DNA of 64,000 nt from Bugula neritina (taxonomy: Eukaryota; Animalia; Bryozoa): NCBI GenBank assembly GCA_964035545.1, contig OZ037767.1, positions 4,852,707-4,916,706 of the forward strand, written 5' to 3'. Each line of letters opens with the position of its first letter. The stretch's first letter is position 1. A program made the position numbers and the translations under genes. Shown piece by piece: positions 1-64,000 of the stretch. Below the pieces are notes generated by a model that did not search any database, had not been told where the DNA came from, and saw only the letters and a list, made by a program, of their open reading frames with translations.

Positions 1-3000
1 ACTCCATGAGCCGGTCGGTGACGTACGAGACCATGAGCATGACAAATAGACCAATCAGCATGCACAGAGTTTTGTACGGGAAATACTGCCGATTAGTCTC
101 GGAGTCGTACCAAGGAAATGCAACGACAGCTTTCCAGTTGAGCAGAGCCTCACCTCCTAGCAATCTCACTGCCAGAGATACAAGGAACCCTGCAGAAACA
201 AATCTCAGTTCTAGAAAATTCCGGAAACAGGAATACAATGTTTCAAGACTGTGACACTACACTGAGCTAAATACAGGCGTCTCTACTTGTATTGGAAGTT
301 AGCAATAATGAAATGAATAATTATAGAGCATCATCTGTACATACTGTAGAGAGCAGCCATAGTCTGGGGGTTAGAGCACTGACTTAGTAAACACGAAGTC
401 ATAGGTTTGAATCCCTGACAAAGGCCATTGGTGATGTTAGCAAGAGCATCCAGTCATAATTTTTGCTGTGTCACATATGAATAATTCCTCAACCCACTTT
501 GAAAAAAACTTTTTCCACCAGGGTTCTGACAGGGGGGAGGGGGGATAGTGACCATAAATTTGCATGAGTTTATTTGTACATACTTTGATTATAGAAAAAC
601 CAGTAGTAGAAGATACAGAAAATACATTAAATAGCACAAAGCAAACAATACACTAACTACACTACATCACACTACACTACACTACACTGCATACATTACG
701 CTGCACTACATTACACACTGCACTACATTGCAATACACTGCACTACATTACACTACATTATATTACACTACTCTACACTGCACTACACTTTTTTCAAATG
801 GACGGTTTGAGAATAGGATACAATATAGGGTAGGCAACTAATATATAATATAATCATGTTCACACAGAAAGACACACTCATTATGCTAATAGTATCACTC
901 AGCTATTTATAACATAGCGAGATCTAATGAAGTGAACTAACCAGTGAGAGATCCGAAAGTGTTGAACCATGAAACGAACATGACGGAGAGGAGTTGGGGG
1001 AAGAGCAGCACATACACAAAGTCTCCACACATGACAAACAGGCCATATACAGTCTGTATGGTTATAGCCAAGACGGCAGCGATAGAACAAAAGACGACAG
1101 CAGCTAATCTCATCACCCATATGACTTCTCTGTCACTAGCCTGCGTAATAGTGTGTTATATTACATGTAGTATTATATAGTATTATGTGCAGTGTATTAT
1201 ATATACTACATGTAGTGTATTATATAGTATTATATGTAGTGTATAATATAGTATTATATGTGGTGTATTATATAGTATTATATGTAGTGTATGTTATAGT
1301 ATATACACTATATCATATACTATATACAATGTATTATATTACAAGCAATATATAATATTGTATGTGGTACATTATATACGATATGACATATTTCAATTAA
1401 TATGTGATATAGTATATTATACAGTATAGTATAGCATAATGTGTATGGTATAATGTAGTATATATACAGTATGATATACAGTAGCAATCTCAGTGTAATA
1501 TATGCTATACTATATACAGCATATAATATCATAGTATTGTAGAATGCATAGTGCAACATAATAGCCCTTGTAACATAACGTAACAGATACCTGGGATATA
1601 GATGCAGGTATTAAGGATAATATAAAGTAACACATACCTGAGGTCTAAACACGGGCTTGTAGACATTCTGGGCAAACATTGTGCTGGAGCTGAGCATAGA
1701 TGAGTCAGCGGATGACATAACGGCAGCAGAGACAGCTCCTAGTCCTATGATAGCCACAACAGGTGGTGTCAGGTACTGCAGCACTAACGGCACTATCAGA
1801 TTAGGCCGTACTGTGCCATCATCCAACACTCCGCTGTATGCAGTCCGGTTCCAGTCTAAAATACCACCAATACGGCCTGGTTAGTATCTCTTGTCAAATA
1901 TTGCTTCGTGGTTAACATTTTGCACTGTGTCTACAGTTATTTTACTTTACATACATCTGATGTAAAAAAGAACTTTTTTGAGTTTTAGCAATTTGGAAAG
2001 GGAGAAAGATTTAGCCCCACACAAAAAAATAATTACACATTTTTGACAGTCCTTGGCTTACTAAAAAGGAATTAAAATCAATGAGCTGTAAACAAGTCAA
2101 ACTGAGCAGAGCTGACCTGTGGAATAGCCTATGGCTCCAATCATCACAGGGGGTATAGCCATTAGCAGACAACCAATACCTCCCAGAAACGAGAGAATTC
2201 GAGCACCATCAGGTGTTCTGCTGGCCAACACTCTTTGGAAGTATACCTGTAACAAGATACGACTAGGTTACTGCAGTCAGTATAGGTCTACCTGTAACAA
2301 GATACGACTAGGTTACTGTAGTCAGTATAGGTCTACCTGTAATCTGGATCTGGGACTTTGTCATTCCCCCAATGTTTATAATTTCTGTTAGAAAATGCTT
2401 TTATTTTTGTCTTTGATGTGTGCATAAATTCCATAGAAATGTTATGTATGTGTAGGAATGATTACATAGTTATGTACCATCAGAATGTTTGCACACTGAG
2501 CATGATGATCACGGGTGCATATGGTGGATGAAGCTTATTATTGTGTAAAGTCTAAACTAAAGGCTTGAATGAAAGGCAAATTTATTGAGAAAGAAGACAA
2601 CTCCTGCCATAATAGATTAATACTGATTTTAAGTCATCGAAGGCAAGACAATTTTATTTAATTAGTAATTAAATTAAAAAGAGCAGCTGTAGTCCAGGGG
2701 TTAGAGCGTTTGCCTAGTAAGCAGGGAGTCATGGGTTCGAACCCAGACAATGGCCATTGGTGATGTTAGGAAGAGCATTCAGTCATAATTGCTCCTGTGT
2801 GACATATGAATAAGTCTTTAGCCTGATTTAATAAAAAAACCTTTTCCATCAGGTTTATAGTTTATAGCGACTATAAACTTGCATGAGTAAGGTTTTTTTA
2901 ATTAAATTATAAAGTTCTGCTGCCCGTACCTGCCAAGGAAGTCCTCCAAACATCAGTAACAGGTAGTCATCAACAAACAAGCCCCAGGACCTGCCTTCCA

Positions 3001-5776
3001 AATAGCCTAACCACCCAACTGTCTCTGATGTAGAGTTTACGGGCACTGAGAACACGTCCCCAACTGCCTCATGATTTATAGCAAATGGTATTGCTGTAAT
3101 CTAAAATATCAACTTTTACATTTTTAAAAAAGCTTCAACTTATTTACAAAGTAATGTGTGGAAGTCATGAGAAGCACAGAATAGCTAGTTAAAGTACAGA
3201 AAAATAATCTAATTGAATTCCAACAAATATAACGTTATACACTGTTGACACTGGAATTTCAAGGCTTCGATCTGTTTAACCAGAGTAACATATTGTACCA
3301 CTATAGTTACACCTATGATTAGTACAATAACATATACCAGCCCTCTAACTTAATATTTCACAGTTTAAGTGTAAAGGATTTAGAAAAAAAGTTATTTTAT
3401 TTATTAAATATAAAAAGAGTCAGGAAAGTTAGAATAACACGTACCAGTCCTGCAGCAATACATAAGAGTTGAATAACATCTGTGTACACAACAGATGCTA
3501 GTCCACCTAACACTACGTACAGTAATGCTACACATGCTGATATGATTACAGATATCCACATTTCTAGACCAATAATCACTGATAGGGTCGAACCTGTAAT
3601 AAGATTCATTACAAAAACTTGAAAATATTTGTCAAAAACACCATCTTCAGGATAATCTTAAAAAAGCCCGTCAGATTTCACTTTGAATTGATGTTCATTG
3701 CATTTTATTATTGAAACCTTGGTCATTTCTTATAAAAATATGCTACTTGTGACATATTTCATTATAAGAATATTAACATCCCTTAAATATGCTTTATTTT
3801 ATAAAAGTTCATGATATAACTGGCCTGACCCAAATGTCAAATGTATGACAAACGCTCGAGACAGCTGACTGTTGGACGACTCACCCAGAGCACTAAGAAT
3901 AGATGCACTCCAAAATATCTCTCCACTCAAGGCGGGGAGAACCAAAACAGCCCCCATCCAGTCTCCCAGTTTCTTCTGAAACGGGTCTATCATAGTTGTA
4001 TATCCAGCTTCCCTCATTGGCTTGGCGAAAAATATTCCTCCTGAAACATTATTTAAAAATTAAAAGAAAATATTTTTAGCAATGTTAGCAATACATATCT
4101 ACAATGTGCGTAGGTTACTAGTGTGGACTAACATTAACGCTAGATGTGTAAGTTGTTATTGGGTGTGTAGGTTAGTACTAGAGATGTAAGTTACTATTTG
4201 GTGTGTAAGTTACTAATTACTACTATGTGTGTAAGTTAATACTCTGTGTATAAATAACAACTAGAAATGTAAGTTACTACTAGAAATGTCAATAACAACT
4301 AAGATGGTAAGTAACAACTACAAATGTAAGCTATTCCTAGAAATGTAAGTTACTACTAGAAATGTAAGTAACTACTAGAAATGTAAGTTACTACTAGATA
4401 TGTAAGTTACAACTTAAGTATGTAAGTTATAGGTGTACCTAGGATGAGACTGATGGAGAAGCCAACTGGTGCCTGGGCCCAGATTAGCCCGGCTCCAGTC
4501 CCACTGACCGAGTTGTAGACCGCTTCAGCAGTGCCATTAATGTAACCTCCACCAACCCAAGTGGCTGTCATTGTGAAAATTCCAACAAACTGTAAACAGA
4601 GTACGAGTATTAATAGTATGTATACAGTCCTGGAATATGCTACTTTTGTGTTTTCCAATACTTTCCTTTATTGATATGTTCTAATCAATGTTTAGCATTT
4701 CAATAATCTTAAAACATCAAAAAATGATATATGAAACAATTTATTACAGGATATCTGCTCAAACATAGCTGGCGATAATTTATAATTTTAATTTACCTCA
4801 TTGAAATTGTCTTCTCAACTGTTCAGTTTAAAGGAGCTTACAGAACGTAATTTAAAATTTGAATCACCACAAAACCTTTCACATAATTTCCTCCAATAAA
4901 AACTCACCACTTGTTTTTTTAGGCAAATCATAAACAAAAAGTAACCCACCCCAGTCAACAAAATTAAACCTAATTTTGTTAGTAGTTTTTTTAAGCTGCA
5001 TAGATCTCTAATTTAACCATGGGCATAATATGAGAGCACAATTCCAACATAAGAATACTGTTCTGACATCTATTCTAGTAACTTTATGAGAAAATAACTC
5101 CTAAATCTAACATATCAACAGTCACATGGTATATTATCTGTCCCTCCCCTAAAGTTGCCTTTATACCTTTACAATTTTCAGTCAGAAATTCAATTTGGCC
5201 GGGTTGAAATTTCTCCGAGTTGCATTGCATTGTAAAAGCCACTCGTAAAAATTTTTGTACTGGGATAACTTAATCGGCCGATTTCAAAATAATACTCAAA
5301 AGGAGTAATAACTCCTTGTGAACATCATTATTTAGTTATGACTTTGGCAATTAGATGACGCACAAGTTTATATGTTAATATAACAATTATCCCTTTTATG
5401 CTGTCAACTTCACCAATTCACGACGTTTACAAAGGGCATCAAATAGCGATTAGGCGAGTCAGATTTCAATTTTAGAAAGTAAGCTTCCGCATCAATATGA
5501 TTTTAACGATTTTCAGTTTGACTATAAAGGGGTACCCAGACGAGTGATATTAACTGAAACTCAGAACTTTTTCCAGTCGAGGTACAAACGCAACTTAACA
5601 CTAGAGTGTTTGCAGGTCACACTCACCATTCCAATATTTCTGCCAGCCAGCATGGTATCTGATGTGCTGGCCTTGGCTTTATTGGACAGCTCTTTCCTTC
5701 CTGCTACGATACCTATCACCAGCATGATGACATAGAAGACCAGCACGGCCACCAACCCCCACACGTTCTCCACCAT
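1..5776 (-). CDS. SLC5A7: High-affinity choline transporter CHT1/SLC5A7-like sodium:solute symporter (spliced, 3' end outside window)
   Basis: Coding exons (- strand): 5776-5627, 4589-4439, 4040-3885, 3593-3445, 3100-2930, 2246-2117, 1855-1638, 1140-942, 189-<1. All junctions are GT-AG with consistent phases; ~504 codons in window. CHT1 hallmark motifs: [97 protein letters not shown]. Orthology versus paralogy is not resolved. Confidence 0.95.
350..570 (+). mobile_element. tRNA-derived SINE copy (family A)
   Basis: gagcagccatagtctgggggttagagc head, degenerate B box ggtttgaatccc, core ggccattggtgatgttagcaagagcatccagtcataa. Flanking direct repeat tgtacatact at 336-345 and 575-584. Confidence 0.85.
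650..790. repeat. (ACTAC)n-type degenerate pentamer microsatellite
   Basis: cactacactacactac... in an SLC5A7 intron. Confidence 0.85.
1148..1560. repeat. AT-rich degenerate minisatellite (tagtattatatgtagtgtatta-like)
   Basis: Visible tandem units in an SLC5A7 intron. Confidence 0.75.
2244..2342. repeat. 45-bp tandem repeat (~2.2 copies) overlapping a splice acceptor
   Basis: tacctgtaacaagatacgactaggttactg(c/t)agtcagtataggtc at 2244 and 2289, partial copy at 2334. Confidence 0.95.
2680..2890 (+). mobile_element. tRNA-derived SINE copy (family A) with intact B box
   Basis: A-box-like tagtccagggg, B box GGTTCGAACCC at 2734-2744, same core and 3' tail gcgactataaacttgcatgagt. TSD-like taattaaatta at 2666-2676 and 2899-2909. 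Confidence 0.88.
4135..4432. repeat. ~19-bp minisatellite (tactactagaaatgtaagt)
   Basis: Tandem degenerate units filling most of an SLC5A7 intron. Confidence 0.85.
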
Positions 5777-5854
5777 GTTGTCACTTCTATTGGTGAGTCA
5801 TACAAACCAATACACCAGCCTGCAAGTAGTGCATAAGTAACAGGCTATATATTA

Positions 5855-6270
5855 ATATACTATAACACAACATCTTACATATTATTATATTATATTACAA
5901 TATACTACATATAATTATACTATAATACAATATACTACATATAATTATACTATGAAGTATAATACAATATACTACGTGTATAATTATACTATAAAGTATA
6001 ATACAATATACTACGTGTATAATTATACTATACTACAATATACTACATATAATTATACTATAATACAATATACTACATATAATTATACTATGAAGTATAA
6101 TACAATATACTACGTGTATAATTATACTATAAAGTGTAATACAATATACTACGTGTATAATTATACTATATAATACAATATACTACATATAATTATACTA
6201 TAATATAATGTACTCCATATTATTATATTATCATACTATGTACTAACTTATTATAATGTAATACAATGTA
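5855..6270. repeat. AT-rich ~30/37-bp minisatellite (tataattatactat[aaagtat]aatacaatatactac)
   Basis: Tandem units; they produce the spurious MKYNTIYYVYNYTI ORF. Confidence 0.9.
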
Positions 6271-7509
6271 TTGTGATACATATTATAAACTACTATGTCG
6301 CAACATTATAATCACAAATAATGCTGCAAGAAGTTACTTGCCCCTGAAACAGTTTGAGTATTTTAGACACTAAAGTCTGGTAATAAGAAGGTGTTACTAT
6401 ATAAGTCGAAGCAGTACTGTGATCAATGTGTGTGCATGAGAACAAAATACCTGCATTAAGTCTAAGCAGTAAACAAAAGCTACTAAAATGCAAATCTCAA
6501 CGCTGACTTTTAATATACTTTGTTCTTCAACACCCCCTAAACAATCTGCTTCATACTTATAGCATATTTTCACACCAACAGATAGAGAACATTTTGTTTT
6601 AAAACTTAGGCTAAACAAAATTCCTCCCAATCATAACATACATGCCAGTAATATTTTCACTAAAAAACTTACAAAGACATTTTTTGACTAAACGAGTAAA
6701 GTGTTACCTTAACAAAGTGATATGCACGGCGGTACTTCAGCACACCACCCAGCAACTGTTTACTGTGTCACCGCTACATGTAATCAGCAACGCCTGCAAC
6801 TATAATAAGGACTTCAGATAACAGAACGAGAGAGATAACAAACTACTATAGCCTTAGTAGAGTATTATAAAATAAGGGCTAAAGATAACCCGCCCCTTAC
6901 TGTTAGCTAAGATGTGCATGAATCCTAGGGCTAGGTGTCTTGACCTTGGAGGTGAACAGAGTGAGGGCTGAGCAATGACAGGTTAAACCCTTAAATATCA
7001 CACCATAATTTATTCTAATGTGACACTAATTTGTCCTTGGGACTATATTAATGATGTGACAAATTAGTGAGCAGTTGATGGCCATTAGTGAAGAACCTGT
7101 GCTGAATAATAAGAAAAGGTGTTACAAAAGCAATTAAAATATTAGACGTGCAGTAGGCTATACTGTACACTCTAATTTAGCATGCTCAGCTTTTTAAGTA
7201 GCATTATTCACATCCATATTGTTAAGTTTAGTTACACAGATTATATCATTTTCATACACCTTGAATTCTGATAAAAATCTCCATGGCTCTACATTTAGAC
7301 TAGTAGGAAATACATGGTATCTGTGAAATCTGCAACATTAACTACAGCTGCCATCTTTTTGGCCTGCCCAGTGCCAAGAACTTGTAAGTAATGAGTTACA
7401 AGATCGTATAGTAATTATGATAGTCCCATACTCTCCACCATGTAACATGACAGCTTATCTTTTTGCTGTGCATGAATACAATATTTGTATTTTGATGTTA
7501 TACTCTCAT

Positions 7510-7722
7510 ATTCACTCACGCAAGTTTATAGTCGCTATCCCTGTGAGAAACCTCTGTTGGAAAGGGTTTTTGCTAGACCGGACTAAAGACTTGTTTAGAT
7601 GAGGCACAGGAGCAATTATGACTGGATGCTCTTCCTAACATCACCAATGGCCTTTGTCTGTTTGAACCCATGACTTCTGTTCACAAAGCAAATGCTTTAA
7701 CCCCTAGACCAAGGCTGCTCCC
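7510..7722 (-). mobile_element. tRNA-derived SINE copy (family A) with 19-bp TSD
   Basis: Reverse complement of the family, flanked by an exact direct repeat tttgatgttatactctcat at 7491-7509 and 7723-7741. Confidence 0.9.
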
Positions 7723-8177
7723 TTTGATGTTATACTCTCATGTTATCATAAATTCCTTCCATTTCAAGTGTCATAGGATTAGACTTGTCAGAAAGTATTG
7801 TCAGGTTGTTGAAAGGTGCTGAGATGAAAAATTTATTTCAGCTTGAGCTTTTAAACTTCCTAAACTTGATTGTTTAATTTTCTAAATAGAACACTGACCA
7901 CATTACAGAAACTAGCTAGAATTTTGGCTATTTGAAAAATCTACAGTCTTGAGTGTAATGGCTGCAGGTTTGCAGTTTTATATGATAGATAGACTGCGAG
8001 ATAGATGCAGCTGTCAGTGAAAAGGCAGGATAATTAAATAGTCATGGTTCTAATCAAAGGCATGTGGCTACTTCAGGAAGTGAATTAGAAATCTAATTAA
8101 CTGTTAGGTAAGTTAGACACAGGTTAAGGAGAAATGAGCACTATAATATCATTTAGGTGCAGCATAGGAAACATGTA

Positions 8178-8973
8178 ATAGCCCAAGTTCTTTTATTTTT
8201 TCAATAAATTTCAGCTTGGGTGGAGGTTTGAAAAAAGAGCAGTGGTGACGAAATTGAGATAGCCTAAATTCTTTATTTTTTTATTACATTTTGGTTTAAA
8301 ATTCTTGCGAGAAAATAACTTCTTTTGCTACATTTCTAATCTAGAACACAGGCTTTTCTCAATTTTTCCTTTACTGCACCCACCTGAGCCATGCACCATA
8401 CAAACAGTGTAGAAATTTATATCAAAAATCTAAGTAGAAGGAAACATGGAGTAAATGTATTGAGTGCAAGTGTAAAACTTGTCAAAGTAGTCATCCATTG
8501 TGACAGAAAAACTTAACATTAAAACACAGCCTAGCAATAGCCAAGAGACAGATACAATTGAAATGAATGAAAGGGAGTTAGTTACTTGTATATTTTAGCT
8601 TAATTTTAATAACAGCATATAATTTTTAAAATAACATATTCTACTGAACTACATGTCATATCAGTTGTACGGATAAGAAATATGAATGGTATGCTGTAAG
8701 CTGGAGAGATAATATTTTAGGGATCTGCATATAAATAATATAAATAGCAAGACAAGATTATTAAAGGAGAAAATTTGAATTGTAGAATGTAGCTTGAGAG
8801 ACCACTAGACAAATAGCCTTAGGTTACCTACGTCTAATCATCTAGCCTACAGTAGTAGAATGATATAACTTTGGGATTGCTGCTAAATTAGCAAAAGAAG
8901 TGATGTTCTTGCGAGAACTTCAAACTTCGATCCAAACCGAAATTTATTAACAAAATTAAAGAACTTGGGCTAT
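8178..8973. mobile_element. MITE-like element with ~55-bp imperfect terminal inverted repeats
   Basis: Left atagcccaagttcttttattttttcaataaatttcagcttgggtggaggtttg is approximately the reverse complement of right caaacttcgatccaaaccgaaatttattaacaaaattaaagaacttgggctat. A third TIR-like copy lies at ~28286-28333. Confidence 0.65.
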
Positions 8974-9249
8974 ATAAGACTAACTTTTCTGACATTAAGA
9001 AAACTAAAAATATTTGAATTCTCACCATGCAGTATCCTTTGATGCCTTGAAAGCATCAATGCTTTTGTATTGACAGAAATAGACTTCGCAGTTACGTAAT
9101 ATTGGCTTCCTTACACAACTATTAGCTAAAAAACATGCTGTAGGAAATTAAATTACATTTTGCAACTACAAACCATGTTTGAAATTAGAAGTAGGCTAAC
9201 ACAGTTAATTAATTATGTAATTATTAACACTTGAAACACTCAGCTTTGT

Positions 9250-9398
9250 ATTATAAAAAGCTGCAGGAGATATTATAAAGAAGTATTAAATGAAGACAGC
9301 CAAACAGTTATTTGAGTTGTAGTGGTTGAGTACAGCTGCTACTCAAGACAGAGCAGCTCAGAGATTTGTGAATGAACAGCCCGGTATATGAGGTGAGT
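9250..9398 (+). promoter_or_regulatory. Putative TATA promoter and non-coding first exon of the SBP-like gene
   Basis: TATAAAA at 9252, TATAAA at 9274, Inr-like acagtt at ~9305, donor GAG|GTGAGT at 9392/9393. Matching acceptor ttgttag at 10061-10067, upstream of ATG 10090. Confidence 0.45.
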
Positions 9399-10089
9399 AG
9401 ACTTAAGCAAGCACAGCCACAGTAAATATTTTATATAGAAATCATCAAAAAATAGAGAGAAGATAGTAACAAGATTTTATGATTTTCTACCATAAATATA
9501 ATTGCCAAAAATTGAATTATTTAAACTAATATAATAATTGAACATAGTAATGATAGTTTCCTATATTTAACTATGTTTTGTATTTTCGTTTAAAGAGGCC
9601 AATATAAAATTACACAGTAGATGTTTAGTTTAGCATTAGAAGTATTTACTAGAAACATAATGATACTATCATCTTATCTACTGAGTACAGCCCAAGATAA
9701 CTGATAAGAAAATGTTTACCGTAAAACAGCATATTTATGGCATAACAGAGTACAGCTCAAGCACAAACAGAAACCAATATTCTGAGTCTAATTCATATTC
9801 ATATATATATTCAATATTTATATCCTGGCCATATTCTGCATTTCAAAGAAATTTCAAGAATAAGAAAGCTAGTAAATTATCAACTCCTTCAATTCTCACG
9901 TAAAATAATTAAAATTTTCATTCCCTACAGTCTCCTTCTTAGTTTAGGCAAAACTTAATGATATGCAGAGGAATAGATTAAAAGTCTAGTATCTATTAAT
10001 AAACGCAATTGAATTACCTGCCAGCCAAGTGTGGTGGCCAGGTGTGTTTTACATATTGTTTTGTTAGATTGCGTCACCAGAAACAGGAG

Positions 10090-13000
10090 ATGGCGAAGAG
10101 CATGTCAGTTTGTTACTGTCTGTTAGCATTGTGTCTGGTCATTTCTTGTGTATCTCTCGTCTTGACTTTGCTCATCATAGCCAAGCCTGGGATCCTAATA
10201 CAGAGGTAGGGTGGTCAAGTATTAGCTCTGTAAATACAGTTAGAATTCATACTGGCATATTTTTGTCTTTATCAATAATCAAATAACATGCTGAACTACT
10301 GATATTTATCTAAATTCACGTTAAATATAGGCCAAATTTCTAAAAGAAATTTGTTTGCATTTATATCAAAAAGAGATGTAAATTATATATTCTATTTATA
10401 TTTATGTTATATACTCATTTTTGTTATATTCTGTAAATTTTCGGAATTGAATATTTGGTAGAACAAAAAGAATACTTTGTCATGAATATTTTGGTTGTCT
10501 TTTCTTCGCAATTATAATATTAAGTGATGGTATTTTAATTTTATATCAAATATTTTCATTATTTATTACTTTATTATTTTAGTATAATATATTAAAATTG
10601 ATTATGCATTCCTTGGACCCCACATTTGTTTCGTATGACTATATTAGCAGTTATAGCACACTAATGCAGAATGCAAATGAACAAAGCGCAAAAACAGCAG
10701 ACAATACCGTAGCCAATGAATACACAATGCAGACACAGAGTGGGCACAACTCTCAAGAAGGACGCAAAGTTTATGTGTTTGCTTATGATGTGCCTTGGGA
10801 GCAATACCAATATGTGTAAGTAACGCGAGATTTGGTCGTTTGCAACAATTATAACAGACTTCGCTGAAATAAAAATGTGAACTGAATGTAAAAATAAACT
10901 GGAACCCTAAAGATTATTTGATGAATATTTAATAGAAAAATCAGGGAAAGGTTACATAGTTTAGGATACTTCGTAATTGAAATGTTCAGACTTGATTTGG
11001 TCACGCTAATATAAACTAATATGTACTAGGTTTTATCTTATACTTATTTAAATATTATTAATCAATAATTTAATAAAATGCAACAAAAAGGTAAATAAAA
11101 GAAACAATAAATCGAAGATAACTTTTTCTAAAGAAACTGAAAACTCAGCAAAGAAATTAGAGATGCTGCATAAAAATTAGTCAATTTTATTACAAATTAT
11201 TTTTACTCAGAGAAAATGAAATAAACAAAAGAAAATGAATTGCAGGACAGCAGAAGGCGAGTTAAGAGGACTATCTGTAGATGTGGTAGACGCAGTCTGC
11301 AATCATGCTATGAAGAGTTGCCAGCACATTGTAGTGCCCATAGAATACTGTTGGAATAATGAAGACTTGATAGGCAGTGGTAAGGTAACTTTCAGAGCCA
11401 CGTGTAAATATATAATTCATCATTTGAATCCTAAACTGTTTTTATCTTGTAGTTTTTTATGAAGACAGAGAAATATTTTAATTATTTAAATAAAGTAAAG
11501 CATAAGCCATACTTTATTGCTGATTAGTGGCCTCCGGCTGCACCGTTTCTAAACCACTCTAATGTGAAACCTTCACCTCAACAATTTGACTTGGTTAATA
11601 CAAAATAGGTGGTCCACCATTAAGCAGTTTATTTTCAAGTGTGAAATGCATTTTGTAGGGTTGTTGGGTAAATGGTTTGACTCTTGTGCGGTTTTTCTCA
11701 AGACAAAAGAAAGAAAAAATGTCTTTAGATTTTCTGGAAGCTTCTATAAACCAAAAAGAGGGCAATTCTATTTTAAGTCTGACAGATCCATATCAGTGGA
11801 GAAGCTAGATGGCCTAATTTTGGGTAAGTGAATGACCAATCACAGGATTAGTATAGGTGTACACTTTTAGACTAAGCAATAGATAACTTAGGCCATCACC
11901 ACTATGCAATAACTCAAACAGGAAATAATAACATTAGTATATATATATGAAATTAAAAGGCTATTTTTACAGGTCTTTATAATTAAAATTGATCAGCTAT
12001 GATAAATGCTAGCTTTTGACAGCTTTTGAGTAACTGCTTCCTATTTTCAATTTTGCTTTCCTATTAATATTTTATGGTTGTGTCTGTGACATAACAATAA
12101 AACTATAATTTTGTTTTTATTAGCTGTAGATTATTTATTTGTAGCTGCATGCACCTTGTCTCTAAAAAGTCTCAATAAACTTGGGAGACTAAAATTAAGC
12201 AAAAATATTGAATCTTTACCTGATGCTTTGACCTCTTTAATGGTCAATAGAATGTGTGAATTGTTTCAGGAGTGAGATCTCATTGGTTCATCAGTGAAAA
12301 CTGTCTACATCAGCACAACATCAAGACAACAGAAACACTAACAGCAGCAAACTATGCTGAGCTATATGAAATGATAGCCAATGACACGGTATATATAATG
12401 CAACAATAAACTTGCATAATAATTAGGTATAGTAAAACTAGTATAGTAGATTAAGTATAAGAAATTAGGTATAGTAAATTAAGTATAGTAGATTAAGTAT
12501 AGTAGTTTAAGTATAGTAAATTAAGTATAAGAAATTAAGTATAGTAGATTAAGTATAGTAAATTAAGTATAAGAAATTAAGTATAGTAAATTAAGTATAG
12601 TAGATTAAGTATAGTAGATTAAGTATAGTAAATTAAGTATAAGAAATTAAGTATAGTAAATTAAGTATAGTAACTCAAATATACTAAATTAAGTATAGTA
12701 AATTAAGTATAGTAAATTAAGTATAGTAATTTAAGTGTAGTAAATTAAGTATTATATGATAAACTATAAAAAAAATAAACATAATAAATCAGGTACAACA
12801 AATTGAGTACAACAAGTTAAATAAATTAGGCTAATAAAAAACTTAAATACCTATGTTCTTACTTTTTATTTGTTATGAGATAAAAATAGGTTTTCCCATC
12901 ATGGGCACAGTGCAGCAGAAGACAGATGCGTTCATTTAGGTTCCCTATTGGTCCATTTACCAAACTATGTACAATAAACTTAACATAATAAATTACATGC

Positions 13001-13126
13001 AATAAATTAAGTATAATAAATGAGTGTAATAAATGAAAAATAATGATAAAGAGAGCAAGTGTAAGCATAGAGAAATAAAAGAAAGATATATATACATGAA
13101 TGTATAGCGCAGCAGTTGTATATATG

Positions 13127-13173
<47 letters not shown>

Positions 13174-14415
13174 CTATGTCTATGTCTATGTATATGTATA
13201 TGTATATGTGTATGTATAGTGAAGCATTTGCAATACAGTAACAAGTGAGCTATGCTATGTGACTGCTGAAAACTCATATTTTCTTACAGGTAGATATAGC
13301 CTTTGTGGAGGAAGATGTGTTTAAGAGTAAGGAGCTGCTAATATCCACCTCCATAACGTTTGATTGCTCTCTGGGGGGATCTGGCATCATGCACTTAGTC
13401 AACAGTGGTACGTCCCATACTGTCTGTTATGATACAAAGATATCTCTCTGCAAAGTTAATTTATAATATTCAAAATCCATGAATCAAATAATATGTATTA
13501 TGATGGTCACTTTTCACTGCAGTGGTCCTTCACGGTGGCGGGTACATAATATGTATTATAAGGTAACTAAATAGTAAAACTTTGCAAATGAAGATAAACT
13601 ATAGAGAAGAGTATACAGAACTACACCATCAATATAAGACCAAACAAAATACATGTAAGCATGGAAACATTTCACAGAGTATAGCTCTTAGAGAGAATAG
13701 ATTTACAATGTCACATATATATAATTCTGACCTATAAACTCTTATTAAAATAACAAACATGTTACTAAACTCAGAAAATAGATATTTGAGAAATTTAGCG
13801 CAAAGCCAAATTTAGAAAATTTAACCCTTAATTAATCGAGGGAACTACTTACATTTGTATGCTAAATCTAACAAACTAAATATAATAAACTAAGTATAGC
13901 AAACTAAGTATAGTAAGCCTTAGAAAGCTATGCTTTACCAGCCAGTTAAGGCAAACCAAATACATTAAGCCAAATATAATGAAAAAAAATATATAGTAAA
14001 CTATTTTTGACAAAACTTGACAGCCCTAGAAGTTTGAATATACTATCTATAAGGTTCAGTTACTACACCCCTGAAGTAAAACTAATACCTGGTATAACAA
14101 TATTACGAACTTGCCTATTTTAATGCTTCTAAATACACTAAATATAAACAAATAACAAAATAAATTGAGTAAAACAAATGATTAAAATGTAAAGGCAGCA
14201 AATTTCAAATACACAAACCTGTTCTAAATTATAGATTTAGATTTTTTAAAAAACCGTATGTTCAGTAGAGAAGCGAGTGTAACCTTGTACTGTTTTCTAC
14301 TGTAGATATACCTCTGTGGTTTGAACCAGCATTTGAAGACATAAAGAGAAGAGGCGTATTCATGGACCTGTGTAAAAAATATAAAAATGTTACCTCATCA
14401 TGTTTGCTGACTTGA
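10090..14415 (+). CDS. Membrane-anchored bacterial-type family 3 solute-binding protein (SBP_bac_3/PBP2, HisJ/ArgT/ArtI-like), 308 aa, 7 coding exons
   Basis: Exons 10090-10205, 10651-10815, 11246-11379, 11659-11823, 12270-12388, 13290-13407, 14306-14415 (927 nt, phases consistent, TGA at 14413-14415). N-terminal hydrophobic anchor LLALCLVISCVSLVLTLLII and a polar linker, then FAYDVPWEQYQYVTAEGELRGLSVDVVDAVCNHAMKSCQ...GLLGKWFD...KTKERKNVFRFSGSFY...LDGLILGV...YAELYEMIANDTVDIAFVEE...FEPAFEDIKRRGVFMDLCKKY, co-linear with polar amino-acid binding proteins. AATAAA at 14619. Confidence 0.85.
12418..12752. repeat. 14-bp minisatellite (aattaagtatagta)
   Basis: More than 20 tandem units in intron 5 of the SBP-like gene. 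Confidence 0.92.
13118..13218. repeat. (GTATAT)n/(GTCTAT)n hexamer microsatellite
   Basis: Directly visible. Confidence 0.92.
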
Positions 14416-14946
14416 GCTTTAAATTTAAAACATTAAATCAGGCAAACTAATATGCATGACATTTTAATAGTGTGGTATAACTGTCTTTATTGTATAACTA
14501 ACCGGTCATCTGACAGCAACTTTATATGTTTACCTAACACTTGTTTGAACTACTATTCATTAACATATTTAGGGCAACATCAAGTTTTTATCACAGTTTT
14601 ATGCTTTAAATTAAATCAAATAAATGTTTATCTTTATCTGTTTGTGTGGTTCAACATTATTTAGCCTAAAATTGTAATTCATATGCCTATAGCACTACCT
14701 ATTAGTAACAGTAATTAGGTAGTTACAGTTGCAAAACTATCTCACATACGCAGCAAATATACATAAAGTCAACTTATTAAATAAAAAAGTGATACATATA
14801 ATTTTACATGAAAAATATTTGATTAAAGTTAATGTAAAAGTTGATATATTTAAATTTTGTTTGGCTTGAGAAAGACTGAATCTCACTGATGATTAAAAAA
14901 AAAATAAAATGAAATTTCTTGGCGGCCACATTTTTTCGTACTAGAA

Positions 14947-17750
14947 ATGGAGTGCTGTCGAATAACTAAACAATCAACACATACTTTTCAACTGGTGAGT
15001 TATGTCTTGACATGAGGCCTTGGGTATCTACTTAACGACAAAATAAAAACACTCTAACACATATTATAAAGCAGTTCGATTACAGCTACAATTTATAAAT
15101 TTTCCAAAACAGTGGCAATCACTATGCTCAGGAAGCAGTGTAAGTTTTAAAAACAATTGTGATAGTTTGAAGAAAAACATAATAAATTACATGCATGTAG
15201 ATTGACTGATGTCCGTATCTTATTTAATATGTTCAACAATTTTATTATAATATACATATATTTATGACTATGAGTAATAAAATCATATTTCTGCAAAACA
15301 GAAATTTAATAATTAAAAAATTAATTTAGTTCAGGATAAAATTAAACAGAAGTTATAATCTGCCAGTGTTTTTCCAATATTAGGTTGCTAATAAATATTT
15401 TCCTGTTATTTTAAGAATACTGTTAACTACTATTCTGGCTTAGGAATAGCAATTAATATTTTACAAAATTATTGAGCAAACAAAAGTGAAAAATTAAAAA
15501 ATTATTGAAAAGCTTAGCAGAAATGAATCATGAATAACTAAAAAAAATGATCGTTTGCAGTAGGTTCAACAAGATTGCAGACCCATGACTGAGTCAAAAA
15601 GCTCAAAGCCACCATGTGGGAAGCTGCTAGATGTCAACACATTGCCGGGCTTCATGGAAACTAGTAAGCATTTTATCTCAAGAGTATGTATTAATAGGAC
15701 AGGAGCAATTGACAGTATGATATTACTTAAAATACTTGAAAACCAGTTTTAAGCATTTCAAGTATTTATCAAGTCTTCAGAACTGTCCAAAAAACTTAGT
15801 TTGCACTTTCAATATATTACACTAATAAATTAATGCAACTACTTTTATTACTTTATTAAAATACTTGAACTAATGATTACAGGTGAGGCAAAAAATCTCT
15901 CTCCGGATATAAGCCAGCAGCCATCAAACAATAAGTGCCATGGCAATGCCAACACTAACAAAAACAGCAAACTGGCAAACAGAAACCAGGAAACACAAAG
16001 CGACAGCGGTTCACTTCACTCATACCAGGAGTTGGTAAAAGCTCCACATCGAGTTTTACTATGCCATACAATGACCCCATCTAATAAAGAATCACTTTTT
16101 GGCCAAATTGAAAAGAAAGTTTCCAACACAACGCAGTCAAATGATGATGCTCCAAAGAGTACAACTGATAATTCAATAGTTACATGTATAATCGATCCGT
16201 CCAAGCCATATTCAGAGGAATCTGAAACTAACAAGCCATTACAAGAAACTACTTCAACAACTAGTGAAATTAAAAGAACTAGTGAAATTGAAAAACCCAG
16301 TAAAATTGAAAAAACCAGTGAAATTGCAAAAAGCAATGAAATTAAAAAACCCTATGAAATTGAAAAACCCAGTGAAATTAAAAAACCGAGTGAAATTGAA
16401 ACAACCAGTGAGAATAAAAAAACCAGTGAAATTGAAAAACCTAGTGACATTGAAAAAACACCCAATGTTCAACCCCAGACTAATGCTTCTCCAAAAGCTA
16501 TAAAATGCTCTTCAAAAATTTTGGTTCGAAAGAAAAAAACGATAGGTCGTCAAAGCAAAAACAAACTCCCTAGCAGCTCCAGGTTAGCATCAAATATCTC
16601 ATCTAAACGTTCCTCCAATTCAGAACGATGTCAACCATGTTCACTGACTGGACAAAGAAACAACAAATTTTCAATTTCAGCAGATCATAAAGTATGCCCT
16701 GAAAAATTGAGGAAAAAGCTTACAGTAATTGAACACAACATGTTTAGGCAGATGAAGCATGGTGCGGTAAAAGAAAGATGTACTATGAATAACACGCAAC
16801 CTAAATTAAACTGCCAACGGGATCGCCATGCCTCAGCATCAGTACATAGTGGTGCCAAAATACACATAAAAACTTCTAAGAAGTCAACTGCTAGTAGTGT
16901 CACAAGTTTCAACAAAAGGGCTTCCTACATAGGCCAAAGACCAAATAATTTAAAATGTCCACAAATTTCCACTTCTGCTCGGCAGTGTACGAAAGAGGAT
17001 ATAAACCCTACAAACAAAGAAAAGAAGAAAAAACTTGAGTCTTCTTCCACAAGACTACCTGTAAACTCAACAACTCCCATAATATACGAGAAAACTCAGA
17101 AAAAGCATGAAAACCTAGAAAGTTTGCAAGAGAAACAAAGCACTTTACCAACCTCATCAGAAGAGTCTTCCGAAAACGAAATAAGCCTGAGCTCTTTAGT
17201 TCCTTTAAGAACTAGAAAAAGATCTTCCATTCCATTTTCAAAGGCGATACCTCCGAAACCTTTAAGTCAACAAAACTCAAAAAACAGCTTTGACCAAAAT
17301 AGAAATGAGACCAAAAATAAAACGAAAAAAGATGAACACAAGTTTGGTACTGAAATTCAAAACCAAAAGACTAAATCTGACGCTGTGAAAGATGGGCTTG
17401 AAAAGAAGCCAGTGATCAATAAAATCAAGCATAACACTTATGAAACTGCAATGGTCCAAAAAGCACTACCTAACAGAGGCACAACAGCTCCAAACAAAAC
17501 AAAAAGTTTGTCTGCAATCTACAACAACCAAAGTCTAAATGCACCAAATAATCAGCAAACTTATACTAATTGCAGAGAAGTTAATGTTGATCAAGAAATA
17601 CTAATTGATGAACCTAACAGTGCTTATGCAACTCTTAAAAAACGAAGACTACAAATAAATTCCTGGCATAATGCTAGCCCAGAAAATCAAGATATCAGTT
17701 CTGAGATCATCCCACCTGAAGTGCCAGTTAAAAACTATAATAGAATCTAA
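14947..17750 (+). CDS. Uncharacterised low-complexity, probably disordered K/S/T/N-rich protein (~671 aa, 3 exons)
   Basis: Large terminal exon 15883-17750 is the 625-aa ORF. Upstream exons 14947-14994 (ATG...CTG|GTGAGT) and 15564-15663 (TAG|...A|GTAAGC) join in phase, giving 2016 nt. Several AATAAA at ~17880-18015. No recognisable folded domain. The first two exons are less certain than the large one. Confidence 0.7.
16260..16460 (+). repeat. Coding 18-bp tandem repeat, 11 copies of (T/P)SEIEK
   Basis: TSEIKR TSEIEK PSKIEK TSEIAK SNEIKK PYEIEK PSEIKK PSEIET TSENKK TSEIEK PSDIEK. Confidence 0.92.
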
Positions 17751-19844
17751 ATCATCAAAATGTTGTTTTATTTATTTCAATACCCGTTGCACTCTGTAAA
17801 TACAAAAATATGTAGCAAAAAATATTTTCCTAATTATTAAAATATTTATAAGGTTTTGAAACTACACTCAAGTTATACCAATAAAGTCACAGAAAACTTG
17901 CAAAAATTCATAAACTAATGTTAAATTACTTTATTTTTCATAATGCAATAAAAAGAAAACTATGTCTAAGCTTTGGTTATTCACAACCAATAAATAAAAT
18001 AAAAGCTGAATAAAACAGATTGATGAGTTGCATGCTACTAAAGTCGGATAAAACTTTTTTAGTAGCAGTGTATTAGTGAAAACAAATTAGCAAACACCGC
18101 AAATAACCATGATGACATTCTTTTACATTGGAGTAGAGGTTATGCATACAAACCAAATTTGATGATACTCAGCAGTTTTGTCCATTTATCTACTCCAATC
18201 TACTTTCCCAAGTTTAAATTTCGTTTTAAAACCAAATAATTTTATTGAATTAAAATTAACACACTAAAGTAAAATATAGATTTGTGTTAAAAACCAATAT
18301 ACAAAAATGCTTCAAAAAATAACTGAGACTGTCGACAGCATGTATGTACATGTTTGTAAACAACGTCAATGCATTTAGACTATAAAGATTCTAATTTTAT
18401 TATTTTAATTAGATGCATAATAAAATAAAAATATGAATTTAAGTAAGATATTTTCCCAATTTTCAACTGATTCTTTTTAAAAAATACGAATAACCAGTGA
18501 ATTAGTGAGTAGGTTTTTTAATTGTATTTTAAACCAACTTCAACTAACAGATAACTAAAATGTTTGACAATTAAACACCGTAACAGTAAACTAAGCCCAA
18601 AAAGTGTAATTATGAGAATGCATAATAATCATCATAACCATGTCAAGAAGCTGCAGATTGAGGCCACCAACATCTAATGATGTTACTTTAACAACAAGTG
18701 TGATATAGTGCTTATAGCCTTACTGGGTTATGATTTATAGTAACAACAGAAACTCAAACATCAAATGATATTATCAGTGTCACTCTCAGTATGACTATGA
18801 GTATGGGGATGATCATGAAGACAATTATTTTTATCATTAAGAATCAAACTATGAAATTCCACAAACCTTATAAGTTATAAACTACAAATATAAATCAATC
18901 ATATTTATAATTTTTCATTGCCAATCACAATGACAATAATAATAATGTGATACTAATATCCCATAAGGCTAGGTACTGAAAGTCAAAAGGAAACATAAGT
19001 TCATAACAATTCGTAATTATAAGTATAACATTAACTCTAGAAAAGTTAAAGTCCAGTTCAAAATTGAATTTCTCAAAGGTGGCTTTATTTCATTAAAGAG
19101 CGGTATATGCCTAGGCCTAAAGGGCTGAGGCTAAAGCAAAATACTGATAGGGAATTATGATTTTTATTTTATAACAATAATTATCAGTATCACCATACTC
19201 ATACCCATCATCACCATTACCATATCAATGCTGAACTTGATAATCACAATTTTTAATCATAATTAAAATAAATATGTTACTATAGTAATTGTTAACTTCT
19301 ACTAGTGCTTCCAGTGTCAAATGCAGTGATTACACTATTATTATGATCATGATAATGTAAAAGTCAAAATGATTATCATTATGAACTGAAGTGAATTTAA
19401 TTTTATGGTAACACACTTGGTAACAGTTTAAGTTTTACTTTTAGTTTAAATTATTGTTTATATTAATATTATCATTATGATGATCGTAAGACCATCTAAT
19501 GTGAAGTTGAATTTGTCACTAGAAATTTAATTTAGGCGAATTAATTCAATTTGGCTTTACTTTGTCGTTTACATTTACTAAATTACTTTCACTTTCAGTT
19601 TTACTTGACACTTCACTTTGACTTTGACTTTGAGTTTTACTTTTCTGCTGACCCCAAATTCAAAATGAAAATAAATTATATTTACCGAACTAAATATAAT
19701 AACAATTATTGTAACAATTGCTTTTAACAATCATTTGCATTACTCACTGATTATTTTGCTTACTTTTCTATCTTATTGACATTGAGTGATTATGAAATGA
19801 ATAGAATTGAAGATGATTAGTCCTTGCCTATTGCTGGGGCATGT

Positions 19845-20034
19845 GTGAGGGAAATCCCGAATAAACAAATTCACTTTAGCCACTGTATTTATGGTTAGCG
19901 CCCAGAAAAGCATTACAAAAACAAGTTAGAATGCCGAGAAATATGTTTAGACGTTTTTCAACGCTGTTTACCAATTCCCGTATGCTAAGCAACGGCACAC
20001 GTGACAAAATGGCGAGTCGGGAGAACAGGTGGTT
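19845..20034 (+). promoter_or_regulatory. Putative promoter and first exon of the coiled-coil gene
   Basis: Locally CpG-richer island with GGGAAATCCC (19849-19858), X-box-like gtatgctaagcaac, E-box CACGTGAC, YY1-type CAAAATGGCG, and donor CAG|GTGGTT at 20028/20029. Confidence 0.5.
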
Positions 20035-21671
20035 TAATATAAATTATTGTTATAGTTTTTAGTTATATCAAATTTACACATTCGACCTAGCATGATTCTT
20101 ATATAAAGTTGCGTCCTCAAGTTTTTATAGTAATCAAATTATTAGTTTCAATAAATTTTGTCATTTAAAGCAAATTGTTGAAGAATCACTGCGTGACGGT
20201 GAAGTTGCTTCAAACTGAAACTCAAAGTATGACTATCACCATGACTATGAGTATGAGTATCCGTTACGGTTATCTACTTTTACTTTATTTACAGTTAGTG
20301 TTGCTACTAACAGTAAAAGTAAGACTAAGCCAGTAATGGCAACTATCACTAAGACTATCGCTATGGTATGACGGTCATAATTATGATAACCATCACCATG
20401 TTCACTGTGATTATAAATATCAAATTCAATATGATCAAAATAATGGTATCAACTGAGACCTGAGTAGTGGGTAGGATATTGAACTATCAGTATCAGCATG
20501 ATGATTTGGTCATGATGATGATCGGCATCAATGAGAGAATATGAGCATTATTATATCACTGTTGACAGTGATATCAAGATCAACATGACCAATACTATGA
20601 CTATGAGTATGATGTCAATACTTACATTGATACTTTATTACAACTACATATGATAATCGTAATATATGATGATGATTATAATAATAATCATGGTGTCAAC
20701 AATTATAAATATAAAACTTATAGTAAATCTCATCATCATCATGATCATTAGATGATGATAATTAATACTAGTAATTACTAATTACGTGAAGCTGAAAGAT
20801 AGAGTTAAAATAAAATTAGGCTGATCATTGTGATTCTCATAATGATTTTATTATAGTAGTGGTTTTCCAAATTTCATTTATTATTTTAACAGGATATTCA
20901 AAACTGTCATTAATTATACATCATTTACATTTTGCAGTGGTAGTCATGAGACTTGGTATAAGTATTAGGTGTTAATATACAAAAAGGTAAAAAAAGTCTA
21001 AAGTCTAAAGTTATTCATATATATATATATATGATAACTTATAACTATGTCAAATATATGCATTTACACCACAATTATTCTAGAATATAAGTTACCAAGT
21101 GCAAGTGCGCTCACAATCAATTATTGCTATTGCAGTTAGTGATAGTATGTTCACTCATAAAATATAACTAAGGTTTTATCACTTTTTAAAACTAATTAAC
21201 AACAGTTGCAAAGGTTCTAGCTCTAAATGAAGTTGCCTAATTTTTAAATATGCTCTTTAATTTGCTGACCAATGAAAGTAGCTTTATTCAAGATTAATGA
21301 AATGTTCATTCTTTTTTTTTCTTTTAACATTAGCCAGTAAATTTTTGAATAAGAATCACTTAGTTCTGGTGTAAGCAGTAAACAATTTGTGTTGGAATAG
21401 CTCCTTCATTTTAATCATGGATTTTTATAGCAGTGAAATTCTCAACTAGGCTGATTACTCAATTTGTTTGAAATAATATATCTATTTATTACTAACTTTT
21501 ATTAGTTATTGCGACTGTTTTTGTACCAAAGAATAAAATATGATACATTCTGCTGTTACAAGATTTTGTTAGCATGTGTGATATCAACTTAAAACTTTTA
21601 TTTTTAGATATACTTTTGGGTTTCGTTAAAATGTCCACTGAAAAAACAGTTGAGTAGCAGAAAAATATATA

Positions 21672-24600
21672 ATGGCGTTAAAGCCAATGAATCTCATTGG
21701 CACTATAAACATTTTGGATCGGGGAGATGGTCCTGCACAGGAAGTCTTATCAAGAACTGCTAGAAATCGGGCTCAGCGTAAGCAAGACGAAACTAGAAAT
21801 GAATTGAACAAAATCACTGACAGGGTAGACAAGGTAATTTGCATATGCTCTCAGTTGTTCCAATCAAAGGGTTACTTCTCTTATTAAACACATGTACTTA
21901 TAAGTTTATTTAACCAATGAAGATCTGGCCACATGTAGCGGAAATGTGCGGTAAAAACTTGCTGTGGGATAGGGGTTACCTGCCAATCACAAAATGTTTC
22001 CGGCAGATGCTGGCTTAGAACGAAGTGAACCACAGTTTCCATTTTTCATAGTTAAAAGTTTAGTATTCTTTTTGTCGAAAACTTTGCTATATTCTTTGTA
22101 ATTTTATTTATAGCTTAATTGAATACTTTGAAATATTCAATTGAGCTAAAATTATCAATGATAATTTAGAACTCTTGTGAAGTGTTGAATGTTGTGAAAA
22201 TATACTACCCTAAAGCATTACGTACCAGAAAAATAATTAATTTTACGTGCTGCATCTGGTTTCTTGCTACACACAGTTGTTAGCTTTACGGTGTATATTG
22301 CAGACGCTGGGACAATTTGAACTTGTGTCCAAGTCTGAAGAAGAGGGCAGGGGTGGCGATGACGCAGAGATGAAGTATGTCAGCGATGTCGACGAATTAT
22401 ACGACATTCTCGGTGACCAAATTAAAAAGAGAAAGGTTTGTGCGAGTAAATGTTGAATTGCCTTTTTGACAGAAGCCTAATCCTGTCTTTCCATTTTCTA
22501 TCAGTATTTTTAGTTTTTTTTCATCAATATCAGTTGCTGTATTAACAACATTATGTAACAAGCTGTATTTAAATATAATAAAATCATAACTATATTATAG
22601 GTTTGAAATGTAAACAATTTTATATATAGACAGTTTTTTACATAATTTTGAAAATAATATTGTATGCAAACTATGAGTCACTAAACTGAATTCTATGCTT
22701 TTCAACTGTTATGTCTTCTTTTGCTTTCTATATGATATTTGTTATTTGCAGTATCAACAGCAAGTCACTGTCTTCATTGTTGGTTATCAAAATGCTAGTA
22801 GCAGTAGACTCAAGTTGATGCAGCAAGTTAATGAGGTATGTTTACATCATAGGGTAATTCGAAGTTGTCTTTCCACTTCGATTTCTAAGATTACTTACCT
22901 CTAACTACCTAGTTTATCTAGTGGCTATTGGATGAATTAACTGTTTAGTGAAAATGATAAATAATTGAGCAAAACTTGGCTTAGTGAATTTCAACTGACT
23001 TTAAACAACTAAGTTTTATTGCGTTTTGCTGCAAAACACAGGCTATAGAATATGCATTTCTGCTGAGCAAAATAATGTTATACCATTCTACATTATTTAA
23101 ACTGAAATTAATAAATAACTCAATTTGATTGGAAAGTTACAGTTACTATTAGCCAAATGTTTGCTTGTTTCGTATTTTCTTTCAGTGTATTTTCATAATT
23201 TGCTCACATATAATATATTTGTTGATTATTTACATTCGTTTTCTCAGTGTTTTTTAAACCTCCACTGTGTAAAGAATGATTGGCCAAATTTTGTAGCACC
23301 ATTACATGATTTCATATTTATAAAAGCATGTAGTCTAATCCATAGCTTAGCCCACTCAAAGCTTTATTGTAGTTCATAGATACATTTTAATTGATATTTG
23401 AATTTATCATTAGTTCTTCAATGAAACTACTCAGCGCTGGGAGGATGGGGACCTGAACCCAACCTCACCTGACATAGATTTAGAGGAAGCCGAGAAAGTG
23501 GTCTCTGATACTCTGGACACTGCAAAAGATCTGACGCAGAAAATATCTGATATCAACAAAGAGATGATGGACTACATGTATCAGTACGCCAACGCTAAAG
23601 CTGGAAACAAGTTAGTCATTTTCTTCTTCTAGCCTCTGCTCTTCAGAAATCATATCATAAACACGTTATAAACATTATTTTTAGCATCAAACCGTCAACG
23701 GATTTATTTTAAAACCAAAAAAATTTAACAAATTTACTTTAAAATAGCATAAATAGAATGCTGGTTTTGCCCTTGATCATTTTAATTAAGTTGCATTTTT
23801 TTCTCTCATGCTGTTACTATTTCTACAAAACTGGCTACTGGTGTTTGATGATATCTAAGGGTTGTCTAACATGTTTCATATTAAAAGCTTGTGTTATCTT
23901 AGAACTGCAGAGGGCTCTTTCGTCGCTGATTGGAGGTATAATATATCATTGGGAGTTATCACTAGACATCAGTGTGTAGTTAGTTATTCATATACATCTA
24001 AATGTATAACTAGATATCAGTGTGTAGTTAGTTATATACATCTAAATGTTCCGATGATTTCAAGGTTTGAAGAACATTACCATTTCCCTAGTTATACGTA
24101 GACATTTTCTCAGTGTTGTACAGCTGTTTGTTGAACTAAAATTCTTGTTTGCATAATTTTATGAAACATGTACTTACAATGTCAGACACCAAACACAATT
24201 AATTATTGAAACTTTTGTTGAAATGTATAGCATGCATGTATGCACCACTGAGATTAATTTGTAGTTTACTTGAGAAAATGATTGTAAATTCTCTGTGCTT
24301 AAAGCAAATATTTATTATTTACAGAAGTAGAAATACAATGTTAAAATGAATGATTGTGTAACTTAGATGAACGTTAATGAGTTAACAGAGTCTAAACTAA
24401 ACTAATATAAAACAATCACTAATATATGTGCAACTTAATCAATAGTCATTTAAATAGATAGCTAATAGACTCTCTAAAGGAAATGAAATTGTACACACTT
24501 ACTGTGCACATTTTGGCATTCACCTAAAATTCGTTGGCATATCAACATGGTCCAATTTCACGGTATTTTCATAAATTTTGGTGTTAGAGGCTGAATTGCC

Positions 24601-27600
24601 ACACCCAGTAGCTCATTTATCTGGTGTTAGGTGTGTTCTGCAGCATAATCCTATTTCCTGTGATACTCCTTATATAATTATATGAATGGGTTTTAGCATT
24701 GCATTGTGTTTATATGTTGTAAAGTGTAGAGTGAGTGAGTTATGTTGTTTCCCCACCAAATATAATACTAGTATCTAATAATAATGCATGTATGACTATT
24801 TTAGAAGACCTTATAGACCACAATCCGCGTAAGAATTTAGTTTTCTATTTATTCCATATCCATTTCATTCCCAGATCTTGTTTTATACACCATTATGAGT
24901 TATCTACCCACTGATGTGGTTAAGTGAGCTTAGCTATCATACTATGCTGTGATTTACTTGGCTTATGTTTAAGTCTTTCAAGTTTCTTTGCTGTTCAACA
25001 ATATAAACTATTAAATCTGCACGGATGGTTAGTTTAATTGTGTGAAAATTCTATCATATTGAGTCCATGATTATAGTGATTTGCTAAATTTCTATGTCAA
25101 TTTTAATTGTTAAGTTTACTCAGTACAATAATTCATGAACCTGGATCACTGAATGGCGTTGCACTATGTTTTCACTCCATTCATTTCACACCCCATTGAT
25201 TTCTATTAAAATTATGCAAAATTTTATTTGCCAATTCTTAGACTAAGAACTTAAGCCGCTATTTTGGTTTGTTCCAGGAATCGGAAAAAAATGGAGAAGG
25301 CGTTAAGCACTGCCAAGGAAGATCTGCAGCTAATGAGTGAAAAGATTGTGGCTGCACAGAAAGGTGATTAGCTGTCTCTGGTCGCTGGTGTTAGACTGAG
25401 TTCTAGTATTTACTACTAACAAACTGTTTGCTGTGTTATTCAATCCAGCCTTTCTTTTGCCACTAACTATCTTTTCATATCCTTAAAAAGCTTGACACTT
25501 GCTAAATGCATTAAGTATAAAATTTTCACATGAAAAATAAAACTTCATTTTATAGCCTGAAAAAAGGTGTCATATATACTATTTGATATGTGAAGTAACA
25601 TGATACCTTTATGGTACCTCTATGATACCTTTATGATACATTTATGGTATGTTCATTACACATTTCTGTAGAATATTCGATGAATGAGGTCGTAAAGCAT
25701 ACTTCACTAGCATCAAAAGGTGTAAAGCTTTTTAAGTAGATGTTCAAAGTTTTTGAGCAAATGTTTAATAACTGGTAGTTGTCTACTCTATATATAGGGG
25801 AGACAACTCTTAATTAGCTAATGCATTATTGCTTTTTCCTTTTAAAAAAATGAATAAAATGTTATAGTTGAATCTTGTTCTATTTTACCCTGTCATTATA
25901 TTATTCTCTTTTTATATATATTATATTACGTACTGTTTTATAATATAGTATATTACATCATATTATATGCATGCTGCACAGAACTGGATGAAAAAGATGA
26001 GAAAATACAAATGCTTTACAAGCAGATTGAAGTGAAATCCATGGAGGCTCAGAAGTTCAAGACGGCTGCAGAAGTTGCTAAGGTAATTTTTATTGGAGTT
26101 ATCTGTACATGTAGCACATTAATTCAATTTAACAGCTTGATTATTTTCATGTATGGCTTAAAAAGCATGGCGAGGTGTGAATTTCACAGTCTCTATAATA
26201 GAGATTGGTATTTGAGCTGGAAACCAATAAGGGTACCCAGAAATAAGAATATTTCGCCCAAACATTTCCCATTTAGTTCCCTGATCTCTACAGTGATAGC
26301 AACCAAGGAAATGTTGTAATACATTTTTGCTGTTTGTTAGTGCTTGAATTCACTGCTTAAACTGACTGGTGAAAAATTAAAATACACTTTTATGTGAGCT
26401 GAATAATTTTTATCTCTATTAAAAAATTTTATCCGACAAATTTATCAAACCCCTACTAAAGCCTGGTGCTACATGACCTACTCTTTAACATACATTTTTT
26501 TCAACTTTAACAACAAAACACTTTAGTGACTCATTTTTGATGGACTGAGCACCTGTTATTACAGTGCTGTCCTCGCAGTGGTTTATACCTAACTTTGTTA
26601 TTGTTGAGACACGGCTAGACTCATTTACTATATATAGTATGAGAACCAATAGCACTTCAAGAGTATGTACTATTTTTATTATCACTGCATCATCCTGCCC
26701 CTGCATTTAGTACATAGGAAGTAAACAATGGCTTTGTTTATACCCATCTACTGTTCACTGACTGAATCACATGATCATGTAAACATTTATACTGGATGTT
26801 GATATGCTTATGCAAATCATGCAAAAGTGGTTGTAAATTATATTTTTACTATAAAAAGTCACATGCTTGGAAAATCTCGTTTTGCTTTATTTCTTATATT
26901 GGAATTTTACTCTTTTTGCTTGTTTGAAGTGTGAATTAACATGCCAATTGGCGTGTTAATTGTAAAAACTACATATTAAGTTAGATATTAGGCACCTTTT
27001 AAAATATATAAACTTGTATAATATAACCCAAACAATCAAAATTTTGTCAGTTTTGATGATAGCACCACAAATGAACTTGAATTCTGAATCAGCTTATATT
27101 TAAAATATCTGAGGGTGAATTATATGGGGTCTGGTAGGGTAAAAGTCTAAATAATATGTTTACTGTGTATTCACTATAAACACAATATCATGTAAATACT
27201 TTTAATACAATGAGATAATCGTTATTATAAAATTTTGGTGCAAGCTGTAACTGCAAAGAACTATTTTCACCAATTAAAAACTTGCAAATAACTTGTAACA
27301 CATAATCATCCCTTAAAACATTCGAAAGCATTACACCAACACTTGTATTTTCGATTTCTAAACTCTCTAAAGTGGACTCATCATTCTAATATATTGTTAT
27401 GTCAAATACGTTATGACGTTATGTAACTGGAACGGGTCACCCACTTACTCTTGAAATATGATTTTTGAGTTTCAAAATTACAATACAAATAATGAGAAAA
27501 CATTTGGATATAATGACAATGTCTAACGGAGCAGCACTTTTTTTTCTATGGTTGACAGAGTGATTAGAATGGTTGAGTAGATTTGAATCAAGTCAAGCCT

Positions 27601-30600
27601 AGGGCCACTAGACTAACTACTCCATCACAACTCTTTAGTCTGATATCTCTCTGCTAGTAATGCAGCACCTGTTACAGACTGTCACCACAGACACGCTAAT
27701 CCTGTAAACTTATACCTTTTTTACTCGCCTATAAAGGCTATATCAAATGAGATTGTGAAGAATGATAACCAATAATTCATCTATTATTTGCATGCTGTAG
27801 ACCAGAGTTTAGACTTTGCAATAAGACGTGCCTCCCAGCAATAATAGTCGGTAACCTTAGGTTACCTGTGTTATGTGTTACTTTAAGTTCAGCTCCATCT
27901 TGAAATATATTGTAAGGATTGACGTAGTTTTCTGTATGATGTCACAGCAAATTCATAAAACCAACGATTAAGATATCTGCATCAATGTTATGCAAGTAGT
28001 TGACAACTTTTTCAGGCTTGCTTACAACAATAGGGGGTAAAAATACACCTTTCCCATCACTTTTTAAAAATAGCATTGGTTCAACTTCCTATTGACGCAA
28101 GGTTAGGCAATATACAATTAATTACCTTCATCATACTATAATATAGTAAGTATTAAAATATGGGAGTTGTGTCACCTACTTATACTTTAATCACAAATCT
28201 AGCCAGTTACATAATTGAAAGACAGGTGCAGTAATTGAGAAAAGTCTATGTTCTAGAGCAAAATGTGGCTAAGGAATTTTCTGCTCACCCCAAACCAAAA
28301 TATGTTGAGCAAATAAAAGAACTTGGGTTATTATAATTTTTCCACTAATGCACCTGAATTTAAAGAATAACAAGAGAATTTTGCTTTTTTTAGCGATCAA
28401 ATGTTTCTTCATTAGAAAGAAGCCACTGCAAATTATATTCATAATTCTTTTACTATTGTCAGAGTTTCTAGGTTTATTAATTGATAATGTGACACTAGTA
28501 GGTGTGTGTTGGCATTAATAGGTTAGACTCAACTCTCACCTGGTGGTCCATTATACTACTTAGTGTCAACTCCTCACATCACTCAGTTTGATTTTCACAT
28601 TTGTGCAAAACTATAATATTTTTTGTTATTTTAGTTAAGAAAGCTGTTGCTTTTGCTTTTCTTTGAATTAGGGGAGAGGTATTTTAAAATTAATTTTTCA
28701 CATCTACAAGTTTTAAAAATGGCAACAAATTTTCAGCCTTATTTCTGAACTCGAGCTCTCCATGCTTGCTTCTTATTAGACCAATTAGGATGTTAGCTAT
28801 AATCAACAGTTTATTGCGAAGGTTTTTTGTAATCCTGAAGTAGTAAAACTCATGCTGATAACAGTAAATTGCTTACGTTGTACAAATACAGTTGTCACTA
28901 TGGTTAATCTTAATAAGAGGACACTAATACTAGTTCGTAATATCCTGCCACTCATCCGTATCTTCCACCAATAAAGTGCTACACAATGCTTATTCATCTT
29001 AAAAGAACTGGCAAAGTTATAGCAATAATACTTAATATTCTACCTTATCAATTTACCAACATTAAAACGTGTGCACGTGCATGTTCTCCTCAATTAATTT
29101 AGACACAAACAGAAACGTATAAAGGAAAATTTCAGCACGTTGCACTGCAGCTGCATGTCAGGCAATTTTACATCATTTTAAACCATGACAGCTTGAAAAG
29201 TATAAATTTTTACCGTCCAGACCTCGAACCATTTTAGATTACAGTTTGCTTCATAGCACCTCAACCCAAGCAATACCATAATTATATTATGAGACAGTGC
29301 TGTATGGATCCAAGGCTACATTTTAACTGCCAACACGAAATATAGTCAATTATCCCATGCAAATTTGTACCCTATTAACTGAGCACATTGTAGTAGGCCG
29401 CTTGTTCTTCTGATAAAGCATTTTTTGGATCAGATTTCTCTATTTGAAACTTGTCATCTGCACTTTTAATGAATTTTTGTGAGAGCTTACAGTTTAGAGG
29501 TTATGTAACTGTGACTTTAGGATAACATTACATAATACTGCTGGATGCCAGTCACTGCTGCTTTCGATGTCAAATGCTAATGAGATTCATACTTAAATTT
29601 CAACAGTTAGGCCACATTTCTATAATAAATCGGATTTCATGCTACGATAAATGCTTATAGATAATCATCTTTACTCTATACTGGTTAAAAAAAGAACCGT
29701 AAACACAATACGCTTCATGCTATTGGATATTGTATAACAAATTTAGATGCAGGCAGTCGTGCGGCATTGGCTGGTTTATAAAGTTATATAAGCATACCAT
29801 TTGAAGAAGGCATTGTGTCATGTTGACAGGTTGCAACTTGCCTGGTATAATAAAAATGGTTGTATAACCAGATTCTTGTTGCCTTTCCCGCCACCACCAG
29901 CCAGCACCAGCCAGCACCAGCCGCCATTCTTTAGTGGCACATCATATATTTTGATCTCACAAATATTTACACTCCCTGAAAGTCAAAATATGTCTTATTT
30001 GCTGTTGGTAATAATTTATGTAACAGCAAATTTTAGACACATTTCTAAATGGAGTGGAAGTGAGGATAGGCAAGGCCAAGCTGGAAAGCTGATTTGACAT
30101 TGAATCAACCTCGTGTCAACCCTTGAAACTTGTGTATTGATCAATATTGTATTATATAGAAGTTCTATATTTTGACCATTACACTATATTTTCAATAATT
30201 CACTTACGTTCATTTTGGGAGATGTTCAAGGATATATAATTTTATTGCATAATTCATCTACCAAAACACGTACTTTAATAAAAAAAAATCCTAAAAGCTC
30301 TCATAAAATGAACCAATGAATATTACATAGATGTAGAAAGATCTGCTTTAGTTTCCTTTGCGTTCAGCATTTCTACTTCTGGCACTCAGAGCAGGTGTCA
30401 GTATTGCAGAAACACCAGTTTGTTTCCTTTAAAAGCTAGATTATGTGTAAAAAGTGGGAAAATTAAACTATAGATTTGCTGCTTTTGAAAGAAATGGAGG
30501 TTTAATTGTCATCTTGATAATTATATAAATGTTGAAACCTGTAATATTTGGCCTTAAAATATTTTGTATACTCATATTCTTACCACTTTCGTAAAAAGCA

Positions 30601-33600
30601 TTGATTCAAGAATGTTTTGTACTCAGTAACAAAATTTAACAGGTAGCTACTCTAGTTCACCGCACCTGTTCAGCTCACAAGCCTTTCCTAGAAAGTGAGG
30701 GGGGGGGGATTACTCACCATATTAATGATAATATTGATCATTTAAACTGTTTTTGGTCTAAGTTATTATCATCAGGCTAAAAATATTCAGAAGTTGTATG
30801 AAATAGCCCCAACTAGAATAGCTGTTTTTCTTGGCCTAAAGGACAGTCTGCTTATTTGCTTGCATACATTTTAAAGGTCACTCAAAAAGGTCATTCAATT
30901 TAGTTTACTCTAGAGTCCAGTGTAAATCCGAAAAGCCCTAAAACTAAAGAAGAGTAGTCAATACTTCAAAGGCCCATTAGTCCAAATGAAGTTGTTTAAT
31001 ACTTTAATACATTATTTTTATTGTGTATCGTACCTAATATACTTCAGGTTAAAACCTCAAATCCTTAAAAATGGCTTGCAAATATTACTAAGCAAGTATT
31101 TTCAGACCAATGGAGCTTCAGACTAACTGGCCTTCGAAATATTGACCAGTCCCAAAACCAATGTGGTGTTTGGCGCCTTAAAACCCAAGTAAGGGCTATA
31201 GTTACTTGGGATTGAAATAGGAATCGGTTTTCTAGCCTAACATTTCTTCATCTTTATTGGTGGTTCCTTTTCCAAGGTTTTACTACTTGAGTGTGTTTAA
31301 TGAATTCACTGTAGAAATTGCATAAGGCAAAAAACGTAGTATCCTTCGCCATAGGGTTAGTTGATGGCAGAATCACGTTTCTGTATGCAGGGTGTTTCCT
31401 TTGCTCATAAACTCTGCTTATAAATGATAAAAGCATGCACCAAGTGTGCCGGAAGTGCCCAACTTATCAATATAACAAATAGATCTGTCAACTTATGAAA
31501 GCATTGTTCATCCTTCAATATTACCCACATCATTAATAATAATATTATAAAATCAGTGTGTGTCGTGTGCTTTTAGTTGGTTGTATAACTATTTTAAATT
31601 ATATAATATCATTTTATTTATATACTTTGTTTACACCGCAATATGTAAACTGTACAGTCAACCGGACATAGGACACATACGCTAGCGGTTTCCCTTGTCT
31701 ATTATGGTCAAATTTGTTATAAAACATCGAAGGATAAGTAAACATAAATTGACCCTAGTTATGTTTAAAGGCTTTGGCTAAATTCTAGGTCTCTGTAAGT
31801 TGTTGAGAAGTACATAATATTATCTGATTTGGTGTATTGAATTTCTTATTAGATAACACTTTTTTAGGCAGCAAACGAAAATCACACGTTTTTCAAAAGT
31901 ATTTCAAGCTTGAACTGGCACGTTCTTACAGCAGGTGTTTTATGTTTAAACAGGAAAATAGGGTTTAGATTTTGTTTGTCTTTATTGAAGCTCTAAGATT
32001 TATTGCAGATAATCTTTGACCTATGAAATTTGGGGTTCAGTAAGATCTCTAGTCATTATAGCTAACTGTATGTTGGCTGTATATAAGAATCTTTGGATTT
32101 TGGCGTTAAACTGGAATTTAGTAATTTGTCATTTATCTGAAAAATATCAAAGTCATTGTTTTTCTGTTACCAATTTTCAATAATATTTATAAAATGATTC
32201 CACATCACTGATTTATCATTCGTTCACATTTGACCCTTAAACTATTACACTGAAAAAATCTTGAAATATAATAAATTTGAACTATTATTTCAATGACCTC
32301 AGAAATCTTGTTGACCCTTTGTAAGTTATGGTGTTGAAATCACAGAATTTGCTTTCAAGTTTTGAGACTCATTCTCCACTGGGGTAGGGGGGGTTATACG
32401 CTGTCCCCACCAAGTTTCGAAAGCAATCTACATTGCTCAAAGTTCTATAGAAGTAGATGCAATTAATGGAGAAATTGAGACAAGCCTGTGTTCTAGATTG
32501 CAAATGTAGCAAAGAAATTATGTTCAAATTTCTATTGAATAATCTCAACAAAAAATTAAGAAAATTGCAGATCGTAGGTTGTCTCAATCTCTTCAATACT
32601 GCACTTCACTGCTTGCTATAGTATTACTATACTCGTCAGTTATATGTGTCAGTTAGAGTGATGCATGCAGATGTAGACTGGAATAACATTCTGATATTAG
32701 AGGCTTAGTGTTCCAACGCATTCAATGAGGCGTACTAGCTATGAATTTATTACTAATGTTCCCTCTTTGATTTTTGGGCGGTAAAAAGACACTCTGTCTG
32801 TAAATGGATGAGCATTAAACATGGTATATCTTATAACTAATTATCAGCAGTACGAAAGAACATCAGGAGCTTGAGCTGTTCACTTGTTGTGTTTAGATTC
32901 CATGGCTCCTTTTAGCTTTAATTGGCGATCTTTGGGGGAGTTATGATGATGTTATATTCTTAAACTCTTTTTATGGTAGCATTTAGGGTTTTGTTCTAAT
33001 AGTTTATATATACAGCGTATAACATTTTATTATTGTAAAAGTTCAATTGCACACGTGACCAAAAGTGCTTGCTTCTGCCATCCAGAGCTTAGATTATGGC
33101 TAGTTTGCATTCATACCAATACCCTTACAGGGGTATTGCTAAATTAACTGTAAACAACCTACCTATTTACTAAATATTGTATAGTACAGCTTCTTGTACC
33201 TTTAGGTAACCTCCGCAACCAACACCAGTTCCTGATATTGAATATTTTTTAGAGTTATTGCAGGTATAACAGAAAAGTTGTCTTCTTTTTTGATTGAAAT
33301 ATTGCCTAAAATTTCCAAAATTCTATGATTATAAATGCAACTTGGCGGTTTGACCTATATGGTGATTCAACTTTGCTCGCTATAATTTATGCGTAGAAAA
33401 TCTTGTATAAGCAAGTTATAGACAGTAAAATATAAATATCTAAATCTTGAGGGATACTTCAAAGGAAAATAATTGGCTTTATGCCAGCTATTATAGCAGA
33501 TTACAGTCAGTTACCTTTGCTATCATTACAACCAAATAATAATTGTAAGTGAAAGAGCTGTTTATTTATTTATTGAATTTACAAAGGAAGGGGGGGAGGG

Positions 33601-36600
33601 AGAATTGGCTACCATCTAAGTTCATTCTATACGGTGGTACCAAAACATGTAGCTTGCTGCTATGAACTTCTTAATACATGATAATGCACTATAATACATC
33701 TTAATCAGTTACTCAACTTTAATTGAATTTTCATTACTACCTGATTTGAGTAGTTGCACAAAAATGTAATTATCATTAGAAAAGAGTTGAGAAACTCAAT
33801 GTAAGTGGTTTAAAATGTAAATGAAGGCTAACCCATTTATGTACTTTTGCATCTCTTGACTTGCTGTTTGCTGTTGGTGTCAGGTAAAAAGGGTGCATAT
33901 GGAAAAAAAAAGGTGAAAATGGCACAATTTCAATATTAGGGTTTGGGGTGGTGGTTGGGGGTTTGTAATGGGGGTTTGGGAAAATTTAACACCAGTGTAC
34001 CATTTTACTTACTTTCCCTTTTGCTCCACCATTACCTGTGCAAATTTTACTTAAAGTTATTTGCTGTTAGCTCAGGCTCTATAGATTCACTTAGTTGACT
34101 CTTAACAATTGAGCTGCTATCATTTGTTAAGAACTCAAGCTACATTTATTTCACATCATATTTTATTTACTGTTGAAAAGCACATCTTGCAACTTTAAGT
34201 AATTAAATTAATAAGTCACACTGAGCATGCTCTTAATTTATAACTCGAAATTTTGCGACAAGAGTTTAGCAAAAGTTCTACGTTTCATATATTTCATAAA
34301 TGCTGTTTGGTATTTCATACTGTATAATAACCTCCAACTCACAATTTTATTATTTCCAATGAATGTTATATAGGTAATATATTATTATACAATTAATATA
34401 GTCTGTCTCGTAGGATCACTCGACCTTTTATAAAATGTCATTTTGAGAAAAACACCGGTGAAAATAGACAGATTGAAAATGGGGCTCAGCGTCTATAAAA
34501 ACCAATATAAAAGTCTATAAAAGTCCAATATAGCTTTTTGTTATAGCCCAGACTATTTTGTGCGTAGACTATATTTTAGTTTGGAAGTACCCACTAGGTT
34601 GTTAACACATTTTAAGAGATTTTAAACTCTTTTTACAAGTTTTAGCATTTATGTTGGCTTTTTAGCTTTTTATTAAGATAAACTTTTTAAAATAACAAAT
34701 ACATGTTGATAAAGCTTCTGTGAGTTAACAAAAATACGGGTTAAAACTCTATGCAATTTTTTTCTTAGGCAAAAGAGTTTGAATGATTGAAAGTTTAAAG
34801 AAAAATTAATAGCTCAATAGGTGGGTCATCACTGAAATTTGCCTTTCTTTCTGAGTAGTCTACATTCCAAATTTGCTTAGTTTTCACGTGAACTGTTTTG
34901 GACTTATCAGGTTTTAGATGCCCATTTCCGATCTGTCCATTTTAAAGTTCATATTTTCTACATTTTTTTTTGAAAGGTTGTGTTACCTCTGGTAGACCTT
35001 CATCAATTATCATTATGGAACATGATAGACAGACTATCTGCCACTAGGTTATAGGGAATATAGAGTTCTCTGCATATAATACTCTGCACGGGCTGGGAGA
35101 TTAACTTGGTTACGTTCTCACGATATAAAAGTGCAGCTATCATAACTTGTATATATATGCATATCATATTTCTACTATAGGCTAACTCTTCTTTTTATTA
35201 ATACATCACCTTCTGTATATATTATTGTGCAAAAGAATGCATAGCTGTAAACTGAAGTGCAGGTGACAACTGTTTGCAACAAGTGGCATTAAGATAAATT
35301 ATATAATGTTACTATTTATTGGCAGCAAATCATAACTGGGTCATGTATTGACACCTAACTACATTTATTTATTTTCAGCCAAGTAATAGCTTAGTTTTAG
35401 TTTTATAATTCAGTTTGAAAAACCGAGAATATTGAGGTCATATTGGAAGAATTAGATTAAATGCATGGTACAAAGCATTGCCTCGTTTCAGCAATCAAAA
35501 CCATTTTGAAAACTAGATTTCTATCCAGCTGCTATCCTCAGACAACCACTGTATATCAGAGATTGTATATAAGAGGTCATGTACCAGAGTTCACAAACAG
35601 CCAGTGATCACAGTGGCAGCTGATTAGAAGGTGCTGATGACACTCTACCAGCCTTTGATAAGTCTGATGATATTTAGGCTACTACGGCAACCTTTACACT
35701 TATGGTGCCTTTCATATTTTAAATGTTGATTTCAATATTAGACCTTCATAGCATTTCTCATTTGCCTCCATGTTGTATAAATATATTACCAATTCACACT
35801 TGAAAATTTAGTTCTAATTTGATTTGATCACCCAGTTTTAGTTTTATAATATTTTTTACGAAATGTCCTGAGTTAGGTAAACTTGGTTTTTATGAAATAG
35901 GTATGTTTCAGCTTACTACGTGATTGATAGTTATTTGGGCACTTAGTAAAAAATCTATGCTACAGCAGGGGTTGAGGACTAAGCTGGCTGGTGCGGTGTT
36001 ACAGCATGCATGCTATGCTCAGTTCCAGGACTATATTATGGCAGGTCTAGTAAGGTTGAATAGTGTTGTATTTAACCAAGTTGGCATTAACTTTAATGAA
36101 GATAGATTACTTTAAAGCTGTCACCTTTTTTAACCAACTTCATTTCTTTAAATGATGTTTTTTAGCTGGTTTGCTACTATCCCAGGATTGAGAGTAAATA
36201 GTATAGATACTCTAATTTGCATATTGTTTTGGTTGCCTTTGGAAGGCACAAGCCCATTCCCACGTGATACAAACATACTCAAAGTTGTTGTAACAAATTT
36301 CACAATGAGCACTTAGCAACTATTTCAGAGTTTTAGCTGCTAGACTATAGGCAATATCACGTTACAAAACCCATAAAGATTTCAAGACAGATAAGAAATG
36401 TTGAAGCAATATTGTCAATAAATAGTACAATATATATTTGTCTTGTATTCAGTTTTGCATTGCAATGGCAATCCATGAAAATGCAATAATCACTTTTGTA
36501 TTGAATAAATAAATATGAAGTATTTGTACAAAATATATAAAAATAAATCAGCTCAAAATTTCCCTGTACATGATTGTTTACAATTTGGTTTTATGCTAAA

Positions 36601-39600
36601 ATACGTCTGATTCAAACAGCAGTTTCAGGTAAGATAGGTTGTGCTGGAGCAAACTTTCCCTGTGAGGCTAAGATGCCCAGCGTGATACCTATTATGACTA
36701 TAAGTGTCACAACTCCCACAGCTAATCCTATTATAATATAGTTCAAGTTGCTGAGTTGTGTCACTGCTTTATCTGTCTGTTCATCGTCTGTTTGACCAGC
36801 AATCGAAGGTGGAGGTACCGGCTTCTTTGTCGGCATCTTTGTGGTTTCGAAATATTTTACTGTAGGAATAATCGTAGTGGTCCTTGGTAATGTAGTTTTA
36901 GTTGGCACTTTGGTGCTTGTTTTAGCAGTTGTTGGGATTGTTGTGGTAGGTGTGGTGGTTGTAGTAGTAGTTGTAGTTGCTTTAGTAGTAGTTGTAGTTG
37001 GTGTAGTGGTGGTTGTAGTAGTGGTGGTGGTGGTTGGTGTAGTGGTGGTTGTAGTTGGTGTAGTGGTGGTTGTAGTTGGTGTAGTGGTGGTAGTAGTTGG
37101 TGTAGTTGTGGTAGTAGTTATGGGCTTCTTTATGGTGGTTGTGGATTTAAGTGTGGTTGTGCTTGTAGTTTCTGGAAACAGTGTAACATCAACACCATGA
37201 TCTGGAATGTCTATATCTCCTCTATTTTGGGCCTCCACAACAACTGTAAATATAAACAAAACAATGTTAAACATTTAAACAAAAGTGTAAACATAGGACA
37301 TTGCCTGAGGGGCTTTCTACTTCTGTAAACTTGTATAGCAGCATTATCAGTAGAATAATTTTGTCTATTGTTTCAACTTCTGGAGATTCTAGTGAGCTTA
37401 GACCGCCCATGGCGAAGTTTATTACAATAATACCGGATAATAATAGAATAACAAGACTTGAGGACAAGATGATGGATTAGCAGATTGCATGAAACAGATA
37501 GTCAACATTTCAATTATCAAAACAATTTGAGAAATGTTAGCATAGTCCTAGGACGTAGACAGTAGGTCACTGTGTGCGGTAGGCTATGACATCATAGCTG
37601 TTGATTCTCTGAATTAGAAAAAAATCTGTTTCCTGTTACGCCATATATTTTCACATAATTACACACATTATACATGCAGTATATTACTACAATCATAACA
37701 AGCAGTCACTGTGAAATGGTCTCGGGTAACAGGCAGGCCTACAGTGTTTTATGAATGGGGTTGCCCCTCGTGGAGTATGATATGTATTCATTATCTGGCA
37801 CTGTAATAGGCACTGTAACATCTTGTCCCCAACACACACAGATACTATGATCATGATAAAGAATAAGATCATTAATCTGCTAGACTTTACAAAAGGCATG
37901 CAGTGCAATCAAATCTTTCTACTACCTTTTTTATTAACATAATTTATCATTTGCCGAATGAACATCTCAATGCAACGAGTGTCAACCAGGTTTTTGAGAA
38001 CACTGACACCAGTTACAGGTGATGCAGGTGTTACAGGGACATGGCATTTAATTCACCTGGATGCAATAAACAAGCCAAAAATACAATGAATAAAAAAACT
38101 CTGCATTCATATTATATAATGCATACTTTTCGGAGAAAAAAACAATGTTACTGGAAAATATTTCATCTTTGCTCCAGTTAAACTACCCCCAGACATATAT
38201 TTATAGGAGAAACAGAAGGGTAGAGGGGTGGGACTGAAACAATTCAATTAGAAAATAACAATTTCAAATTTGTATATTTAACTAAAATGTAGCCGAATAG
38301 AATGTGGCAGGACGATTGATGCGTGTAATGATTATTATAATTCATAAACACTGGACTTATGTTGATTCACTGGCGTCAATCTGCCTCAGGCTACTAGGTT
38401 ACACAACACTGCACACATGCGTACACACATGTATGGGAGTTGCTAAGGCTAGATGACCTTACATAGTGGTCAATTCACTCGGTTGAATTATGGGTTAGAA
38501 CTTAGACTACCACCAGTAATTCTACCACACGTTTATAATTCATTCGACCATTCAAGTGCAGCAGCTGAGAAACTGCTTGTAATACTGGTTGATGTGGTAC
38601 TGCAGTACTCCTTCTACCACCGTAACAGACCTTCAAATCAGAGACTCTAAAATGGAGACTCTAGTCACTAGTATATTGGTTACTAAATCATAAGTTCTGG
38701 AATAGGGATTAAGCTCATGTTCAAACAATAACTTGCACCACAATTATTCAACATGTCATTGCCTAACATCAGTTGGAAATTGTTTTTGCAGTCATTTTCT
38801 ATTTGGCAGCATTTGGCTGCCAGAGTGGCTTTGTACAACATAACAACTACCAGCACTAAAACACATAGGATAGTATGCAGTTAAACCTACAACCAACCAG
38901 AAAACATTTCCACACTTCTGACTGGACTATTTTCTAACTAAAAACAAAGCAAATTGCACAATAATTGAGACTAAGTCATAAACATCTCTGTCCAGGAAAT
39001 TGACCATTGCCAAACATTTGATGTCAAACTACACAGCCATTCTATCAATCACGTACTTGGAAACTAAATAAATCATTAAAAGGATTGCAAGCAGAAGGAG
39101 TTCTATCCTTTGACCTTACTTTTGGAGAGAGCAAATGTCACAATCCTAAACACTAATGATAATGTTGCTTGCAACTTCTTCATGGCTGTTCAGATAATTA
39201 ACTCTGCCAGAGTTCTATAACTCGTAGATGACTACCAAGTTTGCTATGGTATAACCTAGCCCCTCTTTTTCTTACTCTCTCAATCTATCTAGGTAAAATT
39301 GCATGGGTTAGGATTTTAATTTTGCCTAAAACTTCACTCAATGCCCCTCCCCTCTCTTACAACTATGAACAACCTGTTCCAGACTGTCACTTTGTGATAA
39401 GCATCTTTGACTGTGTGAGAAGTAGAAGCCAGACTCCATGGTGTTAAAACTCTTATCATTAATTTACTATAAGTTCTACCATGTTTAGGAATTATGAAAT
39501 ATTTGCACCCATTCGCCTCAACACCACAACTATTGGTTGGCAAGCCTAACTGAATTGCCACAAAAGATCCGGTTCGAAGTTTTATAGCTACAAGTTGAAT

Positions 39601-42600
39601 TCTCTTGCATGGCTGCCTATGTTTGATTTTAGATTAATTAATTTGTTTACGTTGGTTGAACAGCCAGTGCATGAATTTGTACTTGGAGTATGGTTAGGCA
39701 AATTAATACATGGATTACACAACTGCTAAGGAATTCATTGGAAAACAAAAGGATTACATAATTTCATTAAAATTCTTAATTTATTTCTAATTTACCATGA
39801 CTTAGTGGTTAGAGCGCTGACCTAGTGTAATAAACATGTGCTAGGCTTTGGGTTCTAATCCCATCAGGGCTGTAATAAGTCCTAAGCCCATTCCAAATCC
39901 TCCTCATTTTGAACAAGCATATAATATATAGTTGTGACTACTGAATTATTCAGATATTAAATTGAAAATTACTAACATAAAACAAAAATACATACTACTC
40001 TAACCTACTATGAAATAAATATATAGAGTAATTTTGAACTGGTGTGCATATTTTTTACTAACACATATTTGAGCTGTAATTAATTACCTATAATGCAATA
40101 CCATATACGCTGATGACACAAGAGAGGTATGTATCTATATATTTATATAAGAGAGATGTGTATTTAACTATTTATATACATATGTATAACTAGATGATGG
40201 CGTAACCCAAGTACCTGTTGAATAAAATGGTACACAAGGTCCTGAATCCTTACATGTCATTTTGCTTTCTCCCCTGCAGTGTTATGCTGATTTAATAAAA
40301 TAATCAACTTAAACTTCATTTGTATTCGTACCTCGTATAATTTCAAAAACATCATCTTTTTTGTATCAGTGCCAACTATTACCTGCAATTTATCTTAAAT
40401 TTGAAAACAAGTCTAATAATGAAATCTTTGTATATGGAGTTCTATTTTAAGCATTATTCATGCAGTAGCACCTGTACATAATATATATCAGGTACAAATT
40501 ACAATGACCTTGTTTCAAAATGCACTATTACTAACTTCATAGTAGGTGTACATATTCATATGCTGAAAGTATGTTGGGATATTGATGCCAGACAAGCAGC
40601 ACCCAAGAAAGAAAGCCGCTGTTGGGGCAGAAATAATAACTGGTTCCCTTTATCAGCATTAGGCTATAGCTACGTGCTTCTAAATTTTTTCCCTTAATAT
40701 AATATATAAGTTTTTTTTAAAAAAAATATAGAGATCAGCTAAGTTGACTCCCAAGTGTAGTGCATGTGGCAGGTGTCTAGCTAGAAGAGCTACACGTAAG
40801 TAGTAAGGATTATAAGTAGAATATATTACTTGTGGTGCAAGTATGCTATACATTCTAACTTAATATCGTCTGCAAAAAATGTTAAATTCACTTTAATCCT
40901 CACCACAAACCCATCATATTCTACTAAGCCATTTAGACTAGAGCATTAAACAACTAGGTCAATTATAATAACATATTAAGCAAGATGTGGATAAAATTTT
41001 AGGCAAAAGTTAGTTATGGCCATGAAATGAAAAAGATGTTGAGTAAAAGTTAGGGAAGAAACTACTTTGCTGTTTCACCCCTTAGCTTATCCACCCCTGC
41101 TCTTGAACTCAACTTTAATAACTTCCGGAAAAGAGTTAAATTTGGTTGCTCAAACTTTGGAGTGCACTTGTATTTGAAAGCAATCATTTATTGGTAGTTT
41201 GAGTGAGGTTTGTATATTTCGCCCTAGAGTGCCAATTGTTCAGTTACAGTTACATAACTTTTTTTCTTATGTAAATGCACTTTATTATTTAAACTATCAA
41301 CTTACTTCTACTGTCAGTTTCATTAGCCAATTGCTGTAATATAATTCAAAACACCTGGTTGAGAATTACACTTTTACTTCTCAGCATACCTTAAGAGCTA
41401 GTGATGTAATTAGGTACATATAAACGATTCCATTCGAACTTTTAGCTAAGTAATACAACAAGGTTATGAAGTTTCACCGTACTATAACAAGGTAATATAT
41501 AGCAAGGAAAAGTATAGCAAAATAATGTATAATCTATTGCCTAGTTTTAGCTTATCTACTGGTTTATATGCTTTCTATACCAGCTTTCTAAAAGAATTCC
41601 TCAAACAAATTTTTCTGTTTTTTTTTGCCAATTCTACTTTATAAGAAGCTAACAGCGTTAATTTGTTATTTGCACTTTCATGCTGGCGCTTAGGAAACGA
41701 ACTGCTCACTTCAACCACAATAACATTAACTTATTAAATTGATTTTAAGTATATTCTATGTAATTCAATTTTAACGTCAGCACCATGGGGACCACAGGAT
41801 ATGCAGTCATCGGTCTCCTGCTGCCATATTGCATTGTGTTTCTACTTTCTACTCACGTTACCTTCTCAGTTTGTAAATACTTGTATATGTAACTGGTAAT
41901 TAGTACAAGGTGTGTTGACATGCAGCTGTAACAGTAGACTTCAGGCCCAACTGTGAAAGGGTTTTCATAGATTTTCAATGAGGAGCAGAAATTCAAGTTG
42001 TTTTAGAATTACTTGCTGTAGGTTTATATGATTTAGCTAGACAGCTTATGTAATTAATATCTATAATCAAATACTCGATCAACAGTTCTTCAAATATTAG
42101 GCAGCTGCAAGACCAAACAATCAGTTGTTCTTTTAAGAATGTACTAATTTTTGGCTGTTATTTCCTACAGATAAAACTATAATGTACTTTTCAAAGATTT
42201 ATATGTTGATGATTACTGTCATGTGGTAGCATCATTACCAGCTAATGAAATATTGAGAAATGCTAGCTCTTATGTTGAGCCTTGTTCAGACAGCAGAGGA
42301 GTGGCGGAAGTGAGATAACAAGTGAATACTGTTTGCTAATTCCTTATTTGAATCACCTGTGTTTACCTTCAAATCAAAAAGTAGATGTCACAGCCAAGTA
42401 GTCTCAAATTGTAATTTCAAACTTGAAGTAAACTTACTGGTTTGTTTATGCTGCAAAAAGGCAGCTGCTGTTTCAACAACTATTGGCTGGTTTTCATTTT
42501 GGCAGCAATGGCCATTCATAAAACGTTCCCACATAAAAAATATGGTCCAGCCTTTGAATGTGAAGCACTGTGGTCCACTGCCCTTACTTACACTGTCAAC

Positions 42601-45600
42601 CTTTTGAAATTAGAGTAAGTAAGCTGCCTCAAAGGCTTCTAGCTGCCTTGAGAAATAATCATACTATTACTAATCAGGGTTATAACAGATTTAGCTAATT
42701 GCTCAGTAGGTTAACTGAATTATGCCGAAGGTTAACTGACAGGGCTACCGGTTAATTTAATTAGTTGTAGATTAATTTTATTATAATTTATGTTGGCGTC
42801 TTCTTGGATGCAACAAAAGCTTCACCTATTTTGCCCTCTATTTGGGCAAAGAGTTGAAACTTTCCAAAAGATGTTATGAAACCTACAACGCTGCAACAGC
42901 ATAACACATTGCCAGATTTTGCACTACATATTTAGTGCCTGTAACTGATTAAAATACCACATATTTATCAGCCAAAGCTCTTCTACTCATAACCAACACA
43001 GTCTCATCTGTTCATTTCATTCACACAAATATTTACTTTGCTCAAACCATGCACTGAACATCAAGGCTGTGATCCATCATTTCTATAAATCTAAAACTTG
43101 GAGAAGACCAAGATTGTTTCACATTTCATGATTTGTTTTGATTTGCATGCTGAAAGGGAGGGGGGGAGAGACTAGACTGATTTCTTGTAAAATAGCTCAA
43201 GGTTCTTCACTTGACCTTCACTCGTTAATCCGACTAACGAAATAGCTATGCTGCTCGCTTACTGTTTTTATTACAAAATTAAAAGTTCCTGTTTGTTATC
43301 AAATCCACTAATTAATACAAAAACTACCAGTATTCACCATAACAACTTGTTATAGCTCTCAAAAATATTTAAATTTACATTAAATTATGCACATCAAATG
43401 CCCTTTCAATTTTTTCACATAATGCAATCGCATTCACGAGGAAACATTGTCAAGAAATTCTTGCATGTCTAAATATAAAAACAAAACTGAAGAGCATAAT
43501 AAATAATTTATGACTATCACTCCTTATTGTTTTTGTTAAATAAGCTGAAAGCACTGAAACGGCAGCCATTGTTTGCAGTCATGAAAAATCTTCACCTACA
43601 ATCAATCATTCAATTTTGGGCATACATCTTCCAAAGCAACCAAAGATTTATGCAAGAAGCTGGTCGTAATTAGATCTTAGAAATATTTTAAAGCAAGCTG
43701 GTAAACATGATTGTTATATACTAATATTAATTAAAGTCAAACAACATCAGTAATTGGTTTTTATTTAAACTCAGTGTCTTCGAAGCTATAAAAAAGTGTC
43801 AAAACCAACTTGATACATCTAGATGCAGCTTACTCTCCCATTGAATGTCAATCAATATCAGGGTACTTGGCAGCAACTTTCAGCCAGTAAATTTTTAGCT
43901 GCCAATTTGTTGGCATATAGCATTGTTTATGCTGCTCTAAAATACCTAGACAGTTTTGGTGACGGCTAAATCTTCCAGATTAGCCACACCTGACGTCAAC
44001 ACAGTACTATTTATAGATTATACTTTATGGCAAAATAACTTACGTTGAAAATTTTTAATTTTTTGTTTGCCATGAATTACCATAACCTCAGCAAATTTTA
44101 TTCTCACGACTTGGTGTATAGTAACTGAAGCTTGTGATGGTTATTTTATTGGGAGGAAATTTATTAATCATATGTTTGGTAAAAGGACACCCTAGTTGTA
44201 TCCTATGTATGTTGTGAAAGCGGCTGTCATGTGTCAGCATGTTCTTGTTATATAATATCAACTTTCACCCCCTGGAGAAACCGACTGACAGACTAAACTC
44301 TTGCACTCTTGCAACATGCTAACCAATATTTACAACCCGTTCTTTGAATACTAATATTACATATGCCCCAAGGGCCTCCCATGTTGACCAAAATTGTAAA
44401 GTTTTCAATATAAATATTTAGTAGCGATGTTAATAAAAGTTTGACTTTTTCAATTGATTTCATTCAAGCGTAGGCTTTTGGGGTTTATATTTTACTGCAT
44501 GCGGATGTATTTTGCAAAAAGTCAATAACAAGCATTTTGCACTAATTCAGCTGTGGCTGATGGCTTATGTTGGGTCTGAATCAAATGAATACTTGTGCAC
44601 TGTTGATGTCCTTAGACTGGTTATGTGATACTACCAGCAGCCCCAGCAACTTGAGATATATAAATAGTAACTCACAGTAAACAAATACATCGGCACTAGA
44701 GTAAAGTAATTTTGTGAGCTTTTGTGTTGTAACATTGAAACAAGTGTTTACCATTACTTACTGCTATAATGAGAGGTTGAAAGATGCTTTCAAAAAGTAT
44801 CAAAGTTTCTAATACTGGCTGAAGGGTTCTATTTGAAAACCATGAATGATCACTCAACCAGAAATTGGGTTAGACAAAAATCTGTGCCAACCTATAAATT
44901 TGGTAAAGCGTATATAAAACTGTCTAACCTTAATCTCCTGTCTCTAAATGTGTGTGAAATAAAATGGTGGTAATCCCCATAGGCATAAACAGCTTGTTTT
45001 TGATTTCTGGGTGGAGTTACGAAAAAAAACACCACGTTGTAATAACTATTGTACAATTATTGTAATTGATGTAACAATTATGATGTGTAAATTTTATGCA
45101 AATATTCTAAAAGTGAATGGAACTTTTGATAACCAAGAAAGTAAATATGTTAATTGCTTTTATATTGTCAAGCTGTGTGTTACTATAATGTATACATATC
45201 TGACCCAGTAAATGTAACAATCTAGGACTTGAAGACTAACCACAAGGTACTAGTCCTACCTAGTCTTGCTGACCTTTACTATACTATCAATTTGCTTAAT
45301 GGTAATACTACAAAACAGAAGCTGCAATATCACACCATGATTGAGGAGTGTATAGTGGTGGTGTATGGTGGTTGTAATTATTATGCTATAGTTATGAAGA
45401 GAGTGTAATACTATGCGAGTATCAGTGTGTTAGAACAATACAGCCACTTTTACTTTGGCCTGTATAACACAGATGTGGGAGACAAAATCTTTCTAAGCTT
45501 GGCCTTTTTTTAACATATACAAAGGATTTTGTTCAAATCCACGTACGGTGATAGATCTAGAGAAAGAGAAAATATCTATTGCAAATGTTGAAGGCAGAAG

Positions 45601-48600
45601 ACTAAGTTTAATGTACTAACCTGCTTCAAAATATAGCAATATTATTCCTAATAAAGAGTAGTAGATAAATCTATTATGAAAGTCTTTCATTTCTTTAGAG
45701 TATATTCAGAAAGTTATATAATATCCTTCAGGCCTGTTAGCCCTCCTTCAATCTGGAGTATATTCACTACCAGTCGCTGTGTTTACTTCAAGTTATTACC
45801 CGGTGTCTCTCTATTTTCCCTTCCATACAGATTGGTTAGAAAATCACGTTTGTGAATAACTCTTCTGAATTCCAGTTATTTAGAATAAATGAGAGACGTG
45901 GCTCAACCAATCACATTACTGCAATGATTCCGGATCATTGTACCCTGATGACATAACTCCAAAACATGTTTCGCAATGTGGTTGCGTTATCACCAAAGAG
46001 ACCTTGTAAAATGATTAATATGTCGTTTTGCTAAGTAGATGCACTAAATAGTGATTTGTGAGTTGAGTTTAGTGAGTAGACGACCTGTACTAGCTATTAC
46101 GCTGCGCAACCATAGCTATTGCTAAGCATCAACACATTTGTAATAAGCAATAAATAAACGGCACCACCTAAAAATTAGTTTTATTTGGTCAATAACCTTT
46201 TCATTACGTAGTTGTATACTGGTTGCCAATATAAGTGACGATGATACACTGTACAACATGATGTACAGTCAAATGTACCGGAAGACAGAGTATGCTATTT
46301 GTGTTGTAGAAGTCTTTGCAAGCTACTAATGCTAAAGAGGAAGATGCCGGCCAGAAAGAGAAAGAGATCAGGGAGTTGCAGAAGAAAGTGGACATGCTGA
46401 CTCTAGAACTCGCTCAGAAAGACGCATCTAGAGAGAGTTCTCAGAGAGAGATGATGTCGACTGGGAGAGAAAATGAGGTGCTTATGCCGTCATACACGCT
46501 GCCTTTGTATTCATGAATATGTCATATGCCTATGTAACCTAAACTTTATACTTGCTTTTAGAGCTGCAAGCTGTCCTCGATCTTTTTTATTCAGATTTCA
46601 TACTCTGATAAAATAGAGAGGAAAATTTTTAAAAGTTTTAAGGACATACCTCTACATAAATCGTCTCATATGTCTAGAAATTTGGTTTTGCAACTGACTT
46701 TTTGAAAACTACATTTTTCTGCTTTCAGTACCCAAGGTCTATTGTTTGTAGGGGAAGTAAGTATAATCTTAGTTTGGATGTAACTTGAGTAATTCGGACA
46801 AACATTCCTGTCCTAATTCACAATGCTATCATCTTGAATTCCTTATTTTGTTACCATCAAATAACATAAAGCCATCTCACGATTGTCAGCTATACTATAA
46901 TCTAGCCGGCTCCATTTGGCCCTACATGAAATTAAATATGACACAATTAGATATATCATAACCCTGACTATTGGCTTGCTATACCGCAATGCTGACTAGT
47001 TAAAAGGATGAACTGGTGGATACTAAAAGTTCTGATGGCATTGTGGATAGCTTAGCTCCTCATTCTTATGTCCAATTATGTTTTTCTCATTTCATAGGAA
47101 AGGCATGTAAAGTGCAATAAAATGCTTTTTAGTAAATGAATGAGCCATTCCCTATCTTGTGATACCCAAACTTGTTAAGTCAGTAATCAGGATAGTTTTT
47201 TGAGAAGGAAAATTAGACAACAATCAACGTGATTAACTTCCTCATGCAATAAAATATAGTTTAGCAGCTGAGTGTGGAGTGTGTAATGGTCATGAGCATC
47301 ATATGATAGTAAAAACTAGCAAGTCATATCTATGTCCACATCAGCCAACAGTTTAGTAGCTTTAGAAAACAAATGACAGTTCCTTGAAACTCTAAATTTT
47401 ATTGGATTACATAATCATCTTTTGGAATATTCCAGATGAAAATCAAGGAGCTGGAAGATAGAATTGCTAAAACTGCTGCGGAACACACTGCCCAGATCAG
47501 AGGTAAATATAGTCTCTTGGAACTTTGGAATTTACCAACCAATATCTGATTAGTCTTTACTAACCATGACCAATTAGCACACGCTTTATCAGGAGTTGAG
47601 GAAAAAATTGTGATCAGAAATTGCCAGTTTTTAATAGGTTTATATTTTTATTATAGTTGAACTTTGGAAAATAAGCTCAAACAGCAATAGAGAATGTGTG
47701 GCTCGGTTGAATGAGTTCCAACCTAGCATAGCTAATTCGGCAATTACTCTTTACAATTGGCCAAGGCATAGCAACACTTTGCTTACAGAGAAGCCATTTA
47801 TTTGCATAGCTTGTGTGAAAGAAATGAATGAAGTTTAGTAATATGAGATGAACAACCTCCTGTTACACAATGCCTATATTTACAGCTCAGCTGTCAAGAA
47901 CCTTAGTTTGAAATGCTTTGCCAAGCCGCCTAATAATTCAGTTGTCTCCTCATGCTGAGAAATAGCTCGAGCCAAAAGATATTAAGACGATTAGCTCCGG
48001 CTACTTTTTACAAACTATTTTCCCAAGCTTTATTTACCCAGAATGCATTTCGTGACTTTTTCTAATTACCATATGTAGTAATAGTAGCAATTACCAGGAT
48101 GTGATTTCAAAATTCCACTTTATCAATTTGTCTTCCTTATTTTAAAGATGGTCAACGAAAGGCTGCGGCTGTACTGTGTAAGTTGTCTCTCCGATGTAGT
48201 TTAGAGTTCCTGTCTATATTAGTTGAGAGCAAATAGATTAGCACCTACATATCTGAGAGACCATGTATTATTTGCTACTAGGTTTATAAGTCACCCTATT
48301 GAATTTATATTACTAACTTCTCAGATTTCACTGTCATGCATCTTTAGAATATAATCCTTTTAGCTAAACTCTCTCATTTGTGTGAATGTAATTCTATGGG
48401 ATAGAATAGACAAGTCATAGTATATGTTATGTTTTCTTATTCATGCAAAAATTCTTTAATTCTGTAGAAGTTAGATTGTAGGTAGAATTGTCAAAACTCA
48501 GTCACGTTCTCTAATATTACACATCATTAAGTACATAACCAGTATATTAGGTTTCCTTATTGCAATATTACATGTAATTGAGGTATAAAGTGTCATCAAA

Positions 48601-51600
48601 AACCGTAGGCTGTTTGTCCTGTTAGCTTATAGGGTGGGGGTTTGGATATCCACAGAAGCAATGCTATGGTGGAACCAATACTAAGTTGTCATTAATAAGA
48701 AATATTTCACCACTTTCAATTCTTATATCAAATTTTTTTTTATAAAAATATCATAATGTAATGTAACATTATAATTATAAGGTAACACGATACATGTCAT
48801 AAGCCCTTTTACAGTTTGGCACGTGGCATTAGTCATGTCAATTCTAGAAAAGTTTCAGTAAATGCAGGGCACTTTGCCACCGTGCCACATAGTTCCACGG
48901 CTTGGCTATGGATCTGTCATTTAATAGTTGACCAGACCCAACAAGTTTGGCAGTAAATTCTAGAAGTTGCCTCAAGTCTTGAGAATACGCAGGGGAAGGG
49001 GGGAGGGTAGTGCGGTTACACCATTTCAATTGTTTAGTCACTTAATCTCATGCTAATTATTACCATTACCTTCTTTGGAAGTATTTGAAATAATATTCTT
49101 TCCAAATTATCACTCTGGTATTCTAGAAATAGGTAAAAATTCAGTGATTCTGAAACTCACTTCAAAGTGTCCGTTTTAAAAATAGACAGTTATAAAATTG
49201 AAAATTTCATTTTAGTGCTTTTATGAGACTCATCTAAAGGAATAATTTGTATTAGCATCTTTTCAACAACTACCATTTTGTGTATCATAAATAAATCGTG
49301 AGTACAGTATCTATACAAGAATAGTATTAGTACTAAATGCAGTATAATATACATGCAATGCGAATATAATATAATGTGAGATACATATAGTATAATATAC
49401 ATATTTTTGTAATATACATATACAGTGATAATATACACATAGTATATGTATTTTCTTTGCCAAGTAGAGTAAAAGGCTGCACAAACTCTAAGTTTCCAAG
49501 CTTCACATTATGCCCAAAGAGTTTTTTATTCGATGTTTGGAAGCAGTTGCATCAAATGAAACCACAATCACAAGTTCATGCAAACCAAAACCACAAATTC
49601 ATCCAGCATCCTTTCTCATGATGTGAAGTAATGGAATGCCGTGATGCAAACCGTGGTAACAAATAAACAGATGAAATATGTTCCTGTTGGCAAATACCAT
49701 AATTATTTATTTATTGTTTATTTGCATCCTATTAGACTGGTTGGTTGCTGCCATTACGTCTAAAGTAATAACTTCTCAGTTCACATAACATTTGTGATTA
49801 TTAATAATATAAGTCTATAACACAATACCGGTTAGCTACAATATCAAACAATATGCTTATTACAGTTAATTACTGGCTAGAAAAGTGTCTCAGTAATGAA
49901 AACATGGACGAGAAATGCCAAAACAATGTTTGAGCTAACAAATTTATTTTAGAACTCGGCTAACAATACTAGCTATTGTTAAGCTGATGAGATTATTATT
50001 CATAAATCGGTGAGATGTGACTGGTAATACGAACCAATCATAAATTGTTTAAGTTGTTGCACTTCATCACACTGAACACAGTGCATGAACAAGGGGAAAC
50101 TTAGAATTTTAAGATGCTATACAAAGCTACCTTTCAACCCACACACATCTCACCCAATGTCTAGTAGCTGTCGTTATACATCGATAGTGATTTGCCCTTA
50201 AAAATAAAGAATGATGAGTTTCAGAACTGATGTATCTGAACACGTGGTGGTTGGTTGTTTCACATCATATGGATGGATGGAGATGAAAGATGCGTTTGTG
50301 AAGACTTAATTGAATATTAACTTTAGATGAGAGATTATATCTGACTGACACCATTTTCTTTTAATAGACTGATTAGGTAGTCGTGATGTTTATGTCTTAG
50401 TGACAGGTAAACTAGGAATAATCATGCACAAGGCGTCCTATTACATTTCAGAATCTAGAATAGGCTCCCTGCCAGCGTTGGTCTACTAAATAAAGCTACA
50501 AATGAGGTAATACAAGTTACATGGGCCATGCATTCCAGTGTGTTAACCAATACAGAGAAGTTTAATTGTCGTTTAACTTCCTGCACTATTTTAGTAGGGC
50601 TGTATATAGGTTATGGGGATGTGTTTATATCAGGTGCCAAAGGTTCAACTCTTCAATGAGAGAAAGTCAGGATGTTTTTAGCAAATAAGGTTTCAAACAC
50701 GAAATTTTCTATTACTGTTATAACCAATGGTTGGAGTGTGTTATTCAATTTTTATAAGTGGTGCATTTCCTGGTTTCCCTTGCCTGCATATTCCAGTTTT
50801 GCTGAAGTTATAGTCAAGCACAAATTTTGTGTTTAACATGACTGCTTTAGCATCCAAAACACAGTCACGAATTTCGGCAAATTAAACACGGTTTGAATGG
50901 AGGAAGCATGAAAGCATAGCAAATACAAGCTTATAGCTAGAGGCTGTCTGCTTATCACAATGGCACATTTTAAATAGGCTTATTCAGGAAACCTTCCCAT
51001 CTCCACCTTTGGCTTGCACCCCTGGATGTGTGGTTCAGAGACTTGCTGGGGCTAAAATGGGTGGGTCTGTTCTGTACGAGCATTGCTTCATGGAGCATGT
51101 TAAATAAATATTACTTTTGATGACTACAGTACATATTTAGTAATTTACTATCAACAACTTGCTGTGTCTTAGTATGCTCTATAAAAATTGCCTTTTTGAG
51201 TGTAATGTATGCAAACCGAAAAAGTAAGTACTTATTGATGATAAAAATCCAATTAAAATAGAGTTAATACAAATATATTGTTTTGAAATTGTGATTGACA
51301 CACCTGTTTACATTTGCAAGGTACAGTAGCACTGTATATTATAATACAGGGAGATAACTTACATCATAAGCAACAAACAGTGAGGCAACTGTGTGGCAAA
51401 CAAACACAACTACTGCATTTATTCTGATCATGGATTTTTTATTCTCATAATAGTTGTAATTGTCTAATAACTAACTCCTTTCCATTTAAATATCTTCTCT
51501 GAAGATATTAGTATTGTCAAGAAGATATTAGAGAGCAGCTGTGGTCTAGGGGTTAGAGCATTTGCTTATTAAACACAAAGTCAGCGGTTTAATCTCCAGT

Positions 51601-54600
51601 GAAGGTCATTGGTGATGTTAAAAGAACATTCAGTCATAATTACTCCTTTGGTACAATAGAAAACCATGCAGTCCTTAGCCTACTTAAAACTTCTACCATG
51701 GGTTCTCACAGGGATGGCGACTATAAACCCAAATGAGTTTTATATAATATATAATACATAAGATATAATATATAATACATAAGATATAATATATAATACA
51801 TAACATATAATACATAATACATAACATATAACATACAATGCATAGTGTATAATACACAAGATACAAGCTGCAGTCACATCAAAGCCTTCAAAGTCAAGTT
51901 GCATCAGACAGGGGCAGAGTTGCTTAACCTTTTGGCTAACATTAGTACAGTTTTTAACACCTCAAACTAAACTTAATTTTCTGTTAAATTTTCAAATAAC
52001 CTTCCTGTATGCTCTAGTATAGGTACTCCATCAGATTACCTTCATGCAATTTTTGTTTGAAGTTGAAATTCATCAAAAAGTAAATGTTATTTATGGGTCT
52101 CTCTTGACCAGCAATGAATAAAAATAATAATATCTTATTAGTTTCAACTCTATTAGTTTTATTTGATGAATGATAGAGTAGATGGCTACGACTGAGCAGA
52201 CACCTTATTCCGAGGGTTTTATAAGCCAACTAGAATGGATTGTCAGCACTTGTATTATTTTATTCTACATCTTATTTACAACTGTTGTTACTGTTTCCAT
52301 TCTAGACATCACCGACTACAATGATCGTCAGCTGACTAACATAGTCAATGCAAATAAGCAGGAACTTCAGGAGCTGAAGGCAAAACATGAGCAGGAAGTC
52401 GAAAAACTAAAGGTCGGTGAAGTTTCGTATTATACTATTTATTTGGTGAGAACAGGTGTCACTATTTATTTTGGCTAATTTCGGTTTTAAATTTATGAAT
52501 GTTGTTGCCTGAATCATGTATAAATCTGACTTATTAGCATTATGGAAATTCATTTTTGTTGTTTATGTTAATCCTAGTACATAAATATCACTTTCCGGTA
52601 TTTTCTACTTCATATTGTCATTATTTCTGCACTGATGTGGCAAGAATTATCATATTATTGCACTACGATGGAATGACGTAGTGTGACCTATATAATTGAT
52701 TCACCAGAGACAGTTAGTAAGCCTATCATTTGAAACCCGCTGTTGTCATTAGCAACCGATAGGCATTATATCAAGGTGGCACAACTCTTATTCTCTATGC
52801 ATAACCAGCTCTCTTTGGTAGTATATTTTCCTTTCAGATAACTTGCTCCTGGATTTATAGGTTAACTATTGTGTCCTTAGCCCTTTCCATCAGGGGTTCT
52901 CACAGGGATAGCGACTATAAACATGACTATGTGTGGTTGAAAAACCTCTTATAAACAGGCTTCATTCAACTTAGTACCTATATACACATACTATTAGGGG
53001 AAACAACTCCCTGTACTCTTCTCACAGTCATAGATATATCTATAGCTGCCAGCTGTCAGTTAACTCCTAGATATCACTGCAGGCAAGTCATAGTTGGCAT
53101 CCACTGGCGTTAGTAACTTTATAATAGATTATCAGTACACAGCTATGATGATTCGTAACAAAATATCTAAATAATGATTAATGTTTCTAAGTCTAATAGG
53201 TGGTAGAGTCACCTGAGTCTAGATGTCACTTTGCTTCATTTATTTTCCTTGCAGGCCTAGTGTTGTGTGTTCTAATGAGTTGTTGAACTAATGTATTTAG
53301 TATGCGCAACTCAACACATACACTGTTGCTACCAAAGCATTCCTAATATTTGCACTTGAAAAAGTTCGGAATGTTGAAAGTCTATATTATACATCTTTGC
53401 ATTGAATAATGCTTTATCATGCGTGTAACTCTTTTATGTACTCTTTTTACATAACTTGATGGTTATTCAATAGAAATTTTGTTCAATAAAACATTCAAAT
53501 GATTGCTTTAGCTCTTTCCATGTGAATGATTTGACTTTGAGCCATCTGAAAATGATAGATTAAATTTTTTGATAAGTCTCGCAGCTAAAGTTATAAAAAT
53601 TAAATATCTTGTAATATGAAGCAAAAATCTTTTAAATTAACTGTTTTTATGATGACATTTATTGATATTACTAGACTATGGAATAATCTTGACGTGTTTG
53701 TGCAGTTAATCTGTTTTATTATTTGAAAAAATGAAAATCTTTTGTTGAAATGAAAAGAAAATTAATCAAATAGAATAAGATATTGTTCATACGTAGTGGT
53801 AGTGTTAAATACAACACACTCTTTAGCAACGGCAGTTAGTATTAATTATAGTGTTAACACACGCACACAATCAATAACAACTCTTTCTGACTAGCTGTGA
53901 TTTATTCTCTCGTATCTGTAGGATTAACCATGGGATTATATTACACTTTCTCCTCCTAGGTTCGTTCATTCTCCTCCAAACTATAGTCTTACATCATTTT
54001 CTACTTCGTTGCATTATTATCATGTACATCATTTTACTAAGTGACATTATAACTTTGCACTGCTATAGTTGCTATTAGTAAACTACAAGCATAGTAGGGG
54101 TTCTTAAAGATATTAGTTGGAACATTTAGTTATAACCAATGATGGTTTCTTTAAGATGTGGTTTTTGTAGCTGAGTTTTGGTTTTGGCTGCATGGAATTT
54201 CCTTGCCATTCAACTTTAGTTGGAGATTATTTACACTTTTTCATTCAAAAACTTATCAATCACAGCCAGCTCTGGTTTTTGTTCAGTCTATTATTCATCA
54301 ACAGTCTCAGTTTGAGATTTTAATGGGATCAGAAATCATGCTTTCTGCGTAGCAGCCCACTTTTTGTTCTTTTCTTCAACATTCTCGATTTTATGCAATG
54401 CCAAAATATTTCATGTTTTGGTGCTTTTTTTAGAAACTTTTTATAGATTAAAACTGTTTGCTCATCACTTTGAAGTGCTAGTTATTTAAAGGTAGTGAAC
54501 ACAGTGAATGTGTCAGAATAATGTCTATAGGTGCAGGAAAAATGACGCACCAGTTGACACTTGAAGTTCCAGTTTTGTTCAATAAATCTTGAATAATGAG

Positions 54601-57600
54601 GAAGAATTGTGCAGCCAGCCAGTTTGGTTATCCAACAAAATAGATTATTGAGTCCTTATGTACCATAAATGTTTGTATTGTAAATTTCTAGTCAAATTAT
54701 TTAATGATTTCAAAATGTCATTTGCGGGCTACCATAAAATAGATGAGTGTAGGCTAGAATATATACAACTCAATTGTACAGGTATTTCAAAAGACTAAGT
54801 GACACGTGAACTGCCAAACATATTTATTAAATATCCAGCCACTTTTGAAAATCATTAACCCATTTTGTGCAACATGAATATGTCAGTGGGAAATGTAGGG
54901 CCAGTTTTCCTTTTGATATTATGATCTTCCAGTTTAATATTTTCACTTCAAAAGTGGACACGTAGGCAAATATTGGCAAATAGAGCTTTCATGACTTTTA
55001 GACTATTTGAAAAATTGAACAAATGCTGAAACTGCGTTTGTGTCAATAGTACGTGGATTGTTACATGTAATGTGTGTTTAGCAAAGCAAACATGGCCTGT
55101 TAAAATTACTTTGCATTTAGCCATTGTGTTATACTCTGTAGGACTGGAAAGGTAGTAATCAGCAGCTATTCAGAATATTCTGTTTATGGCATGTTTATTA
55201 TTAAGTTTTATTTATTTTAGTAAAATTCTTTTTAAGTCATCTGTTGAAAGCTCAAAATATAGTCTAACAAATATTAAAACTTCTTTTAAACTCGCTGTTA
55301 TACTTTTATTGTAAAAACTGAATTCTTAACAACTGCTAGTGGATGTCAGCAATCGTTTGTTATAGTGCTGACAGCATAAAATTTTCATTATTTGAGAATC
55401 ATAATCAACATTTATCTTGATTAATTTAATTTTCTAGTTTGCCTGGGGTTTAAACCATCTCGATTTTGGCAACTTTTAATGACACTTTATGTGCATTCTA
55501 GCTCTTAGTATCATTTTCACCTTCCTTGATTTGCCAGTTTGATAATTCTGTTCTACAGTCATCAGTTGCTGCTCTCTAGCTGTCGAGCTTTAGCTCTGCT
55601 GTTTCACATGGCATCAGCGTTTTATATGACGAGGGCAGATATTGCCTCACAATACAAGGATTTGCGATGTTTTATAAATAATGACCCAGTGTCCTTAGTT
55701 AGGCTACAGACACGACCTCAGACTACTTCTCAAGTCAACAAGGTGAGTTTGATTGCTGGACAGCAGAAAATTTACTTCCCTTCCTCTGCTTGTTTGCAGT
55801 GTGTCCAGGCCAATTCTGTGTCTCAATATTAATAGATGAGGGGCTGGTTAACATCTCTATACTAACATTACAAGTGTCATAAATAACTTGCCTCTACTGG
55901 GATCTAAACCCAGGGCCTGGCGCCAAACATTACACCACAGGGGCGTAATCTCAACACTACAAGCATCATCAAAAAGTGACATGCCAAGGTTCTTGCCACA
56001 TCATTGCAGAAAAGGTGGATGTTGTTATGGGATATCATATTGTATTTGTGATGTCATTTCCTATATAGCAAGGAAGTGATAAGCAGGTTCAGGAACTCAG
56101 CTATAAAGTGCGAGACATTGAGAAACAAAATGAGTTACTCAACGGCGAACTTGTTTCTGTCAAGAGCACTCTACAATCGCAGCTTCTTAAGGAAGCCGAT
56201 TTGATAAATGAAAAAGAGGCTCTGTTGAAACAAGTAGCCGACTTGTCTCGTGCTCCAGCTAGTTTTAGAACTGTTAGCGTGGCCTCGAGTCACGTCGCTG
56301 AAGTACGTATCGTGTGACGATAACTCTTCACGTTATTTGTCATGTCTAACAGTTTGATAACCACAAAGTGTTGATACTAAAACATGCTGTAGAAAGTGTG
56401 TGTCTACTAATTTAGTTGGTTTTAAAAATTCTCATAACTTATAGAAAAATGAATAAACAATACTAACACTAAAAATATAGAAGTAACATAGTTGTAGTAT
56501 ATTGCTATTGCAAGCACTTTATTGAACTGGTAAACAAAGAAAAGTGGAATGCATTGCAAAATATTAATTAATCTTTTTTTTTATAAATTGCAATCAACAT
56601 AATCAATACTCATAAATAATAATTCAAAGTGTTCAAGTATTTTTTTATAGAAATTCCACACTCTTTATATAAGTTCAAAATATTTCTCTTTCTAGCTTAC
56701 AAATCTCTACACCTAGTCTAACTGTTCACAAAAGTGTAACGTGCCGTTGGTAGTGTATGTGACTTCCTTTCACACTTGATATCTTATAATCCATATGTGT
56801 GTGTGGAACTTTTGTTATGTTTGATATCCAATCTGTACTCTACATTCTGCATTCTGTTTTTCTTGAATGTTCCCAGTATATCAACATTCTCTTTCTCACC
56901 TAGACGGCTGCATTCCTGCACTGCAGATGCAAGAACGACTCAGCATTGATTAATAACATAAAATGTTTTACAAATTTATTTGCTAAAACATTTTATTTTA
57001 ATAAAAGTATGAAATTTGTATTCAAAAGTTTTCCTTCAAATTTATAAAATGTTTTATTTTTTTATTTTGTAGTCAATCAGATCGGACATTGATCAGGTAA
57101 GATTTGAGTTTTCTCTTTTTAACTGAGTTTTTTCTGTTCATTGAAAAAGGCCGCCAATAATAACTGCTAATTAGGCATTGATTGTGTTAGCCAATTCGGA
57201 ATTATGTAACTTTATCAGATAAGGATTTCACAGGTTCTTAGAATGCCAAGTTTTTGTAAAGAGGTGCCACACAGCTGTAAGTATTCAACAACCACACTTC
57301 CACTGTCTGAATAAATCTGTTGATGCAAACTTAACACTCGTATAAACATATAAATATAAATTTGTTCAATTAATTAACATTACTGTTTTAGAATTACCAA
57401 ACCTAATGGATACATTATTCTTAGTCGTTTAGGACTTTATTTTTGTTAAATCAATGGTTTTAGCTTTTTACAATGACAATGTGGTTATAATATAGTCAAA
57501 AGGTACTGGAGCTGGTAAGGTTCAGGCTAAGGCTAAGTCAAAAGTTGTGGGTAAACCAGTTAAAGTAACTAAGGTAACATTACTGTGGCTTTTGTTGTGT

Positions 57601-60600
57601 GACCAGTTGGTGATTTGTGGTTGTGATTTACTTTTCATATTTTTAAAAAAAATCATTATTTAAATTTCTAAACCATGTTTCATAAGCAAGGTATTGAAGA
57701 ACAGTTACAGCTCAGCAATAATTACAGCATTTTTACTACACATTACTCTTGCTTAAATGCCAGGTATGACCTACTTGGTAAGGTTTTATACCATCAATTA
57801 ATAGTTTCCGGAAAGGATAATAAAATCATGGCTAATAATCTTTTTTATCGACTCAAAATATCAGCCCACTGGCACCTGTGATGATCTTTATTCGTCAACT
57901 TGTTTTTAATCAACAAAATCTGTAACGAATAAATTGATAAAAATTTGATTTCTGTTTCATATCAGGCTTCGTCTGGTGACCCCCAAGCTTTGTTTTTCTG
58001 CCAAGTGATTTTCTACTGCTTATCATTGTGAACACGCAGTCGGTTTATTAATTTTTATTTTAATCTGAAAACTTTTTTCTCAATCTTTTCAGTATATTAA
58101 GTTCAGCAGTTTGATAATCCCATGAATGTGCTTCAGTTTTCTCAGTGATGTCTCCCTTTCAATATCTTTTGTAGCAATGATATCTACAAAACTAAACATT
58201 TCAGTTCAATTATTATAACATTAGTATTTTTGATCAATCTTATGCTTCAACTGCAGAAAAATTCTAAATTACAAACGAGCTTTATAAGTTCTGATGATTT
58301 CTCTATTACCATTTAGTTATTTTATCATAATGATAATTAGGGGCTCCATAGGCTGTTTTTATTTATCTGCAGCTTGTATCTACTACAAGTGATACCTCAC
58401 AGGAACCTAGTTTTAGCGATTCTTTATCCAACTCAGAATTGTCCTCTCATGGTAATGAGTTGACTTCAGGAAGTGGTTTTGAGACCACCAACCATTCAAA
58501 TACTGATAGTAGTGACTCACTAGCAACTAGCAACTGTTCAACTGAACACTCACGTACTGCTAGTCACTCTCTAGTAGTCAGTCACTCAACTGACTCACAG
58601 TCTTCAGTCATTTCTGCAACTTCTACTGATTCAGACCCGTCCTCACTCACTAGCAGCTCCAAATCTGGTTATGGTAGTGTCAAACACAAAAGAGAGATAG
58701 TTCCATCTATTAAGATAAGCAAACAGAAGCCCACAAAACACTCCTCAGATACGGCTCATAATTCAGAGACATGTGCTGATAAAGTTGCGCTACCATTGAA
58801 ATCTAAGCTAAACTCACAGCTAGAAGTGCATGCAGATCTGAACCCTTATGTCTCATGTGGAAAGCAGTCTCTGTCAAAGATTAGCCAAACTAGGAAAAGT
58901 GAATTCAAACACTCTAATAAGGTCTGACTGTTTAGTGTGCATGTCCACCCATCACCACTACTACCACTTTCTCAACAGCATGTCCCCCCCCCCACCACCA
59001 GCACAATCTGAACAGCATGGTCCCCCACTACCACCACTTTTTGAACACCATGGTTCCCAACATCACTACAATCGCAACAGCATGTTCCAGTTACATTTTA
59101 AAGACCGCAGAAGACTACACTGAATATTTATCAGCTGATCCGATGTGCAGCTAGCTAGTTTTGTAGACTACCGATGTTTACCTGTTTTGTTAACCCTTAG
59201 GACTAGACACAGTTGTAAATACTCTGCTAGTTTTACATATATTATCTATATTATAGTAATGTATAAACTATTTGTATTCAAACTGACTATAACTGTGAGT
59301 AAACTGTGTGTATAATATGTAGGATGCAAGAAGTAAAGCTGGAGGTAAAAAGAAAGGAAAGAGTGTAGAGTCTATACCAGGTAAAGAGTTTCTGAACTTT
59401 ATTTAACCCTTGTTTTCTAACCAGAAGTAATTAGAGGGGAGTTTACCCGAATACTAACATAAATTTATACTAGTAAACACTAGTGTCCTCCACTTCTATG
59501 CATTAGTTTATTACCCAGAGAAAGTGCATTACCTAGAGAAAGTGCATTACCTAGAGAAAGTGCATGTTCTGGGGAATTTGTATATTTTAAATTCAACAAT
59601 AGACCCTGAGAGATTCAAATAATTAATTACTTTAATCCTTGTTGACAGTATTTAAAATTGTCAGATTAAGTGATGAAATTGAGTGTTTAATAGAATGTTG
59701 GGTTGCTAATGCCTGTCGGCTTATGCAAAGTCAGTAGAAATGTTTGGCTACTTGTAGATGATGACACTGAGGCAGCTGCACCTGTGCTGAGACCAGAGTC
59801 AGCGGAGGTTAACCTTCCTGATGACTTTGATAACGAAGAGAAATGGGCCTCATACCCCATGACTCAGGCACAGAGCGCTTTTACTAAGTATAGACAATAT
59901 GTGAGTATTTGATGACCTAGGTAATATATGTGAGTAATATAATGCAGGTATATATGTAAGTAATATAATACAGGTAATATGTGAATAATATTATACAGGT
60001 AATATGTAAGTAATATAATTTACAGGTAATTTTTAATTAATATAATACTGGTAATATGTAAGTGACATAATAAAGGTATTGGGCGAATATTGGTTCTACA
60101 TATTAGAGACAAGAAGATGACAGTTGTGGAGTGGTATAATTTATACACATTTTATGTTAAGTAATCGGTAGCTGCAATATTTTCACTTTTTAAAGATAGT
60201 ATATTTAAGCATTTATAGCTTTAAATATCTTTAGACTCTCACATTGAAACCTGCCTTGTTTCATGCAGCTGAGATGCTTCAAGTTATTTTACTATTTGGT
60301 TGTGTTTTGTGGGCATGAATGTCTATACATTATGCACTTTTAGTAATAGAATATGGCATGTGTACTAATCTGGCGGTATACCTGACAATAAATCAGGGGA
60401 TATTACTTTAATAAAGTGTTACATTTTTTGCGGCGAACTCTCATTAATAATTATTTGGCTGTATGAAGGTTACAGGAACACTGCACAGCTATCCTGTACT
60501 CACCAGCTTCTGTCTAGACTTCAACAAAGTTGCAGACTGTCTCCTTACTTGTAATTACCAAAAATTCCTCTTTTTATTATTAATTACCAGAAAGTGTGTT

Positions 60601-63600
60601 GTTGTAATTTAGGTCTGATAGAGAAGTGTGGTGTTATACAGTCTTGTTTTGTTTTGCTTTAGACTCATGGGTTCATCAAAAAGACGGTCACAAGTTTGGA
60701 GAAGAGAACAGAGAAGAAGGTGGGTTGTGACCTGGCAGGTTTATATATAGACTGAAGTTTCGTATCATTTCGTACACCTGGCACTTGGATTGCTATGAAA
60801 TATTACAGAATCATAAAATACTTTTTGAGCCAATATGCATAATGGACAATTATGACTGAATGTCCTTCCTAACATCACAAATGGCCTTCACTGGCCTTCA
60901 AACCATAAACCTTGTTTAATAAGCCAGTGTTCTAATCACTAGACCACTGCTGCTCCCTTTACACCTCTGGTAAACATAAAACTTTATTCATAATCTTAAC
61001 AGATTAGACAACCCCATATATGTATATATATAATAATAGTATAATTATGTATGTTGCAGGTAAACACCCTGAAAGGCCAGTTTCACGAACATAAAAGCAA
61101 ATGGCACTCAGAACGAGCCTTGCTAATAAAGAAAATAGAAGTAGCGCAGAAAATAGTGGGAGAGGCGGAGAAAGAAGCAGACGGAGTGCTGGCACAGCTG
61201 GAAGAGTATGTTGGGGAGACAGAGCAGCAGGTATGACTAACGGTTGCTATGGCAACGTATTTATACTGCAGATTACATTCATATATAGAGAGAGGGCTGG
61301 TAGTTAGGCGATGTTTAATTGAAATTAATTAGCATTTTAGTGATGTTGTTAATTATTCACAGCACTCTGCTGGTACTTGTAATTTCCTTTATCATGTTTC
61401 TTGGAAAAGCACTATTTTTGGAATATGACAGCTATAAGCTTGTAAATGTTTTCTCTCCAACTACCCAGTATTTAATGAGAAGATTTAGTGTTATTTACAG
61501 CATTGACCTCTTTTATCATCACTCCTTGATTTTCTATAAGCCTATTAGAAGTGATTCATTAATTGCTTTGAGAGGTTTATGGTGCTAGTCCATGCATCTA
61601 TTTGATGCTTTAATTAAGCTGCAAATATATGAAACCATTTCAAGTTGGTGCTACGATTGGGTATAAATTTAGAACTTTTATCTATTTTCTAGATTTTTGT
61701 CAAATTGACAGGGATTTTGTTTTGCACCAGCAAACCTTTGAAATTCAAGACTGTTGGTAAAATATTTTAATATTCCGTATGCTATATTAATTAGATTATT
61801 TACGGTTCATATTACAGTTTTATATGCCCTAAATGAATTAAATAAGCCAAGTATAAAGCAAAGTAATAATGTGCAAAGCAGTATAAAAGTATATAAAGCT
61901 GTCATGAACTTAATTATATATAGAAATTTTATTTACTAGATCCAATGGTAGTACGAAATAATTTAATTTAATTTCTGTCAGTCAGTGAACTTTGTTTGAA
62001 AAGGCCTTAATTTGCCATGTTGTATGGCAAAGGTCTCTTACTGACTAACTTATTTGTAATTATTTAAGAACATGAGTCGACCAATCACAGCTGACACGTG
62101 CACTTCTCCGATACCACCACCGCTACTTGTAAGATTTTTGTTGTTAGTTCGTTGTTTTAGTCTTCATCAGACATATTTCTACTGTAACATTTTCTTAATT
62201 ATATAGTCTGCTATTTCAATTTTCTATGACTATATAATTAAACACTAACAATATTTACAGCTTTTCGTGGAAATTCTTTCTTTTTTTTGTTACTTTGGTA
62301 TTGTGTTTTAAAAACATACGAAACAAAGATCGTCTCTAATAAAAAGCAGCCCTGGACTAGATTCTGAGTTTTTAAAATTGTGGGATTAGAAATTTTTACC
62401 TGGAGTCCGAAATGTTTATTAGACATTAAATACAGTTACTTTTGATACCTAATTGAGGAATGTGATAAAAGACTTTTACATCTAATTCTCATTGAAAAGA
62501 CAACTTCAAACTGAAAAGTTCTACTAGTTACTTTCACCAAGTTTTTCATCTCGTCATAATTTCTCACCTGTCAACATCAATCGAGTGCTTCTCAAGGAAA
62601 TAGACTTTAGATGTAAAAAATAATATTATAATCATGATGTGATGAAAGAACGTGCTTAAATGATGCAAAACTAATGTGTGTAAATAAGTTGGAACGTTGT
62701 GCACTAACAGTTGGCAGGAGTTAATTTTTCTGTTGCATAATTCAGGAGAAAGAAGAAGGAGAAAATGCGCTGAAAAGACAGGCGCAGGTGTTGGCCGCCA
62801 ACAAGTCTCCCACTCCAGATCCCACACCTACACCTGATAAAGCATCTGTTCCTTCCCGAGGTGACCTCACTCCTGAGGTGGAGGTAACTCCTGACGAAGA
62901 GTTGCTGCAGCAGACGGATGATGCAAAGGTAAGACAACTACTAACAGAATGGTGTGTTCTTAGAAAACTGCAAATTAGATCTTTACACTAGGGGCTTTAT
63001 TTTGTCCAATGAGCTGTCTATTAGCTTAGAAATTTATATTCTTATTTCTTTCATTAGTGGAGCTTGTTTTAACTAGCATTGGTTCTTTACAAATACTCTT
63101 TGAAATGTAAATCAATGTAACTAATTGTACAAATTATTATTTGGACATTTTGCTTGCCATATTTTTTCACTTCTGTATATTATTTGCTGCAATGTATCTT
63201 TTTCTTCTCCTATGAATGTTGCTTTCAAATGCTAGCCCTTATTCTTGCTTGCTGTATAAATGACAGAGCTTAAGGCAGGAGTCTGAGGCGTCCCCTACCG
63301 TGCCTCTCATGCAGGTGATGGGGTCTAATGGGGTGATAGATCAAACAGACTTTGTTGATCCGTCTCCCAAAGTTGAGACTTATGATCCTAGTCTAGAATT
63401 TGATCATATCACGCCTCTAAGATCTCAGGCTACACCTTTAGTGTCTGAGGCTACGCCTGGTAAAACTGATGAAGAGGTATTTTTGCACAGAGTGGTTGTT
63501 TCCAAAATCAAAACTTTATAGCTGTACTATTGAAGTCACAGTTTAGTGTCCTAATCGCACGCCAATACCTACACTTTGTTATAATACACAGTCTACTCAT

Positions 63601-63911
63601 TGTGTTTAACAAGCACCACATATTCACATTCACATATTCTACTAACAGATGTGTATGCTATTTCCTATACTGTACATTGTCATGTTAGAGTTGTCCATTC
63701 TCTTTTCATTCCGCATTACTTCCTTGCTACTTCTTTTTGTATGTTATATGATAAGTCCTAGTCAGCCTCTAAACATAAACAAAATGCTGCATTTCCTTGT
63801 AAATAGTGGATCATTATAACTGTAACATATATCATGTTGAATATGGTTATACACTCTAAATTATATGTTTACTTTGATTTTTAGGCAGAGTTGAAGAGTC
63901 GAGATGGCCAG
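21672..63911 (+). CDS. Large coiled-coil protein, possibly FAM186-like (at least 20 coding exons, at least 946 aa, continues past window end)
   Basis: Exons: 21672-21833, 22304-22435, 22752-22835, 23414-23610, 25278-25363, 25982-26082, 46310-46477, 47436-47502, 52306-52412, 56069-56302, 57073-57096, 57496-57573, 58373-58921, 59323-59380, 59758-59900, 60663-60719, 61060-61230, 62746-62928, 63267-63476, 63885-63911. All are AG/GT bounded, phases chain without stops, and the product has E/K/Q-rich heptad segments (e.g. KEKEIRELQKKVDMLTLEL, KQELQELKAKHEQEVEKLK). Confidence 0.85.
23961..24049. repeat. ~45-bp tandem duplication (2 copies)
   Basis: actaga(c/t)atcagtgtgtagttagttat(tc)atatacatctaaatgt occurs twice. 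Confidence 0.85.
30957..31146. mobile_element. Small MITE-like foldback (~190 bp)
   Basis: Left gtcaatacttcaaaggcccattagtc versus reverse complement of right gtcaatatttcgaaggccagttagtc (22/26). Subterminal ttcagaccaatgg/ttcagactaactgg repeats. Confidence 0.6.
34405..34997. mobile_element. Degenerate MITE-like element with long (~130 bp) inverted ends
   Basis: Left aaaatagacagattgaaaatggg and aagtccaatatag match the reverse complement of the right end (aaaatggacagatcggaaatggg, aagtccaaaacag). Termini gtct...agac. Confidence 0.55.
36612..39183 (-). CDS. Nested mucin-like type I transmembrane protein (~231 aa; Thr-rich stalk, TM helix, C-terminal PDZ ligand ETAV)
   Basis: Exon 39183-39120 (gccATG...A|GTAAGG, MKKLQATLSLVFRIVTFALSK) splices in phase 1 to exon 37243-36612 (tttacag|TTGTTGTGGAGGCC). 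This gives a signal-like N-terminus ending VVEA|Q, a poly-Thr/Pro stalk, TM YIIIGLAVGVVTLIVIIGITLGILA and tail SQGKFAPAQPILPETAV*. The large exon is solid; the first exon is inferred. Confidence 0.75.
36940..37120 (-). repeat. Coding Thr/Pro repeat (PTTTTTT, 21-bp unit)
   Basis: gttgtagttggtgtagtggtg tandem units on the + strand. Confidence 0.9.
39801..39870 (+). mobile_element. Degenerate tRNA-like SINE head
   Basis: ttagtggttagagcgctgacctag...gggttctaatccc (A/B-box-like), without the family A core. Confidence 0.4.
51531..51740 (+). mobile_element. tRNA-derived SINE copy (family A)
   Basis: gagagcagctgtggtctaggggttagagc...ggtcattggtgatgtt...cattcagtcataat...gggttctcacagggatggcgactataaac. 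Confidence 0.85.
51742..51842. repeat. AT-rich minisatellite (ataatatataatacataagat) at a SINE 3' end
   Basis: Directly visible. Confidence 0.8.
52881..52926 (+). mobile_element. SINE family A, 3' fragment
   Basis: ccctttccatcaggggttctcacagggatagcgactataaac matches the 3' tail of the other copies. Confidence 0.65.
55608..55742 (+). CDS. Putative alternative first coding exon (or poison cassette) of the coiled-coil gene
   Basis: ATG 55608 is open for 45 codons to a consensus AAG|GTGAGT donor in phase 0, matching exon 56069. Acceptor ttctacag at 55551-55558. Confidence 0.5.
59508..59564. repeat. 18-bp tandem repeat (ttacctagagaaagtgca x3)
   Basis: Directly visible. Confidence 0.85.
59896..60065 (+). 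repeat. ~25-bp minisatellite made of splice-donor-like units (caggtaatatgtaagtaatataat)
   Basis: About 6 degenerate units immediately after the donor at 59900/59901. Confidence 0.8.
60848..60957 (-). mobile_element. SINE family A, 5' half only
   Basis: caattatgactgaatgtccttcctaacatcacaaatggcc...ctagaccactgctgctccc is the reverse complement of head plus core. Confidence 0.75.
61243..61256. promoter_or_regulatory. RFX X-box-like palindrome GTTGCTATGGCAAC
   Basis: One mismatch to the canonical GTTGCCATGGCAAC, 12 nt into an intron. Confidence 0.5.
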
Positions 63912-64000
63912 GTAAGAAAATAGTTGAATATAATAAATTATTAAACTTGTTAAATTGTTGAGCTCTCAGTATTTACAATTAATTATAACTTTACTCTTTG

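What the first reader, a model, noticed from the sequence alone, without database searches (positions are those of the whole stretch)
10090..14415. Intron-containing, membrane-tethered bacterial-type amino-acid solute-binding protein in an animal genome
Seen: seven GT-AG exons splice into a clean 308-aa ORF that the ORF track shows only as scraps. Knowledge (HisJ/ArgT/ArtI sequences recalled from memory): the ectodomain aligns end to end with family-3 periplasmic binding proteins. YDVPW corresponds to TDPTY (D11/Y14), GELRGLSVD to GELVGFDID, C-x6-C to the HisJ/ArgT C38-C45 disulfide, TKER to TEKR (R77, which binds the ligand carboxylate), LDGLILGV to LKGKRVGV, VDIAFVEE to IDAAFQDE (D161), and the C-terminal AFEDIKRRGVFMDLCKKY helix also matches. 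Unlike an iGluR ligand-binding domain it is not split by channel helices. It has an N-terminal signal/anchor, extra Cys and N-glycosylation sequons (NDT, NVT). Inference: an old horizontally acquired and domesticated gene acting as a cell-surface amino-acid scavenger or sensor. Animals lack the ABC importers such proteins normally serve.
Basis: partly seen in the sequence, partly recalled or inferred. Interest (0 to 1): 0.9.

Follow-up and report, generated by a model that had tools for sequence, protein, structure and literature searches.

The report
Bacterial-type amino-acid binding protein in invertebrates
This marine animal (probably the bryozoan Bugula) has a real, intron-containing gene for a cell-surface protein shaped like the clamshell proteins that bacteria use to catch amino acids; it belongs to an old family shared with snails that is listed in databases but for which I found no study.

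Summary
Gene model confirmed: seven GT-AG exons give 309 aa (not 308). Variants are mostly synonymous. All seven exons match, in order, one uninterrupted ORF from a public sample (L040), and an orthologue (L038) shares all six introns. The family passes Pfam SBP_bac_3; the orthologue's model (pLDDT 92.6) matches LAO/HisJ best, iGluR domains less. It is not lineage-specific: a motif scan found about 20 relatives, and gastropods (Patella, Littorina, Babylonia, Batillaria, Elysia) carry database-annotated members, two of which I checked share four intron positions. The animal proteins form one group with eight conserved cysteines, six nearly absent from the bacterial set. No donor was found, so transfer is inferred, and predates the bryozoan-mollusc split. 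D11, Y14, R77 and D161 equivalents are present here, but S72 and T121 are lost and only R77 is invariant family-wide; the ligand is unproven. No ABC permease in the genome. Best reading: membrane-anchored amino-acid trap serving a host transporter or receptor. No RNA reads were available. Searches were exon by exon; the joined search was left out. An earlier scan note covers this same stretch only.

The parts
10090..10205 (+). Exon 1: start codon, short Cys-containing N-terminus and ~25-residue hydrophobic signal-anchor; phase-2 donor
   Evidence: 46% identical to L040 residues 44-78; same donor position in L038
10648..10815 (+). Exon 2: polar Ser/Thr/Gln/Asn stalk, then first strand and YDVPW loop (D86 = HisJ D11, W89 = Y14)
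   Evidence: its donor position and phase are shared with Patella and Littorina
11246..11379 (+). Exon 3: GELRG strand, helix with C113-x6-C120 (HisJ C38/C45) and family-specific C130
   Evidence: only NCBIfam hit TIGR01096, E 0.033; Atlas SBP_bac_3 0.91; 35 bits against family profile
11659..11823 (+). Exon 4: family motif WFDSC (C149), T155-x-x-R158 (HisJ R77), first hinge strand
   Evidence: only NCBIfam hit PRK11917, E 0.069; motif scan; both borders shared with gastropods
12270..12388 (+). Exon 5: second lobe, H199-W200-F201 in place of HisJ G119-T120-T121, C206, sequon N232
   Evidence: 11.8 bits against family profile, 0 of 500 shuffles reach it
13290..13407 (+). Exon 6: VDIAFVEE strand (E241 = HisJ D161), C260, second hinge strand
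14306..14415 (+). Exon 7: C-terminal helices, C296, C306, sequon N301, stop codon
1..5783 (-). Neighbour, head-to-head (4.3 kb away): intron-containing SLC5A7/CHT1-like sodium symporter; link to the binding protein not shown
   Evidence: E 5e-19 to human CHT1; tandem paralogue just outside the window

Best explanation
A functional host gene of an old invertebrate family of stand-alone family-3 (PBP2) solute-binding proteins of bacterial type. The product is a type II membrane protein: a few cytoplasmic residues, one anchor helix, a flexible stalk and a two-lobed clamshell ectodomain held by probably four disulfides and glycosylated. It closes on a small amino acid or amino-acid-like solute (carboxylate on R158, amino group on E241, side chain between D86, W89 and W200; a basic or bulky amino acid is the best guess) and, having no ABC permease and no signalling tail, holds the solute at the cell surface for a separate host sodium-coupled transporter. 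Shown: gene structure, selection, family, fold of the orthologue, residue equivalences, absence of permease. Inferred: topology, disulfides, ligand, partner, and origin by an ancient transfer from bacteria before the bryozoan-mollusc split.
For: Gene and selection. Family and fold: PF00497 above cut-off in 6 of 9 relatives, 25 of 26 alignment members hit it; profile vs PDB top 60 all bacterial solute-binding proteins or their reconstructed ancestors, HisJ E 8.7e-17; model pLDDT 92.6, Foldseek top hits LAO E 1e-16, TM about 0.7, VIA Z 22. Pocket mapping through the profile; R77 equivalent in 28 of 28 animal domains. No PF00528 permease in the genome, controls 14 of 14. Four shared intron positions with two gastropods. 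Animal group separate from 25 bacterial proteins, 100/100.
Against: S72 and T121 hydroxyls and G119 are replaced (L153, F201, H199); D11, Y14 and D161 equivalents vary across the family, so ligands may differ by subfamily or not be amino acids. Many relatives appear secreted, not anchored. No expression data, no partner, no binding data. No bacterial donor: best bacterial scores about 60-80 bits, no motif match in GTDB.
Confidence: 0.42

Rival explanations
1. Same fold and ligand class, but it works in chemical sensing: a tethered ligand-presenting co-receptor (or buffer) for a GPCR or ion channel on sensory cells or larvae.
For: Family-3 domains serve as sensor modules in kinases and channels (hits 3h7m, BvgS, GluR0); pocket residues diversify between subfamilies and paralogues; tandem expansions in Patella and Elysia.
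Against: No cytoplasmic tail or channel segment; single copy in this genome, unlike typical chemosensory repertoires.
Confidence: 0.22
2. A sequestering sponge: it binds a nutrient or a toxic small molecule in mucus or at the surface to withhold it from microbes or from the animal's own receptors, as transferrin and saxiphilin do with a related fold (own knowledge).
For: Disulfide-rich extracellular form, secreted and tandem two-domain relatives, one with a long His-rich extension.
Against: No direct evidence; the anchored form here and the retained R77 fit amino-acid capture equally well.
Confidence: 0.14
3. Partner of the adjacent CHT1-like symporter: it binds choline or a betaine through aromatic residues (W89, W200, F201) and shares a promoter region with the transporter.
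For: Head-to-head arrangement 4.3 kb apart; aromatic residues at pocket positions.
Against: No SLC5 gene within 10 kb of four gastropod members; the genome has many SLC5 loci and at least four CHT1-like ones; flanks of close orthologues are too short to test; choline has no carboxylate for the invariant Arg.
Confidence: 0.08
4. The domain has become an ectoenzyme, as cyclohexadienyl dehydratase did from this same family.
For: Such enzymes are among the profile and fold matches; the canonical pocket is remodelled.
Against: No polar pocket residue except the Arg is invariant, which is unlike a catalytic site.
Confidence: 0.06
5. Origin rival: the family derives from a eukaryotic glutamate-receptor ligand-binding domain that lost its channel, or from an older eukaryotic gene lost elsewhere, not from a transfer into animals.
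For: iGluR domains share the fold (Z 16-18.7; prokaryotic GluR0 20.2); no donor found; the tree is unrooted and has no iGluR or protist sequences.
Against: Profile finds no iGluR in the top 60 PDB matches nor in this genome at E up to 1; PF10613 best E 0.018 in 5 of 26 against PF00497 3.5e-18 in 25; iGluR exon segments score 5-10 bits against a mean of 14 for bacterial ones (bacterial set pre-selected); C38/C45 pair is shared with HisJ/LAO.
Confidence: 0.12

Closest known systems
Bacterial polar amino-acid binding proteins, Pfam PF00497 / TIGR01096 (HisJ, ArgT/LAO, ArtJ, GlnP domains)
   Same: Two-lobed PBP2 fold over the whole ectodomain, uninterrupted domain, C38-C45 pair, T-x-x-R77, and here D11, aromatic 14 and acidic 161.
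   Different: 13-20% identity in structural alignments; introns; six further cysteines; an insertion of about ten residues before the WxDxC motif; S72/T121 lost; anchor helix and stalk; no ABC permease or ATPase partner.
Database-annotated animal 'Solute-binding protein family 3/N-terminal domain-containing' proteins (XP_070186626 Littorina, XP_076441274 Babylonia 'L-arginine-binding protein-like', XP_050403986 and KAK6180147 Patella, KAK7508140 Batillaria, KAK3800063 and RUS90140 Elysia)
   Same: Same family: eight-cysteine pattern, GL-x-x-x-W-[FY]-D-x-C motif, invariant Arg, four shared intron positions (tested in Patella and Littorina).
   Different: Those have short signal-like N-termini or two domains in tandem and a different pocket (Arg/Lys at 14, Pro/Ala at 161, Arg at 162); this subfamily has a long anchor, a stalk, YDVPW and an extra intron. 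Names are automatic; no functional paper found in 10 searches.
Ionotropic glutamate receptor ligand-binding domains (GluR0, AMPA/NMDA, plant GLR)
   Same: Same fold class and the conserved carboxylate-binding Arg.
   Different: No S1/S2 split, no channel, weaker sequence and structure scores.
Transferrin / saxiphilin (own knowledge)
   Same: Animal, extracellular, disulfide-rich PBP2-fold binders; one relative is labelled 'Transferrin-like domain' in UniRef.
   Different: No transferrin hit in Pfam, PDB profile or the top 50 fold matches.

Membership tests
SBP_bac_3 (PF00497) fold family | Match to PF00497 above the curated cut-off | tested here: inconclusive
The close orthologue L040 scores 35 bits against 26.4; exons 3 and 4 hit only family-3 NCBIfam models, weakly; exon 3 hits SBP_bac_3 clusters in the Atlas.
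SBP_bac_3 (PF00497) fold family | Two-lobed PBP2 fold with two hinge strands | tested here: met
   On the orthologue P0006:89-325: pLDDT 92.6, LAO best Foldseek match, TM about 0.7, VIA Z 22; not folded for the window protein itself.
HisJ/ArgT-type amino-acid ABC binding proteins | Carboxylate-binding Arg77 | tested here: met
   R158; invariant in 28 of 28 animal and 25 of 25 bacterial domains.
HisJ/ArgT-type amino-acid ABC binding proteins | Asp161 and Asp11/Tyr14 contacts | tested here: met
   E241, D86, W89 in this gene, L040 and L038; not conserved across the wider family.
HisJ/ArgT-type amino-acid ABC binding proteins | Ser72 and Thr121 hydroxyls, Gly119 | tested here: not met
   L153, F201, H199.
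HisJ/ArgT-type amino-acid ABC binding proteins | Cognate ABC permease and ATPase | tested here: not met
   No PF00528 match in the genome; neighbours are host genes.
HisJ/ArgT-type amino-acid ABC binding proteins | Measured amino-acid binding | not testable with these tools
   Needs recombinant protein.
Invertebrate eight-cysteine SBP3 family | Eight conserved ectodomain cysteines and W-[FY]-D-x-C...T-x-x-R motif | tested here: met
   C113, 120, 130, 149, 206, 260, 296, 306; 26-28 of 28 animal domains have each, six of them 0-3 of 25 in bacteria.
Invertebrate eight-cysteine SBP3 family | Shared intron positions | tested here: met
   Introns 2-5 match Patella and Littorina in position and phase; all six match L038.
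Ionotropic glutamate receptors | S1/S2 halves split by channel helices; PF10613/PF00060 | tested here: not met
   One hydrophobic segment only, at the N-terminus; PF10613 best E 0.018.
Horizontally acquired gene | Nested inside a bacterial clade in a rooted, well-sampled tree | tested here: inconclusive
   Animal group 100/100 against 25 pre-selected bacterial proteins, unrooted, no donor, no protist or iGluR rows.

The most novel reading that the evidence does not exclude
Aquatic invertebrates inherited, from one early transfer, a whole undescribed family of secreted and membrane-tethered bacterial-type solute-binding proteins that act as high-affinity front ends for host sodium-coupled transporters or receptors, that is, binding-protein-dependent capture of dissolved amino acids or related solutes in animals.
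Probability: 0.3. Interest if true: 0.85.

Novelty: new variant of a known kind. Interest (0 to 1): 0.55.

Why it matters
Soft-bodied marine invertebrates take up and respond to dissolved amino acids at very low concentrations (established physiology, own knowledge), and animals are thought to lack binding-protein-dependent uptake. A conserved, extracellular, disulfide-stabilised family-3 protein gives a concrete candidate that can be expressed and screened for ligands in weeks. The family is ancient, diversified in its pocket and, as far as my searches reach, unstudied. The surprise is tempered because members are already auto-annotated in mollusc genomes and no function is shown.

Tried and rejected
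Exon-wise Pfam and PDB sequence searches gave nothing useful; exon searches of the large protein collections returned only genomic ORFs of the same or a sibling species; Atlas search with exon 4 gave no usable hit; protein-seeded metagenome scan found nothing. Contamination rejected: 32-Mb contig, host-like introns, host neighbours, even coverage. Pseudogene rejected: open frame and synonymous excess. Lineage-specific recent transfer rejected: shared introns with gastropods. PF00497 and TIGR01096 hits elsewhere in the genome are iGluR exons, not paralogues. The three GTDB motif matches are chance, out of frame or unrelated. Single-sequence fold of P0021 failed (pLDDT 31) and was not used. Ten literature searches and the hemichordate genome paper (PMC4729200 main text) gave no description of the family; its supplement was not held. 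The joined spliced protein was not sent to any search or fold tool; it was translated in a script only to check the frame and count sites.

Full report
Observation. The protein has one hydrophobic segment (about residues 7-31), a polar stalk, eight cysteines in the ectodomain and two sequons. No RNA run holds the stretch; the one run found is DNA and shows no joints. Splicing is therefore supported indirectly. Listed exon variants in that run are 9 synonymous to 3 non-synonymous. Two haplotypes about 87% identical overall keep every splice site they cover and show synonymous excess. One of them comes from a record whose name carries AY690838, the accession of the Bugula neritina mitochondrial genome (PMC2678162), so the animal is probably Bugula neritina or a sibling species (inference).

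Method note. The joined translation was made only inside scripts to check the frame and count sites. Whole-domain tests were run on relatives that the tools returned.

What the exons are. Alone they give no Pfam hit, but among 18,950 NCBIfam models exon 3 hits only TIGR01096 and exon 4 only PRK11917, both family-3 binding proteins, weakly and in the right order; the Atlas places exon 3 with SBP_bac_3 clusters at 0.91. A degenerate DNA pattern drawn from exon 4 found 27 metagenome stretches, 20 of which encode clear relatives, and nothing real in 185,579 prokaryotic genomes. One, L040, is an uninterrupted ORF that all seven exons match in order at 35-52% identity. Another, L038, is a genomic orthologue with the same start and all six introns at the same position and phase. 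Exons 3-7 score against the family profile above all 500 shuffles each; exon 2 is marginal (9 of 500) and exon 1 lies outside the profile.

Family and fold. Relatives pass the PF00497 cut-off. The family profile finds only bacterial solute-binding proteins, mostly polar amino-acid binders, and their reconstructed ancestors in its best 60 PDB matches. The AlphaFold model of the L040 ectodomain is confident (pLDDT 92.6) and matches LAO, ArtJ-type and NocT proteins best; glutamate-receptor domains follow at lower Z. In this genome the profile finds only this gene, whereas PF00497 finds iGluR exons.

Range and age. The profile retrieves named proteins from Elysia, Littorina, Babylonia, Batillaria and Patella, labelled 'Solute-binding protein family 3' or 'L-arginine-binding protein-like'; this word-seeded search is not a census. 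Introns 2-5 of the window gene sit at the same position and phase in Patella and Littorina, so the gene already had introns in the common ancestor of bryozoans and molluscs. The organisms behind the other metagenome hits could not be identified with the tools; from memory two of the samples are coral metatranscriptomes and two contigs resemble echinoderm proteins, which would make the family older, but this is unverified. In a tree, 28 domains of the family form one side of a 100/100 branch against 25 bacterial proteins; the tree is unrooted, the bacterial set is small and pre-selected, the unnamed rows were labelled animal by inference, and L040 has a long branch. The family carries eight conserved cysteines, six of them absent or rare in the bacterial set. 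Bacterial-type ancestry is supported over an iGluR origin, but a donor is not identified and older eukaryotic inheritance is not excluded.

Pocket. But L153, H199, W200 and F201 replace S72, G119, T120 and T121. Across the family only the Arg is invariant; gastropod members have basic residues at 14 and 162 and no acid at 161. The closest orthologues keep YDVPW, the Arg and the Glu. This fits a carboxylate-bearing ligand in all members and an amino acid in this subfamily, with specificity diversified.

Context. The genome has no ABC-importer permease. The head-to-head neighbour is a CHT1/SLC5A7-like symporter with a tandem paralogue behind it, noted earlier by the scan. No SLC5 gene lies near four gastropod members, the genome has many SLC5 loci, and close orthologues have flanks too short to test, so the linkage is unsupported.

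Mechanism. Most likely a type II anchored clamshell that captures an amino acid or similar solute at the cell surface and serves a separate host transporter (0.42); a sensory co-receptor (0.22), a sequestering sponge (0.14), a choline/betaine partner of the neighbour (0.08) and an enzyme (0.06) are rivals. Topology, disulfides, ligand and partner are inferred.

Verdict. It works like a HisJ/LAO protein in structure but is not a member of an ABC import system. Members are auto-annotated in databases, yet ten literature searches found no description; the library lacks many subscription papers. New variant of a known kind; interest 0.55.

Noticed in passing
window 1-5783 (-) and L078 1324-8401 (G000:C3:4842800-4852700): Two tandem CHT1/SLC5A7-like choline-transporter genes with the same nine exons, 61-90% identical per exon; two or three more CHT1-like loci elsewhere in the genome.
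   Followed up: partly
window 14947-14994 and 15873-17750 (+): A probable next gene starts about 530 bases after the stop: short ATG exon with a GT donor, then a 625-codon low-complexity Lys/Ser/Thr/Glu-rich frame with short EIEKPS-like repeats and no Pfam hit.
   Followed up: no
window 36612-37274 (-): Single-exon 220-aa mucin-like type I membrane protein: signal peptide, Thr/Pro-rich stalk, one transmembrane helix (weak Endomucin hit).
   Followed up: no
window 12421-12752 and 13117-13218: Intron 5 holds a 14-bp tandem repeat (about 24 copies) and a 6-bp repeat; the 14-bp unit recurs in intron 6.
   Followed up: no
L023 274-1620 (-): Family member with a signal peptide and a ~200-residue His/Asp/Ser-rich repeat region before the binding domain; possibly metal- or surface-binding.
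   Followed up: no
L019, P0003, P0004, P0005, P0017, P0020; L046, L077: Two-domain tandem members and clustered paralogues in gastropods (Patella, Elysia); an 811-aa neighbour in Elysia chlorotica also carries SBP_bac_3 domains.
   Followed up: partly
L016 3466-4149 (-), L039 761-1444 (+): Genomic members with most of the domain in one long exon; they keep an intron before the first conserved Cys that gastropods also have and the window gene lacks.
   Followed up: partly
G000:C185:8843-10060: Intronless full-length sodium:solute symporter on a small contig, probably a bacterial contig in the assembly.
   Followed up: no
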